Shown one piece after another: positions 1 through 64,000 of a stretch of DNA of 64,000 nt. Below the pieces are notes generated by a model, which saw only the letters and a list, made by a program, of their open reading frames with translations, was not told the origin of the DNA and did no database searches. The stretch is from positions 64,001 through 128,000 of the forward strand of contig CAXNJO010000003.1 of NCBI GenBank assembly GCA_964202905.1, written 5' to 3'. Source of the DNA: Polyangiales bacterium (GTDB lineage: Bacteria > Myxococcota_A > Polyangia > Polyangiales > JADJQN01). A program made the position numbers and the translations under genes. Positions within the stretch are counted from its first letter, which is position 1; every line of letters starts with the position of its first letter.

Positions 1-4
1 CGGC

Positions 5-2461
5 GTGACCACCGTGCGCATCGCGGATCCGGTCCGTGGCACGCAGGGGGCCCCGACCCGCGGCGTGTCCGCCCGGCCACGCGCACCGTGGGCGGCGGCA
101 CGCGCAAGGGGTGCGCGGCAGCCCGCGAAACCGCACGATTCCAGCGAATTTCGCGGCGGCGCGGCTCTTGTAGGCGAGCGGGACGTGCTCCTCCCCGCCC
201 CGCCCCGTCGTCTGCTCGCCGGCGCCGCGCTCGCCGCGCTCGTGGGCCTCGCGGCGCTCGTCGCGACGCCCTACCCGTCCGAGCGGCTCTCGCCGCGGAC
301 GAGGGCGTCGACCCGCGTGCTCGACCGGCGCGGGCGGCTCGTCTGGGAGCGGCCCGCGACGGACGGCGGCTATGGGCGCTTCGTCCCCCTCGACGCGATC
401 CCGCGCGGCGTCGTGCTCGCGACGCTCGCCGGCGAGGACCAGCGCTTCCACGCGCACCTCGGGATCGATCCGGTCGGCGTCGCGCGCGCGCTCTGGCTCG
501 ACGCGCGGCTCGGGCGCTTCGCGTACGGCGGTTCGACCATCACGCAGCAGCTCGCGAAGCTCCTCGACCGTCAGCCACGGACGCTCGCCGGCAAGCTGGT
601 CGAGGCGGTCGACGCGCTGCGGCTCGAGCGCACGCTGACGAAGGAGGCGATCCTCGCGCAGTACCTCAACCGCGCGTACTACGGCCGCAACGCCTTCGGG
701 ATCGAGGCCGCCGCGCAGCGCTTCTACGGCAAGCCCGCGGAGGCGCTCGCGCTCGACGAAGCCGCGCTGCTCGCGGTCCTGCCGCGCGCGCCCTCCGCCT
801 ACGACCCCGACAGGCACCCCGAGCGCGCACGGGCGCGGCGCGCGACCCTCCTGCGCCGCCTCGTGACGCTCGGTCAGCTCGACGCCGCGACGGCGGAGCG
901 CGCCGCGGCCGCCCCGCTGCGCCCGATCGCGCGGCCGCGCGCCGCGCTGCCGGCGCCGCACTTCGTGGACTGCCTGATCGTCGCGCACGCGCTCCCCGAG
1001 GGCGCCCCCGAGGCGCACGCGACCCTCGACCTCGCGCTCCAGGCGCAGCTCGAGCAGCGCGTGCGCGCGCACCTGCTGCGCGTCGCGGGGCGCGGCATCG
1101 CGCAGGCGGGCGTCGTCGTCGTCGAGGTGCGCACGGGCGACGTGCTCGCGATGGTGGGCTCGCGGCGCTACGGCGAGCGCGCGGTGCAGGGCGCCGTGAA
1201 CGCGGCGACCGCGGCGCGGCACCCCGGCTCGACGCTCAAGCCCTTCGTCTACGCGCTCGCCCTCGAGGACGGCGCGCACCCGGGCACGCCCGTCTTCGAC
1301 GTGCCGACGACGTGGCGCGGCTACGCACCGCGCGCGCTCGACGGGCGCTACCGCGGCGTCGTCACGCTGCGCGAGGCGCTCGGCAGCTCGCTCAACGTCC
1401 CGGCGACGCGCCTCGCGGGCGCGATCGGCCCCGATCGCCTCGCGCGCGCGCTCCGCGACGCGGGCCTGCGCACCATCGACCCGCGCCCGGGCCGCTACGG
1501 CGTCGCGCTCGCGCTCGGCAGCGAACGCACGCGCCTGATCGAGCTCGCCGAGGCCTACGCGACGCTCGCGCGCGGCGGCGTGCACCGCCCCGTCCGGCTG
1601 CTCCGCGCCCCGGACGCGCCCGACGCGGCCAGGGCCGGCACGCGCGTCTTCGGCGCCGAGGCCGCGTACCTGACGACGCGCATGCTCGCGGATGCGGCGG
1701 CGCGCCGACGCACGTTCGGCCTGGAGACGCCGCTCGAGCTGCCCTTCCCCGTCGCGGTGAAGACGGGCACCTCGCAGGGACACCAGGACGACGTCGTCGT
1801 GGGCTACACGCCCGAGGTCGTCGTCGCGGTGTGGGCGGGCAACTTCGACGGCGCCCCGACGCACGAAGTGCTCGCGATCGAGGGCGCCGCGCCGCTCTTC
1901 CGCGAGGCGATGCGCGCCGCGGTCGAGGCCGTGCGCGACCCGCGCGCGCAGGGCGCGTCGCCCGACTTCGCGCGGCCGCCCGGCATCGTCACGCGCGAGG
2001 TCTGCCCGCTCTCCGGCCTGCTGCGCGGCCCCGCGTGCCCGCACGCGCGCCGCGAGGAGCTCGACGGCGCACACATCCCCGCGCGCGCCTGCGACTGGCA
2101 CCGCTCGGAGGGCCTCGCGCTCCCGGCCGAGGTGAGCGGCTGGCAGCCCGGCGCGACGGCGCTGCCCGCCGCGCCCGGAGACGCGCGCGTCGCGATCGTC
2201 GGCCCCGCGCACGGGGCCCGGCTCCGCCTCGATCCGCTCGCGCCCCGCGCGACGCAGGCCGCGCACCTGCGCGTCGTCGTCCGCGACCCGCGCGTCACGC
2301 ACGTCCGCTGGGAGGTCGATGGCGCCCCGCTCACCGACGCGCGCGCGCCCTTCGACGCGTCCCTGCCGCTCACGCCCGGCACCCACCGAATCCGCGCCGT
2401 CCTGCCCGACGGCGCGAGCGACACGATCGTCCTCCACGTCGACGACGGAGCCTCCCGATGA
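5..2461 (+). CDS. pbpC: Penicillin-binding protein 1C (transglycosylase + transpeptidase + C-terminal domain)
   Basis: GT51 motifs EDQRFHAH, GGSTITQQL, YLNRAYYG; transpeptidase motifs STLK, SLN, KTG; N-terminal TM helix; ATGA overlap with the alpha-2-macroglobulin gene. True start may be GTG 185. Confidence 0.92.
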   Translation: MTTVRIADPVRGTQGAPTRGVSARPRAPWAAARARGARQPAKPHDSSEFRGGAALVGERDVLLPAPPRRLLAGAALAALVGLAALVATPYPSERLSPRTRASTRVLDRRGRLVWERPATDGGYGRFVPLDAIPRGVVLATLAGEDQRFHAHLGIDPVGVARALWLDARLGRFAYGGSTITQQLAKLLDRQPRTLAGKLVEAVDALRLERTLTKEAILAQYLNRAYYGRNAFGIEAAAQRFYGKPAEALALDEAALLAVLPRAPSAYDPDRHPERARARRATLLRRLVTLGQLDAATAERAAAAPLRPIARPRAALPAPHFVDCLIVAHALPEGAPEAHATLDLALQAQLEQRVRAHLLRVAGRGIAQAGVVVVEVRTGDVLAMVGSRRYGERAVQGAVNAATAARHPGSTLKPFVYALALEDGAHPGTPVFDVPTTWRGYAPRALDGRYRGVVTLREALGSSLNVPATRLAGAIGPDRLARALRDAGLRTIDPRPGRYGVALALGSERTRLIELAEAYATLARGGVHRPVRLLRAPDAPDAARAGTRVFGAEAAYLTTRMLADAAARRRTFGLETPLELPFPVAVKTGTSQGHQDDVVVGYTPEVVVAVWAGNFDGAPTHEVLAIEGAAPLFREAMRAAVEAVRDPRAQGASPDFARPPGIVTREVCPLSGLLRGPACPHARREELDGAHIPARACDWHRSEGLALPAEVSGWQPGATALPAAPGDARVAIVGPAHGARLRLDPLAPRATQAAHLRVVVRDPRVTHVRWEVDGAPLTDARAPFDASLPLTPGTHRIRAVLPDGASDTIVLHVDDGASR

Positions 2462-5400
2462 CCGACAAGACCATGATATCCAAACACTTTTCGCGTATCG
2501 CCGCCGCACTCTCGATCACCGCGCTCGTCGGCGCGTCCTGCCTGCTCGCGCCGTCGCTCCGCGGCGACGAGCCCGCCGCACGCCGTCGCCCGCGTGCGCG
2601 CGCCGCAGCGCCGGCGTCCGGGGGGCCACTCGCGGTGACGATGGCGGGCGCGACCTGCGATGTCTGTGCGCCCGACCAGACGCGCATCTCGCTCGGCTTC
2701 ACCCAGCCGGTGCGCCCGTCGGACGTCGCCCGCGCGCTGCGCGTCTCGCCCGCGGTCGCGCTCCGGCCCACGGGCGACGACGCGCCGACGCACCACGTCA
2801 TGCTCGAGGGCGACTTCGCGGAGCGGCGCACCTACCACCTCACGCTGCCCGAGACGCTCCGCGCCGCGTCGGGGACCCCGCTCGCGGCGGCGCTCGCCTT
2901 CGCGGTCACGACCGGCGCGTGGACGCCCGTCGCGCGGATGCCGGTGGGCCAGGCCGTGCTCGCCGTCGACGCGCGCCTGCCCCTGCAGCTCGCGCACGTC
3001 CGCGGGGCGCGGCTGCGCGTCTTCCCGCTCGGCCCGGCCGATCTGAACGCGGCCGCCGCGATCACCGGGGTCAGCGGCGGCACGGTGGACCCCGTCACGC
3101 GCCTGCCCGCAGCGCTGCGCGCACGCGGCCGCACGCTGCGCCCGCGCCCCGAGGACGGCGACGCGCAGGGCGTGCAGGAGCTCGACGTGTTCGCGGCGGT
3201 CGGGCTCACCGGCGCGCACGCCGCACCCGTGCTCGCGGTGCTCGACGCGCAGGGCGCCGAGACGACGGCGACCGTCGTGCAGCGCGCGGAACACGGCGTC
3301 GTCCTCAAGGTGGGTCGCGCAGGCGGGCTCGTCTGGGTGACGGACGGCCGCACCGGAGAGCCCGTCGCGGGCGCCGACGTGGCGATCGCCGACGGCGCCG
3401 TCACCCGCTTTCGCGGCCGCACGAGGGCGGATGGCGTGCTGCTCCTGCCCGCGCGTGCGCGGCTCGAGCGCCCCGCCGCGGACCTCGCGCGGGAAGCCGC
3501 GCAGCGTGCCCGCGACGCGCGGCGCCGGGCCGCCATCCGACGCGCGGGGAACCGGGGCGGTGCACGCGCGGGCGGCGACGGCGCACAGCCCGCGGAGCGC
3601 GCGGAGGCGGAGGCGGAGGGCGGCGAGCTCGAGGGCGACGACATCGGCGACGGCGACTTCGAGGGGGACGGGGGCGCCGAGCGCCCACTCCGCGCGGTCG
3701 TCGTCGCCGGGGGGCGCACGTCGTTCGCGAGCACCGTCTTCGACGGCGGCGCCGAGCCGTGGCGGTTCACGTCGAACGGCCCGTGGAACGAGCCGGCCGT
3801 CGCGCTCCGCGGGATGGTCACCGCGGAGCGCGGAATCTACCGTCCCGGCGAGCCCGTCCACCTCCTCGGCGTGCTCCGCAAGCGGCTCCCGAGCGGATCC
3901 CTTTTGCCATCTCGCGGGATGGTGCAAGTGACCGTGACAGACCCCGACGGGAGCGAGGTGTGGCGGCGGGACGTCGCGCTCACGGCCTTCGGCACGTTCC
4001 GGCTCGAGGGCACCCTGCCCCGCGCGGCGCGCCTCGGCGGCTACGGCGTGTCGGTGCGCAAGGACGCCGCCGTGCTCTACGCGGGCTTCGAGGTGGGCGA
4101 GTACCGCGCGGCGAGCTTCGAGGTGACGCTCCCCTCGGCGGGCGCGGCCGAGCGCGACGCGACCGGCGACGTCGTGCTGCCCGTGCGCGCGGCCTACCTC
4201 TACGGCGCGCCCGTGCGCGGGGGGCGCGTGAGCTGGAGCGCATCGACGCGCGGGCGGAGCCCGTCGTTTCCGGGGCTCGCGTCGTTCACGTTCGGCGGCG
4301 ATCAGGGCGACGGCGCGGCCTTCTTGACGGGCGGCGAGCTCACGCTCGACGCAGCGGGCGCGGGCACCCTCCGCGTACCGGCCGCGTCCCTCACCGCCGC
4401 GCTCGCGGGCCCGGCACAGGCGGTCGATCTGCTCCTCGAGGCGACCGTGACCGACACGGCCGACGACACCTACGGCGCCCGCACGGTGCTCGCGCTCGCG
4501 CAGGCCCCCGTGCTCGTCGGCGTCGAGAGCGCGACGTACGCGGTGAACGCGAAGGAGGGCTGGGACGTGCGGATCGCGGCGGTCGACGCCCAGGGCGCGG
4601 CCGTGCGCGACCGGTCGCTCGTCGCGACGCTGGTGCGGAGCGTGTGGGAGAGCGCGGCCGAGGTGGGGCCGGGCGGACCGGCGTACCGCGTGCACCGCGT
4701 CGAGCGCGTGCTCGCGACGCGCACGCTGACGAGCGGGGACGCACCGCTGCGCGCGCATTTCGATCTGCCCGGCGGCGGCGAGTACCGCGTGGAGGTGCGT
4801 GCCGGGAGCGCCGTCGGCGCGGCGTCGCCGGGGCTCGCGGCGGTGAGCGCGTGGGCGTGGGGCGAGGGCGACGTGTCCGGGCCGCCGCGCGACGACGCGG
4901 GCGTCGAGGTCCGCGCCGACCGCGCGCACTACGCGCCGGGGGACACGGCGCGACTCGCGGTCGCGTCGCCGTACGCGCACGCGACCGCGCTCCTCACGCT
5001 CGAGCGCGAGGGCATCCTCGACGCGCGGGTCGTGCCGCTCGACGGCGCCGGCACGCCGCTGACGGTGCGCCTCGAGGACGCGCACCTCCCGAACGTGTAC
5101 GCAGCGGTCACGCTCGTGCCGCGCGGGCACGACGGCGCGGCCCCCGCCGCGGGCGCGCCGGTGAAGTTCGGGATGACGACGCTCACGGTGAGCGCGGAGT
5201 CGCGGCGCCTCTCGGTCGCGGTGACGCCGACGCGCGCGGCGCTGCGCCCCGGCGACACCGCCGAGGTCGAGGTGCGCGTGCGCGACGCCGCGGGCCGCCC
5301 CGCGCGCGCCGAAGTGACGCTCTGGGCCGCCGACGAGGGCGTGCTCGCGCTCACGGGCTACGCGACGCCCGACCCCTTCGCGCCCGCGTGGGCGCCGCAC

Positions 5401-7602
5401 CCGCACGCGGTCGCGAGCGCGTCGAACTACCTGCGCTGGTGCACGCGCGCCCCCGACGACTGGGACGACGGCGGCGTCGGCGACGCGGGGCCGGGCGAGG
5501 CCGCCGGCGCCGCGCTGCGCTCGCGCTTCCTCTCGACCGCCTTCTTCTCGCGCCCCGTGGTCACCGACGCGCGCGGCCTCGCCCGCGTGCGCTTCCCGCT
5601 GCCCGACAACCTCACCCGCTGGCGCGTGATCGCGGCCGTCGCGGACGAGGGCGAGCGCTTCGGCAAGGGCGAAGCGGCGATCCGCACGAGCAAGCCGCTC
5701 CAGGTCACGCCCTCGCTCCCGCGCTTTCTCACGCAGGGCGACGTCGTCGACGCGGGCGCCGTCGTGCACGACGCGACGGGCGTCGCGGGGCCGGTCGAGG
5801 TGCGCTTCGAGGTGCGCGGCGCGACGCTCCTCGGCGCGGCCGTGCAGCGCGTGGACGTCCCCGCCGACGGGCAGGTGGCGGTGCGCGTGCCGCTCCGCGC
5901 GACCAGTGTGGGCGACGTCGTCGTGCAGGTGCGCGTCGCCAAGCGCGGCGAGCAGGACGGCTTCGCGCTCACGCTGCCCGCGCACGCGCCGACCGGATGG
6001 CAATCGACGATCCTCGCCGATGGAATCCTCGGAGATGGTAACACCGAAGGAAGCGCGCGCGTCCCGGTCCCGCTCCCGGCGGGCGTCGCCGACGGGAACG
6101 CCGAGCTCGTCGTGACCTACGCGCCGAGCGTGCTCGCGTCGATCGAGTCCGGCATCGAGGCGCTCGTCGAGTACCCGAACGGCTGCGTCGAACAGACGAC
6201 GTCGGGCCTCATCCCGCTCGTGCTCCTCGAGGACCTGGTGCGCGGGCTGGGCAGCGCGCGCTTCGACGGCCCGGCGCATCGCGCGCGCATGGAGCAGGCG
6301 CTCCTGCACGTCCTCGCGCACCAGAACGACGACGGCGGCTTCGGGCTCTGGCCGAGCAGCGAGAGCGAGGGCTTCCTCACGGCGTACGCGCTCTGGGGCC
6401 TCTTGATCGCGCGCGACCACGGCTACGAGGTGCCGCGCCCGCGCGTCGAGGCGGGCCTCGCCTACCTGCTCGCGCACCGCGGCGAGAGCCACGACATGCA
6501 CGGGCAGTTCTCGAACCGCGAGACGGCGACCTTCTCCGCCTTCGTGCTCGCGTACGCGCAGCGCGACGACCGCGGGCTCGGCGCGCAGCTCCGCGAGGGG
6601 CGCGCGGGGCTCAGCCGCTTCGGGCTCGGCCTGCTCGCGACGGCGATCGAGCGCCGCGAGGCGCACGCCACCGAGCTGCTCGGCGAGCTCGAGGGGGCCC
6701 GCACCGCACGCGCGGGCGGCGGCGCGCTCATCGCCGATCCGCGCGCCGACGCGGGCTTCATGCAGTTCGGGCGCGAGCTCCGCGCGACGGGCAGCGCGGT
6801 GCAGGCGCTCGTCGCCGCGGGCCGCACGCGCGAGGCCGGGGACCTCGTCACGGGCATCCTCGCGGAGCGCCGCGCGGACGGCACGTGGGGCACGACCTAC
6901 AACAATTTGTGGGCGATCACCGCGCTCTCCGCGTACGCGGCGTCCACGCCCCCGTCCGCCTCGGCGCCCACCGTGGTCGTCCGGCTCGACGGTCGCGAGG
7001 TCGGGCGCACGCGCTTCAGCGGCCGCGGCGGCCTCGAGACGGTGCGCGTGCCGTACGCCGCGCTCGTCCGCCCCGATGGCCTCCCGCGCGCGCTCGAGCT
7101 GAGCGCGACGCCCGGGGCCGACGTCCGCTACACGGCGCGCCTCCGCTACAGCGTCGACCTCGCGCACCAGCGCCCCGCGTCCGAGGGCCTCGCGGTCGAG
7201 CGCGCGCTCGTCGACGCGGAGACCGGCGCGCCCGTGACGTCGCCGCGGCTCGGCCAGCTGCTGCGCGTCCGGCTCACGCTCCGCTCGACGGAGGACCGCG
7301 AGCAGGTCGCGCTCACCGACCGCCTCCCCGCCGGGCTCGAGCCGATCGACACCCGCCTCGTGACGGAGCAGCAGCGCATCGAGGCCGCGGGCGACGCGTG
7401 GGTCTGGCAGTGGCGCGAGCTGCACGACGAGCGCGTCGCCTTCTTCGCCGACCATCTGCCCGCGGGCACCCACCACGCGGAGTACCTCGTGCGCGCGACG
7501 CGCAGCGGCGAGTTCGTGCGCCCCGCGGCGAGCGCCGAGGCGATGTACGACCCCGACGTCCACGCCCGCGGCGCGACGGAGCGCGTCGCGATCGTGCGCT
7601 GA
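2458..7602 (+). CDS. Bacterial alpha-2-macroglobulin (YfhM-like lipoprotein)
   Basis: ATG 2458 overlaps the pbpC stop; signal peptide ending ALVGASC; ERGIYRPGE, LPDNLTRWR, thioester YPNGCVEQ, C-terminal AEAMYDP. Confidence 0.93.
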   Translation: MTDKTMISKHFSRIAAALSITALVGASCLLAPSLRGDEPAARRRPRARAAAPASGGPLAVTMAGATCDVCAPDQTRISLGFTQPVRPSDVARALRVSPAVALRPTGDDAPTHHVMLEGDFAERRTYHLTLPETLRAASGTPLAAALAFAVTTGAWTPVARMPVGQAVLAVDARLPLQLAHVRGARLRVFPLGPADLNAAAAITGVSGGTVDPVTRLPAALRARGRTLRPRPEDGDAQGVQELDVFAAVGLTGAHAAPVLAVLDAQGAETTATVVQRAEHGVVLKVGRAGGLVWVTDGRTGEPVAGADVAIADGAVTRFRGRTRADGVLLLPARARLERPAADLAREAAQRARDARRRAAIRRAGNRGGARAGGDGAQPAERAEAEAEGGELEGDDIGDGDFEGDGGAERPLRAVVVAGGRTSFASTVFDGGAEPWRFTSNGPWNEPAVALRGMVTAERGIYRPGEPVHLLGVLRKRLPSGSLLPSRGMVQVTVTDPDGSEVWRRDVALTAFGTFRLEGTLPRAARLGGYGVSVRKDAAVLYAGFEVGEYRAASFEVTLPSAGAAERDATGDVVLPVRAAYLYGAPVRGGRVSWSASTRGRSPSFPGLASFTFGGDQGDGAAFLTGGELTLDAAGAGTLRVPAASLTAALAGPAQAVDLLLEATVTDTADDTYGARTVLALAQAPVLVGVESATYAVNAKEGWDVRIAAVDAQGAAVRDRSLVATLVRSVWESAAEVGPGGPAYRVHRVERVLATRTLTSGDAPLRAHFDLPGGGEYRVEVRAGSAVGAASPGLAAVSAWAWGEGDVSGPPRDDAGVEVRADRAHYAPGDTARLAVASPYAHATALLTLEREGILDARVVPLDGAGTPLTVRLEDAHLPNVYAAVTLVPRGHDGAAPAAGAPVKFGMTTLTVSAESRRLSVAVTPTRAALRPGDTAEVEVRVRDAAGRPARAEVTLWAADEGVLALTGYATPDPFAPAWAPHPHAVASASNYLRWCTRAPDDWDDGGVGDAGPGEAAGAALRSRFLSTAFFSRPVVTDARGLARVRFPLPDNLTRWRVIAAVADEGERFGKGEAAIRTSKPLQVTPSLPRFLTQGDVVDAGAVVHDATGVAGPVEVRFEVRGATLLGAAVQRVDVPADGQVAVRVPLRATSVGDVVVQVRVAKRGEQDGFALTLPAHAPTGWQSTILADGILGDGNTEGSARVPVPLPAGVADGNAELVVTYAPSVLASIESGIEALVEYPNGCVEQTTSGLIPLVLLEDLVRGLGSARFDGPAHRARMEQALLHVLAHQNDDGGFGLWPSSESEGFLTAYALWGLLIARDHGYEVPRPRVEAGLAYLLAHRGESHDMHGQFSNRETATFSAFVLAYAQRDDRGLGAQLREGRAGLSRFGLGLLATAIERREAHATELLGELEGARTARAGGGALIADPRADAGFMQFGRELRATGSAVQALVAAGRTREAGDLVTGILAERRADGTWGTTYNNLWAITALSAYAASTPPSASAPTVVVRLDGREVGRTRFSGRGGLETVRVPYAALVRPDGLPRALELSATPGADVRYTARLRYSVDLAHQRPASEGLAVERALVDAETGAPVTSPRLGQLLRVRLTLRSTEDREQVALTDRLPAGLEPIDTRLVTEQQRIEAAGDAWVWQWRELHDERVAFFADHLPAGTHHAEYLVRATRSGEFVRPAASAEAMYDPDVHARGATERVAIVR

Positions 7603-7655
7603 CGCCGGTCAGTGCGCTGCGCGCGAAGGCGAGTCGGCCTCCGCGCGCGCGCGCC

Positions 7656-9533
7656 TCAGATGAAATCGGGCGTGCAGACGCCGCCGCTGCAGAACTCGCC
7701 CACGCCGCACTGCGTGTCCTCGGTGCAGCCCATGCGCTCGACGCGCGTGACCCACTGCGCGACGTGGTTGCCGCTCTCGATGTCCTGGAAGGGCAGGCGG
7801 AACGCGGGCGACGACGGCTCCGCGCCCGCGCGCGCCGCCGCCGGATCGAACGCCGTCATCCAAAGCTGCACCTTCGCGTCGCGCCCGTAGCGCAGGCCGT
7901 ACGCGCGGCGGCTCGACCACGTGAGCCAGAAGAGCGTGCGCCCGCGATCGAGGTACGAGGTCGGGTCCCACTTCACCCACGTGTCCGCGAGCCCACCGGC
8001 GGCCGCGAGCTGCAGCGTGAGGCCCGAGCGATCCGTCGCGACGACCCAGATCTCCGCGTCCGCCACACCGCCCATCATCATCGACGAGTCCCCGCCCGCG
8101 GAGTTCGTGTTCGACGGCGAGCGGTTGAACACGACCCACTGCGCGTCGGGCGAGTAGGCGGGATAGAAGTTGTTCTCGGTCCCCGTGCGCGCGAGCAGCG
8201 GCTGATCCGTCCAGACCCCGGCGCCATCGCGCACGAGCTCGTGCAGGCTGCCGCTCGACACGCCGAGCGCGTCGTAGATCAGCCCCACGGGCGCGGGCTC
8301 CGCCGACTTCGTGTAGACGATGCGGTCGCCGAGGGGCGACCAGTCGGGGTGCGTCGCGCCCGCGCCGCCGAGCATCCCCGTGAGCACCGCGCCCGTCGCC
8401 GGATCGCGCAGGTCGAGGCCCGTCGTCGCGCTCGTCACGAGCTGCGACGAGTCCGGCGAGAACGACGCGAAGTTCGGCTGCGCCGGGAAGAAACCGCCGC
8501 CGAGCGAGAAGACCCGCGTCCGCGTCGCGATGTCGTAGACCTGAAAGGTGCTCGTCGGGATGTCGAGTCCGACCGAGATGCGACGACCATCACGCGAGAG
8601 GGTGTGGCATCCGACGCAGGTGGTCGCGCCCGTGCGCGCGCGGTCGAGGAAGGTCTCCGGACGCGCGCCGCGGATGCCGAAGTCGTAGCGCATGATCGCG
8701 CCGCCCCCGGCGTTCCAGTAGTAGAGGCCGCCGGTGATGTCTTCCTCCGTGAAGCTCAGATCGCGCGCGGCGCTCGCGCCCACGCCGCCGCCCCCGTTCG
8801 TCGCGCGGAGCGTGTAGGTGATCGGCCCCGTCCCCCGCGCGGCCATCGCGATCGCCGACCACACCGCCGCGTCGGGCGTGTAGATGCAGCCGCCGCCGAC
8901 GCTCTCCGGGCAGGTGAAATAGACCTTCAGCTCGAGCGCGCTCGACATGAACGCGAGCTCGAAGAGGTCGCCGCGCGAGCGGAAGTGGAACTCGAGCTCC
9001 TGCAGGTTCGGCGGCACGACCGTGCCGTCGTCGGGGTAGACGAGCTCGGGCGCGAGGCCCGCGTCCGCAGGGCCGCCGAAGCGCGCGGGCGCATCCGCGG
9101 GGGTGCCTTCGACGACGATCACGCGCTGTCCGCGCAGCGTCAGCGAGGTCGTCCCGCGCTGCGAGCCGAGCTGCGCGAACACGTTGGTGCGCCCGCCGCG
9201 ATCGACCGCGGAGGTGAACTGCGCGCCCGCGAAGCCGCCGAGATCCGCGACGCTCGTCGTCCAGGTCGCCTCCGTCGTCACCTCGCGCTCGCGCCCGTCC
9301 GACTGCGTGAGGAAGGCGCGGTAGTCGAGCTCGGCGGGCACGCCCGGCGCGAGCGTCACGACCTGATCGGTCGGTTCGATCCGCAGGTCGGAGAGCCCGG
9401 TCATGTCGCCGCCATCCGGCCCCGCGTCCGCGCCGCCGCCCCCGCCGGGACGGTCGGAGGTCGTCGTGCAGGCCGCGACCACGGCGAGCACCAGCGCGAG
9501 CGAGCAGAGCGGGGCGGACGGGCGAAGACGCAA
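7656..9533 (-). CDS. Lipoprotein with Ig-like domain and TolB/PD40-like beta-propeller, Cys-rich tail
   Basis: TTG 9533 after GGAGG; lipobox VVAAC; blades FSPDSSQL, PDWSPLGDRIVY, PAYSPDAQWVVF; C-terminal CTEDTQC..C....C. Confidence 0.75.
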   Translation of the reverse strand: MRLRPSAPLCSLALVLAVVAACTTTSDRPGGGGGADAGPDGGDMTGLSDLRIEPTDQVVTLAPGVPAELDYRAFLTQSDGREREVTTEATWTTSVADLGGFAGAQFTSAVDRGGRTNVFAQLGSQRGTTSLTLRGQRVIVVEGTPADAPARFGGPADAGLAPELVYPDDGTVVPPNLQELEFHFRSRGDLFELAFMSSALELKVYFTCPESVGGGCIYTPDAAVWSAIAMAARGTGPITYTLRATNGGGGVGASAARDLSFTEEDITGGLYYWNAGGGAIMRYDFGIRGARPETFLDRARTGATTCVGCHTLSRDGRRISVGLDIPTSTFQVYDIATRTRVFSLGGGFFPAQPNFASFSPDSSQLVTSATTGLDLRDPATGAVLTGMLGGAGATHPDWSPLGDRIVYTKSAEPAPVGLIYDALGVSSGSLHELVRDGAGVWTDQPLLARTGTENNFYPAYSPDAQWVVFNRSPSNTNSAGGDSSMMMGGVADAEIWVVATDRSGLTLQLAAAGGLADTWVKWDPTSYLDRGRTLFWLTWSSRRAYGLRYGRDAKVQLWMTAFDPAAARAGAEPSSPAFRLPFQDIESGNHVAQWVTRVERMGCTEDTQCGVGEFCSGGVCTPDFI

Positions 9534-9627
9534 GGGGACCTCCGGGGGGAGGCGCGAGCGTAGGAGGCCCGGGCCGCGCGCCGCAAGCCCCGGCGCGCAC
9601 CGCACGCCGGAGAGCGACGCGTGGCCG

Positions 9628-10962
9628 CTACGGCGCCGGCTTCGTCGGGTCGCCGAGCGTCTGGTTCAGCCGCACCGCCTCGCGGACCCACGCCGTGAAG
9701 CGCTCCTCCCGCACGTCGGTGGGCGACCAGAGGTTGAAGTGCCGCATCGGCCCGTCACCCGCGCCCGCGAGGAGCTTCTCCGGGTCTTCGAGGCTCGCGC
9801 CGCGCCAGAACCCGAGCCGCACGATGTGTCGCTCCGCGAGCACGTAGGCGAACGGGCCGTTGTGCTCGTAGACCGCGCGCCCCCACTTCACCGTGCCCGC
9901 CGCCGTCGGCGCGATCTCCGCGATCATCTGGCAGAGGTGCGTGACGACCACCCCGCGCCAATCGGCGATCTCGCGCGCGTACGCCTCGATCGCGGGACCG
10001 AGCGGCGGCGCGTTGACCCGCGGCACGAGCGCCTGCGGCTTCGGCGGCGCGGGCCGGGGGGGCACCAACCGCGAGGCGCCGTGCTTCGCAGCCCCTGCGC
10101 GGAGCGGACTCGCCTTCTTGGCGTCCGTCGCGGCGGGCTTCTGCGCGGAGGCTGCCTGCGCCGCGGGCTCCGCCGCGGGCGCAGGGGCCGCGACCGCCAC
10201 GGTGGGGGGCGGGGCCTTCTTCGCCGACGTCGACGCGGCCTTCGCGAGGGGGGACGGCGCGGCCGGCGACGGCGCCTTCTCGGCGACCTTCTCAGCGACC
10301 TTCGCAGCCGGCTTTGCAGAAGGCTTCGCGGGAGAATTCGGGGCGATCGGAGCGGACTTCGACGTCGGCTTCGCGGCCGGCTTCGGCGTCGCCTTCGTCG
10401 CCTTCGACGCCTTCGCGGCCGACTTCGGCGCCGACTTCGGCGCAACCTTCGACGCCTTCGCGGCGGCCTTCGGCGCCGACTTCGGCGCAACCTTCGACGC
10501 CTTCGCGGCGGCCTTCGCGGCCGACTTCGGCGCCGCCTTCGGCGCAACCTTCGACGACTTCGCGGCGGCTTCGCGGCCGACTTCGGCGGCCGGCTTCGGC
10601 GCCACCTTCGACGACTTCGCGGCGGCCTTCGCGGCCGGCTTCGGCGCCACCTTCGACGACTTCGCGGCGGCCTTCGCGGCCGGCTTCGGCGCCACCTTCG
10701 ACGACTTCGCGGCGGCCTTCGCGGCCGGCTTCGGCGCCACCTTCGACGACTTCGCGGCGGCCTTCGCGGCCGGCTTCGGCGCCACCTTCGACGACTTCGC
10801 GGCGGCCTTCGCGGCCGGCTTCGGCGCCACCTTCCCCGATGGCCTCGCGACGGGTTTCGGCGGCTTCGACGCCGTTTTCCCGGCCCCCTTCGACGCGGAC
10901 GTCGCAGCGGACTTCGTCTTGGGGATCGTCGTCACGCGGGCGGGCTTCCCGGGCTTCGCCAT
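9628..10962 (-). CDS. Lys/Ala/Pro histone-H1-like repeat region fused to a C-terminal DUF1801-like domain
   Basis: KVAPKPAAKAAAKSS repeats; C-terminal VKWGRAVY..RLGFWRGASLEDPEKLL..WVREAVRLN is typical of DUF1801. Confidence 0.8.
   Translation of the reverse strand: MAKPGKPARVTTIPKTKSAATSASKGAGKTASKPPKPVARPSGKVAPKPAAKAAAKSSKVAPKPAAKAAAKSSKVAPKPAAKAAAKSSKVAPKPAAKAAAKSSKVAPKPAAKAAAKSSKVAPKPAAEVGREAAAKSSKVAPKAAPKSAAKAAAKASKVAPKSAPKAAAKASKVAPKSAPKSAAKASKATKATPKPAAKPTSKSAPIAPNSPAKPSAKPAAKVAEKVAEKAPSPAAPSPLAKAASTSAKKAPPPTVAVAAPAPAAEPAAQAASAQKPAATDAKKASPLRAGAAKHGASRLVPPRPAPPKPQALVPRVNAPPLGPAIEAYAREIADWRGVVVTHLCQMIAEIAPTAAGTVKWGRAVYEHNGPFAYVLAERHIVRLGFWRGASLEDPEKLLAGAGDGPMRHFNLWSPTDVREERFTAWVREAVRLNQTLGDPTKPAP
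10420..10835. repeat. 45-bp coding tandem repeat (15 aa) with degenerate flanking copies
   Basis: Unit gccaccttcgacgacttcgcggcggccttcgcggccggcttcggc occurs in about five perfect copies from ~10601. Confidence 0.9.
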
Positions 10963-11150
10963 CTCTCGCTCCTTTCGGCGGTGCAGCGCGCGTACACTAC
11001 ACCGATTGGCCGCGGCACCGGTGCCGAATCCGGGCCGCGCACGAATCGTGACGTTCGTGCGCGTCGCGCACGCGAACCGTTGCGCTTCGGCCCGGGATCG
11101 CGCTAACCGTCGGGGCGGCGTCCCGTTGCGCCGTCCCGAGGAGCCTCCGC

Positions 11151-14112
11151 ATGCGACGAATCGCCTCCCGCCTCGCCTCGTTCACGGCCCTCGCCCTCGT
11201 CGCGATCGCGCCCGGCGCCTCGTCGGGCTGCAGCTGCTCGAGCCCGCCGACCGTCACGGCGGTTTGCACCTCGCGCGCGGACTGCGACCCGGGCGAGCTC
11301 TGTCAGGACGGGCGCTGCGTCGCGCCCCCCGATGGCGGCGAGGTCGACGGCGGCGGCCGCGACGCGGATGTGTCGCGCTGCGTCGACGGCGACCGCGACG
11401 GCTACAGCGCGATCGCGGACGACTGCCCCACAGGCGACGACTGCGACGACGCGAACGTCGAGGTGCACCCGGGCCGTGCCGAGCTGTGCGGCGACGGCGT
11501 CGACAACGACTGCAACGAGGGCGCCGACGAGCCGAGCTGCGACTGCGAGATCGGCCAGACGGTGAGCTGCTACTCGGGCCCCGCGGGCACGAGCGGCGTC
11601 GGCGCCTGCCGCCCCGGCCTCGCGGTGTGCGTCGCCGTCGGCATGCCGGGCACCTGCCGCGGCGAGGTGCTCCCCGTGGCCGAGGACGCCCCCGAGCTGT
11701 GCAACCGCATCGACGACGACTGCGACGGGCAGGTCGACGAGGGGCTCCGCAACGCGTGCGGCGCCTGCGCGACCGATCCGCTCGTCGAGGTCTGCGGCGA
11801 CGAGATCGACAACGACTGCAACGGCCTGAAGGACGAGGGCTGCAACTGCGACTACCGCTGCCTCTGCCCGCCCGCGACCTCGTGCGAGTGCGCGCCGCCG
11901 ACGAACCAGCCCTGTTACGAGGGCCCCTTCGGGACCGAGGGCGTGGGGCAGTGCGCGGGCGGCCGCCGCGACTGCGTCGTGAGCGGCGGTGAGGCGCGCT
12001 GGCAGACGTGCAGCGGCCAGCTGCTGCCGGGCGTCGAGTGCGAGGGCGGCGCGACGAACGACCTCGACGACGACTGCGACGGGCTCGTCGACGAGGGTTG
12101 CCGCGACGCCGACGCCGACGGCACCCCATGGCCGACCGACTGCGACGACACCAACCGCGCCATCGGCCCGACCGTCGCCGAGGTCTGCAACGGCCGCGAC
12201 GACGACTGCGACGGACTCGCCGACGAGGCCGTGACCAACCGCTGCGGCGGCTGCGGCGCCGTGCCGGTCGAGACGTGCGGCAACGGCCGTGACGAGGACT
12301 GCGACGGCGTGCCCGACGACGGCTGCGAGTGCGACGGCGGCACCGTGCGCGACTGCTTCCTCGGCCCGGTCGGCACCGAAGGTGTCGGCGCCTGCGTCGC
12401 GGGCGCGCCAGACCTGCGGCGGCGGCAGCGAGTTCGCGCGCTGGGGCATCTGCGAGGGCGCGGTCGGCCCGCTGCCGGAGATCTGCAACGGCGTCGACGA
12501 CGACTGCGACGGCGAGGTCGACGAGCGCTACGCCTCGGGCTCGAACGGCTGCGGATTCTGCAACCCCGTCGAGGTCTGCGACGGCGCCGACAACGACTGC
12601 GACGGCCTCGTCGACGAGGGCGTCTCGAACCGCTGCGGCGCGTGTGAACCCGAGCCCGTCGAGGTCTGCAACGGCGCCGACGACGACTGCGACGGCACCA
12701 TCGACGAGGGCACGACGAACGCGTGCGGCACCTGCCCGCCGACGCCCTGCTTCACCGAGACCTGGAGCACGCCGGCAGACTGCACTGCGCCCGGCCGCAC
12801 CTGCGACGGCGTCGTCGAGGACGTGGACCACCCGGGCGCGATCACGCTCGGCGAGGGCTCGCTCTCCTTCGACTACATCTACGTCGCGGTCACCAACCGG
12901 AACGAGATCGCGCAGCTGGACACCACGACGGGCGCTGTCAACTGGATCCGGCCGTCGTTCGGGCAGAACCCGTCGCGCACCTCCGTCGCGCTCGACGGCA
13001 GCGTGTGGGTCGGCAACCGCGGCTTCGGCGACCCGAGCAACGTCGCGGTCTCGAACCTCGTCCACCTCGGCATCGACGGCAACATCATCTGCCGCGCCGC
13101 GGGCGTCACCGGCCTGATCCGCGGCGTCACGATCGACGCGGAGGGCAACATCTGGGCGGGCGCGTACAACGGGCGCCGCGTCTACCGCGTGAACGGCACC
13201 ACGGTCGACACGTCGACCTCGCCGGCGACCTGTCCGCTCATCGCGGCCTACGACGTGGGCGTCAACGTCTACGGCCTCTCGGTCGACCCGGACGGCTACG
13301 TCTGGACGTCCTCGACGCCGGCGATGCGCATCCGCATCTCCGACGGCGCGATCTCCACAGTCACCAACCCCGCCCACTACGGCGTCGCCGCCGATGGCGC
13401 CGGCCGGATCTGGTACGGCAGCTGGATCAACGGGGGCGCGCTCCACGCCGTGGACCGCACGACGCTCGCGGTCACCAACACCACCATCCCGGATGGCATC
13501 ACGGGCGTCACCGTGCACCCGGACGGATCGATCTGGGGCACGGCCTACGGCGCCAACCGCATCTGGGCGTGGGACCCGGCGACGGGCGCGGCGCGCTGCT
13601 CGGCGGGCATCCCCGCGGGCACCGGCAGCAACCCGCACGGCATCGCCGTCGACCGGATGGGCCGCGTCTGGGCACCGAACCGCTTCGGCGGCTACGTGAA
13701 CGTCTACGACTCGACGACCTGCGCCGTCCTCGGCAGCTACGTCGTCTCGCCCGGCGAGGAGCTGTACAGCTACTCCGACATGACGGGCCACCTGTTGCGC
13801 ACCTTCACCGCGCCCGAGGGCCACTGGTACCAGGTCTTCGACTCGGGGTACGCGTCCGCGTACTGGACGAGCGCGTCCTGGCGCGCGGACGTGCCGCCCG
13901 ACTCGTCGCTCGAGGTGCTCGTGCGCGCGTCCGACGATCCGTCCGACTTCTCCGCGTCGGTGGTGTGCGGTCCGTTCACCTCGTCCCCCGCAGACCTCAC
14001 CGCGTGCGGCCTCGGTCGACACCGCTACCTGCAGCTCGACGTGGCGCTGCGCAGCACACGCGCCCGCGCGCGGCCCATCGTGTACAGCGTGGACGCCGCC
14101 TGGGCCTACTGA
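11151..14112 (+). CDS. Large Cys/Asp-rich lipoprotein with MopE-like 'putative metal-binding motif' repeats and a C-terminal Vgb-like beta-propeller (frameshift ~12407)
   Basis: Many E.CNG.DDDCDG.VDE repeats continue across ORFs 11151-12647 and 12289-14112; one extra C in gcgccagacc joins them; propeller blades ALDGSVWVG, DAEGNIWAG, DRMGRVWA. Confidence 0.8.
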
Positions 14113-14777
14113 TGCGGCACGCGGCGCGGGGCCGGGCGACGCGCGCCGCTGCGCTGCGTTCGCTGGGTCCCCTCGCCGCGCTCATCGTCGGCGCCTGCTC
14201 GCCCGCTCAGCCGGCATCGCACGTGGTGCGCGCTCCGTGCCCGCCGCGCATGGTGCGGGCGGGCGCCGCGTGCATCGACCGGCACGAGGCCCGCATCGTG
14301 GACGGTCGCGCCGAGCCCGCGCTCGACGCCCCGGCCACGAGCGGCGTGTCCTTCCGAGACGCCGAGCGCGCGTGCCAGGAGGCCGGGCTGCGGCTCTGCA
14401 CCGGCGCGGAGTGGAGCCGCGCGTGCGAGGGCGCGGGGACACCGCGCAAGCTGCCCTACGGCGATCGCTGGGAGGCGCACCGCTGCAACACCGGCGAGTG
14501 GGACGACGACCTCACGCGCATCGCGGTCCGGCCGAGCGGCGCCTTCCCGCGGTGCGTCTCGCCGGAAGGCGTGCTCGACCTCTCCGGCAACGTCTGGGAA
14601 TGGACGAGCGAGCCGGACCCGACCGGCGCGCTCCGCGAGCTGCGCGGGGGCGGCGCCCGCAACGCCGAGCCGCAGGCCGTGTGCCGACTGGGCGATCGCT
14701 TCTTCCTCGATCCGGACGCGCGGGAGGGGCTGCTGGGATTCCGGTGCTGCACGCGCGCGCGCACCGCGTCGCCCTGA
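14112..14777 (+). CDS. Formylglycine-generating enzyme (SUMF1/EgtB/PvdO) family protein
   Basis: TGATG overlap with the upstream gene; RLCTGAEW, DLSGNVWEW, RGG, GFRCC. Confidence 0.85.
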   Translation: MRHAARGRATRAAALRSLGPLAALIVGACSPAQPASHVVRAPCPPRMVRAGAACIDRHEARIVDGRAEPALDAPATSGVSFRDAERACQEAGLRLCTGAEWSRACEGAGTPRKLPYGDRWEAHRCNTGEWDDDLTRIAVRPSGAFPRCVSPEGVLDLSGNVWEWTSEPDPTGALRELRGGGARNAEPQAVCRLGDRFFLDPDAREGLLGFRCCTRARTASP

Positions 14778-14889
14778 CCGGGGCCCCGCGATGCGGCGAT
14801 GCAAATACGCGCGGCGCGGTCGCCGCGTCGCATCGCGCGTCGAGCCCACGCGTCGCCTCGCGCGGCGAGCGCGCGTCGGACCCACGCGG

Positions 14890-14971
14890 TGCGAGGAGCG
14901 GGACTCGAACCCGCACGCCTTGCGGCACTGGATCCTAAGTCCAGGGCGTCTGCCAGTTCCGCCACCCTCGC
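14890..14971 (-). tRNA. tRNA-Leu (anticodon TAG)
   Basis: GCGAGGGTGGCGGAACTGGCAGACGC CTGGA-CTTAGGA-TCCAG, long variable arm, GGTTCGAGTCC; full CCA not encoded. Confidence 0.96.
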
Positions 14972-15113
14972 GCTGCCGGAGCCGGGGTCATGCCGCAGCG
15001 CAGCGCCCGCGTCAAACACGGGCAGCGCGCTGGCGCGCTCGTCGTTGACGCGCACGGCCCCGGCTTCCTATGCTGCGCCGGGGCACGTCCACCGCGGCCC
15101 GAGGAGCACCTGA

Positions 15114-16337
15114 ATGAACCGGCTTTTCGTCGCGGCCTGCGTGTCGCTCTCCCTGATGCTCGGCGCCGCGACGGCGTCCGCGCAAGCCGACACCGACCGC
15201 CAACAGGCCCGCGCCGAGTTCGATCGGGGCGTCTCCCTCTACGCCGCCGAGAACTACCAGGGTGCCCTCGAGGCCTTCCAGGAAGCGTTTCGCTTGAGCC
15301 CGCACCCGACGGTGCGCGTCAACATGGCGAATTGCTACGACCACCTCTCGAAGCCGATCGAGGCGATCTTCCACTTCGAGCGCTTCCTCTCGGAGTCGGG
15401 ACGCGGCGCGCCCGCAGCACGGCGGCGCGAGGTCGAGGCGGCGCTGCGTGGCCTTCGCGCGCGCGTCGGCGAGGTGAACCTGCGCGTCTCCCCCGACGGC
15501 GCGACGGTGGTCATCGACGAGGGCGACTCCCGCCGCGCGCCGATCCTCGAGCCCGTGCGCCTCGCCGCCGGCACGCACCGCATCGAGACGCGTCTCACGG
15601 GCTACCGCACCGACCGACGCAGCGTCGAGGTGACCGGCGGTGGCACCGCCGAGGTGCAGATCCGCCTCGAACGCGCCGGCAGCCCCGAGGTCGCCAGCGC
15701 CGCGACGACGCCCCGCGCCGAGCCGGCCGCGACGGCGGCGACGAGTGCGACGCGGACGCCCCCGCGCGCGGAGCCCGGACCGCCCCCGCGCACCGAGCCC
15801 GCCCCCACGGCGACGTCGACGCCCGCGCCCACGGCGTCTCAGCCCCCCGCGCCGACGGCCGACGCCGACACCGATGCAGACGCCTCCTCGGAGCCGGTCA
15901 TCCCGCCCGCCGACGAGACGCCCGCGCCTGCGGAAGAAGGTGGAGGGCTCGTCTTCACCCTCCCCACGATCGCGACCGCGGCCGGTGCTGGCGCGCTCGT
16001 CATCACGGCCGTGATCCTCGGGGTCTCGGCGTCGGGCGCCAACGCGGAGTTCGACGACCTCGCCGCGCTGACGAACGACACGCGCCTCGACGCGGCTGAG
16101 CGCGCGAGCCTGCGCGCGCAGGCCGTCGACAAGGCCGACACTGCCAACGGCCTCGCGCTCGCCGCCGACATCGTCGGCGTCGCGGGCCTCCTCGGGCTCG
16201 GTGCAACCGCCTTCCTGTTCATGGTCGACCAGGGCGGCAGCAGCGAGCGCGCGACCGCAGCGCGCGGTGCGTCCATCGCCGTGCACCCTGCCTTCTCCCG
16301 CGACCACGCGGGTCTCACGCTCCGCGGAACCTTCTGA
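15114..16337 (+). CDS. TPR + PEGA domain secreted protein with Pro/Thr linker and C-terminal hydrophobic segments
   Basis: ARAEFDRGVSLY..NMANCY (TPR-like); VSPDGATVVID..LAAGTHRIE..GY (PEGA). Confidence 0.82.
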   Translation: MNRLFVAACVSLSLMLGAATASAQADTDRQQARAEFDRGVSLYAAENYQGALEAFQEAFRLSPHPTVRVNMANCYDHLSKPIEAIFHFERFLSESGRGAPAARRREVEAALRGLRARVGEVNLRVSPDGATVVIDEGDSRRAPILEPVRLAAGTHRIETRLTGYRTDRRSVEVTGGGTAEVQIRLERAGSPEVASAATTPRAEPAATAATSATRTPPRAEPGPPPRTEPAPTATSTPAPTASQPPAPTADADTDADASSEPVIPPADETPAPAEEGGGLVFTLPTIATAAGAGALVITAVILGVSASGANAEFDDLAALTNDTRLDAAERASLRAQAVDKADTANGLALAADIVGVAGLLGLGATAFLFMVDQGGSSERATAARGASIAVHPAFSRDHAGLTLRGTF

Positions 16338-16379
16338 TCGCCCCACCCCGGAATCCGCGCCGACGCGGGAGGTACTCGC

Positions 16380-18169
16380 ATGTCCCTTCAACTTCGCTTC
16401 GCCTCGCTCGGTCTCGTTTTCCTGATGTCCGGTCTCGCCGGGGGCTGCAGCGCCCTCGTGGACGCCGACCCGGCTGATCTCCCGCCCGTGCCCGGCGCCG
16501 ACGGCGGCGGGGCGGGATGGATGGGGGGCGCGCGGATGCGGGTGACGGTGGCGGAGGCGGCACCGACGGGGGTGGCGGTGGCACCGACGGCGGCGATCCA
16601 TGCGCGGGCGGGTGCGACGACGGCATCGCCTGCTCCGTGGACGCGTGCGGTGCTTCCGGCTGCACGCACACCCCCGACGACGGCGCCTGCGGCGTTGAGC
16701 GCTGCAGCGTGATGCTCGGCTGCGTGCCGCGCGTCTGCACCGACGCCGCCTCCTGCGACAACGGCATCTTCTGTGATGGTGAAGAGCGCTGCGATGCGAG
16801 CGCCCCCGGCGCCGACCCGGGGACCGGCTGCGTCGCGGGCCGTCCGCCCAGCTGCTTCGACGACTTCTCCTGCACGACCGACTCCTGCGACGAGGCGAGC
16901 CGCGCCTGCGCCTTCATGCCCGACGACGCCGCCTGCGACGACGGCATCGACTGCACCACCGACGCCTGCGCGCCGGACAGCGCCACGTCCGCGAGCGGCT
17001 GCGTCGCCCGCCCCGACGACACCGTCTGCGGCGGCGCCTGCACCACGCTGAGCGGCGGCATCCCGGCCGCAGCGCCCGGCGTCTGCGACCCGACGCGCGG
17101 CTGCATCACGGGCACGCCCACGAGCTGCCGCGACGGCACCGTCTGCACGACCGACCGCTGCGAGGCCGGCGCATGCGCCTCGATCCCCGTCGACGCCGAT
17201 GGCGACGGCGTCCCGGCCCGCTTCGTCGGGACGGCCTCCTGCACGGGGACGGACTGCGACGACACCGACGGCTCGATCTTCCCGGGTGCGATGGAGCGCT
17301 GCAACGGCGAGGACGACAACTGCAACGGCACGGTCGACGAGAGCTGCGTGGCGGTCCCGGACGACTGCGGCACCGCAGCGCCGCTCACCGGCACGGGCGG
17401 CGTCCTGCGCGCCACGGGCAACTTCGGCGATTTCGGCGACGACTACGACACGCTGTGCGCGGCCGCCGATGGGTCCCGCGGCGGGCGCGACGCGGTGTAC
17501 TACTTCGACGTGACGTCACTCAGCGACGTCGTCATCACGACCGACGGCGGCACCTCCGACACGATCCTCGGCGTCGCCACCGATTGCACGGAGACCGGCT
17601 TCGGGCTCGGCTGCGACGACGACATCCTGAACCCGGGCAACACCTCGAGCCGCATCTTCTTCCACCGCATCGGGCCGGCCTTCGGGAGCTCGACCCGGCG
17701 CGTGTACGTGCTGGTCGACGCCTACGGCTCGGGCACGACGGGCGCGTACACCGTGACCGCGACGATCACGCCCGCTGCCGCCGACGCGTGCACGGCGCCG
17801 ATCGACATCTCGGGCGGCGGCACGCTCGTCGGCCAGCTCGGCACCGTCGGCGCGGCGCTCCCCTCGCCGTCCGGGAGCTGCCAGACCATCCCCTTCATCA
17901 CGGACATCGAGGCGGTCGCCTCGTTCACCGGCTCAGCCGACGGCATGCAGACCTTCACCGCCTACTCGCGCAGCTTCAACCCGGAGATGTACGTCCGCGA
18001 GGCGATGTGCGGCACCGGCGCGGAGGACGCGTGCGTGGTCGGCATGGCGCTCGGCGGCGGCGTGAACCGCGCGATCCTCGGCGCGACCGTGCCGACCGGG
18101 ACGCGCGGCTTCCTGTTCGTCGACAACGGCGGCTCCAGCGGGCGCTACAGCGTCGACTACGCCCCCTGA
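16380..18169 (+). CDS. Cys-rich lipoprotein (CDDGIxCTxDxC repeats, MopE-like motif), frameshift ~16515
   Basis: Lipobox LAGGC in ORF 16380; body in ORF 16517-18169 with DCDDTD..PGAMERCNGEDDNCNG. Confidence 0.75.
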
Positions 18170-18305
18170 ACGCGCGGCGCGGGCGGTGGGGAGGGAACCC
18201 CACCGCGCCCCCCAACCGTGTTAGCGTTTGGCCGATTTTCGAACGGAGCGGTGAATCGTTCGGGCCCGGGCCCGGTCGGATGCCGCCGACAACCAAGGAG
18301 GAGCG

Positions 18306-18827
18306 ATGGTGAATTCCAAGACGTGGATGCGGTGGGCGGGCGGCGTGGGCGTGGCGGTTCCGTTGCTGGCCTGCGCGGCGAGCGGCAGCTACCGGGTCGT
18401 GATGCGCGAGCAGACGGGCGGCGAGCTCGCGCTCGACGGTGACCAGACGAAGGCGATGGAGCAGGCCACCATCGCGATGCAGCAGCACTGCGGCGGCCCC
18501 GGCACGTTCGCGGTCGTGCGCGAGGGTCAGGTCGCGGTCGGCGAGGTCACCCAGACGCAGGGCGGCTCGAACTCCGGAACGCAGTACCGCCGCAACTCAT
18601 CCTCGAGCGGCACGTCCTACAGCGGCACGCAGACGACGCAGCAGCTCACCGAGTACCACATCTGGTACCAGTGCGGCGCGGCCCCGGCCGTCGCGACGCA
18701 GCCAGCCGCAGCCCCCGTAGCGGACCCCAACGCGCAGCCCGCTCCCGACCCGAACGCCCAAGGCGGCGCGACCGTGCAGGGCAGCATGACCGTGCAGGGC
18801 TCGGCCGTCGTCGGCCAGCCTCAGTGA
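18306..18827 (+). CDS. Hypothetical lipoprotein
   Basis: AAGGAGGAG RBS; lipobox PLLAC; typical codon usage. Confidence 0.75.
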   Translation: MVNSKTWMRWAGGVGVAVPLLACAASGSYRVVMREQTGGELALDGDQTKAMEQATIAMQQHCGGPGTFAVVREGQVAVGEVTQTQGGSNSGTQYRRNSSSSGTSYSGTQTTQQLTEYHIWYQCGAAPAVATQPAAAPVADPNAQPAPDPNAQGGATVQGSMTVQGSAVVGQPQ

Positions 18828-18879
18828 ACGAGCGGGCGAGGCTTACGCTCCCCGGCGCGTGAGCCCACCGTGTGACGAC

Positions 18880-18911
18880 GAAGGCTCCGTGGGACGACCC
18901 ACGGAGCCTTC
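18880..18911. terminator. Perfect 14-bp stem hairpin between convergent genes
   Basis: gaaggctccgtggg-acga-cccacggagccttc. Confidence 0.7.
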
Positions 18912-18936
18912 ATGCTGTTCGCCGTTCGAGAAGCGC

Positions 18937-20220
18937 TCAGAGGACGAAGTCGGCGGCCTCGAGGATCTCGACGATCCGGTAGAGGAAGCTGTTCGCCGCG
19001 ACACCGTCGACGATGCGGTGGTCGTAGCTGAGCGACATGAACATCACGGGGCGCAGCGCGATGAGGTCCTCGCCGTCGTGCTCGACGACGACGGTGCGCT
19101 TCTGGATCTCGCCGATGCGGAGGATGCCCACGTTCGGCTGCGAGATGATCGCGCCGCCGTGGAGGTTGCCCTTGAGGCCGGGGTTCGAGACGGTGAACGT
19201 CTTGCCGGCGAGGTCATCGGGCGTGAGCTTGCCGTCGCGCGCCTTGCGGGCGAGCTCGTCGACCGCGCGGGCGAGGCCGCGCACCGTGAGCTCGTCGGCG
19301 TTCTTCACGACGGGGACGACGAGGCCCTCCGGCGTGTCGACCGCGATGCCGAGGTGGATGTCGCGCAGCAGCACGAACGCGTCGTCGAGGACGCGCGCGT
19401 TGAGGCCGCGGTTCTCGCGGAGCGACCGGGCGACGGCGGCGCAGATGAAGGACAGGAACGTGAGGTTCACGCCCTCCTTCTTCAGCGTGGCCTTGTGCTC
19501 GTCGCGCAGGCGGCTCGTGCGGTGCAGATCGCACTCGGCCACCGTCACCACGTGGGGCGACGTCAGCTTCGAGTAGATCATGTGGTCCGCGATGATCCGC
19601 CGGCGCCGCGAGAACTGGATGACCTCGTCGCCGGGGCGCGGCTGGTAGGACGGCACCTGGAAGGCGAGCGCGCGGCCGGCCGTCCCGGGGGACGACGCAG
19701 GCAGCGGCGCAGGCGCGGGCAGACCGCCCGGCGAGGTGACGCGCCCCGCGGACGAAGGCGCGGCGGCCGGCGCAGCGATCGGCGCAGCGATCGGCGCAGC
19801 GGCCCGGAGGACGTCGTCGCGCGTCACGCGGCCGTGCTCACCGCTCGGCTTGAGGGCGGCGAGGTCGATGTCGTTCTCGCGGGCGAGCTTGCGCACCGAG
19901 GGCGAGGCCGCGGGCGCGCTGGCCACGGGCGCGCTGGCCGCGGGCGCCGCGGCGGGGGCCTTCGGGGCGGTGGCCGCGCTGGCGTTCGTGTCGATCTCGA
20001 CGAGCGCCTCGCCGACCCGCACGACCGCGCCCTCTTCGACGAGGATCGCCGAGACGACGCCGCCCACCGGAGAGGGCACCTCGCTGTCGGCCTTGTCCGT
20101 GAGGATCTCGACGACGGCCTGATCCTTCTCGACCCGATCCCCGACGCGCACGTGCCACTTGCCGACCGTGCCTTCGACGACGCTCTCGCCGAGCTGCGGC
20201 ATCGTTACTTTGGTGCTCAT
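18937..20220 (-). CDS. Dihydrolipoamide acyltransferase (E2) of a 2-oxoacid dehydrogenase complex
   Basis: MPQLGESV; lipoyl motif TDKADSEVPSP; E3-binding ASPSVRKLARE..GRVTRDDV; catalytic DHRIVDG. Confidence 0.95.
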   Translation of the reverse strand: MSTKVTMPQLGESVVEGTVGKWHVRVGDRVEKDQAVVEILTDKADSEVPSPVGGVVSAILVEEGAVVRVGEALVEIDTNASAATAPKAPAAAPAASAPVASAPAASPSVRKLARENDIDLAALKPSGEHGRVTRDDVLRAAAPIAAPIAAPAAAPSSAGRVTSPGGLPAPAPLPASSPGTAGRALAFQVPSYQPRPGDEVIQFSRRRRIIADHMIYSKLTSPHVVTVAECDLHRTSRLRDEHKATLKKEGVNLTFLSFICAAVARSLRENRGLNARVLDDAFVLLRDIHLGIAVDTPEGLVVPVVKNADELTVRGLARAVDELARKARDGKLTPDDLAGKTFTVSNPGLKGNLHGGAIISQPNVGILRIGEIQKRTVVVEHDGEDLIALRPVMFMSLSYDHRIVDGVAANSFLYRIVEILEAADFVL

Positions 20221-20500
20221 CGCTCCTCCGTGGTGCGGCGCGCGTTGTAACGCCATCGCGCGGAGGCGGCAACGGAATGCGGCGCGGCGCGGAGCAGCGC
20301 GCGATCGGGCGGGGACGTCGACGCGCGAGGCCGCCGCGGGCCGGCGCGGCGCAGCGCAAGGCACATGGACCGCGCGGGCATGGCGAGCGGCCGCGCGCGG
20401 GGCGGTCGCGCGGGCAGTCGCCGTGAGCGTTGCGACGCGCGACGCGCAACCCACGATCGGGCGCGTACGCGTCGCCCCGCGGGGCGCAGGCGCGCGGCCG

Positions 20501-20947
20501 TCAGGCCTTGTGGCGCACCGTGAGCACGGGCACCGGACACGTGCGCACCACGCGCTCCGCCGTGCTCCCGAGCAGCACGTGCGAGAGCCCGGTGCGCCCG
20601 TGCGTGCCGATCACGACGAGGTCGGCGCCGAGCTCGGACGCGAGACGGTCGATCTCGAGGTGCGCGGGCCCCTCCCCCAGCTTGCCAGAGACCTTCACCT
20701 TGCCACCGGCGACGCGCGCGACGGCCGCATCGAGGCTCTTCTGGAGTTCGGTGTGGAGCTGCCCGATGTATTGCGGGCTCGCGACGATCGCGTCCTCCGG
20801 GATCGCGTAGGCCGGCAGCTGCCAGGCGTGCACGAGCACGAGCGCGGCGCCGTGCTGCTCGGCGAGGGACACCGCGTGCTCGAGGGCGGCGTCGGAGGTC
20901 TCGGAGAAGTCGACGGCACAGAGGATGGTGCGGATCTCGTAACGCAT
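20501..20947 (-). CDS. Universal stress protein
   Basis: ILCAVDFS, DLVVIGTHGRTG..LGSTAERVVR..PVL. Confidence 0.95.
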   Translation of the reverse strand: MRYEIRTILCAVDFSETSDAALEHAVSLAEQHGAALVLVHAWQLPAYAIPEDAIVASPQYIGQLHTELQKSLDAAVARVAGGKVKVSGKLGEGPAHLEIDRLASELGADLVVIGTHGRTGLSHVLLGSTAERVVRTCPVPVLTVRHKA

Positions 20948-21093
20948 GGGCCCCCACGGCAACGCTGCCGGCGCGCTGGCGACGCGCGGCTCGACGTGCG
21001 AGTTTCGGTGTCTATCTGAGCTACGCACCAGGCCGACGCGCGCCAGCACCGCCCCGTCCCGCACGACGGCGAGGCGCCTCCGGAGACCGACCC

Positions 21094-22029
21094 ATGAGCG
21101 AGACGAGCTTCCCCACCGACGCGCGGCCCGTCCTCGTCGCGCACGACCTCGGCGCCGGCGGACGCCGCGCCGCCGACCTCGGCGCCGTGTTCGCGCGGGC
21201 CCTCGGCGTACGGCTTCACCTCGTCCACGCGATGGACGCGGCCGCGGACGCCGACTTCGCCGCGGTGCCGGCAGGGTTGTCGCCCTCGGTCGACGTGCTC
21301 CGCGCACGCATCGCGGCGCGGGTCGAGCACGAGCGCGCGGCGCTCACCGCCGAGGCCGCGCGGCTCGGCGCAGCGGGCATCGCCGAGGTGACGACCGAGC
21401 ACCTCGAGGGCCGCCCGTGGGAGGCGGTCGTCGACACGGTCGCGCGCGCCGGGGCCCAGCTCGTCGTCGTCGCCGCGCACGCGGGCGCGCCCGCGCCGCA
21501 CACCGCCGCGGGTGCGCTCGGGCGGTTGCTCGGCAGCACGGCAGAGCGCGTCGTGCGGCACGCCGGGGTCCCGGTCGCCGTCGCGGCGGACGAACCGCCG
21601 CCCGCTGGACTCTGCGCCGGCGCAGCGTGGCTCGTCGGCACCGCGCTCGACACGTCGGCCGGCAGCGCGCCTGGCGCATCTGCCCGCGTCGATCTCGACG
21701 ACACCTCACGCCCACCGCTCGCGACCGCGCTTCGGCTCGCGGCGCGCTTCGGCGGTCGCGTCGTCGCCGTGCACGCGGCGCGACCGGGCGAGCCGGATCA
21801 CACGGCCGACCTCGCGCGCCTCGCAGGCGATGGCGGCGCCGTCGCAGCGCACACGCTCACCGGCCCCGTGGCGGAGGTCTTCGTGAGGGCCGCCGAGTCC
21901 GAAGGCTGCGGCGCACTGGTCCTCGGCGCGCACGAGCACCGCGGCCTGCTCGCGAAGGCGCTCGGACGCGACGCGCTCGGTCCGACCTTCCGGCTCTCGC
22001 GCGTCCCCGTCCTCTGCGTGCCCGCCTGA
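21094..22029 (+). CDS. Tandem-domain universal stress protein
   Basis: VLVAHDL..LLGSTAERVVRHAGVPV; second domain LVLGAHEHRG..PVLCVP. Confidence 0.85.
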   Translation: MSETSFPTDARPVLVAHDLGAGGRRAADLGAVFARALGVRLHLVHAMDAAADADFAAVPAGLSPSVDVLRARIAARVEHERAALTAEAARLGAAGIAEVTTEHLEGRPWEAVVDTVARAGAQLVVVAAHAGAPAPHTAAGALGRLLGSTAERVVRHAGVPVAVAADEPPPAGLCAGAAWLVGTALDTSAGSAPGASARVDLDDTSRPPLATALRLAARFGGRVVAVHAARPGEPDHTADLARLAGDGGAVAAHTLTGPVAEVFVRAAESEGCGALVLGAHEHRGLLAKALGRDALGPTFRLSRVPVLCVPA

Positions 22030-22032
22030 GCG

Positions 22033-22215
22033 ATGGCCGACCTCGAGGCCCACGCGATCCGGCGCGACAAGCGCTTCCTCGTCCGGCTCGGTCTCGGGCT
22101 GCTGCTCGGCCTGCTCGGGGGCGCATGGGTCTTCGGCAAGCTCACGAGCCACGAGACGGGGAGCTGCGCGGCGACGACCTTCGGCGGGGACGAGGCGACT
22201 CCCGCCGGCCCCTGA
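22033..22215 (+). CDS. Small membrane protein
   Basis: Single TM helix; starts 3 bp after the upstream stop. Confidence 0.55.
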   Translation: MADLEAHAIRRDKRFLVRLGLGLLLGLLGGAWVFGKLTSHETGSCAATTFGGDEATPAGP

Positions 22216-22288
22216 GCGCGCTCGACACACGGCCGCCCGGCGCATCTCGGCGCGCGGCGCCGCCGTCCTGCGTGATAGCCTGCGCGCC

Positions 22289-22615
22289 ATGCCGACTCAG
22301 CTCGACCACGAGGACCGCCTCCGTCTGATGAAGTTCGTCTGCTCCTTCGCCTGGGCCGATCTCGAGGTCCGCGACGAAGAGCGTCAGTTCGTGCGCCGGC
22401 TCATGAAGCGGCTCGACTTGAACCCCGCAGAAAAGAAGCAGGTCGAGGCGTGGCTCGAGGTCCCGCCCCCCGCCGAAGAGCTCGACCCCGCGGACGTGCC
22501 GCGGGCGCACCGGCAGCTCTTCGTCGACACCGCGCGCGCGATGATCGCGTCGGACGGCGTCATCGCCGCGAACGAGCGCGAGGCCCTCTCGCTGCTCGAA
22601 ATGCTGCTCAAGTAG
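22289..22615 (+). CDS. TerB-family protein
   Basis: AWADLEVRDEER and MIASDGVIAANEREAL duplicated motifs. Confidence 0.85.
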   Translation: MPTQLDHEDRLRLMKFVCSFAWADLEVRDEERQFVRRLMKRLDLNPAEKKQVEAWLEVPPPAEELDPADVPRAHRQLFVDTARAMIASDGVIAANEREALSLLEMLLK

Positions 22616-22640
22616 TCGCGCGCCCCGCACCCACGACACG

Positions 22641-23408
22641 ATGGCGGGCCCCGCACCCACGAGCGACAAGCTCTACGCTGCGCTCGACGAGCTGCGGCGC
22701 GCGAGCGACCTGTCGCTCCCGCGCCACCACGCGGCGTGGCGTGTCGTGACGGCGTTCCTGCAGCAGATCGATCCGCGCGGAGAGGCGGACGCGCGCCAGG
22801 AGACGCTGGTGAAGGTCCTGCGTCGCATCGGCACCTTCGCCGGCGGCTCGCCCGGCGAGGCCGTCCGCTGGCTGCGCACGGTGCACGCGCACAAAGCGCG
22901 CGATCTGTGGCGCGCAGGGCGGCACGACCCCGTGCGCGCCGCCCTCCTCGACGACAAGCAGCGCGCAGCGGACGAGCCGCCCGCGGTCGATCGCCTCCGC
23001 GCCGAGGACGACGCCGGACCGCACGACGACGCGGCCGCCCTCGAGCAGGCACGCGACGCGCTCTTCACACGCCTCGAGGAGCGCCTCACGGCGACGGCGC
23101 TCGCGTCGACGACCCGCGAGTTGCGTCGGGTGCAGGCGCGCGCGGCCTGGCTGCGCCTCGTGACGACGGCCGACGCGACCGCGATCGAGCAGGCGATCGC
23201 CCCGTCGGCGGCGAACACCCGCGACGCGCTCTACAAGTGGATCGAGCGCGGCCGGACGCAGCTCCTCGAGGTGCTCGACGCATGGCTCGCCGAGCTCGGG
23301 GGCGACGCGGATCCCGACGATCGCCGCGTTCCGCAGACACTCCGCGACATCTTCGGCGAGCGCCGCGCGGACGCGGGCGTGCCTCGACCGGAGCGACGCA
23401 AGGACTGA
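22641..23408 (+). CDS. Divergent ECF-type RNA polymerase sigma factor
   Basis: Region-2-like EADARQETLVKV..F.G..VRWLRTV..KARDLWR; region-4-like DALYKWIERGR. Confidence 0.6.
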   Translation: MAGPAPTSDKLYAALDELRRASDLSLPRHHAAWRVVTAFLQQIDPRGEADARQETLVKVLRRIGTFAGGSPGEAVRWLRTVHAHKARDLWRAGRHDPVRAALLDDKQRAADEPPAVDRLRAEDDAGPHDDAAALEQARDALFTRLEERLTATALASTTRELRRVQARAAWLRLVTTADATAIEQAIAPSAANTRDALYKWIERGRTQLLEVLDAWLAELGGDADPDDRRVPQTLRDIFGERRADAGVPRPERRKD

Positions 23409-23491
23409 CGCAGCGGGCGCGGTGTCAGTCGGCCGGAAACGCCGACGTCTGCGCCCACAGGACAACCCGTCCAGAGACGAGCGCGAACACG

Positions 23492-24554
23492 ATGCCAGCC
23501 CCCCTTCCCCACGCCGAGGCGCTCTCCGCCGCCTGGCAACACGCCGTGAGGCGCGTGACCGACGCAGCCGTACCGCACACGGCGGTACCGCACACCGCTG
23601 CGCCGCACACCGCTGCGCCGCAGACCGCTGCGCCGCACGCCGAGCCAGCCAACGCCGACGCCGCGCGTGTCGAGGCGCCGCTCGAGGCCGCCTGCCTCGC
23701 GATCGTCCTCGAGGTGACGGGCGCGCTCGCCGGCATCCCTGGGCACGAGCGCGCGCTCGTCCGCGACGCCGCCCGGCGCGCGATCCTCACGGCGATGCCG
23801 GCGCCGCGTGGCGCCGCGACCGCACGCACCTCCACCACAGAGCCTCTCGACGCGTCCGCCGCCGCACAAGGCGCGGGGTCCGCGGGCCACACCGGGCGCG
23901 CCCTCGACGACGACGGAACCGACGGCGACCCGAGCGGCCCTCATGACAACGACGAGGGCAACGACGACGACGACGACGAGGCCGACGACGCCCGCCGCAT
24001 CCTCGTGGCGCTCGCGCGGGAGGGCGTGCGTGTCCTCGCAGGCGGCGCGGCCCCGGCGAGCAGCGCTGCGGGCGGGCGCACGGCGCGGTGGAGTGGCATC
24101 CGTCCCCGCAGGGCTCGTCGCGATGATGCGGGGCGGACCAGACCCGGTCGCAGCGGGCGGCGTCGCAGCGCACGTCGTGCGCTGCGCGACCTGCCGTGCC
24201 GCGCTCCAGGTCCTCGCGCACGGCGACGCCACGGTGACCCACCTCCGCGCCGCAGCGGCGAGCGCGCCCGCCATGCTCGCGCCGCAGGCGGGCCGCCTCG
24301 TCGCCGCGCGCGCCGCGCCGGACGCCGAGGCCTTCGTGTTCGAGGGCGACGGCGAGACGCGCCTCGCGGTGTACGTCGGCGCGCCGCTCGCGGTGCGCTA
24401 TCTCGCCGAGGGGGTCACCACCGACGACATGCGGCCGGGCTACTGGGCCGGCCGCTGCGCACCCGGCACGACGCACGTCGACGGCACGCTGCACGTCGGC
24501 GAGGAAGCCAGCGACTGGCCCCTCACGCTGACGGCACGCCCACCCGCGCGCTGA
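23492..24554 (+). CDS. Putative anti-sigma-like protein with HxxxCxxC zinc finger (frameshifts ~24050-24110)
   Basis: ATG 23492; the coding frame switches into ORF 23808-24554, which contains AAHVVRCATCR; directly downstream of the ECF-like gene. Confidence 0.5.
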
Positions 24555-24566
24555 GCGCGCCCGGCC

Positions 24567-25187
24567 TCACGGCGCGTCGCGCGGTTCGCCCGTCGCGAGG
24601 CGTCGGTACCGCGTCGCGCGGCCCATCCCGAGCAGTTTCGCCGCCTGGCCGACGCGCCCGCCGGTCGCGGCGAGTGCCTTGCGGATCGCGTCACGCTCGA
24701 GCTCGCGGAGCGAGTGGACCGGCTCCGGGGCGAGCTCCGCGGGAGACGCCGTCTCGTTCTCGTTCCCCGCCTGGGCCCGCAGCGCGCGGAGCTCCCGCTG
24801 GGTGCCCGCGCACGAGAGCGCGCGCCGCAGCGCGAGCGTGACGATGCGCGGGTCGGCGTCGCGCAGCGTCGTGTCCCACGCGCCGGCCCCGACGGCGGCG
24901 AGCGCGTCTTCGGGGCCCAAGGCATCGACCTCCACGACGGCGACCTCGGGGAGCGCGGTGCGAAGCCGCACGATCTGCGCGATCCCAGCCGCCGGATCAT
25001 CGCCGAGCACCACGCAGGCGACGTCCGCGCCTGCAGCGAGGCGCGCGTCCTCCCCAACGCCGGATGCGACCCCCAGCGAGAGGCTGCGCGCCGCGTCCGA
25101 GAGCGCCGGCGCCCCACCTCACGCGTCTCGGGACGGAGCCCCAGCCGCGCGCGTCCCGACCCCATCGAACACGATGGTCGCCGCCAC
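24567..25187 (-). pseudogene. Degenerate receiver + Fis-type HTH protein, in-frame TGA at 25119-25121
   Basis: SLRELERDAIRKALAATGGRVGQAAKLLGMGRATRYRRL (HTH_8); ALAAVGAGAWD receiver remnant; the same frame continues upstream past a stop to GTG 25187. Confidence 0.55.
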
Positions 25188-25252
25188 GGGGTCGGGATAC
25201 GGCACGCGCGCCGCGATCTCAAGGGGCCGGACGCGCCGCGGCGTGACGACGC

Positions 25253-26728
25253 TCAGCGCAGCCGCAGCGGGAGGGCGCGCAGGGCGGCCCCTGGCGAGAC
25301 GGCCGTCGCTGCGCCGCCCGCGGCCGCGCCGGGCGATCGGATCACCACGCAGCCCGAACCGCCGCCGCCCCCGCCGCCGTTCGCGCCCGAGCGGACGTTC
25401 GTCTGACCGTTCGTCCCCGCGAGGCCCGTCAGCGCGCCCGCGCCGCCGACCGCGTCGAAGTCGCCGCCGCCGCCGGCACCGCCCGCGGAAGGCGGATCGC
25501 CGACGCCATCCGTCCCGTCGTCGGCGGAGACCCCGCCCGCGGCTGCGCCGCCCCCGCCCCCGGCGGCGACCACGAGACGCGCGTCCGTCGCGACCTCGAC
25601 GCGCGACGCCTCGAGGAGGATCGCGCCGCCCGAACCGCCGCCGCCCCCGGAGCCCCAGTTCACGCTGCCATCCGCCACACGGCCACCCGCGCCGCCTCCG
25701 CCTCCGGCGAGGATCGCGCCGCTCACCCGCAGCGTGCCGAGCGCGCTGATCTGCACCGCGCCGCCGCCCGCGCCGCCCTCGCCCGAGAGCACGATGGTGG
25801 ACGACGTCGTCCCGCGACCGCGTCCGCCGCCCGACCCGCCGAGGAGCGGCGAGAGCTCGGTCATCCGTGCCGCGCCGCCCGCGCCGCCCGCTGCCGTGCC
25901 GCCCGCGCCGCCCGCGCCGCCCGCGCCGCAGAACCCGCCGCCGCCGCCGCCGCCGTCGTCGTACGTGTCGACGTGCACCCCGCCGATCCCGGGCGACGCA
26001 CCCGTGCCGTCGATGCGCGAGCCCGCGCCGCCGAATCCGCCACCGGGGCCGGGCGCCGCACCCTCGGCCGAGACGTCGATCGTGCCGGCGATCTCCACGT
26101 CCCCGGACGCGAGCACCACGAGCGGCCGCGCGCCCTCGGCGAAGAGCGTCGCGCCCTCGCGCACGCGGAGATTTCGGACGGCGATCACGCAGAGCTCCGG
26201 GCCACCCGGCTGCGCGACGACGCGCGCGGCGCCCTCGAGCGCATCGCAATCATCCGTGTCGACGAGCTCCGCTTCACCATCTTCCAGGATGACATCCACC
26301 GTGCCGCTCCCGAGCAGGTCGGGCGGCACGTTCGAGGCGCCGGCCTCGGCGCAGCGCGGCAGGCCGCCCGGCGCGCATCCAAGCGCGCACGCCGTGCGCT
26401 CCTCGCGCCCGGAAACGCACGTGATGAGCGCGCCGTCCGCGCAGCGCGGCCCCCCCATGCAGGGCATCCCGGGCCCGAGGTCGGGCCCGCCCGCGTCACG
26501 CGGACCGAGATCGGCGACAGGCCCGCCCCCGTCCCGTACGCCGAGGTCGACGTCGACGATCGGCCCGCCGCCGTCGCGCTCACCGAGATCGAGCTCGACG
26601 ACCGGTCCGCCCGCGTCGCCCCCCGCGATCAGGCCGACGTCGGGGTCGACGATCGCGCTGCAGGCGGCGAGCGAGAAGGCTGCGACACAAAAGAGGAGCG
26701 CGGCGGGAACGAACTGAGGGCGCGACAT
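25253..26728 (-). CDS. Lipoprotein with long glycine-rich (GGxGG) C-terminal domain
   Basis: Lipobox SLAAC; DLGxRDGGGP repeats; GGGGGSGG-rich tail. Confidence 0.75.
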   Translation of the reverse strand: MSRPQFVPAALLFCVAAFSLAACSAIVDPDVGLIAGGDAGGPVVELDLGERDGGGPIVDVDLGVRDGGGPVADLGPRDAGGPDLGPGMPCMGGPRCADGALITCVSGREERTACALGCAPGGLPRCAEAGASNVPPDLLGSGTVDVILEDGEAELVDTDDCDALEGAARVVAQPGGPELCVIAVRNLRVREGATLFAEGARPLVVLASGDVEIAGTIDVSAEGAAPGPGGGFGGAGSRIDGTGASPGIGGVHVDTYDDGGGGGGGFCGAGGAGGAGGTAAGGAGGAARMTELSPLLGGSGGGRGRGTTSSTIVLSGEGGAGGGAVQISALGTLRVSGAILAGGGGGAGGRVADGSVNWGSGGGGGSGGAILLEASRVEVATDARLVVAAGGGGGAAAGGVSADDGTDGVGDPPSAGGAGGGGDFDAVGGAGALTGLAGTNGQTNVRSGANGGGGGGGSGCVVIRSPGAAAGGAATAVSPGAALRALPLRLR

Positions 26729-26841
26729 CGGGGACTCCATGGGACCCGCGAGACTACCGCAGCCGCGTCCGCCCTGCGCGCGGCATGTCGCCTCGCCGTG
26801 CGCGCCGCCCCGCGACGGCGCTCGGCTATGCTGCCGGGGCC

Positions 26842-28665
26842 ATGAAGATCCTCGTCCTCAACGCCGGTTCCACGTCCCTGAAGTACCAGCTCTACGAGAT
26901 GGACACCGAGACGCGCCTCGCGGTCGGGCGCGTCGAGCGCATCGGCACGGACGGCGCGCGGCACACGCACGACGAGCCCGGCCAGCCCCGCCTCGACGCG
27001 CCGTGCGCGGCCCCGGACACGCGCGCGGCGATCGAGCGCGTGCTCGCGCTGCTCGTGCGCGACGGCGGACCGCTCACGCGCCTCGCCGATCTGGGCGCCG
27101 TCGGCCACCGCGTCGTGCACGGCGGCGAGCGCCTCGTGCGCCCAGTGGTCATCGACGACGAGGTGCGCCGCATCATCGCGGAGTGCGCGGAGTACGCGCC
27201 GCTGCACAACCCGCCCGCGCTCGCGGGTCTCGACGCCGCCGCGGCCGCGCTGCCGGGCGTGCCGCAGGTCGCCGTGTTCGACACCGCGTTTCACGGCGAC
27301 CTGCCGCCGCACGCCTTCGCGTACGCCCTTCCCCACGCGCTCTACCTCGAGCGCGGCGTGCGCCGCTACGGCTTCCACGGTCCGAGCCACCAGTACATGT
27401 CGCTCGTCGCCGCCGAGCACCTGCGCACCGATCTCGCGCGGCTGAAACTCATCACGTGCCACCTCGGCGGCGGCTCGAGCGTGACGGCGATCGACGGCGG
27501 GCGCTCGGTCGACACCTCGATGGGCATGACGCCGCTCGAAGGCCTCGCGATGGGCACGCGCTCGGGCGATCTCGATCCCGCAATCCTGTTGCTCCTGCAA
27601 CGCCGTGGCATGAGCCTCGAAACGCTCGACACCTTGCTCCACAAACAATCCGGCCTCGCGGGGCTGAGCGGCATCCCGGGCGGCGACTACCGCGACGTCG
27701 AGCGCGCCGCGGCGTCCGGCGACACCCGCGCGCGCCTCGCGCTCGACGTCTTCGCGCACCGGCTGCGCAAGTACATCGGCGCCTACGCCGCCACGCTCGG
27801 CGGCGTCGACGCCGTCGTGTTCACGGGCGGCATCGGCGAAAACAGCGCGAGCCTGCGCGCATCCGTGTGCGAAGGGCTGCTCTTCATGGGCATCGCGCTC
27901 GACCCGGAGGCCAACGCCTCCGCGGCCCCCGCGACGCACGGCGGCGTCGTCGACGTCGCCGCCCCGCGTGCCCCGACGCGCGTGCTGGTCGTCGCGACCG
28001 ACGAGGAAAAAATGATCGCGCGCGAGGCCGTGCGCTGCCTGCGCGGTCCGACGGCCGCGGTGCGCAGCGTCCACGCCAGGCCCATCCCGGTGGGCGTGAG
28101 CGTTCGACACGTGCACCTCTCGCGCGCCGACTGCAACGCGCTCTTCGGCCCCGGCTACGCGCTTACGCTGCGCCGCGAGGTCACGCAGAAGGGGCAGTAC
28201 GTCACGCGCGAGACGGTCGACCTCATCGGCCCGAAGGGCGAGCTGCGCGGCGTCGCGATCATCAACCCGCTGCGCAGCGCGACGCAGGTCGAGATCGCGA
28301 AGACCGACGCCTACGCGCTCGGCGTGCAGCCGCCGATCCGCGAGAGCGGCCAGCTCGAGGGCACGCCCGGCCTGCGCCTGCGCGGCCCGGCGGGCGAGGT
28401 GACGCTCACGCAGGGCGTCATCCTCGCGCTGCGCCACGTGCACATGAACCCCGGCGATGCCGCACGCTTCGGCGTCGGCGACAAGGACGTCATCGCGGTG
28501 CGGGTCGAGGGCGATCGCGAGATGACGATGGGCGACGTGCTCGTGCGCGTGCGCGAGGACTTCGTCCTCGATCTGCACATCGACACCGACGAGGCCAACG
28601 CGGCCGCACTCGGCAACGACAGCGTCGTCGCCTTCGAGCGCGTCCAGCAGCGCAGCGACGCCTGA
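26842..28665 (+). CDS. ackA: Acetate/propionate kinase fused to a PduL-type phosphate acyltransferase
   Basis: MKILVLNAGSTSLK, GHRVVHGG, APLHNP, YGFHG, TPLEGL, FTGGIGEN, TDEE; then PduL motifs GVSVRHVHLS, TQVEI..TD, RHVHM, HIDTDEANA. Confidence 0.93.
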   Translation: MKILVLNAGSTSLKYQLYEMDTETRLAVGRVERIGTDGARHTHDEPGQPRLDAPCAAPDTRAAIERVLALLVRDGGPLTRLADLGAVGHRVVHGGERLVRPVVIDDEVRRIIAECAEYAPLHNPPALAGLDAAAAALPGVPQVAVFDTAFHGDLPPHAFAYALPHALYLERGVRRYGFHGPSHQYMSLVAAEHLRTDLARLKLITCHLGGGSSVTAIDGGRSVDTSMGMTPLEGLAMGTRSGDLDPAILLLLQRRGMSLETLDTLLHKQSGLAGLSGIPGGDYRDVERAAASGDTRARLALDVFAHRLRKYIGAYAATLGGVDAVVFTGGIGENSASLRASVCEGLLFMGIALDPEANASAAPATHGGVVDVAAPRAPTRVLVVATDEEKMIAREAVRCLRGPTAAVRSVHARPIPVGVSVRHVHLSRADCNALFGPGYALTLRREVTQKGQYVTRETVDLIGPKGELRGVAIINPLRSATQVEIAKTDAYALGVQPPIRESGQLEGTPGLRLRGPAGEVTLTQGVILALRHVHMNPGDAARFGVGDKDVIAVRVEGDREMTMGDVLVRVREDFVLDLHIDTDEANAAALGNDSVVAFERVQQRSDA

Positions 28666-28699
28666 GGCGCCGCCCACACGCCCCGGCGGAGACGCGCGC

Positions 28700-29233
28700 T
28701 CAGCGGCGGGCGCGACGGCGCGCGACGCCGGCGAGCACCGCAGCGAGGCCGACGAGCGCGAGGCCCGAGGCGCGCGCTGCGCCCGGCGCGGCGACGGCGC
28801 ACGAGACCTCGGCCGCCGCCTCCTCCGCGCTCACGGACGTCGCGGGCGACGTCTCCGGCGGTCGCGCGGGCCCCGGTGCCGGTGCAGGCTCCGGAGACGG
28901 TGCGGGCGCGGGCCCGGGTGAGGTCCCCGGCGCAGGCACGGTCGGATCGGTCGCGATGCGGTTCTCGCACCAGACCTCCGTCCACGACGATGCCCCGGAC
29001 GTCCTGCAACGCCGTCGCAACTGCGTGGACGCGAAGCGCGTCGCGCACGCATTGGCGTCCTGATAGCCCGCGCGACACGCCTCGCAGCGCGCGCCATTCG
29101 TCTGCTGCTGCTCGACGGTGCAGGTCTCGACGTAGCCGGGCGGAGGCGGGACGTCGGCGTCCGCGGGGCGTGCGACGACGAGCGGTGCAGCGACGAGCGA
29201 GGCGAGCACGGCGAACAGGCGGAGACGCGTCAT
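28700..29233 (-). CDS. Small secreted Cys-containing protein with MYXO-CTERM-like tail
   Basis: Signal peptide; Pro linker; SCAVAAPG + TM + RRRARR. Confidence 0.75.
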   Translation of the reverse strand: MTRLRLFAVLASLVAAPLVVARPADADVPPPPGYVETCTVEQQQTNGARCEACRAGYQDANACATRFASTQLRRRCRTSGASSWTEVWCENRIATDPTVPAPGTSPGPAPAPSPEPAPAPGPARPPETSPATSVSAEEAAAEVSCAVAAPGAARASGLALVGLAAVLAGVARRRARR

Positions 29234-29330
29234 GCGCGCATCCTCACCGCAGCCGGGTCCGCGGCACAAGCGCGATCGACGGACTTGCCCCCCCCCGCCG
29301 GTGCGCCGACGCGCGCCCATCGAACATCGT

Positions 29331-30552
29331 TCAATAGACCGCGACCCCGAACGTGCCCTCGCCGACGACCACGTCCTCGCGTGCGTCGCGCACCCACGAG
29401 GCGCCGCCGCGCAGCGTGAGCGCGAGCCGCGTCGTCACCGCGAGCTGCGCGAGCAGCCCGCCGCCCGCGGCGAGGCCCCAGTCGTCTCCGCGCTGCGCCG
29501 GGGACGCGCCGCCGACGCGGCCGTAGACCCCGAGCTCGAGCAGCCCGAAAGCGAGCGGCAGCGCCTGCACCTCGCCGGAGAGCTGCGCGTTGACGATGTC
29601 CTTCCCGTCCGCGTCGCCCACACCGAGCTGCACGTCGAAGAGCAGCCCGAGCCCGTGGAGCGGGAACGCACCGAGCTGAATGTGCGACGCGAACGCGGGG
29701 CCGAGCGCGCCCCGCGGACCGCGCAACGTCGCGAGGCCGACCTCCATCCCGTACACGAGCCCGACGCGGTCGAGCGGCGCGCGCCCGAGCCGCAGGAAGG
29801 GCCCCTCGTCCTCGGACACGAGGAGCTCGTCCGAAGCCTCGACCGTCGCGGCGTCGAGCTGCGCGAGCGGCACGACGGTCGCGCTGCCGTCCTGCCCGAG
29901 GACGTGGACGGGATGCATCGGGTGGAGCTGCGCCCAGCCGTCGTAACGCGCGCCCTCGGTGCCCGCGAGCACGAGCGCGACCGCCGACGCTCGCGGCGAT
30001 GAGCAGCACGACGGCGAGGCCATCGTCGCCACCGCCTCCGCCGCCGCCCTCGCACCGCCGGTGCCGCCCGACGCCGCCGCCCGAGCCGCCGCCGAGCCGC
30101 GCCCGTCGCAGCCGACCGTTGCCCCACCGCGCGCCGGCTGCACGCGCGACCGGGCCCGCCGCCGCGGCGCGGGCTGCACGCGCGACGGCCCCCCCGCCGC
30201 CTGCTGGCTGCACCGCGACCGTCCCTCCGCCACCGCCGCTCGACACGCCCACGCTGCGCGCCCCGCACGGCCCGCCCGCGCTGCCGACGCACCCGCCGCC
30301 GCCCCCGACGCCCACGGAGATCTGCCCCTGTGGAACGAACACCACCTGGGTCGCCGCATTCACCGGCGGCGCGCTCACCGGCTCGTCCGCGAAGATGCGC
30401 TGCACCACGCGCACGTCCGCGCCGCGCTGCTCGGGCGGCTGCTGCACGAGCGCGCGCGCCGCATCCCGCGGAATCACATAGCTGTTCGCAAGACAGCCGG
30501 GCAGCAGCGCGGCGAGCAGCAGCGCGAGGACCTTGTGCGCGAAGGAAGGCAT
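29331..30552 (-). CDS. Lipoprotein with Gly-rich linker and C-terminal beta-barrel-like domain (frameshift ~29990, probably more in the linker)
   Basis: Lipobox LLPGC; the C-terminal half lies in ORF 29331-30359 and ends in amphipathic strands, FGVAVY. Confidence 0.6.
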
Positions 30553-30623
30553 CGCGCGAGTGTGTGGCGACGCGCCGTGCCCGGGCAAGACGCGCCTCCC
30601 ATTTCCCGCGGGGAAACGGATAC

Positions 30624-32249
30624 TTACGGGCAGCGCGGCGGAGACGCACGCCGCCGCCCCACGCGACGGAGAGCAACCACGCACCCGACCCACGCGACGG
30701 CGGCGAGCCAGCCGAAGCCCCACGAAGGCCGCGCGCGCACGACCGCACAGCCGCTCGGCGCGGGCGGTGGCCTGCGAAGCCCCGGGCCACCATCCACGGC
30801 CACGCCGCCCTCGGGCGCGCCCCCCTCCGGCACGCCGCCATCGCCTCCGATCTCGAGATTCGGGTCGGATTCCTCCGACATCGTGCCCGGCGGCGGCGCC
30901 TCCCCGCAGCGCGCCCCATCCGGCGTCGCGGTGCAGGGCGCGCCGGGCGGACACGCACGCGCGCCGACCGGGACACCGTCCGCGTTGCAGTGCGCAATCT
31001 GCCCATCGAGCAGGCAGATGTCGCGCTCGACGGGGACGTCGCTCGCGCTCGCGACGCAGAACGCCGACACGCAGCGCGCAGCGCTCGCGCCCGCCGTCGA
31101 GCAGTACGCCGCGAACGCGCTGCAATCACCGGTCGTGATCGCGCCGTTCCGGCATGTGCCGATCGTGCGCTCATCGAGGCAGATGGTGGTCTCCCCCGCA
31201 GCCGGGCACGCATAGAACGCGCAGCGCGCGCCGAGCCCGTCCGAGACACAGCGCGCCCCGAACGCTCCGCAATCGCCCGTCGTGATCGATCCATCGCGAC
31301 ACGTCCCGAGCCGCCGGTCGTCGAGACAGACCGTCGCCTCGCCGCTGGCGGGACATGCGTAGAACACGCAGCGCGCACCGAGCGCGTCGTCGACACAGCG
31401 CGCGCCATACGCGCTGCAATCCCCACGCGACACGGCGCCGTCGTTGCACGTGCCGATCGTGCGCTCGTCGAAGCAGAAGGTGTCGTGCCCGCGATCCGGA
31501 CAGAACGCGAACGCGCAGCGGACCCCAAGCGAATCGTCGACGCAACGCGACGCGAAGGCCGCGCAGTCTCCACGCCCGCAGTCCCTGCTGACGAGGGTGC
31601 TGCCCTCGCAGGCCGGCACACAGCCACCGCAGGGCCCGCCGCCGGGGCCGCCGCCCCACCACTCCCAGTGCCAGTCCTCGCTCGGCACGGTGCGCGAGAA
31701 GCCGAAACGCGCCCCGTTCGCGTTCAACCAGCGGAGCACGCCCGGCGCGCGGGTGTTGAGGTCAAGCGCGTGCCCGCTCTGGTGATTGGAGTAGCCCGGT
31801 CGCGCGGCGAGCGCGCAGCCATTGCACGAGCAGCTCGTGTAGCAGCCGTAGAGGTACTCCTGCTGCGCCATCGTGCGAAAGCCGGAGACGACGCGGATCT
31901 CCACGCCATCGCGCGCCGCCGCGCTCGCCATCACGTAGTACGCGTTCGCCGTGTCGATCTCGACCGGGCGCCCGTCGATGGTGACGACCCGGATGTCGAA
32001 GGGCGTGCCGCGGGTGTAGCCGCGGTCGCTTCGCTCACTGCACGAGATGCTCGAGAGCGAATCGACGGAGGCCGCCACCTCGTCTGGTTCGGCCTCTTCC
32101 TCGACGACGTCGGACACGTCGAAGGGCGCACAGCCCGACGCGACGGCGAGCAGCGTCGCCGTCATGAGCGAGACGCGCACGGCCAGTGCGGACTCCACGA
32201 CGCGAGACGCCCACGAAGGAGAAACGGGAGACGAGAAGACCGCGCGCAT
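30624..32249 (-). CDS. M15B (VanY-like) D,D-carboxypeptidase domain + Cys-rich repeats + MYXO-CTERM-like tail
   Basis: SGFRT..Q, ARPGYSNHQSGHALD, WL..N..RFGF, EDWHW; lipobox VASGC; C-terminal SGCAV..TM..RRR. Start uncertain. Confidence 0.85.
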   Translation of the reverse strand: MRAVFSSPVSPSWASRVVESALAVRVSLMTATLLAVASGCAPFDVSDVVEEEAEPDEVAASVDSLSSISCSERSDRGYTRGTPFDIRVVTIDGRPVEIDTANAYYVMASAAARDGVEIRVVSGFRTMAQQEYLYGCYTSCSCNGCALAARPGYSNHQSGHALDLNTRAPGVLRWLNANGARFGFSRTVPSEDWHWEWWGGGPGGGPCGGCVPACEGSTLVSRDCGRGDCAAFASRCVDDSLGVRCAFAFCPDRGHDTFCFDERTIGTCNDGAVSRGDCSAYGARCVDDALGARCVFYACPASGEATVCLDDRRLGTCRDGSITTGDCGAFGARCVSDGLGARCAFYACPAAGETTICLDERTIGTCRNGAITTGDCSAFAAYCSTAGASAARCVSAFCVASASDVPVERDICLLDGQIAHCNADGVPVGARACPPGAPCTATPDGARCGEAPPPGTMSEESDPNLEIGGDGGVPEGGAPEGGVAVDGGPGLRRPPPAPSGCAVVRARPSWGFGWLAAVAWVGCVVALRRVGRRRASPPRCP

Positions 32250-32432
32250 GCCCGCGATAGAGCAATAGACGCGCCACGCTCTGCAAGCCCCCATCACCCG
32301 ACGAACGGCGCCCAAGCGCCCACGCACTGACGACCACGACCCCCACCCGCGCGTCTCCTCGCGCGACGATCCGGGTTCAGGCGACCCCAGCGCAACCGCG
32401 CACGCGTCTGGGTCAACGACCCACCCGCGCGC

Positions 32433-33677
32433 TCAGGGCACACCGAGGAGCGTGCAGCCCGCGAGGTCGCCGTCCTGGATCCGCGCGACGATCCGCGTGG
32501 TGCCGCCGGAGAACACCGCGCCGTAGGAGTTGTCGCCCGCGCCGAACTCGATCGTGACGACGCGGGTGCGGGTCGCGCGCTCGACCAGCTCGACGCGGTT
32601 CACCAGCTGCTCGTCGACGATCGCGAGCGCGGCCGCGACATCGCGCACCTCCGGATAGGTCGTGCGCACGGCGGCCAGGACTTGCGAGCGCTGCGCGGTG
32701 GTGAGGCCGGTGGTCGCCGCCGTGATCGTCCGCGACGAGACCACCTCGAACGCCGGGTTCGCCACCAACTCGTTGTAGGTGGTGCCGAGCCGGCAGCTCG
32801 CGGGGGCGACCGTACACGCGACGAGGTCGCCGTCGTGGATCGCCGCGACGCGGGTGCTCGTCGCGTCGGCGAAGATCGCGCCGTAGGAGCTGCCTCCGAC
32901 GCCGTACTCGAGCAGCGCGAACGCGCGGCCCGAGGTCTCTTCCCAGAGTCGGAGGTAGCGGATGCGGCGGTCATCGACGACCGCGAGCGCCTGCTCGGCG
33001 GTGGCCACGTCGGTGTACGACGACTCGCGGACCGCGAGCACGACCTGGTCGCGGAGGAACGGAGGCACGGTGTCGTCGATCGCGGTGATCGCACCCTCGG
33101 CAGCGATGCGGACCGACCCCGCGAGGATGTCCGAGAAGGTGCTGCCGAACAGACACGCCGGCCCCGGCATCACCGGCGGCGGACACCCCGCACCGGAGCA
33201 CGTCGTCACCAGGTCGAAACGCCCCGTGACGCTGCGGTCGTAGCCCTTGACGAGCACGCGATATCGGCCCGCCGTGAGGCTGCGCGTGAGCAGCGAGAGG
33301 ACCGTGCCCGGCGCGTCGTCGTTGCGCGCGATGGAGTTACCCCAGCGACCGGACGTCTCGCGGTAGAGATAGACGACGGTGTCGGGGGTCGGCACGGCCG
33401 AGGACGCCGTGCGGAGCGCGACCATCGCGTCCGCGGGCACCTCGAAGGTCCACGCGTGGTAGGACGCCGCTGCGGCCAGGACCGCGGTGTCCGTCGTACC
33501 GAGGACGATCACGCCGTGGTCGGTCGGTCGGCGGAACGAGTCCGCAGCGCCATCGAGCACATCGATGTCGGTGGGCACATCGCCCTCCTCCCCTTTGGCG
33601 ATCTCGCTCTCGAGGGCGCAGCCCCCCATGGCGAAGCAGATGGCGATGGCGAGTGCGAGCGGCATCCGAGTGTGCAT
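32433..33677 (-). CDS. Lipoprotein with PPC-like domain and duplicated C-terminal domain
   Basis: Lipobox AMGGC; DTVVYLY..ARNDD..LTAGRYRV; repeated EYGVGGSSYGAIF..IHDGDLVAC / EFGAGDNSYGAVF..IQDGDLAGC. Start may be ATG 33665. Confidence 0.75.
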   Translation of the reverse strand: MHTRMPLALAIAICFAMGGCALESEIAKGEEGDVPTDIDVLDGAADSFRRPTDHGVIVLGTTDTAVLAAAASYHAWTFEVPADAMVALRTASSAVPTPDTVVYLYRETSGRWGNSIARNDDAPGTVLSLLTRSLTAGRYRVLVKGYDRSVTGRFDLVTTCSGAGCPPPVMPGPACLFGSTFSDILAGSVRIAAEGAITAIDDTVPPFLRDQVVLAVRESSYTDVATAEQALAVVDDRRIRYLRLWEETSGRAFALLEYGVGGSSYGAIFADATSTRVAAIHDGDLVACTVAPASCRLGTTYNELVANPAFEVVSSRTITAATTGLTTAQRSQVLAAVRTTYPEVRDVAAALAIVDEQLVNRVELVERATRTRVVTIEFGAGDNSYGAVFSGGTTRIVARIQDGDLAGCTLLGVP

Positions 33678-33689
33678 GGCAGCGCCCTA

Positions 33690-33705
33690 AGCAAGCCCGG
33701 TGCCA
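33690..33705 (-). promoter_or_regulatory. Sigma-54 -24/-12 promoter
   Basis: Minus strand TGGCAC-CGGGC-TTGCT with exact GG-N10-GC spacing, just upstream of the lipoprotein gene. Confidence 0.65.
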
Positions 33706-33856
33706 GACACACAAAACGCGATCCCCAAGGGATTTCCAGCGTCGCTCACCGGCACGCCGCACCATCCACCGGCCACGGGAGTCGCCACCTCCGCGCGCGA
33801 CGCGACGCGCGGCAGCCGGGCCCGCCCCGCGCGATCACCCCGCGTTCACCGCGCGT

Positions 33857-35326
33857 TCACGCTGCGAACCAGAGCGGCGGCGGCACCCACCCGCCGTGGG
33901 CCTCTTCGAGCACCCGCGCGACGGCGAGCGGGAGCGCGTCGCGCCCCCGCGGCCCGACGACCTGCACGCCGAGCGGCAGCCCGCGCGCGTCGAGGCCCAT
34001 CGGCACCGCGGTCGAGGGCGTCTCGAGCACGTTGAAGATCGCGGTGTAACCCCAGCGCAGCGGCGGCAGGAGCGCGTGCCCGTGCCGCGTGACGACGCGC
34101 GCATGCGGCGGAAACGGCATCACGCCCTGCTCGCCGAGCGCCTCGTCCAGCTCCGCGCGGAGCGCGCGGCCGAGCGCGACGTACCGCGCCGAGCCGCTGC
34201 CGAGCAGCTTCGGAACGTTCTCCAGCAACGCGAGCGCGATCGCCGGCAGCGTGTAGGGCGAGCGCCGCACGGCCCAGCGCGCGAGCTCGCGTCCACCCGA
34301 GACCGCGAGCCCGTTCCCGAGCAGCTCCGCGAACGTGTGCCCACCCGCGGCCTCCATCATCGCGGACCAAATTTGCAATCCCTCGCGCAACGCCGGCAAC
34401 GCCACCTTCTTCACGCGCGCGCCGCGCCGCGCGAGCGTGGCGATGGCCTTCTCGCGCGCGGCCTCGAGGTCGTCGCTCGCCGCGATCGCGATGGGCTCAC
34501 GCACGTCGAGCACCGTGAGCCGCGCGACATCGATCTCGCGCTCGTCGCCCCAATCCATCGCGACGCCGTCGCGCCCGTCCGGGCCCGCGAGGATGCGCAG
34601 CAGCGGCCCGAGATCCTCCGCGCGCCGCGCGAGCGGACCCGTCGTGAGGTAGCGCAGCGCCTCGTTCTCGGCGCTCGGATACTGCCCCGTCGCGGGCACG
34701 AGCCCGCCCGTCGGCTTGTGGCCGAAGACCCCGTTGAAGAACGCCGGAATGCGGATCGAGCCGCCGACGTCGGCGCCGAGCCCGAAGGGCACGCCGCCCG
34801 CGCCGACCGCCGCGCCCTCGCCCCCCGACGAGCCGCCGCAGGTGCGCGCCGCGTCGTACGCGCAGCTCGTGCGCCCGTACACGCGGTTGTCGGACTCCAT
34901 CCACATGCACAGCTCGGAGACGTTGGTGAGCCCGATCGGGATGGCCCCCGCCGCGCGCAACCGCGCCACCGTGGTCGCGTCCTCGGCGGCGAGCGTGCGC
35001 GCCCGCGCGACGAGCCCGGACGACTGCGGCAGCCCCCCGAAACCCATCGATTCCTTGATCGTGCAGGGCACGCCCAGCAGCGGCGGCAGCGCCTCGTCCG
35101 CGCCCGCCCGCGCGAGTCGCACATCGGCCGCATCCGCCTCGGCGCGCGCCTCGTCGAAGCGCCGCACGACGACGGCGTTCAGCACCCCGTTGAAGCGCTC
35201 GACGTGCGCGAGGTGCGCCTCGAGCACCTCACGCGCGCTCACCTGCCGCGCGCGGATGCGGCGCGCGAGCTCGAGCGCAGAGAGCATGAGCAGCGGGCTC
35301 GGGGCAGCGGCAGGCGGCGTCGGCAT
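33857..35326 (-). CDS. Amidase signature family enzyme
   Basis: PLLGVPCTIKE, GGSSGGEG, GADVGGSIRIPA..G.FGHKPT. Confidence 0.93.
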   Translation of the reverse strand: MPTPPAAAPSPLLMLSALELARRIRARQVSAREVLEAHLAHVERFNGVLNAVVVRRFDEARAEADAADVRLARAGADEALPPLLGVPCTIKESMGFGGLPQSSGLVARARTLAAEDATTVARLRAAGAIPIGLTNVSELCMWMESDNRVYGRTSCAYDAARTCGGSSGGEGAAVGAGGVPFGLGADVGGSIRIPAFFNGVFGHKPTGGLVPATGQYPSAENEALRYLTTGPLARRAEDLGPLLRILAGPDGRDGVAMDWGDEREIDVARLTVLDVREPIAIAASDDLEAAREKAIATLARRGARVKKVALPALREGLQIWSAMMEAAGGHTFAELLGNGLAVSGGRELARWAVRRSPYTLPAIALALLENVPKLLGSGSARYVALGRALRAELDEALGEQGVMPFPPHARVVTRHGHALLPPLRWGYTAIFNVLETPSTAVPMGLDARGLPLGVQVVGPRGRDALPLAVARVLEEAHGGWVPPPLWFAA

Positions 35327-35411
35327 GCGCGTGAGTCTCGCATGGCCCTTGCGTTCGGATGGGTGAATCTCGTTCAATAGCGGCACGACCCTGCCCGGTC
35401 GCGGAGCCCCC

Positions 35412-36644
35412 ATGTCCCTTCGATCTGCTCGTTTCGCCTCGTCCCTTTTCCGCTCGGCCGCGCTCACGCTCGCCCTCCCGCTCGGCGCGCTCGCCGCCTG
35501 CGGCGACGACGGCGGCGACCCACCCGCGATGCCCGGCGACGGCGGCACGCCCGACGCAGGCGCCTTCGTCTCCGCGAACTCGCCGCGCGAGGGCTACCGC
35601 CGCTGGATCAAGATCGAGCCGCCCGGCGCCGTGTGCTCCGATGGCAGCCAATACAAGTTCTTCGTCAACTTCTCCACGTCGAGCGACAACCTGCTCATCG
35701 ACTACGAGCCGGGCGGCGCATGTTGGGATTATCCGAGCTGCTCCGGGCAGACGGGCATCATGGGCGCGGCGAATCCCAACGGCATTCCCGACGATCACAT
35801 GAACTTCTGGGGGATCGCCTCACCGCTGCTGCGCCGCTCGCGCTCGCTCAACCCCGCCGCCGACTGGAACATGATCTTCATGCCGTATTGCACGGGCGAT
35901 GTGCACACCGGCAACAACGACATCACGTACACCGACGAGACCGGCGCGAATCCCCCGCTCCTCTTCCGGCACCGCGGCCACGACAACACGATGAAGGCGA
36001 TCGACTGGATCGACGAGAACTTCCCCGTGATCCCGCGGATGTTCGTGACCGGCTGCAGCGCAGGTGGCGTCGGTTCGCAGGTCAACTACTACTTCCTGCG
36101 CGCGGGCCTGTCGCAAGCACAGCATGGGTATCTCCTCAACGACTCCGGCCCCGTGTTCCCGGAGGGTGGCTATTCGGATCGGCTCCACACGAAGATCCGC
36201 GAGTCGTGGAACGTCGATCCCATCCTCGACAGCCTGCCCGCGGGCTTCGACGTCACGGACTTCGGCTCCATCAACACGCTGCTCGCCGACCAGTTCCCAA
36301 ATGATCGCCTCGCAGTGACCTTCTTCCGGCGCGACTACAACTTCAGCGTCTACAGCTACCGCCGCTTCTACACGCCCGAGCCCACGAAGGACGAGATCCA
36401 CGCGATGTTCTGGGCGGACACGCAGAGCCTCATCGCGCAGTACGACTCGCGCGAGAACCTCGGCTACTACATCCCGTATTTCCGCGAGTTCAACGACTCG
36501 CACTGCACGAGCGTCCTCGGCTACGGCGGCACAGACATCGCCGAGAGCAGCGTCGATCTGCTCGCGTACATCCAGAACCTGCTCGACGACTCCGTCCCAC
36601 TGCAGAGCTACCTCGAGAGCCCCCAACCGGGCGAAGACCTCTGA
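35412..36644 (+). CDS. Pectin acetylesterase/Notum-like lipoprotein hydrolase
   Basis: Lipobox ALAAC; CSDGS, GGACW, PYCTGDVH, nucleophile elbow GCSAGG. Confidence 0.85.
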   Translation: MSLRSARFASSLFRSAALTLALPLGALAACGDDGGDPPAMPGDGGTPDAGAFVSANSPREGYRRWIKIEPPGAVCSDGSQYKFFVNFSTSSDNLLIDYEPGGACWDYPSCSGQTGIMGAANPNGIPDDHMNFWGIASPLLRRSRSLNPAADWNMIFMPYCTGDVHTGNNDITYTDETGANPPLLFRHRGHDNTMKAIDWIDENFPVIPRMFVTGCSAGGVGSQVNYYFLRAGLSQAQHGYLLNDSGPVFPEGGYSDRLHTKIRESWNVDPILDSLPAGFDVTDFGSINTLLADQFPNDRLAVTFFRRDYNFSVYSYRRFYTPEPTKDEIHAMFWADTQSLIAQYDSRENLGYYIPYFREFNDSHCTSVLGYGGTDIAESSVDLLAYIQNLLDDSVPLQSYLESPQPGEDL

Positions 36645-36758
36645 GCGAATCCCGCGCTCACGCGGAGCGAATCGCCCGGTCGAAATCCCACGCTCGACCG
36701 GGAGACGCGAGTGCGCAAGACGGTCGACATGTTGCTCGCGAGCGTCTCGCCTTGCCCC

Positions 36759-37688
36759 ATGAAGACGTGGATGCGTCTCACGCTGTGCGTCGCGCTCGCC
36801 GCGTGCAGCGCGCGCGCGGTCGCACCGCGTCCCGACGCGGGGAGCGCGACCGACGCCGCTTCCGATGCACGCGTCGAACCCGCAGACGGCGGCGAGCCGA
36901 GCGACGCAGCCCTCGACGGACGAATGTCCGAGTGCACCCCGGGCGCGACGTTCTGCCGGCGCGGTGAAGTGTCGACCTGCGGCCCCGACGCACGCAGCGC
37001 GTCCATGACACCGAGCCCCGCGGGGCAGGCCTGCGCAGACGGGCGCTGCGCCGACGCCTACGACGTCGAGGCGCTCGGCACCACCTACCGCCGCTGCACC
37101 TTCCGCGCGACCTCGCCCGCCGCCATCGTCACCGGCCACGGCGGCCCGCGCCTCCCGGAGCTTGGTTTCGGCTTCCACAACCCGGGCAGCGAGCCCAGCA
37201 ACATCACCATCACGGGAGGCGGTCTCAGCGGCCCCGTCACGGCGACCCTCGCGCCGGACACGAGCACCTTCCTCACCGTCCCGCTCCTCCAGGGCGTCTT
37301 CGACCGCCCCGCCTACGGCGTCTCGCCGACGGTGTTGGCGCGCGCCACGGCGAGCAACCGCATTCGCGCCACGCGGCCCGTCGCGATGTACCAGTTCAGC
37401 CCTGATTACGGACTCTCGCTCGATGACGCGCGCAGTCTCATGAAGTCCGACGCGACGGTGCTCTTCCCCACGCACGCCTGGGGCACCGAATACGTCGCCG
37501 CGACGATGGCCCCTTCGTGCAGCACCCCTCCCTGCGGCCCCGAAGAGATGACCTTCCTCCCGCTCGACGGCACCGCCGCCGCGCACCGCGCCACGGGCAC
37601 GGTCGGCTTCGCGCTGCTCGTCTACGGCCAGGCCGCCGGCGCGAGCTACTGGTACACGGCGGGCCTCGACGCCTTCCTCCTCTACTGA
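36759..37688 (+). CDS. Lipoprotein with shortened IgGFc-binding-like domain
   Basis: Lipobox ALAAC; SDATVLFPTHAWGTEY and terminal LLVYG..SYWYTAG. Confidence 0.55.
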   Translation: MKTWMRLTLCVALAACSARAVAPRPDAGSATDAASDARVEPADGGEPSDAALDGRMSECTPGATFCRRGEVSTCGPDARSASMTPSPAGQACADGRCADAYDVEALGTTYRRCTFRATSPAAIVTGHGGPRLPELGFGFHNPGSEPSNITITGGGLSGPVTATLAPDTSTFLTVPLLQGVFDRPAYGVSPTVLARATASNRIRATRPVAMYQFSPDYGLSLDDARSLMKSDATVLFPTHAWGTEYVAATMAPSCSTPPCGPEEMTFLPLDGTAAAHRATGTVGFALLVYGQAAGASYWYTAGLDAFLLY

Positions 37689-37711
37689 CGCGGCTGCTAC
37701 GCTCGGGGGCC

Positions 37712-38290
37712 GTGTCCCTCCGCCCCACGCTCGTCCTCGTCGCCCTGCTCCTGCTCCCCGCGTGCGACGCGCCCGCGGTCGCGCCCATCACGGCCGAGCC
37801 GGCCGCGCAGCCCGACACCGCAGCGCAGCCCGACACCGCACCCCGCCCGGATCAGCCCGCGCGCCCGGGCGAAGCGCGCGCCGCCGCACCGACGGCCGAA
37901 GACGCCGAGTGGAACGGCGACGAGATCCGCTGGCTCGACTACGACACCGGTCTCGCCCGCGCCCGCGCCGAAGGCAAACCCATCTGCCTCGTGTTGCACG
38001 CGTCGTGGTGCCCGCACTGCCACACCTACGCACGCATCTTCTCCGACCCGCGCGTCGTCGCCGAGTCCCGCCGCCTCGTGATGGTGCGCGTCGACGTCGA
38101 CCGCCATTCCGCCGTCGCCAGCCGCTTCGCCCTCGACGGCACCTACGTCCCGCGCACCTATTTCCTGCGCTCGGACGGCACCGTCCTCGACCGCATCGAC
38201 GCCCACCGCGAGCGCTACCGCTACTTCTTCAACGAAAGCGACCCCGCCTCCATCCTCGGCGGCATGGCCGCGGCGCTCAGCCCGGGGTGA
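37712..38290 (+). CDS. Thioredoxin-family lipoprotein
   Basis: GTG start; lipobox LLPAC; WCPHC; YVPRT cis-Pro loop. Confidence 0.88.
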   Translation: MSLRPTLVLVALLLLPACDAPAVAPITAEPAAQPDTAAQPDTAPRPDQPARPGEARAAAPTAEDAEWNGDEIRWLDYDTGLARARAEGKPICLVLHASWCPHCHTYARIFSDPRVVAESRRLVMVRVDVDRHSAVASRFALDGTYVPRTYFLRSDGTVLDRIDAHRERYRYFFNESDPASILGGMAAALSPG

Positions 38291-38324
38291 TGGTTCATTT
38301 TCGACATCGCCCCGACCGTTGCCA

Positions 38325-38347
38325 AATCTAGCCAGTCTAGCTAGATT
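38325..38347. promoter_or_regulatory. Probable TA operator palindrome
   Basis: aatctag-ccagtctag-ctagatt, 6 bp before the antitoxin ATG. Confidence 0.55.
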
Positions 38348-38353
38348 CGCGAC

Positions 38354-38608
38354 ATGACCCGTCGCGCCTGGCAGATCCAGCAGGTCAAAGACCACTTGAG
38401 CGAGGTCGTCGATCTCGCGGTCTCGGAAGGCCCTCAGACGATCACGCGACACGGACGCAAGGTCGCGGTGATCATCTCGGTCGCGGACTTCGAGCGCGAA
38501 CAGCGTGCGGGTGCGCGCGGCACCGTGCTGCCCTTCCTCCGCACACTGCGTCTCGGCGAGCTCGACCTCACGCGTGCACGCGACCTCGACCGCGATGTGG
38601 ACCTCTGA
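38354..38608 (+). CDS. Phd/YefM family antitoxin
   Basis: WQIQQVKDHLSEVVD..GPQTITRHG..VAVIIS. Confidence 0.92.
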   Translation: MTRRAWQIQQVKDHLSEVVDLAVSEGPQTITRHGRKVAVIISVADFEREQRAGARGTVLPFLRTLRLGELDLTRARDLDRDVDL

Positions 38609-38611
38609 CGC

Positions 38612-39031
38612 GTGGCGTATCTGATCGACACCTGCACGCTCTCCGAGGTCTGGAAGCCAGCCCCCGACGCCGGCGTCCTCGCCTGGTTCGCAGACTCGCT
38701 CGAACATGAGCTCTTCCTCAGCGTCCTCACCCTGGGTGAGCTGAAGAAGGGGATCGAAGCCCTCCCGAAAGGGAAGAAGCGCGAGCGTCTGCTCACTCAT
38801 TACACCGCCCTCCGAGACCGATTCGGGCCAAGGACCCTGACCGTCGATACCCACGTGGCGGAGCGCTGGGGAACGCTCTCCGCCGCCCTCGCCCGCAAGG
38901 GTCAGTCCCTTCACGTCGTCGACGGGCTCCTCGCGGCCACCGCCCTCGTCGCCGGCTTCACGCTGGTCACCCGCAATGTCCGTGACTTCCACATGACCCG
39001 CGTCCCGCTCCTGAATCCATTCTCCCGCTGA
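38612..39031 (+). CDS. vapC: VapC-family PIN toxin
   Basis: YLIDTCTLSE, SVLTLGEL, DGLLAATA, LVTRNVRDF, NPF. Confidence 0.93.
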   Translation: MAYLIDTCTLSEVWKPAPDAGVLAWFADSLEHELFLSVLTLGELKKGIEALPKGKKRERLLTHYTALRDRFGPRTLTVDTHVAERWGTLSAALARKGQSLHVVDGLLAATALVAGFTLVTRNVRDFHMTRVPLLNPFSR

Positions 39032-39139
39032 CCGCGCCGCGCGCCCCGTCAGCGCCGCTTCTCCCGCGCGCGGGGCCGAACAGGTTGCGCATCGTCGTCG
39101 GCCACGAGCGTCGGGACCGACGGTAGCCGCGCGTCCCGC

Positions 39140-39409
39140 TCATCGACTCTCCTTCTTCTGCGGCCCGAACAGCGTCGCGAGGTTCTGCAACGCGTCGGTG
39201 AGCGGGACGACCTCGATGACGGAGTCGTGCAGGCGATGATTGCCCGTATCGAAGAGCCAGGCCTTCGCCATCGGATACTCGCGTCGGGAGAGGCGGAGGC
39301 TCGCCAGATCCTCGGGGCAAATGCGGCTGCTCGACGTGACCTCGATGGCATGGAGGCCGTGTTCGCCATAGCAGATGAAATCCATTTCTTCGCCACGCGC
39401 CACGCGCAT
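39140..39409 (-). pseudogene. C-terminal remnant of an AAA+/DUF4143-type ATP-binding protein
   Basis: EMDFI.YG..LHAIEV.SS.R...DL..L resembles the nuclease-like C-terminus; no upstream ATPase. Confidence 0.55.
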
Positions 39410-39572
39410 CTCGGCCCGCACGCTTTCGCCTCGCCGAGGCGAAATTGCACACATTTTTCGCCTCAGCGCCGCGAATCTGCACACGCGCGCACGGCACGCA
39501 CAGTGCGCCAATCGCCTGTGAATTGAGGGCGATCCGCGATTCAGCCACGCCCGCGCAGCACGCGGCCCGGCG

Positions 39573-41453
39573 TCAGCGCCAGTCGCCGCGCAGGGCGCGG
39601 ACGTCGGCTTCGAGGCGGGCGGCGTCGGCGTCGGCGGGCGCGACCGTCGCGCCGACGACGAGCTCGATGTGCGACCAGAAGCGGCGCGGGCGCTTGGCCA
39701 TCGCCACGCCGCCGCGGCGGCTGAACCAGCTGCCCCAGAGGCCGCGCAGCGCCATCGGGATCACGGGCACGGGGCTCTTCGCGAGGATGCGGTCGACGCC
39801 CGGGCGGAAGGGCGCGATCTCGCCGTCGCTCGTGAGGCCGCCCTCGGGGAAGATGCAGACGAGCTCGCCCTCGGCGAGCGCCTGCTCGATGGCGACGAAG
39901 GCGCGCTCCATCAGCGCTTCATCCTCCTTGCGGCCCGCGATGGGGATGGCCTTCGCCGTGCGGAACACGAAGTTGAGCACAGGAATCGCGTAGATCTTGT
40001 AGTAGGTGACGAAGCGGATGGGGCGGCGTGACGCCGCCGCGAGGATCAGCGCGTCGACGAAGCTGATGTGGTTGCAGACGAGCAGCGCCGCGCCCTCCTC
40101 GGGGATCCGCGCTTCGTGCACCACGCGCAAGCGGTAGATCGTGTGCATCAACAGCCACACGAGAAACCGCATCAAGAACTCGGGCAGCAGCGTGTAGATG
40201 TAGATCGCGACGAGGGCATTGCCGATCGCGGCGACGAGGAACACCTGCGGAATCGAGAGGCCGAGCGGGCCGAGACACACGATCCCCACACCGGCCGCCG
40301 CGACCATGAAGAGCGCGTTGAGGATGTTGTTGCCCGCGATGATGCGGGAGCGCTTCGCCGGGTCGCTGCGGTGCTGGATGATCGCGTTGAGCGGGACGCT
40401 GTAGAAGCCGCCGAAGACGCCAATCAACGCGAGATCGAGCAGCCAGCGCCAGCTCCCCGGCGCCGCGATCACCGCGAGCGGGCCGAGCTCCACGGAGGGG
40501 CGAGCGTGCCATTGCGTCGCGACGAAGAGATCGAGCGCGAAGAGCGTCATGCCGATCGAGCCGAAGGGCACGAGGCCGAGCTCGACGCGCCGGCCCGAGA
40601 GGCGCTCGCAGAGCAGCGAGCCGATGCCGACGCCGAGCGAGAAGACGACGAGCAGCAGCGTGACGACGGCGGGCGTGCCGTGGAGCACATCCGCGACGAA
40701 GCCCGGCAATTGCGCGAGAAAGAGCGCGCCGAAGAACCAGAACCAGGAGTTGCCAAGCACCGAGAGAAAGACCGCGCGCCGCTCGTGCGTGAAGCGGATC
40801 GCGCGGACCGTCTCGCCGACGAAGTTCGGGCTGATGCGCAGCTCGGGCACCGCGGACGGCACCGCCGGCACCCCGCGGCTCGTCGCGTAGCCCGCGAGCG
40901 CGAAGCCCACGAGCGCGACGCAGACGACGGTTGTGCCCCAACCGGGGATCGCGATGAGCGTGCCGCCGAGCATCATCCCGCCGAGGATCGCGACGTACGT
41001 GCCCATCTCGACGAGGCCGTTGCCGCCGACGAGCTCCTCCTCGCGCAGCAGATTCGGCAACACCGCGAACTTCACCGGCCCGAAGAGGGCTGATTGCGCG
41101 CCGATGCAGAAGAGCACGCCGAGCAGCAGCAGCCCGCTGCCGAGGTAGAAGGCCGCGCACGCGACGAGCATCAGCGCGACCTCGAGCAGCTTCGTCGCGC
41201 GAATGAGGCGCGATTTCTCCATCTTCTCGGCGAGCTGACCGGCCGTCGCGGAGAAGAGGAAGAAGGGCAGCACCAACATCCCCGACGCGAGGTTCACGAG
41301 CAGATCGCGCGAGAGCGGCACGTCGCGCGGCGGCGTGAGCGTGAAGAGGATGATCAGCGCGTTCTTGAAGAGGTTGTCGTTGAAGGCGCCGAGGAACTGG
41401 GTCCAGAAGAAGAACGCGAAGCGGCGCTCCCCGAGCAGCTTTCCTTGCGACAT
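39573..41453 (-). CDS. MFS transporter (LplT-like) fused to a PlsC-type acyltransferase
   Basis: TQFLGAFNDNLFK; many TM helices; NHISFVD, IFPEG. Confidence 0.92.
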   Translation of the reverse strand: MSQGKLLGERRFAFFFWTQFLGAFNDNLFKNALIILFTLTPPRDVPLSRDLLVNLASGMLVLPFFLFSATAGQLAEKMEKSRLIRATKLLEVALMLVACAAFYLGSGLLLLGVLFCIGAQSALFGPVKFAVLPNLLREEELVGGNGLVEMGTYVAILGGMMLGGTLIAIPGWGTTVVCVALVGFALAGYATSRGVPAVPSAVPELRISPNFVGETVRAIRFTHERRAVFLSVLGNSWFWFFGALFLAQLPGFVADVLHGTPAVVTLLLVVFSLGVGIGSLLCERLSGRRVELGLVPFGSIGMTLFALDLFVATQWHARPSVELGPLAVIAAPGSWRWLLDLALIGVFGGFYSVPLNAIIQHRSDPAKRSRIIAGNNILNALFMVAAAGVGIVCLGPLGLSIPQVFLVAAIGNALVAIYIYTLLPEFLMRFLVWLLMHTIYRLRVVHEARIPEEGAALLVCNHISFVDALILAAASRRPIRFVTYYKIYAIPVLNFVFRTAKAIPIAGRKEDEALMERAFVAIEQALAEGELVCIFPEGGLTSDGEIAPFRPGVDRILAKSPVPVIPMALRGLWGSWFSRRGGVAMAKRPRRFWSHIELVVGATVAPADADAARLEADVRALRGDWR

Positions 41454-41508
41454 GGCCCCTCCGCTCTACCGCGGCGCGCAGCGCGGGCGCAATGATATCG
41501 TCGCGCGC

Positions 41509-42063
<555 letters not shown>

Positions 42064-42497
42064 CGCGCGCGAGTCCTGCGACGAGCGCCTCGCACGCGGA
42101 GGCATCCCGCGTCTCCGCACACTGGGCCGAGAGCACGCCCGCCCACGGCCCCGAAGAGAGCAGCAGATGCACGCGCCCGCACCGCGCGAGCAGGCGCGTG
42201 CTCGGCTCGCGCGGCGTGTGCAACACACAGCCGCGGACCCGCGCAGCCCGTGCGAGCGCCGCGTGCGTCGCAGGCTCGTCCGGGAGCGCGGTGCGAACGA
42301 GGGGCGTCGCGGGGGGCCGCCCGGCGGCGATTCCCCCGCAGGCCGCCGACACGCCGACGAGCGCGAGCAAGAGCCAGAGCGAGCGAGACTGCGCGCCCGG
42401 TGCGCGGCGCGCAGCGCGCATGACGGCTCCGTCCATGGCGCGCGAGCCTACACGATCGCGTTCGCGCCGACGGGCGGCGCGTCCCATACTCGCGCGC

Positions 42498-43697
42498 GTG
42501 TCGATCGCCACCGAACCCGCGCTCGGCGTCCCGCGCGAGGAGTGCCCGACGTGTCGGCGCCCGCGCGTCGTCTGCTACTGCGCGCACATCGTCCCCATCA
42601 CGACGCAGACGCGCGTCGTCATGGTGCAGCACCGTCGTGAACGCGACATGCCCATCGGCACGCTGCGCATGGCCGAGCTCGCATTGCCGAACTCCGCGGT
42701 GTTCGTGGGCGTCGACGGGCTCGACGACGACGCGCGCCTGCAGGCCGAGCTCGCGCGGCCGAATACCTATCTGCTCTTCCCCGGGCCGGACGCGATCGAC
42801 GTGAACGAGCTCGCCGCGCAGCGCCGCGACGGCGATGCGCCCATCACGCTGGTCGTCGTGGACGGCACCTGGTGGCAGGCGCGCAGCCTGCTCCGCAAGA
42901 CGCAGTCCCTCGCGGCGCTGCCGCAACTGCGCTTCACGCCACCGCGCCCGAGCGACTATCGGATTCGCAAGGAGCCCGCGGATCATTGCGTGTCGACGGT
43001 CGAGGCGATTGCCTATCTGCTCGGCGCGCTCGAGGGCGGGTTCGCGCGTTTCGAGCCGATGTTGCAGCCCTTCCGCGCGATGGTCGATGCGCAGCTGAAA
43101 TACGTCGCGGAGCGGCGCGGCGGGCCGTCACGACACGCCGTCTCCCGGGAGAAGCGCGCGGCGCGGCCCACGCTCGACGCCCGGCTGCGCGCGCGGATGG
43201 ACGACCTCGTGTGCGTCCACGCCGAGGCCAACGCCTGGCCCACGGCCGACGGCAAGGGTCACGACGCCGAGCTCATCCATTGGTGTGCGGTTCGACCGGG
43301 CCACGGCGAGCGTTTCGAAGCGGTGCTCGCGCCACGTCGACCGCTCTCGCCCGCGACGCTGCGTCATACCCTGCTCGACGAAGCGTGGTTTGCAGACGGC
43401 GAGTCGCTCGATGCCATGAAGGCGCGCTGGCAGGCCTTCCTGCGGCCCACCGACATCCTCGTGACGTGGGGCGGATTCGCCACCGGGCTCGCGAACCAAG
43501 ATGAGATTCCGCTCCCTGCGGAGCGGCTCGATCTGCGCCACGCGACGACGCGACTCGCGGGCGCGCGCCCCGGTGGTCAGGAGGCCTGGCTCGCAAAGCG
43601 CGGTGTCGCGGAGCCACCCGCGATGGGCACAGGGCGCGCCGGAGAGCGCGTGGCGCAGCTCGTGGCGATTGCTCGCGATCTCGCGGATCCGCCCTGA
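42498..43697 (+). CDS. DTW-domain tRNA-uridine aminocarboxypropyltransferase (TapT-like) with extra C-terminal domain
   Basis: CPTC..CYC, QH..E, DGTW, YRIRKEP..STVEAI. Confidence 0.88.
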   Translation: MSIATEPALGVPREECPTCRRPRVVCYCAHIVPITTQTRVVMVQHRRERDMPIGTLRMAELALPNSAVFVGVDGLDDDARLQAELARPNTYLLFPGPDAIDVNELAAQRRDGDAPITLVVVDGTWWQARSLLRKTQSLAALPQLRFTPPRPSDYRIRKEPADHCVSTVEAIAYLLGALEGGFARFEPMLQPFRAMVDAQLKYVAERRGGPSRHAVSREKRAARPTLDARLRARMDDLVCVHAEANAWPTADGKGHDAELIHWCAVRPGHGERFEAVLAPRRPLSPATLRHTLLDEAWFADGESLDAMKARWQAFLRPTDILVTWGGFATGLANQDEIPLPAERLDLRHATTRLAGARPGGQEAWLAKRGVAEPPAMGTGRAGERVAQLVAIARDLADPP

Positions 43698-43743
43698 ATC
43701 ACGGCGCCCCGCGCGAATCCCACGCTCGGTGCGTGGGATTGCC

Positions 43744-45507
43744 TCAAGGCATCTGGCGGCGGAAACGGAAGCGCGGCCAGAGCGTCTGTCCGGGCACGCT
43801 GCGCGTCGTGAACTCGATGGTCAGCACATCGCCCTCGATGCCCCAGTCGAACCCCGCGCGGCCGCCCACGGGACACGTCGCGTCGGCTGCGACGGGCGAG
43901 CTGCTCGCGTCGAAGGGCACGGCGAACGTATTCTGCGACGGCTCGCCGAAGCGCGTCCCGCTCTCGGAGAGCACGATCGTGTCCTGCGCGAGATCGTAGA
44001 CGAGCGCGCCGCCACCCGTGACGACCTGCCCGCGCGCGAGCACGTACGTCTCCGCGAGATCGATGTTGCCGATCGGCGTGCCGACGCCGGTCACCGTGAA
44101 GTCGAGCGACTCGAGCACCCAACGCCCATCGGGCACCGGGCCCTGCGTGAGCGCGGGCGGCGCGGGGGCAACATTCCACATCCCGCGCACGAGCGGCGTC
44201 TCACCCGTCATGCCCGCAGGCAGGCACGCGCCCGGCGAATACGCAACATCCGTAGGCCGGTCGGCGGTGCCCTCGTCGCAGTAGCGCGCCTGGGGCGGCG
44301 GCGTCGCGTAGAGGAAGTTGAAACACATCTCGTCTTCGGTGTCCTCGCCGGAGCGCACCGTCGCGTCGCTCTCGTTCTCGAACACGCACGTCGTCTCGAT
44401 GACGTCGCCCGGCGCGAGGCGCTCGGGCAGCGAGTAGAAGAGCTGCGTCTCGAAGCTCCAGCCCGAGAGCGAGACGAGCGGCGTGCGCGTGCCCGACGCG
44501 CGGCGGATCGATTGCGTGAACTCGGACCCGCGCCGGTGCATGTGCGGCATCCCCGCGAAGAGCGTCGTCTCGGCGGGCACCGTGCAGCGGCTCGACGCGG
44601 GCGTGCGCTCGCGCGGCGGCAGCGAGAAGTTCGTCGGGCCGATCGCGATCATCCCGTATTCGGGGCCGGTCGTCGGGCCGAGGTAGAGACGCACGCCCGA
44701 CGAGTCGCGCAGCCCGTCGCGGCGCGCGCCGTTGTTGTAATGGATTTGCACGACGAAGCGCTCGCCCGGCGAGACACGCAGACCGCCCTCGGGGAACTCG
44801 AGCGCCGACTGACCGGGCGCCCACGCGTAGAGGTACTGCGAGCCAGGCGGCATGCCGCCGCCGCCATAACAGTCGTAATTGCCCGGCATCGTCTCGCGGT
44901 CGGTGTCGCGCAGCAGCACCACGTGGTGCAGCACCGAGGTCTCGTCGAAGAGCATCTCGAAGCGGCGCACGAAGCGGTCCGCGGGCACGTCCGCGTCGAA
45001 GACGAAACAGCGGTAGTCGTTGAGCGCGTCCGGCGCGACGACGTACTCGTCCGCGCGGAAGTCGAGCACGTCGAGCCCGGCGGGCGGGTCGTCGGGGGCG
45101 AGCAACGGCGGCGCACTCGCCACGAGCCCGGCCATCGGCGGCACATCCACCGTGCCGCACGACGCCCAGGCCGCGATCACATCGGCGTCGGCCTCGGGGA
45201 TGCGCGGCATACCGACCGGCGGCATCTCACCCGCGAAGAGGCGCTCGCCCATGAGATCGACGATGCGCGTCCCGCCCGGCCCCTGCGCGAGGAGCTCGAC
45301 GTGTTGCAGCAGCGAGAAGGGCGCGCCGAACGCGGGCGTCGCGCCATGGCACGAGCCGCAGTAGCGCTCGAGGCGCGGGCGCACCTCCGCCTCGTACGTC
45401 GCGAGGTCGGGCTGACAGGCCGGCGGCGGCGGCGGATCGTCCGCCGTGCAACCCGCGACGGAGACGAGGAGCGTGGCCGCGAAGGCACGGGACATTGCGC
45501 GCTTCAT
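43744..45507 (-). CDS. Lipoprotein: cytochrome c domain + copper type II ascorbate-dependent monooxygenase-like domain
   Basis: Lipobox VAGC; CGSCH..MPP; LHHVVL, QIHY, PHMH, DEMC. Confidence 0.85.
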   Translation of the reverse strand: MKRAMSRAFAATLLVSVAGCTADDPPPPPACQPDLATYEAEVRPRLERYCGSCHGATPAFGAPFSLLQHVELLAQGPGGTRIVDLMGERLFAGEMPPVGMPRIPEADADVIAAWASCGTVDVPPMAGLVASAPPLLAPDDPPAGLDVLDFRADEYVVAPDALNDYRCFVFDADVPADRFVRRFEMLFDETSVLHHVVLLRDTDRETMPGNYDCYGGGGMPPGSQYLYAWAPGQSALEFPEGGLRVSPGERFVVQIHYNNGARRDGLRDSSGVRLYLGPTTGPEYGMIAIGPTNFSLPPRERTPASSRCTVPAETTLFAGMPHMHRRGSEFTQSIRRASGTRTPLVSLSGWSFETQLFYSLPERLAPGDVIETTCVFENESDATVRSGEDTEDEMCFNFLYATPPPQARYCDEGTADRPTDVAYSPGACLPAGMTGETPLVRGMWNVAPAPPALTQGPVPDGRWVLESLDFTVTGVGTPIGNIDLAETYVLARGQVVTGGGALVYDLAQDTIVLSESGTRFGEPSQNTFAVPFDASSSPVAADATCPVGGRAGFDWGIEGDVLTIEFTTRSVPGQTLWPRFRFRRQMP

Positions 45508-45697
45508 CGCGCGACTCTAACGCCGTCCGCGCCATGGCGTACAGCGTGACGTGGCCGCCTCGTGTGACATCGCCCGACGCCGCGGGACGCGACGGCCCGC
45601 AGCGCCGTACCACGGCCCCATCCCGCGGTGCGCTCCACCGGCGCCAGGTCGCACGTCGTGCTGCCGCGACGCGCGCGGGCACGCTAGTCTCCGCCCC

Positions 45698-46096
45698 ATG
45701 ACCCACGAGCCGCCGCAGTCGTTCGAGGAGTTCTGGCCCTATTACGTCTCGCAGCATCTCCACCCCGTGAGCCGCGCGCTCCACGTGGTCGGCACGAGCA
45801 TCGGACTCGCGCATCTGCCGGCGGTCGCGGTGTTCCCGCCCGCGCTCGTGCCCGCGCTCGCGTGGGGCTACGGGCTCGCGTGGCTCGGGCACTTCGCCTT
45901 CGAGAAGAACCGCCCCGCCTCGTGGAACTCGGCGCAGCATCTCGCGTGGTCCTTCCGCGGCGACATGCGGATGGTCCGCTACACGTTCACCGGGCGCATG
46001 AAGGCCGAAGTCGACCGCGTGCACGACCGCCTCGCGGCCGAGGAGATCGAGGCCGCTGCGCCGGGCGCCTCGTCCTCGCCGACCGTCCACGCCTGA
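45698..46096 (+). CDS. DUF962 (Mpo1-like) membrane protein
   Basis: FEEFWPYYVSQH..SRALHVVGT..AWLGHFAFEKNRPA. Confidence 0.9.
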   Translation: MTHEPPQSFEEFWPYYVSQHLHPVSRALHVVGTSIGLAHLPAVAVFPPALVPALAWGYGLAWLGHFAFEKNRPASWNSAQHLAWSFRGDMRMVRYTFTGRMKAEVDRVHDRLAAEEIEAAAPGASSSPTVHA

Positions 46097-46100
46097 GCCG

Positions 46101-47019
46101 ATGAGCGCGCTTCCGCGCGACGCGCTCGGCCTCGCGCTGCGACCACCGCACCACGCCGCGCTCTTCGCGGAACCGCCCCCGCTCGCTTATCTCGAGGTGA
46201 TCAGCGAGAACTTCCTCGGCACAGCAGCGCTGCCGCGGGAGCGGCTGCTGCGCGCGCGGGAGCGATATCCGATCGTGCTCCACGGCGTGGGCCTCAACCT
46301 GCTTGGCCACGCGCCGCTCGACGAGCCTTACCTCGACTCGCTCTGCCGCCTCGCGGACCATGTCGACGCGCCCTTCGTCACCGATCACCTGTGTTGGACG
46401 GGCGCGCACGGCCTCTCACACCACGACCTCCTGCCCGGTGCCCTTCGTGCCCGAGCTGATCGAGCTCGCGGCGGAGCGCGCCGCCTACGTGCAACGACGT
46501 CTCGGTCGCCCGTTCGGGCTCGAGAATCTCTCGAGCTACGTAGATTTCACGCGCTCGACGATGACGGAGTGGGACTTCGTCTCGGCCGTCGTGCGCGAGG
46601 CGGGGTGCGGCCTCCTGCTCGACGTGAACAACGTCTACGTGTCGAGCCGCAATCACGGCTTCGACCCGGACGACTACCTGCGCGCCATCGACTTCTCGCG
46701 CGTCTTGCAAGTGCACGTCGCGGGACATTCGTGCGAGCCGGACGGCACGCTCGTCGACACCCACGATCATCCGGTCACGGACGACGTCTGGGCGCTCTAC
46801 GCGCGCGCTTGGCGGATGGGCGGCCCCTTCCCGACGCTGCTCGAGTGGGATGAGCGGATTCCGCCCCTCGACGAGGCGCTCGCCGTCCTCGCGCATGCCC
46901 GCGCCGCGCGCGAGGCCGCCGAGTCCCCGCAGACTGCGCCCGATCCCGCGCATCGCGACGCCTCGAGACTCCCCTTCTCGAATCCAGCGTTCGACGCGAA
47001 GAATCCCATGCTCCGATGA
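46101..47019 (+). CDS. DUF692 multinuclear non-heme iron oxidase (MNIO; MbnB/TglH/ChrH/BufB family), frameshift ~46435
   Basis: GLALRPPH, EVISENF, HGVGL, TDHLCW, LENLSSY, LLLDVNNVYV, HVAGH, DTHD, LLEWD; one extra C in ctgcccggtg. Confidence 0.92.
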
Positions 47020-48293
47020 GCGGATCCTCGACACCCGATTGGCTCGCCCATTTTCAGGCGGGATTCGGCGCGATACTGCGCGAGCCGCTCGATCGCGAGA
47101 CGGGCACGCTCACTGCGCGCGTCGACCGCTATGCGCCGGAGACCGTGCGCGAGATTCGCGACGCCGCGAACGCGAGCGCCGCCGCACGCCTCGCCGTCTA
47201 CAACCGCCAATACTGGTTTCGGCTGTTCAGTGTCTTGCACACGGCCTATCCACTCACGACACGCCTGCTCGGTGCGTGGCGTTTCAACACGCTCGCGCAG
47301 GCCTTTCTGAGCGCCCACCCGCCGCGCACGTGGACGCTCGACGATGTCCCCGAGGGCTTCGACGACGCCCTGCCCGCGCTGCTCGGCGACGACCCCCGTC
47401 GCGAGGTGCTCTCCGAAGCCGCGCGGCTCGACGCGCACTGGCGCCGCCTTTTTCACGCGCCCGACGTCGCGCCCTTTCGCCCTGGCCCCGCCGACGCCGC
47501 GCGCCTGCCCGACGCGCGCCTGATCCCATCACCCCGCGTCGCGTTGTGGCGTGAACGCACGGCACTGCTCGCGCTGCGCCTCCAACTCCCGCCCGGGCTC
47601 GACCGTCCGCTCGCGCTCCCGTCTGCGCATCCCGCGAGCGCATGGTTCGCGCTCTGCGCAGAGCCAAATGGCATTCGCGCGCTGCCGCTCGACCCGCGCG
47701 AGGGCGCGCTGCTCGCGCTGCTCGCGCGACATCCAGTGCGGGACGCGCTCGCGCTCCTCGAGGCGGAGTGCGCCTGCCGAGCGAGCGCGACTGCCCTCCC
47801 CGCGAAGACACAGCGCTGGCTCGCGCAGAGCGTCGCGCGGGGGTTCTGGGCGGGATTCGCGGACGGCGCCGCCCAATCCCACGCTCACGGGATGACGCAG
47901 GTATATCCGGTGCAGGTGTTGAGGCCGGCGCCTCGCCTCAGGCCGCGTGCCCGCTCACAGCGCTCGACGGGCAAGATGGCTGAGCGCCGCAGCCGATTGC
48001 ACCGACGCGCGACCGACATCGCAGGCGATGTTGAGAAGGTTCGAGACAGCGGAACAGAGGACGTAGGCGACGATCCCCGCCGCCATGGCTGGGATGCCAA
48101 CCAACCATCCGCCTCGTTCTGCGAACAGCAACGACGCCAGCCCGAATCCCACTCCCACGAAGAGATTGACCCATGCAGCCGCCACGAGGAGATTCGCAAC
48201 GAAGTGGGCGTGGGCATAGGTCGGGACAGAAGGTTCGACGTACTCGGAATCATCACGCGCGGAGGAGAAGGGAGCAGGAACGCGACGCGCTGA
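47016..48293 (+). CDS. DUF2063 (HvfC/BufC-like) MNIO partner protein
   Basis: ATGA overlap with DUF692; RLAVYNRQYWFRL..L...YP....LG...F. Conserved part ends ~47870; the rest reads through into the insert. Confidence 0.85.
   Translation: MSGSSTPDWLAHFQAGFGAILREPLDRETGTLTARVDRYAPETVREIRDAANASAAARLAVYNRQYWFRLFSVLHTAYPLTTRLLGAWRFNTLAQAFLSAHPPRTWTLDDVPEGFDDALPALLGDDPRREVLSEAARLDAHWRRLFHAPDVAPFRPGPADAARLPDARLIPSPRVALWRERTALLALRLQLPPGLDRPLALPSAHPASAWFALCAEPNGIRALPLDPREGALLALLARHPVRDALALLEAECACRASATALPAKTQRWLAQSVARGFWAGFADGAAQSHAHGMTQVYPVQVLRPAPRLRPRARSQRSTGKMAERRSRLHRRATDIAGDVEKVRDSGTEDVGDDPRRHGWDANQPSASFCEQQRRQPESHSHEEIDPCSRHEEIRNEVGVGIGRDRRFDVLGIITRGGEGSRNATR
47884..47931. repeat. 48-bp direct repeat, left copy
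   Basis: ctcacgggatgacgcaggtatatccGgtgcaggtgttgaggccggcgc; 47/48 identical to 51806-51853. Confidence 0.95.
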
Positions 48294-48416
48294 TTGTCCA
48301 CCTGTCGCCCGCGTTGATTGCACTCCGCCGAACGCCTGCACATCCGATGAACCGCAGTGGCCGCAGGCAGAGCCTCGATCCGCCAACATCGCCTGACAAT
48401 TTCCACACACGTACAT
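47955..48416 (-). CDS. Zinc-ribbon membrane protein
   Basis: MYVCGNC..CGHC followed by two TM helices. Confidence 0.6.
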   Translation of the reverse strand: MYVCGNCQAMLADRGSACGHCGSSDVQAFGGVQSTRATGGQSARRVPAPFSSARDDSEYVEPSVPTYAHAHFVANLLVAAAWVNLFVGVGFGLASLLFAERGGWLVGIPAMAAGIVAYVLCSAVSNLLNIACDVGRASVQSAAALSHLARRAL

Positions 48417-48516
48417 CCCAAGGTCTCCCTTCACGACGACAATTCCGGTCGCCTGCATAACCACAACTCACATAAAACCAAATCTTAACCACCGACTCGC
48501 GCTAGGGTCTATTTCG

Positions 48517-49953
48517 GGCACTCCACCCGGTTTGATGGGTTCACAACAGGTGCTCATGCGTGACGTGGTGTGAGCACAAGGCCCGAGCAACAAAGGTAGA
48601 GCGTCGCGATGAGAGCGGTCGCGGAGTGGAAGCCGAAGGCTCGTTTCGTGATGACTCTGGCCTTCCCGTTGAAGCCCTCGCTGCGCCCGTTCGAGATGCC
48701 AGTGCGGATGTACGCGATTATGCCTTCGAGGTGTTTGCGGATCGTCTTGCCGACTCTCACGAAGGGCTTGAGCTGCGAGCGCGTGGCCCAGTCGATCCAG
48801 TTCTCGAGCCTGCGTTCGGCATCGTCTACCGTGGCCGTGCTCAAGATCCACGCGAGCATCGTCTTGAGCATGTAGGCGCGGTAGAGCGGCGCATTGGTCA
48901 CCATCACCGTCGATATCCGTTCGGTGTCCTTCGGCGTGTGGTTCACCTCGTTGCGGTGGAGCGAGTAGCGCGTGTTCTTCACGGCCTTGCCCTCCGGAGT
49001 GTTCTTCAGCTCGTGGACGATCTCGCGTCGAACTTCGTCCAGCGCGTCGTGAGCCAGCCGCTGCACATGGAAGCGGTCGAATACGATCACCGCGTTCGGC
49101 GCGTTCTTCTTGATCGCCGCCTCGTACGCGGCCGACATGTCGATCGAGACAAACTCGAGCTTCGCGGCGCGAACAGAGCCCAAGTCCCCGAAAAACTGGT
49201 CGACCGTTGCACCGCTGCGTCCTTCGCTCGCCCAGACGAGTCGGCCGCGGTCGTGGTCCACGACGACGCTAATGTACTTGTGGCCCTTGCGGTACGAGAG
49301 GTCGTCGAGCCCGATCGCGCGCAGCCCGTCGAGCAAGTCGCCGCCGGCGCGGAGCAGACGAGCGACCACGCGCGAGATGATGTTGCCGACGGTGTCCCAC
49401 GAGATGCGCATGTCCCGTGCGACGCGCGTCCGATCCGCACCTTGCGCCTTGTAGGCCACGAGCTCCTCGAAGTCCGACGTGTGCCAGGCCGCGTGCTCCG
49501 CCCACGGCACGCGCTCGGTCGTGGGGCCGCACTGTTGGCAATCGACACGGGCCAGTCGGTAGCGGAGGTACACCCGCGTCTCGCCGAGATCCGTGTGCCG
49601 CCATTGTCGCACTCGATGGTCATAACCTCGCCTGCAACGCCGCCCACAGGAGCCGCAGCACGACGTCCGTGTCGTCGGCTTCACGTCAAGCACGAGCGTC
49701 TGCCGGTCGGCGCTCAGCTCGAACGCGATCACGACCGTGTGTTGGGGGTGGAGTCGTGATAGCGAACGGAGTAGCGTGGTGGCGCGCATCGGGCCTCGAT
49801 GTGGTTGGCGTAGAGAACCAAACCGTACCGCGGTCCGTGCGCACCAAGTACGCCGTCATGCTGATGGCCATATCACGCGAATTGCCCTTCTCTCGCCGCA
49901 TCTTCTCGACCCAGAACCCGCTTTCGGAGCCCACGAAACCCAGTCGGAGAGCC
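48517..49953 (-). mobile_element. Complete ISL3-family insertion sequence with 8-bp target duplication
   Basis: TSD CTATTTCG at 48509-48516 and 49954-49961; imperfect terminal IRs ggcactccacccggtttgatgggttc / (rc) ggctctccgactgggtttcgtgggctc. Confidence 0.9.
48554..49789 (-). CDS. ISL3 family transposase
   Basis: Zn finger CGSC..CQQC, AIGLDD, SIDM, DRFHV, SNGRSEGFNGK..KRAFGF. Confidence 0.95.
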   Translation of the reverse strand: MRATTLLRSLSRLHPQHTVVIAFELSADRQTLVLDVKPTTRTSCCGSCGRRCRRGYDHRVRQWRHTDLGETRVYLRYRLARVDCQQCGPTTERVPWAEHAAWHTSDFEELVAYKAQGADRTRVARDMRISWDTVGNIISRVVARLLRAGGDLLDGLRAIGLDDLSYRKGHKYISVVVDHDRGRLVWASEGRSGATVDQFFGDLGSVRAAKLEFVSIDMSAAYEAAIKKNAPNAVIVFDRFHVQRLAHDALDEVRREIVHELKNTPEGKAVKNTRYSLHRNEVNHTPKDTERISTVMVTNAPLYRAYMLKTMLAWILSTATVDDAERRLENWIDWATRSQLKPFVRVGKTIRKHLEGIIAYIRTGISNGRSEGFNGKARVITKRAFGFHSATALIATLYLCCSGLVLTPRHA

Positions 49954-50037
49954 CTATTTCGGTCCCCGCGAGGCGAACAACAGGTGCACGACCACGATCA
50001 GTGCGTGTGGTCGCGCTCGTCCGTGGCGCGCTTTGCT

Positions 50038-51759
50038 CTATCGCCCGGCACGCGCGAAGAATAGTTCAATCACTGTTCCGCTTTGCTCAAACCGCCTCAC
50101 TTCTCCAGTCGAGTCAGTGCTGATCAGTTGGCCTTGCTCACGAGACGAGATCTCGTAAAGAGCAGCATTGTCCCCGCGACCTCCACCGTCGTGATCGCGA
50201 AGATGGATGATCAGTCTCTCGCCGCCGGAAAGCGCGAAGGTCCCGAGGAGGTACGACTCCCCTGCCCAGCCCGCTACCAGACCCGGCCTCGAGATTCGTT
50301 CCCCATGACTCGTCTCAATACCTTCCCTGTTACGAAATCCGGCGGTGACCCAGATTTCTGGCGATTCTCCTTCGAACATCCCTTGATCCCAAGGACCGTT
50401 TGTCCGACGCGGGGGAAACCGTACGGATCGCACAGCAATCCTGAACTGATCGAGCACTGAACGTTGTACCGCGCAGTCCGGCACTGGCGTGAGTTCGACG
50501 GCAACAACCTGAAGCGGTCCATCTTCACGATAGAACGCTTGCACTTGCTCCATAGGAATGGCGTTAGGGGTTTCGACTCCTCTCGGACGAAACCCGCGAG
50601 CCTGCAACGTCGATGCCGCTTGACCTGTTGTTCGTGAGCGCGAAACATCACCGCTGAAAGGTCCAATACCCCCCGACAACGACGCCGTGATTTCGACTTC
50701 CGTTCCGCAATAGGCTGCATCGAATCGACGCCCGTAGATTAGCTTGGAAACGAAATAGCGAGCCTGCGGCGGAAGGCTGGATTCCGTGAAACGAAGCCTT
50801 CCCGTATTCAACTGCTCTAAATGGTCTTCTTGGATGACCGAGACAGTCCGGATACGGACTTCTCGATTCCTGCCAACCTCTGCTTCGAAGTTGAAAGCTC
50901 GAGCAGCGGCTCGAAACTCAACTGCTTCGTCGAAGCTGAGCGTTGTACCCACAAAATTGTTTGTTGGTGCACTTTGGACATCATCCGCGCGAACTGGAAG
51001 ATGCTCCACGGCTCCTTGGAGGGGTTCCAAATCATCGGAGTACAAGCGCCCCAAGGAGCTTGAACCCATACCCCTTGCTAGCGGCAAGGTTTCCCTTGAT
51101 CGAGTCGTCCTCGTCGCGTTCTCGCCGCACTCACTCGGTGGCCCCGAAACCGCTGCATTGGCTGTCGAAGGGGACGAGAAGTTCCCGCTGCTCGCCGCCG
51201 AGGCAACGGCATGATTTGCTGCGGAGGCCACGGCGTTACGGGGCGGGAGCTGGTCGCGTCTGCTCGTGATCGTCAGGCGGGCGGAGATGCTTCGAGCAGA
51301 TTCGTAGGAAGCTACCCATACCAACCATCCCCCGGAATCCACTCCGTTCAAGTCGACCATCGGGTTGGTGCTCTCGGGGATGCCGTCGTCATTGCAGAAC
51401 CATCGTCCGCTCGGTGAACGGAGTACGAGGGCCGCATCTCCGGTCCCTGCATCCACGAAGATGCGCATGAAATCCACGCGCCCTTGAACGACGACTCGTA
51501 GGCCCGGGGTGGATGCGGAATAGCCAAGGCAACCCTCCCCGAGGTTCATGGTCTGAACATTGATTTCCGGCCCTGCACCGGCCACACCCGCCGCGACGGG
51601 AATCTCAAACCCGGCAGCGAGCGTCGAAGCATCCACAATTTGAGTCCCGTGTCGTGCAGCCGTTCCATCGAGCGAGAGATTTTGAGCGCGTGCGTTTGAA
51701 GGTGCACTGCTCATCCAGACTCCGACGCCGATCATCAAGAGCAGCAAGACGCGTCGCAT
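50038..51759 (-). CDS. Secreted multidomain protein (PPC-like N domain, unknown middle domain, C2-like C domain)
   Basis: MRRVLLLL signal peptide; DAALVLRSPSGRWFCNDD..WLVWV; WD..PEIWV..LIIHLRDHD..D. Confidence 0.7.
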   Translation of the reverse strand: MRRVLLLLMIGVGVWMSSAPSNARAQNLSLDGTAARHGTQIVDASTLAAGFEIPVAAGVAGAGPEINVQTMNLGEGCLGYSASTPGLRVVVQGRVDFMRIFVDAGTGDAALVLRSPSGRWFCNDDGIPESTNPMVDLNGVDSGGWLVWVASYESARSISARLTITSRRDQLPPRNAVASAANHAVASAASSGNFSSPSTANAAVSGPPSECGENATRTTRSRETLPLARGMGSSSLGRLYSDDLEPLQGAVEHLPVRADDVQSAPTNNFVGTTLSFDEAVEFRAAARAFNFEAEVGRNREVRIRTVSVIQEDHLEQLNTGRLRFTESSLPPQARYFVSKLIYGRRFDAAYCGTEVEITASLSGGIGPFSGDVSRSRTTGQAASTLQARGFRPRGVETPNAIPMEQVQAFYREDGPLQVVAVELTPVPDCAVQRSVLDQFRIAVRSVRFPPRRTNGPWDQGMFEGESPEIWVTAGFRNREGIETSHGERISRPGLVAGWAGESYLLGTFALSGGERLIIHLRDHDGGGRGDNAALYEISSREQGQLISTDSTGEVRRFEQSGTVIELFFARAGR

Positions 51760-51805
51760 GGTGCACCTCGAAACAAGAAGTATTGACTCTGACTCTGTGA
51801 AAGAA

Positions 51806-51853
51806 CTCACGGGATGACGCAGGTATATCCCGTGCAGGTGTTGAGGCCGGCGC
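51806..51853. repeat. 48-bp direct repeat, right copy (3' end of the Cys-rich lipoprotein gene)
   Basis: Encodes AGLNTCTGYTCVIP* on the minus strand. Confidence 0.95.
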
Positions 51854-52404
51854 AGGTGTGCTCGGACCAGACGCCGATGGTCTGGTCGTACGAGAATCCT
51901 GCGCAGGAATTGCGGCCACCGCAGGTGCGGGTGGATTTCGACGTAGCCGGACGCCGCGTCACAGAGCGCGGTGAAGTCCTCGAGCGAGATCGGCATCGCG
52001 GCGTCGCGCGAAGTCACCACGCGCACGCGGTCCGCGTCGCAGCGCGCATCGAGCAACCCGGCATCGAGCGATTCGCCAGCGTCGATGTCCGTGCCCGCGT
52101 CGAAGGACACGGCGGCGTCCATGTCCACGCCCGCATCGGTGTCGGCGCCTGCATCGGTGTCTGCCGCAGCGTCGGTGTCGCTGCCAGCATCGGTGTCGGC
52201 GCCCGCGTCCTGCGCGCGACCCGCGTCGGTGTCTTGACCAGCGTCGACCGGCGCGCTCGCGTCACGCCCCGCATCGACCGCCGGCTCGTCGTCGCCGGGG
52301 CCGCAGGCGCCCGTGAAGAAGAGCAAACCACCGAGGGCGGCGGACAAGAGCGACGCGCTCGCCGCAGGAGGCGCGGGGCGGGAGATGAGGTCGTCGAGGG
52401 GCAT
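51807..52404 (-). CDS. Lipoprotein with DAG-repeat linker and CxGxNxCxG core; candidate MNIO precursor (frameshift ~51925)
   Basis: LLSAALGGLLFFTGAC lipobox; DTDAG repeats; removing one base gives HPHCGGRNSCAGFSYDQTIGVWSEHTCAGLNTCTGYTCVIP*. Confidence 0.7.
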
Positions 52405-52447
52405 GGTGGTCGCGCGAGGATAGCGGATCACGCCGCGAAACGCGCGC

Positions 52448-53950
52448 TCAGGCGTCGAGCAGGCGCTCCGAGAAGGTGCGGGCGAGCGCCATGATGGTGT
52501 GTTGGGGGTTCACGCCGAGGTTCGTGGGGATGACCGACGCATCCGCGACCAGCAGGCCCTCGTAGCCGTGCACGCGGCCGCTCTCGTCCACGACCGAGCG
52601 GCGCGGGTCACGGCCCATCGGGCAGCCGCCGAAGAGGTGCGAGAGGATCGCGATGTAGGCGCGCGGGTCGAGCGGCGCCTCGTCGATCAGCGAGAGTTGA
52701 TCGGCCGTGATCTCGTAGGGCAGGCCGTAGATGCCGGGCACGATGCGCTTGGCGCCCGCGGCGAAGTGCGTGCGCGCGATGATGCCCATGCCCTTGCGCA
52801 GACGCAGCATGTCCGCGCGGTCGAATCCGTATTTGACGACGGGCTTGTTGAAGAAGCCGTTGCGCACGGTGCCGACGGACTCGGCGCGGACGGCCAAGAC
52901 CCACATCGCCATGTGTCGGTATTCGCCGAGGCGCGTCATCAGCTCGTGGCCGACGCCCGAGAGGCGGGAAGCGACCATTTCCGGCGGGATCGAGAGCGTC
53001 TCGAGCTTGAGGCCCGGCTCGACGCGGTATTCCGTCGAGGCCCAGCCCTGCGTCGCGCCGACGTTCATGTCGACGACGTCGTCGTAGATCCCGAAGATGC
53101 CCGTACCCGGATGTGCGCGGAAACCGCTGCCGAGCGCGGGATTGCGCACACCGCTGCGCTCGAGGATGGGCGCGCTGTGCGTGACGCTCGCGGCGACGAT
53201 CACGGCCTTGCGCGCACGCACGGTGAAGATGCCGCCCTTCTGGCGCGTCTGCGGGTGGCGGAAGCGGCCGGTGACGGCGGTGGCCCGGCGCCCCTGAAAA
53301 AGCACGCGATCGACGGGCGCGCAGGAGACGACGTGGCCGCCCTTGGCGAGCACCTCGGGGATGAACTGCAGATTCAACGACTGTTTGCGCAGCGAGCGAC
53401 ACCCCTGCAGACACTGGCCGGAACCGACGCAGCCCTTCGCGTAGCGGGTCATGACGTGGGAGTCGTAGCCCATCGCCTTCGCGCCCTGCATCGCGAGCTC
53501 GCTCGAGCGGCCCGCGGAGGGGCCGGGGACGAGCTCGGCGCAGAGCTCCTTCTCGAGCGTCTCTTGATGGGCCCAGATCGTGTGGCGGAAACTGCCCTGC
53601 GCGACGCCGTGCTCGCGCTCCCATTGGTCGAAGATGTCTTCGGGCGTGCGCACGCAAATCGCGCAGTTGATGACGGTGGTGCCGCCCACGCACGAGGCCT
53701 GCACGATGGGCCAGAGCGCGCGCCCCTGCGCGACGCCGGCGCCGAAATCGTCGAACAGATCGCGCATCGCGCCGTAGGCGGAGTGCGGATAATGCTCGGG
53801 GTCGCGCCAGGGGCCGGCCTCGACGATGGCGACGTGCGCGCCGCCGCGTGCGAGGGAATTGGCGGCCGTCGCGCCGCCCGCACCGGAGCCGACGACGACG
53901 TAATCGACATCGAGCGTGAAGGGCTCGTCGCGATAGGCGATGTGACTCAC
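52448..53950 (-). CDS. GMC family oxidoreductase
   Basis: DYVVVGSGAGG, VGGTTVIN, C.GSG.C..GC, HLFGGC, DASV.PT..GVNP; GTGA overlap with the upstream gene. Confidence 0.92.
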   Translation of the reverse strand: MSHIAYRDEPFTLDVDYVVVGSGAGGATAANSLARGGAHVAIVEAGPWRDPEHYPHSAYGAMRDLFDDFGAGVAQGRALWPIVQASCVGGTTVINCAICVRTPEDIFDQWEREHGVAQGSFRHTIWAHQETLEKELCAELVPGPSAGRSSELAMQGAKAMGYDSHVMTRYAKGCVGSGQCLQGCRSLRKQSLNLQFIPEVLAKGGHVVSCAPVDRVLFQGRRATAVTGRFRHPQTRQKGGIFTVRARKAVIVAASVTHSAPILERSGVRNPALGSGFRAHPGTGIFGIYDDVVDMNVGATQGWASTEYRVEPGLKLETLSIPPEMVASRLSGVGHELMTRLGEYRHMAMWVLAVRAESVGTVRNGFFNKPVVKYGFDRADMLRLRKGMGIIARTHFAAGAKRIVPGIYGLPYEITADQLSLIDEAPLDPRAYIAILSHLFGGCPMGRDPRRSVVDESGRVHGYEGLLVADASVIPTNLGVNPQHTIMALARTFSERLLDA

Positions 53951-54339
53951 GACTGCCTCCACGTGCCCGGATCCGCGGGCATCGGCGGGAGCCCGAACTT
54001 CGCGCGGACGGCCGGGTCCGCGCCCCAGCAGAGCCCCGCGACCATCTTCACGAGGAACACCGCCTGACGCAGCAGGTAGATGCGTGACGAGAGCACGCGG
54101 GAGGCGTGTTTCTCGCGGAGTGCCGAGGGCAGCAGAAAGGCCGGCAGCGGCACGAACACCGTGAGAATCGGTGTGAGGTGAAAGAGCAGTGAGCCGCCGA
54201 TCACGCCGAGCCAGATGAGGAAGGCGGACTCGCGACGGAAGCGCACGAGGAACTCGTCGATTCCGGTATCCGCGAGGCCGGGGAAGGCCGCGGTGCGCGG
54301 GTAGAGCGTCAGCATCGCGGAGCGGATGAGCCAGTTCAC
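53947..54339 (-). CDS. Small protein translationally coupled to the GMC gene
   Basis: Stop overlaps the GMC start; typical codon usage. Confidence 0.65.
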   Translation of the reverse strand: MNWLIRSAMLTLYPRTAAFPGLADTGIDEFLVRFRRESAFLIWLGVIGGSLLFHLTPILTVFVPLPAFLLPSALREKHASRVLSSRIYLLRQAVFLVKMVAGLCWGADPAVRAKFGLPPMPADPGTWRQS

Positions 54340-54416
54340 GGTGGGGCCGAGCGTACACGACGTCACGCGGCTTGCCGTCATGCCGGAGTCACGGCGAGGT
54401 CAGGGAGTCGCAGACC

Positions 54417-55754
54417 TCAGGGAGATGGCGGCGTTTCTGCCGCGGCAGGCTGCTCCACCTCGCCGAACACACCCTCCCACTTCGCGATGACGACCGACGC
54501 GAGCGCGTTGCCGAGCACGTTCGTCATCGTGCGCGCCATGTCCATCACCTCGTCGACGGCGAGGATGAGCGCGATGCCCGCTTCGCCCGGCAATCCGAAC
54601 GTCGCGCACGCGCCCGCGATGATCACGAGCGTCGCGCGCGGCACGGCGGCGACGCCCTTCGAGGTGAGCATGAAGGTGAAGACCATCGCGGCCTGCTGCG
54701 CGAGGCTCATCTCGATCTTCGCGGCCTGCGCGATCGTGAGGCTCGCGAGCACGAGATAGAGCGTCGAGCCGTCGAGGTTGAAGCTGTAGCCCGCGGGGAT
54801 GACGAAGCTCGCGACGCGCCGCGGGACGCCGAGCGCGATCATCTTCTCGAGGAGCTGCGGGAGCACGCTCTCGCTCGACGCCGTCGAGAACGCCGTGAGC
54901 GCCGGCTCGCGCACCGCGCGCACGAAGTCGAGGATGCGCACGCCGGTCATCACGAGGATCGGCAGGAACACGAGGCCGATGAGCAACGCGAGCGCGAGGT
55001 AGAGCGAGCCCACGAGGCGCGCGTACTGCGCGAGCAGGTGGCCGACGGCGGACCAGCCACGAATCGTCACGCCGCCGACCTCGTGGCCCGCGGCCATGTG
55101 GCTCACGTTGTAGGCCATCGCGCCGAACACGCCGACCGGCGTGAGGCGCATGACCATGTCGGTGTATTTGAACATCACCTGCGCGACGCCCTCGAAGAAC
55201 GAGAGGACGGGCCGCCCGCGCGGGCCGACGCGGATGAGCGCGATGCCGAAGAGCGTCGCGAAGACGACGACCGGGAGCACATCGGCCTCGGCCGCGTGCT
55301 TGACGAGGTTCGAGGGAAACGCGTGCAGCGCGATCTCCCAGCCCGTCTTCTCACGCGCGAGCTCGGGGCCCGCGGCGTGCGCGGGGAGCGGGAGTCCGTC
55401 GCCGGGACGCAGCACGTTCGCGACGAGCAGGCCGATGCCGAGCGCGAGCGTCGTGACGACCTCGAAGTAGAGCAGCGCCTTGCCGCCCATGCGGCCGACG
55501 GCCTTCACATCGCCCGTCTGCGCGATGCCCGTGATCAGGGTCGCGATGAGGATCGGGACGATGATGCTCTTGATGAGCGTGATGAACGCCTTCGAGAGGA
55601 AGTGGAAGAACTCGTAGGCGACGGGGAAGCGATCCTGCGGGAGAAATCCGCCGCAGAGCACGCCGAGGACGAGCGCGGCGAACACGATGCCGGTCGCGTG
55701 GCGCTGCGCGAACGACTTGGGCTCCGGGGTCGGCGCGGGCGGCGGAGATTGCAT
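54417..55754 (-). CDS. Dicarboxylate/amino acid:cation symporter (GltP/DctA family)
   Basis: AFSTASSESVLP, GYSFNLDG, SKGVAAVPRA, DMART.TN..GN. Confidence 0.95.
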   Translation of the reverse strand: MQSPPPAPTPEPKSFAQRHATGIVFAALVLGVLCGGFLPQDRFPVAYEFFHFLSKAFITLIKSIIVPILIATLITGIAQTGDVKAVGRMGGKALLYFEVVTTLALGIGLLVANVLRPGDGLPLPAHAAGPELAREKTGWEIALHAFPSNLVKHAAEADVLPVVVFATLFGIALIRVGPRGRPVLSFFEGVAQVMFKYTDMVMRLTPVGVFGAMAYNVSHMAAGHEVGGVTIRGWSAVGHLLAQYARLVGSLYLALALLIGLVFLPILVMTGVRILDFVRAVREPALTAFSTASSESVLPQLLEKMIALGVPRRVASFVIPAGYSFNLDGSTLYLVLASLTIAQAAKIEMSLAQQAAMVFTFMLTSKGVAAVPRATLVIIAGACATFGLPGEAGIALILAVDEVMDMARTMTNVLGNALASVVIAKWEGVFGEVEQPAAAETPPSP

Positions 55755-55814
55755 GGAGATGCTGGTATCACGAGCGAAGGCGCTCGCGGGGGACGCACGC
55801 GCGGGGCGCGACCG

Positions 55815-57757
55815 TCAGTGCACCGCGCCGACCCGCTCGGCGAGGGCCACGGGCGCACCGCCGCGGCGCGGATCGCTCGCGCCGACGAGCGTGCCGTCGG
55901 GCTCGACGAAGATGGCCTGCACATCGCCCTGGAGCGGCTGCGACGCAGACGCGCTCGGTGGCGGTGTGGCCCATGGCCGTCAGGGCTGCGACCACGTTTG
56001 GCTCGAGCCCACCGCGCTCGAACTGCAAGGTGTCCGGCAGGTGCTGGTGGTGCAGGCGCGGGGCCGCGAGCGCCTCGCGCGGCGTCATGCCGAAGGTGAG
56101 GACGTTCTCGATCGACCTGCGCCACCGAGCTGATGATCGTGGGGCCGCCGGGGCTGCCGAGCACGAGCCGCACACGCCCCGTCACACCATCGCTGACGAT
56201 GGTGGGGGACATCGACGAGAGCATGCGTTTTCGCGGCGCGATCGCGTTCGCCTCGCCCATCACGAGCCCATATTGGTTGGGCGCGCCGGGGTTCGCGGCG
56301 AAGTCGTCCATCTCGTTGTTGAGGAAGAAGCCCGCGCCCTCGACGACGACGCGCGCGCCGTAGAGCGAGTTGATCGTCGTGGTGACGGCGACGGCGTTCC
56401 CGTCGCCGTCGACGACCGAGTAGTGCGTGGTGTGCGTGCCCTCGCGCGGGGTCTGCGCGACGGCGGGCACGGGCAGGCCCGCGGGCACGTCACGCGAAGG
56501 CGTCGCGCGCGCAGGGTCGATCGTCGCACCGCGCGTGGCGAGATATTCGGACGAGAGCAGCGCTTCCGTCGGTACATCGACGAAGGCCGGGTCGCCGAGC
56601 AGCGCGTTGCGGTCGGCGAAGGCGCGGCGCGAGGCCTCCGCGAAGAGGTGCACGTGCTCGCGCGAATGGAAGCCGAAGCGCTCGACGCGGTGCGGCTCGA
56701 GCATCGCGAGCAGGGCGCCGAGCGCGACGCCGCCCGACGAGGGCGGACCCATGCTGTCGACGTCGTGACCACGCACGCGGACGCGCACCGGCGCGCGCCA
56801 CACCGCCTCGTAGGCGGCGAGATCGGCCTCCGTGATCAGGCCATTTCCGCGCGTCATCTCGCGCGCGACGAGCTGCGCGGTGCGCCCGCGGTAGAAGCCA
56901 TCCGCGCCCTGGTCGCGGATGCGCGCGAGCGTCTGCGCGAGGTCGCGCTGCGCGAGCACGTCACCGACGCGCAGCACGTGCCCCCCCGCGAGGAAGATGC
57001 GCGCGGTCTGCGGGAAGCGCGCGAAGAAGGCGTCGCCCATCCGCGCGAAGGAGAACGCGAGGCGGTCGTGCACGACGTGTCGCTCGGCGAGCGCGATCGC
57101 GGGCGCGACGAGGTCCCCCCACGGCAGCGCGCCGTGGCGCTGATGCAGCGCCCACATCCCGCGCACGCTGCCCGGCACGCCCGCTGCGCGGTGGCCGATC
57201 GCGGCCTCGGGGAGCACGCGCCCGTCGGGTCCGAGGAACATGTCGCGCGTCGCGGCGGCCGGCGCCGTCTCGCGGAAATCGAGCGTCGACGTCTCGCCGG
57301 CCTTCGTGCGCGCGACGAGGAAGCCGCCGCCGCCGAGGTTGCCCGCTTCGGGATTCACGACCGCGAGCGCGAAGTGCACGGCCACGACCGCGTCGAAGGC
57401 GTTGCCGCCGCGCCGCAGCATCTCGACGCCGACCTCGCTCGCGATGCGATCGGTCGACGCGACCATGCCGGCGCGCCCGCGCGCGACGAGCACGTCGTCG
57501 GCCCCGATGCGCCAGCCCGCGGGGATCGCGCGCCGCATGGGCTGCGCGACGTCTTCGCCCTCCTCGGGAGCGCGCGTCGCGGGATTCGCGGCGGGCGCGG
57601 CGCAGCGCGACGACGATACCTGCGTCGGCAAGGGCGCGGGATGCGCGGACGGAGCGCTGCCGCACGCGGCCACGAGGGGGAGGACGGCGAGCGCGACGAC
57701 CTGCGCGACGACCCGCGCCGGAAGCGCGTGAAACCACCGCGGAACACGCGAGATCAT
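55815..57757 (-). CDS. ggt: Gamma-glutamyltransferase (frameshifts ~56115 and ~55950)
   Basis: GGNAFDA, DFRETAP, PPSSGG, HTTHYSVVD, LNNEMDDF, LSSMSPT, GSPGG; C-terminal GASDPRRGG in another frame. Confidence 0.92.
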
Positions 57758-57812
57758 GGGCCTGAGTCGAACACGCCCCGCGCGCCGCGTCGAGGCCGCG
57801 CACGGCGCGCGC

Positions 57813-59090
57813 ATGCGCGGTACGCTGCCGGCGGTGACCGCGCTCCCGACGGCGATGCTCACGCTCCCCGCGTCCGGCGAGCGCACCGTCGATCGGCTCC
57901 TCGAGGGCGTGGCGCAGCACGCGCTGCGCACGTTGCTCACGCGGCCCGCGCACGATCTGCCGCCCACGCTCGCGCGTGCGCTGCCGCCCGTGCAATGGGC
58001 GCTCGCCCGCTTCGCGCAGCGCGACCCGGCGCGGCTGCTCGCGGCCGTCGCCGCGCCCGACGTGCTCGCCCCGGCGCTCGCGCTCGCGGGTGGTGCACAC
58101 CCCGCGGCCGACTGCGTGTCGCGCGCCGTACCCGCGCTGCTCGCGGCGCTCGGCAGCCTGCCCGAGAACACGCGCTGGGACGCGCCGGTCGCGCTGCTCG
58201 TCGACGCGACCCGCGAGCGCGTGCTCCGCGTCGAGCCCGCGGCGCGCGCGTTGCGGATCGGGCGCGAAGGGCTCCACGTCGAGGCGACCGGCGGCGGGCT
58301 GCGCCTCGACGCATCGGACGACGCGGCGCGCGCGCTGCCGCAGGTGCGGGTGGAGGCCCCGTTCACGCGCGTGCACGACACGCTGCCCGCGCTGCGCCTC
58401 GCGACGCTCGACACGAACCCGCTCGCGATGCTCGAGGCGCACCCCGAGAAACAGGGCAACGCCATCGATCTCGCCGGTCGCACGACGGCCGAGTGGGCCC
58501 GCGCGCTCCACGAAGGGCTCGAGCTCGTGCGCGTCGCGCTGCCCGCGTGGTGGGAGGAGCTGCCGCGCACGCTCGCGCGGATCGTGCCCGTCGGCTGGCA
58601 CGGCGAGCGGCACTTCTCCGCGAGCTACCGCGAGGCGCCGCGCGTCGCGTACGTGTCGCTGCACCCCGATCCGCTCACGCTCGCCGAGGCGATCGTGCAC
58701 GAGACGCAGCACGGCAAGCTCAACCTGCTGACCTGGTCCGACGCGGTCCTCGAGAACGGCTACACGGCATGGACGACGTCGCCCGTGCGGCCGGATCTGC
58801 GGCCGATCATGGGCGTGCTGCTCGCGGTGCACGCCTTCGTGCCCGTCGCCGCGCTGCACCACGGACTGGCGTCGGCGGGGCACCCGATCGCCGCGACGCC
58901 CACCTTCGCGCGGCGGCGCGCCGAAGTGCTCGCCGGCAACGCGCGCGGCCTCGCCATCCTCCACGAGAAGGCCGCTCCAACGACGCGCGGTGCGCGGATC
59001 CTCGACGACCTCGCGCGGCTGCACGCGTTCCTCGCGGAGGGCACGGCGACGCTCGCGGACGTGCGCGCAGACACGGCGCTCCCCGGCTGA
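57813..59090 (+). CDS. HExxH-motif protein (aKG-HExxH peptide hydroxylase-like)
   Basis: HFSAS, LAEAIVHETQHGKL, SPVRPDLRP..GVLLAVHAF. Confidence 0.85.
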   Translation: MRGTLPAVTALPTAMLTLPASGERTVDRLLEGVAQHALRTLLTRPAHDLPPTLARALPPVQWALARFAQRDPARLLAAVAAPDVLAPALALAGGAHPAADCVSRAVPALLAALGSLPENTRWDAPVALLVDATRERVLRVEPAARALRIGREGLHVEATGGGLRLDASDDAARALPQVRVEAPFTRVHDTLPALRLATLDTNPLAMLEAHPEKQGNAIDLAGRTTAEWARALHEGLELVRVALPAWWEELPRTLARIVPVGWHGERHFSASYREAPRVAYVSLHPDPLTLAEAIVHETQHGKLNLLTWSDAVLENGYTAWTTSPVRPDLRPIMGVLLAVHAFVPVAALHHGLASAGHPIAATPTFARRRAEVLAGNARGLAILHEKAAPTTRGARILDDLARLHAFLAEGTATLADVRADTALPG

Positions 59091-59112
59091 GCCGGGCGCG
59101 ACGCTGGATATA

Positions 59113-60744
59113 TCAAGGAGGTTGCGGTGTCGGGTCTCCTGCACCGCGCGCGGGCGGGGCGCCAAAGCGCCGTCGATAGCCGGCACGGCCGTTCTCGTAC
59201 TCCGGGAAGCGACGCAGGAGTTCTTCGAAGAGCGCGCGGGCCTCATCGCGCGCGCCGGCGTCATCGAGCAGGGACGCGAGGTTGTGGAGCACCTTCGCGT
59301 CGGGCGGGCTCTCGCGACGCGCGCGTCGGAGCACCGCGATCGCCTCGTCGCGACGCCCGGTCCGCGCGAGCAGCAGCGCGAGGTTGTTCGCCGCACGACG
59401 ACCCGACACCGTCGCGAACCCCTCGCGACGCAGCGCCTCTCGGAACCCCGCATCGGCCTCGGCGAATCGACCGCGAGACTCGAGCGCCATCGCCGCCTGG
59501 TACGGGCCGAGCGACGAATCCGGGGCGCGCGCGGTGAGGTCCACGAAGCACGCGACCGGGTCCGCGAAGAGCGCCGCGTAAGGCGCCGTGCCCGCCACGC
59601 ACGCCGCGACGAGCGCCCCACGCAGCGTCGTGCCGATCCACGGACGCGCGCGCGCCGCGAGGGACTCGACCACCGCGGCGACCGCGACACACGGCCCGAG
59701 CACCGCGACGAAGAGGTAGCGATCGGCCATGCGGTTCTGGAGCGGCGCGAACACCTGGCTCACGGGCAGGAGCGCGGCGCTGAACCAGAACAGCGCAAAC
59801 GCCGGCCTCCGCTCGCCCCGACGCCACGCGAGCGCCGCACCGAGCGCGAGCGCCGCGGCCCCGGCGATCGCGAGGAGCGCGACGGGATCCGCGATCGTCC
59901 GCGCAGGCACCGGATGCACGAGCGACGGCCGCACGAGCCCGAGCGAGAGCCCGACATATTCCCAGAAGACCGGCGCCATCGTCGCCACGGCGGCGGCCCG
60001 CGATCCGCCCGGCAGCGCCGCGAGCATGGACACCGACGCGCCGACCCGCGCGTGCACGAGCGCGGCCAGCAACGCCACCGCGCCGGAGAGCAGCAGCCCG
60101 ACACGGTCGGTGCGCCGCCGCGCGAGCAGGTCGTGCGCGACGAAGAGCAGCGGCACGACGACGCTCATCGCCTTCGACCCACACGCGAGCGCGACGAGCA
60201 GCGGCACGAGCACGCGCCGCAGGGACGCTCGCTCGCCCGCCCAGACGCGCAGCGCCGCGGCCGTGAAGAGCAGCGCGAGCTGGTCCTTGCGCCCCGCGAG
60301 CCAGGCGACGGACTCGACGTGCACCGGGTGCAGCGCGAAGAGCCACACCGCGAGCGCCGGGACCTCGGGAACCCGGCCTGCCCAACCAAGCAGCAGCGCG
60401 CACGCCGCGGCGTAGAGCAGCACGGATACCGCGCGCATCGGCAGCGGCGCGGGCCCGAACGCGCGCAGCTCGAGCCACACGAAGGCGTCGCGCACCGGCA
60501 GGTACTCGGCGCCGAGCGCGAGGCGCGTCGGCACGGAGAAGTCGGTCGCGGCGGTGACGAGCGCGACCGGCGAGGGGTCCGCGAGCACGCGGTTCTCGCG
60601 GACGAGCCAGTCGTCGTCGTACTCGAGCCACGCGGGAGCGAGGCTCCCCGCGTACGCCGCGACCACGAACGCCACGAGCAGCGCCGCGCCGATCCACGGC
60701 GTACGGAGCGAGGCTGGAGGGGCGGAGGAGGACGTCTCGTGCAT
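59113..60744 (-). CDS. TMTC-like multi-TM GT-C glycosyltransferase with C-terminal TPRs
   Basis: YDD..LV.EN, FALHPVHVESVAW..GRKD, ADRYLF, ANNLA/HNLA TPRs. Confidence 0.82.
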   Translation of the reverse strand: MHETSSSAPPASLRTPWIGAALLVAFVVAAYAGSLAPAWLEYDDDWLVRENRVLADPSPVALVTAATDFSVPTRLALGAEYLPVRDAFVWLELRAFGPAPLPMRAVSVLLYAAACALLLGWAGRVPEVPALAVWLFALHPVHVESVAWLAGRKDQLALLFTAAALRVWAGERASLRRVLVPLLVALACGSKAMSVVVPLLFVAHDLLARRRTDRVGLLLSGAVALLAALVHARVGASVSMLAALPGGSRAAAVATMAPVFWEYVGLSLGLVRPSLVHPVPARTIADPVALLAIAGAAALALGAALAWRRGERRPAFALFWFSAALLPVSQVFAPLQNRMADRYLFVAVLGPCVAVAAVVESLAARARPWIGTTLRGALVAACVAGTAPYAALFADPVACFVDLTARAPDSSLGPYQAAMALESRGRFAEADAGFREALRREGFATVSGRRAANNLALLLARTGRRDEAIAVLRRARRESPPDAKVLHNLASLLDDAGARDEARALFEELLRRFPEYENGRAGYRRRFGAPPARGAGDPTPQPP

Positions 60745-60822
60745 CGTCGCGGGCTCCGCACGGGGCGCGGCGCATTCCTGGGCGAAGCGCGCTCACCGGG
60801 CCGCGCGTTCACGCAATCGCGC

Positions 60823-61014
60823 GCTGACTCGACGGCGTGCTGACTCGACGGCGTGCTGACTCGACGGCGTGCTGACTCGACGGCGTGCTGACTCGACGGC
60901 GTGCTGACTCGACGGCGTGCTGACTCGACGGCGTGCTGACTCGACGGCGTGCTGACTCGACGGCGTGCTGACTCGACGGCGTGCTGACTCGACGGCGTGC
61001 TGACTCGACGGCGT
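60823..61014. repeat. Perfect 16-bp tandem repeat x12
   Basis: (gctgactcgacggcgt)12 = 192 bp, no spacers. Confidence 0.97.
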
Positions 61015-61020
61015 GACGAA

Positions 61021-61053
61021 CAACGCCCTGGTCCCGTGGGGATCAGGGCGTTG
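61021..61053 (-). terminator. Hairpin terminator after tRNA-Lys
   Basis: caacgccctggtccc-gtg-gggatcagggcgttg, followed by TTCGT on the minus strand. Confidence 0.7.
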
Positions 61054-61058
61054 GAGGG

Positions 61059-61131
61059 TGGGTCATCCCGGACTCGAACCGGGAGCCAATGGATTAAGAA
61101 TCCACTGCTCTACCAATTGAGCTAATGACCC
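61059..61131 (-). tRNA. tRNA-Lys (anticodon CTT)
   Basis: GGGTCATTAGCTCAATTGGTAGAGCA GTGGA-TTCTTAA-TCCAT..GGTTCGAGTCC. Confidence 0.96.
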
Positions 61132-61204
61132 GAACAGAACGAGCGACCGCGATCTCCGACCAACTGGCCCCTTTGCGACGTCCAAGGGACCGCACTGCTG
61201 ATTG

Positions 61205-61294
61205 CCTGACCGAGCTGCCTGCCTGCCTAACCGAACTGCCTGCCTAACCGAACTGCCTGCCTAACCGAACTGCCTGCCTGACCTGACGAACTGC
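61205..61294. repeat. 17-bp tandem repeat (3 perfect copies plus degenerate flanks)
   Basis: cctaaccgaactgcctg at 61226, 61243, 61260. Confidence 0.9.
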
Positions 61295-61335
61295 AGATCC
61301 CAGCGAACCGCTTGCCCGATCCCGCCACCGGGTTG

Positions 61336-61409
61336 CGCGCCCGGGGTGATTCGAACACCCGACCGCCGGATTCGAAGTCCGATGCTCTATCCAGCTGAGC
61401 TACGAGCGC
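61336..61409 (-). tRNA. tRNA-Arg (anticodon TCG)
   Basis: GCGCTCGTAGCTCAGCTGGATAGAGCA TCGGA-CTTCGAA-TCCGG..GTTCGAATC. Confidence 0.95.
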
Positions 61410-61545
61410 TCTCGCGAGCCAATCTCCGACACGAACCGGAGACCGGCGCGACTTCTATTCGATCCCACACAGATGTCAAGCGAGAGTTCCCGTGTTCCCC
61501 GGGTCGCCTCGCGGGAGATCGATGACCGGGGTGTCTGCCTCGCCG

Positions 61546-61618
61546 AGGGCTGCCCTGTTTGCAGAGGGCTGCCCTGTTTGCCCAGGGCTGCCCTGTTTGC
61601 CCAGGGCTGCCCTGTCTG
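61546..61618. repeat. 19-bp tandem repeat x4
   Basis: agggctgccctgt(ttgc) at 61546, 61565, 61584, 61603. Confidence 0.9.
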
Positions 61619-61733
61619 AACGGCGCTCAACACCGCGGCCGGAGGGCACTGGCCCCCAACCTGGCCGGGGACCGAGAGGCACTCCCGAGGCGCCCACGCG
61701 GGCCCGACCCTCGGGAGAAGGAACCAAGAGCGG

Positions 61734-61807
61734 GGTGACTGACGGGGTTTGAACCCGCGACATTCGGAACCACAATCCGACGCTCTACCAGCTGAGCTAC
61801 AGCCACC
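61734..61807 (-). tRNA. tRNA-His (anticodon GTG, encoded G-1)
   Basis: GGTGGCTGTAGCTCAGCTGGTAGAGCG TCGGA-TTGTGGT-TCCGA..GGTTCAAACCC; discriminator C. Confidence 0.96.
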
Positions 61808-61853
61808 AGAAGAGCCGCGATTGTACCGATCACGCGGGCTTGCGCAAGCGCCG

Positions 61854-62393
61854 TCACCGCGAAGACGCGGGAAGCACGACGCGACCGCCCGCGTAGTAGC
61901 GCCGGGCCCACTCGGCCATCGCGATCCCGGCGGCCACCGTGACGGGGTAGCTGTGGTTGATCCCGTACATCGGGATCGCCACGACCTCGTGCGCCGCCCG
62001 CACGATGGATTCCGGCACGCCGGTGTCCTCGTTGCCGAATACGAGCACGGCGTCCTCGGGGAGCGCGCAGTCCCAGAGCCCCGCGCGGGCGACGTCTTTC
62101 TCGAAGACGACGAGCCTCCAGCCCTCGACGCGCGCCAGCGCGAGGAACGCGTCCTCGTCCGGGACTTCACGCAGGTTCTCGAACCGCTGCATGCCCATCG
62201 CGGCGCGCTCGTACCAGGGCTCGACGCCGACGAGCACAATCTCCCGCGCGAGAAAACTGTGCGCTGTGCGCACGATCGCCCCCACATTAAAGCCGTTCTT
62301 CGCGCGGAACAGCGCCACGCGGAAGGGGTGCCGCAGCCGGTCGAGCTCAGCGCGGATCTCGTCACGCGGCTGGTCGAGGGGTTGCACTTTCAT
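61854..62393 (-). CDS. TrmH/SpoU family RNA methyltransferase
   Basis: NGFNVGAIVRTA, VLVFGNEDTG, IPMYG..HS..V.VAAGI. Confidence 0.9.
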   Translation of the reverse strand: MKVQPLDQPRDEIRAELDRLRHPFRVALFRAKNGFNVGAIVRTAHSFLAREIVLVGVEPWYERAAMGMQRFENLREVPDEDAFLALARVEGWRLVVFEKDVARAGLWDCALPEDAVLVFGNEDTGVPESIVRAAHEVVAIPMYGINHSYPVTVAAGIAMAEWARRYYAGGRVVLPASSR

Positions 62394-62431
62394 CGCGCCC
62401 CGACTGTTAGCCGTGTAACCTCGGCCTGTCG

Positions 62432-64000
62432 ATGTACGACTCGCGCGATCCGGCCTCGCCCCCCCACGGCGCGGCGCCCCCCAACGGCGCCTCGATGGCC
62501 TCCATGTCGCCCGAGCGCGGCCGCACCCCGTCCGCACCGCCCCTGGCCGATCGCTCCCGCAGCTCGTACCCCCCCTCCGCGCCCTCGCGTGAACGCGCCC
62601 CGACGGAGGCGCCGCCGCCCGAGCCGGAAGGCGCTGCGGAGGACGCCCCCGACGGCCACTCGCGGCCGACGCAGCGCCCCTCGCGTGCGCCCGTCGTGAT
62701 GCTCGTCGGCGACGGTGAGCCCATGGCCGAGGCGATCGCCGGCGCGCTCGGGACGCGCGGCGTGCGCGTGCGCACCGCGAGCGTCGAAGGCGCGGCCGGG
62801 GCGGTCGAGAGCCGTGCACCGGATCTGCTCGTGCTCATCGGCGACGCGACCCACGGCGATCGCCTGCGGTTGTTGAGTGCGCTCGGCGCGCGGCCCCCGC
62901 GCGAGCGGCTTCCCGTCGTGCTTCTCGAGGAGCATGCAGACGACCCGCTCGAACAACGGCTCCGGGCACTCCGCGAGGGGGCCGTCGACGTCGTCGAGCG
63001 CCAGGCGAGCGCGGACGCGATGGCCGCGCGGATCGCCGAACTCGCTTGGGATGTCGCACATCACACCCCCCGGCAGGCAGCGGGCGTCGAACTCACGCTG
63101 GACGCGCTCACCGGCGCGATCCGCAACGAGCTCGCGCAGCGCGTGCCGGGCGACGCGGAGCAGCTCCTCGCCGCGCCCGGCCGTGAGATCGCCGAGGCAA
63201 TCCAGGGGTTCGCCGAGCGCGTCCGCGCGCTCGTGAAGCGCGGCGACGTCGAGCGTGCCCGGCCGATGCTCTCGACGCCGCGCGCCGAGGTCCGCCTCGA
63301 CGCGTCCCTGCTCGCCGACCTCGACGATGGCGCCTCGGAGGCCCTCCGGGGCGCGCGCGTCCTGATCGTCCATGAAGACCCGGGCGAGGCCGACGCGCTG
63401 GCCCAGGAGCTCCGCGCCCGCGGCTCGACGGTCGTCGTGAGCGGGGCCACCGCGCCGGGGCTCGCCCGTGCGCGCTCGCTCGACCCAGAGGTCGTGATCG
63501 TCGATGCGAAGGCCGCAGCGACCGGCGCAGAAGGCCTGAAAGCCCGGCTCGCGCGCGACCCCCGGCTGCGTTGGGCGCACGTGATCGACGCGCGCTGGGA
63601 CGACATCTTCGCGTCGGATTCGGGCATTCCGCGACTCGAGGGCCTCGCCGAGCGCATCGCGCCCCTCCGCGCCGTCGAGCGTGCGCTCGCGAGCCGCGCC
63701 CTCGACGAGCCGCGCTTCGAGGTCGACCTCGCGGAGATGGGGCCATCGCGCATTCTGCGGGCGCTGGCGAACACACCGCACCCCGTGCGGCTCACGGCGC
63801 TCGAAGACCTCGCCGAGGCGCGGGTCGACGTGGTCGACGGGCTCGTCGTGGGCGCGGAGGCCGATGGGATGACGGGCCCCGAGGCCCTGGCATCGCTGCT
63901 CGGCCTACAGAGCGGCATGCTGCGCGTAGAGCGACGCCGCGCACCCGGTCAGGCGAACCTCTTCGTGCCCGTGGGCGATGCGCTCGTGGGCGCGGCCCGC
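62432..64000 (+). CDS. Partial multidomain protein: two receiver-like domains and a DUF4388-like domain (runs off the window)
   Basis: Manually translated from ATG 62432: VMLVGDG..APDLLVLIGD..LPVVLL; RVLIVHED..DPEVVIVD; DLAEMG..GLVVGAE..GPEALASLL. Absent from the ORF track because it has no stop in the window. Confidence 0.7.
   Translation, partial: MYDSRDPASPPHGAAPPNGASMASMSPERGRTPSAPPLADRSRSSYPPSAPSRERAPTEAPPPEPEGAAEDAPDGHSRPTQRPSRAPVVMLVGDGEPMAEAIAGALGTRGVRVRTASVEGAAGAVESRAPDLLVLIGDATHGDRLRLLSALGARPPRERLPVVLLEEHADDPLEQRLRALREGAVDVVERQASADAMAARIAELAWDVAHHTPRQAAGVELTLDALTGAIRNELAQRVPGDAEQLLAAPGREIAEAIQGFAERVRALVKRGDVERARPMLSTPRAEVRLDASLLADLDDGASEALRGARVLIVHEDPGEADALAQELRARGSTVVVSGATAPGLARARSLDPEVVIVDAKAAATGAEGLKARLARDPRLRWAHVIDARWDDIFASDSGIPRLEGLAERIAPLRAVERALASRALDEPRFEVDLAEMGPSRILRALANTPHPVRLTALEDLAEARVDVVDGLVVGAEADGMTGPEALASLLGLQSGMLRVERRRAPGQANLFVPVGDALVGAAR

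Follow-up and report, generated by a model that had tools for sequence, protein, structure and literature searches.

The closest described relatives of the system reported here are the Buf2 bufferins, whose precursor, BufA2, is ordered CxGxNxCxGxxxC ... CxGxNxCxG ... C-terminal helix C-xxx-GG and is encoded in the order precursor-MNIO-DUF2063. Lipoprotein forms account for about 16% of Buf2 in PMC12452194, a census which took only ORFs preceding the MNIO gene; the same paper gives a few DUF2282 cases of fusion to cytochrome c (Buf1|Cytochrom_C), and its named Buf2 fusion is to MerC. Lipidated bufferins and oxazolins have been published as DAG-RiPPs (RiPP-lipoprotein hybrids such as DybA and NedA), which are modified in the cytoplasm, then enter the lipoprotein pathway, and were mined from ORFs of 50-160 aa (PMC13056109). 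Captophorins (5-thiooxazole metallophores) have DUF2282, Lys-Cys repeat or Cys-Lys precursors, and 5-thiooxazoles were reported in all three MNIO-PME1 systems characterised (PMC13097082).

In the window (the whole stretch of 64,000 nucleotides analysed, from a lake myxobacterium), MNIO and DUF2063 genes were convergent with a gene for a predicted lipoprotein, as opposed to the BufA2 gene order. The features were as follows.

45698..46096, + strand: Mpo1-like (DUF962) gene (PF06127, E 3.4e-24), ending 4 nt before the MNIO start
46101..47019, + strand: MNIO (DUF692) gene, bufferin-type (PF05114 and NF050167 the best matches)
47016..47895, + strand: DUF2063 partner gene, PME1 type (PF09836, E 6.5e-18)
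47884..47931: left copy of a 48-bp direct repeat, with the last 15 precursor codons including the stop, and the DUF2063 stop
47932..51805: low-GC insert of ~3.9 kb (GC 0.61 vs 0.71 in the flanks)
47955..48464, - strand: cargo ORF of the insert, 169 aa, zinc-ribbon-like/membrane (no family reached its cut-off)
48517..49953, - strand: ISL3 element (transposase 49789-48554, NF033550, 326 bits)
50038..51759, - strand: insert cargo, 573-aa protein with a signal-peptide-like start (no Pfam or NCBIfam match)
51806..51853: right copy of the 48-bp repeat, forming the native 3' end of the precursor gene
51807..52404, - strand: precursor lipoprotein gene, ~198 aa (near-identical to the intact protein P0036)
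51810..52040, - strand: C-terminal six-Cys core domain, ~76 aa (alignment A3 and AlphaFold model)
52041..52302, - strand: low-complexity acidic stalk built from 18-nt (6-aa) repeats rich in Asp, Ala, Gly and Thr
52303..52350, - strand: conserved leader LLxAALxGLL and lipobox-like TGAC (Cys34), the Cys invariant in 16/16 aligned leaders
52417..52422, - strand: TAnnnT (-10-like) box, 12 nt before the precursor start

The MNIO very likely acts on the convergent lipoprotein: an MNIO or DUF2063 gene adjoins the domain at 47/57 family loci, the adjacent MNIOs form one dedicated clade, and nine loci of the same family have the precursor in the canonical upstream position. The probable outcome, by analogy with described systems, is that the MNIO/DUF2063 pair would oxidise four core Cys of the lipoprotein to 5-thiooxazoles, giving a membrane-tethered copper binder; both the chemistry and the copper role are proposed by comparison with 10.1101/2024.03.18.585515 and PMC13097082. 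A seemingly orphan clade of myxobacterial MNIOs would thereby be assigned its substrate.

The leader (LLSAALGGLLFFTGAC, lipobox Cys at Cys34) had an atypical n-region, long at 18 aa and containing only one Arg, and Thr at position -3; the strict leader/lipobox pattern was matched by 66/90 rows. Lipidation at Cys34 is predicted from the invariant Cys following a hydrophobic stretch. Stalk length ranged from 12 to 154 aa across the family. The core was ordered helix C-xxx-G, CxGxNxCxG, hairpin, HxCxGxNxCxGxxC, with five Cys invariant and one conserved at >=90% (35 aligned rows). The sequence-only reading had set the core at 45 aa, which was too short, the domain beginning ~35 residues earlier with its sixth Cys in the helix (alignment A3). 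In the 5.68-Mb genome, read in all six frames, CxGxNxCxG was found only three times, twice in the window core.

The AlphaFold model of the core had a pLDDT of 71.6 and a pTM of 0.61. Structural neighbours were not found with Foldseek (E <= 0.001) or VIA-align (Z >= 5), which does not imply a new fold; a PDB sequence search returned one row (E 0.066), and the ESM Atlas gave no usable match, so that no solved relative emerged. An MSCRAMM adhesin match was weak and came from the low-complexity stalk, and scorpion Toxin_5 and Shiga B subunit matches were single rows, far below cut-off or with E > 0.02; all were rejected.

On sequence comparison the family is a rearranged relative of Buf2 bufferins. 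Both have a pair of CxGxNxCxG motifs and six conserved Cys, along with a helix C-xxx-GG element, and both combine an AAxxGL-type signal or leader with a BufB-like MNIO and a DUF2063 partner, with no DoxX, as in Caulobacter buf2. Weak matches to the BufA2 profile NF050166 were present in 26/35 family domains (best E 4e-7), six intact members scoring 10-22 bits, below the cut-off of 60, and a profile match of the family to Polyangia BufA2 had a probability of 92% (E 7e-7). Matches to DUF2282, the domain of the four-Cys Buf1, were absent at E 0.1 (0/35 members). The BufA2 C-terminal helix motif aligned with the N-terminal helix of the family, although the gain from circular permutation was small (score 34.7 to 37.4, 28 to 43 columns). 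Unlike Buf2, the family had the helix motif at the N-terminus, lacked Buf2 Cys III, and had a new terminal Cys, a hairpin of ~10 residues between the motifs, an invariant His and an acidic instead of Lys-rich composition, along with its own MNIO clade, three gene orders and frequent cytochrome c fusion. It would share with DAG-RiPPs an MNIO substrate with a predicted lipoprotein signal, modified in the cytoplasm before entering the lipoprotein pathway, but differed in core, in lipidation being only predicted, and in most members being longer than the mined ORFs (PMC13056109). With captophorins it shared an MNIO, a PME1/DUF2063 partner and a Cys-rich exported precursor, and fitted their Cys-Lys group only loosely (PMC13097082). 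Several ordinary Polyangia BufA2 also had a lipobox-like Cys and spacer.

The proposal of a new kind of MNIO RiPP system thus went too far: the enzyme was bufferin-type, the core Buf2-related, and lipid-anchored MNIO products, bufferins included, are already known (PMC12452194 and PMC13056109). In the literature searched, neither the family nor its MNIO clade or haem fusion appeared; supplements of PMC13056109 and PMC13097082 may list members. Among the listed rows of two PMC12452194 supplementary tables, largely accession lists, none of three core motifs occurred; the PDF supplement may list members.

The family comprised 213 clusters at 50% identity, with no curated model, and included tandem-repeat members. 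These, and the cytochrome c fusion of about four in ten members, had been missed in the sequence-only reading. An MNIO or DUF2063 gene adjoined the domain at 47/57 loci, in line with the expected co-occurrence of core homologues and DUF692, and five of the ten remaining loci were short contigs. Three gene orders were found, the canonical upstream one in 9/57 loci; 29 loci were convergent and 18 co-directional. Many convergent loci were near-copies, and convergence counts as one evolutionary event. The idea of a convergent rather than in-operon precursor held for the window and 29 loci, but as a derived state of one subclade and not for the nine canonical loci. As the published census was limited to ORFs preceding the MNIO gene, convergent and downstream precursors (38/47 linked loci) fell outside it. 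Core and MNIO distances were correlated (Mantel rho 0.54, 0/999 permutations; kin not independent).

The window genes themselves agreed with what had been read from the sequence: coupled DUF692 and DUF2063 genes (PF05114, in two pieces with E 1.6e-28 and 1.1e-57, and PF09836) without a small precursor upstream, the gene there being Mpo1-like. The latter is probably co-transcribed with the MNIO gene; among the upstream regions shown it recurred in L072 only, and it was not conserved family-wide. A copper monooxygenase-like gene (43744-45507) and a GMC oxidoreductase were rejected as parts of the system, both having no match in L001-L003 and falling outside the 30 recurrent clusters. Copper transporter, DoxX and SigF/NrsF genes were not recurrent among the ten neighbour clusters scanned at family loci.

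In the proposed route, both transcription units would have their own sigma-70-type, short-leader promoters. The TAnnnT box is likely the precursor's own promoter, such boxes preceding 10/15 convergent precursors and 11/14 MNIO genes (0.4 expected each). A strict sigma-70 scan gave 0 promoters, a clear terminator was not found between the convergent genes, and the sequencing runs listed with the locus included no RNA run. In the cytoplasm, the RRE-like domain of DUF2063 would bind the LLxAALxGLL leader, which would double as signal peptide, and the MNIO would convert four of the six core Cys at about -4 Da each; the other two would form a disulfide after export, for a total of -18 Da, as reported for Buf2. 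After export through Sec, diacylglyceryl transfer to Cys34 and cleavage by signal peptidase II would leave the core domain on a flexible acidic stalk of ~90 residues, where it may bind envelope copper. As a naturally rearranged Buf2 scaffold, the family lends itself to tests of cysteine choice by MNIOs and, with cores 50-150 residues from the leader, of their reach.

A cytochrome c domain occurred in 62/149 family proteins, and a His/Met cytochrome c fusion in 18/18 co-directional loci against 0/29 convergent ones. In 18 aligned fusions (A5), the haem-site Cys-His and a Met were invariant, the site being CxxCH (or CxxxCH), and PF00034 was above cut-off in 3/3 fused loci scanned and 2/4 further proteins. 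The two-domain model had a pTM of 0.81, with class I cytochromes as its best Foldseek rows, although no row reached E <= 0.001. The fusion resembled Buf1|Cytochrom_C in joining a bufferin-type domain to cytochrome c, but was frequent and appears ancestral, as opposed to a few cases there (PMC12452194). The window form appears derived: window-type MNIOs nested inside those of cytochrome c-fused loci, and haem loss and gene inversion therefore likely took place together, once. It is tentatively suggested, as a somewhat doubtful extension, that this is a third bufferin-type family, ancestrally a RiPP-modified redox protein with a thiooxazole copper site in a domain packed against a His/Met c-type haem on a lipid tether. 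If so, peptide-modifying enzymes would make a copper-haem electron-transfer or copper-reducing centre, of which the window would hold a derived, haem-less, inverted form. The fusion makes redox work of thiooxazole copper sites, besides sequestration, directly testable.

The frequency of the fusion, its invariant haem-site residues and its model, together with a di-haem peroxidase-like gene at four locus records (two on the same contig), would also suit a family that is mainly a redox module, in which the modified Cys domain holds copper beside the haem and passes electrons, the window form being a reduced relic or partnered with a separate cytochrome. This was judged unlikely: the haem-less window clade kept all six Cys across 29 loci, and the domain therefore works without haem; moreover, no conserved electron partner adjoined convergent loci.

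A substrate of the MNIO which nevertheless yields a non-bufferin product (a crosslink, fewer modified sites or another metal) was considered quite improbable. It would agree with the enzyme tree, in which all 36 family-adjacent MNIOs formed one clade (support 100/98), its stem long at 0.44 substitutions per site, apart from 21 BufA2-labelled and two other MNIOs, the tree being midpoint-rooted and without Buf1 or oxazolin MNIOs. It would likewise agree with the rearranged Cys order, the invariant His before the second motif, and Cys-Ala, Cys-Arg, Cys-Asn, Cys-Thr or Cys-Gly in place of Cys-Lys, Lys following the motif Cys in at most 21/148 family sequences. Since the position following the putative catalytic Asp varied (Ala/Glu/Asp/His in 20/8/7/1 of 36), the specificity rule based on Cys-Lys cannot be transferred directly. 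The MNIO motif check found 7/7 segments, iron-ligand motifs included. Against a different product, family MNIOs scored around the BufB cut-off (NF050167, 310; four intact relatives at 297, 307, 308 and 315 bits), the best family by a wide margin, and all three characterised MNIO-PME1 systems are reported to make 5-thiooxazoles (PMC13097082).

Opposite strands, a separate promoter, six Cys that could give three disulfides, and the many similar stalked lipoproteins of the window's genome would be compatible with an unmodified, disulfide-bonded surface protein that is a mere neighbour of an MNIO with its substrate elsewhere. This is very improbable, as the association was kept through three gene orders, the canonical upstream one included, with one MNIO clade. 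The window genome held no canonical BufA2, nor was any other bufferin precursor found in it, and the lipoprotein is therefore the only bufferin-like substrate found. Orphan copies occurred in four genomes: two had intact cores and, elsewhere, an MNIO of 63-64% identity, whereas in the other two, where the first motif had decayed, the MNIOs were only 44-51% identical. Exceptions were L106, with a decayed first motif yet an MNIO kept, and L054, with an intact core and no MNIO within 5 kb.

A decayed pseudo-operon with real frameshifts and insertion is barely credible: the six extra bases of the assembly, all single-base gains, were absent from short-read contigs, and at the 3.9-kb insert the 48-bp repeat restores both 3' ends. 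The absences identify the bases as assembly errors, as had been supposed, although at each place they rest on a single contig of low depth (3-5) per run, and the four lake runs (X1-X4) come from one study, possibly covering the source sample itself; intact relatives agreed with the corrected frames. One base lay in the MNIO gene (46434/46438, absent from X2/X1). The DUF2063 gene was also disturbed, beyond the first reading, by bases 47772, 47783 and 47790 (absent from X1 and X2, and from X4 at nearby places) and 47868 (absent from X1 and X3). A base at 51927/51924 (absent from X2/X4) put the core in a different frame from the leader and stalk, bearing out the 1-nt frameshift thought to hide it. 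The corrected core is most likely EIHPTCGGRNSC, the same in the near-identical intact P0036 and the X2 deletion, with HPTCGG instead of HPHCGG.

The copies of the 48-bp repeat were 47/48 identical and spanned both stop codons, that of DUF2063 (47893-47895) lying inside the left copy; in relatives DUF2063 overlaps the precursor 3' end by 11 nt. Short-read contigs bridged the left (X1, X3) and right (X1, X2) junctions, and an assembly artefact was ruled out. A ~91%-identical relative in X4 joined 47864 to 51806 and so has the empty site. The closest GTDB relatives (G723-G725), as well as G395, at 80-100% completeness, had no family match, and were therefore uninformative on the empty site. The insert is probably a passenger, having duplicated the shared 3' ends and left both genes whole. 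Profile searches recognised no integrase in it. Its ISL3 element had an 8-bp target duplication (CTATTTCG) and a second copy on another contig (C6), and the N-terminal ~190 aa of its 573-aa cargo protein were common in Polyangiales.

The locus lies in G000, a genome of 5.68 Mb (94% complete) with the window's relatives in Polyangiales/Myxococcota. It comprised an MNIO (DUF692) gene, its DUF2063 partner and a gene for the likely MNIO substrate, hereafter the precursor:

46101-47019, plus strand: MNIO gene (family match)
from 47016, plus strand: DUF2063 gene (family match)
47884-51853, flanking repeat copies included: low-GC insert of 3.9 kb between DUF2063 and precursor, with an ISL3 element and two cargo ORFs inside
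52404-51807, minus strand: predicted lipoprotein (precursor), its Cys-rich end falling in another frame

The gene preceding the MNIO/DUF2063 pair was Mpo1-like, in agreement with the sequence-only reading, which had seen no precursor directly upstream of MNIO. That reading had also held that a 1-nt frameshift hides the core, and this was borne out. One base was absent from short-read contigs at each of 46434/46438, 47772, 47783, 47790, 47868 and 51927/51924 (each place covered in two or three runs, by one low-depth contig per run; all four lake runs come from a single study, which may include the source sample), and intact relatives agreed with these contigs on the frames. The frameshifts are assembly errors. 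The near-identical intact precursor P0036 reads EIHPTCGGRNSC in the core, so the HPHCGG proposed earlier is probably one residue off.

The C-terminal end of the precursor carries a conserved unit of about 76 aa, with a strand, a helix ending in C-xxx-G, CxGxNxCxG, a hairpin and HxCxGxNxCxGxxC. Across 35 aligned sequences, five Cys, four Gly and one His were invariant and a sixth Cys was at least 90% conserved; window-type proteins have a seventh Cys immediately N-terminal to the domain. Family members share an LLxAALxGLL leader with an invariant Cys after it, and a strict pattern matched 66 of 90 sequences (misses included truncated and divergent ones). Pfam gave no match for the first family member and single stray hits only for the others. 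Of 401 genomes from the class, 20 encoded the domain; of 401 from the phylum, 18 did, five of them by matches weaker than E = 1e-5. Profile searches yielded at least 269 family clusters when grouped at 90% identity, with scoring confined to 7990 candidates, while at 50% identity 213 clusters emerged from 1.84 billion representatives. AlphaFold predicted a compact alpha/beta fold for the single domain (pLDDT 71.6) and a pTM of 0.81 for a two-domain fusion, with the CxGxN loops least certain.

Three architectures were found: stalk plus domain, as in the window; stalk, domain and cytochrome c (62/149 proteins); and two to four tandem domains with Ser-rich linkers (lipoproteins P0150, P0159, P0169, P0212, P0244 and P0268), a linker style reminiscent of Fibrobacterota. 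Among the best 150 matches, cytochrome c was fused in 64 of the 142 scorable, and about 6 more had longer haem motifs. Fused members at loci L048, L105 and L107-L109 had a MopE-like metal-binding repeat (PF11617) and an EF-hand-like segment N-terminal to the domain.

The family MNIO was closest to BufB (297-315 bits; cut-off 310), with every motif segment checked present, and the precursor scored 10-22 bits against BufA2 (cut-off 60). Compared with 30 Polyangia BufA2 sequences, the family's two CxGxNxCxG motifs aligned (probability 92%); the helix motif is C-terminal in BufA2 but N-terminal in the family, and the two align. When BufA2 was permuted, the aligned stretch grew from 28 to 43 columns and the score rose slightly. 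A circular permutation between the two domains is plausible from these alignments, the more so because tandem-repeat members exist. Canonical BufA2 exceeded the cut-off in 116/401 genomes of the class (unpublished G364 and G332 included) and was not found in G000.

Core homologues co-occurred with DUF692: among 57 loci scoring above 40 bits, a set that excludes the window itself, a duplicate record and five weak matches, 47 had an adjacent MNIO/DUF2063. The precursor was convergent on the opposite strand in 29, many of them near-copies of each other, downstream on the same strand in 9, and upstream, in canonical order, in 9; five loci had no MNIO within the stretch examined and five were short contigs. 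Convergent rather than operonic encoding, as first proposed, thus holds for the window and these 29 loci, but not for the 18 same-strand ones. Two tandem precursors faced one MNIO-DUF2063 pair in the additional genome G726, and two or three did so at L033, L051 and L208.

Cytochrome fusion occurred in 18/18 same-strand loci (L047 with CxxxCH) vs 0/29 convergent. In a midpoint-rooted tree of 59 MNIOs, built with no Buf1 or oxazolin sequences and omitting truncated MNIOs and the window's own, the 36 adjoining family members formed one clade (100/98) with BufA2-associated MNIOs outside it, and the 20 from convergent loci formed a subclade (96/89) nested within those of cytochrome-fused loci. Core and MNIO distances were correlated (rho 0.54). 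In G263 and G396, where the orphan copies are intact, a 63-64% identical MNIO was encoded elsewhere in the genome, whereas G291 and G309, with copies decayed in the first motif, had no such MNIO. Two cases were contrary: L106 keeps its MNIO despite a decayed motif, and L054 has an intact core with no MNIO within 5 kb. A second, distant MNIO in G000 (C18:13518; 31% identity) had no recognised precursor.

The haem-fused form is the strongest lead, and was not visible from the window alone. The palindrome TGCGAAA-n-TCGCA lay upstream of MNIO at L036, L038, L039, L041 and L046, and loosely at L043; it occurred in 6/6 downstream-cytochrome loci with upstream DNA, from which the pattern was derived, vs 0/14 convergent ones. 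We take it to resemble RegA/PrrA-type sites. A DUF3570 gene recurred at 10 cytochrome-fused locus records (two of them being one and the same contig), including L036-L038, L040-L043, L045 and L046, some also bearing DUF2271, YtkA-like and di-haem peroxidase-like genes; a histidine kinase gene recurred at 4 loci. In the window, two genes from MNIO, 43744-45507 (minus strand) encodes a lipoprotein that combines copper type II monooxygenase domains with a cytochrome c-like motif and is not conserved beside relatives' loci.

A TAnnnT box stood 5-14 nt ahead of the start in 10/15 convergent precursors and 11/14 MNIO genes (0.4 expected each), consistent with separate short-leader promoters. Buf2 carries four Cys at -4.03 Da each and one disulfide, -18 Da in all, as reported in 10.1101/2024.03.18.585515. 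By analogy with Buf2 and with captophorins (PMC13097082), leader-guided oxidation of core Cys in the cytoplasm would yield 5-thiooxazoles; the modified precursor would be exported by Sec and lipidated, and the domain may bind copper on a flexible tether.

The system had been proposed as a new lipid-anchored one. Lipid anchoring is already published: lipoprotein signals are reported for about 16% of Buf2, together with a few fusions of Buf1 to cytochrome c (PMC12452194), and lipidated bufferins and oxazolins are counted among the DAG-RiPPs (PMC13056109). No description of the family itself was found in the literature searched, which took in few of the related papers' supplements. Published censuses took ORFs preceding MNIO and <200 aa, or ORFs of 50-160 aa (PMC12452194, PMC13056109), and because of these limits would overlook most of the family.

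The 3.9-kb insert is real, not an artefact, since short-read contigs bridged both junctions and a relative in lake run X4 had the empty site. Its bounding direct repeat (48 bp) is the last 15 codons of the precursor; the precursor 3' end and the DUF2063 stop overlap by 11 nt in relatives, and the repeat therefore leaves both genes whole. Its 573-aa cargo (50038-51759, minus strand) had no family match; residues ~210-480, which by eye resemble a pore-forming-type domain, had two weak relatives only among 61 genomes. Two further small low-GC inserts occurred in G000. Each of the three lay between direct repeats that copy the 3' end of a gene, stop included, and none had a recognised integrase. 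The other two were C1:873113-875032 (48 bp), at a candidate TauE/SafE-like gene with candidate glycosyltransferase-like cargo, both named by reading of the sequence, and C6:361622-362947 (108 bp), at an ammonium transporter gene and carrying an Mrr restriction gene. The three were the top low-GC cases of G000 after one AT-rich repeat patch (GC 0.29) at the end of C19 (25236-25790), possibly foreign or contaminant.
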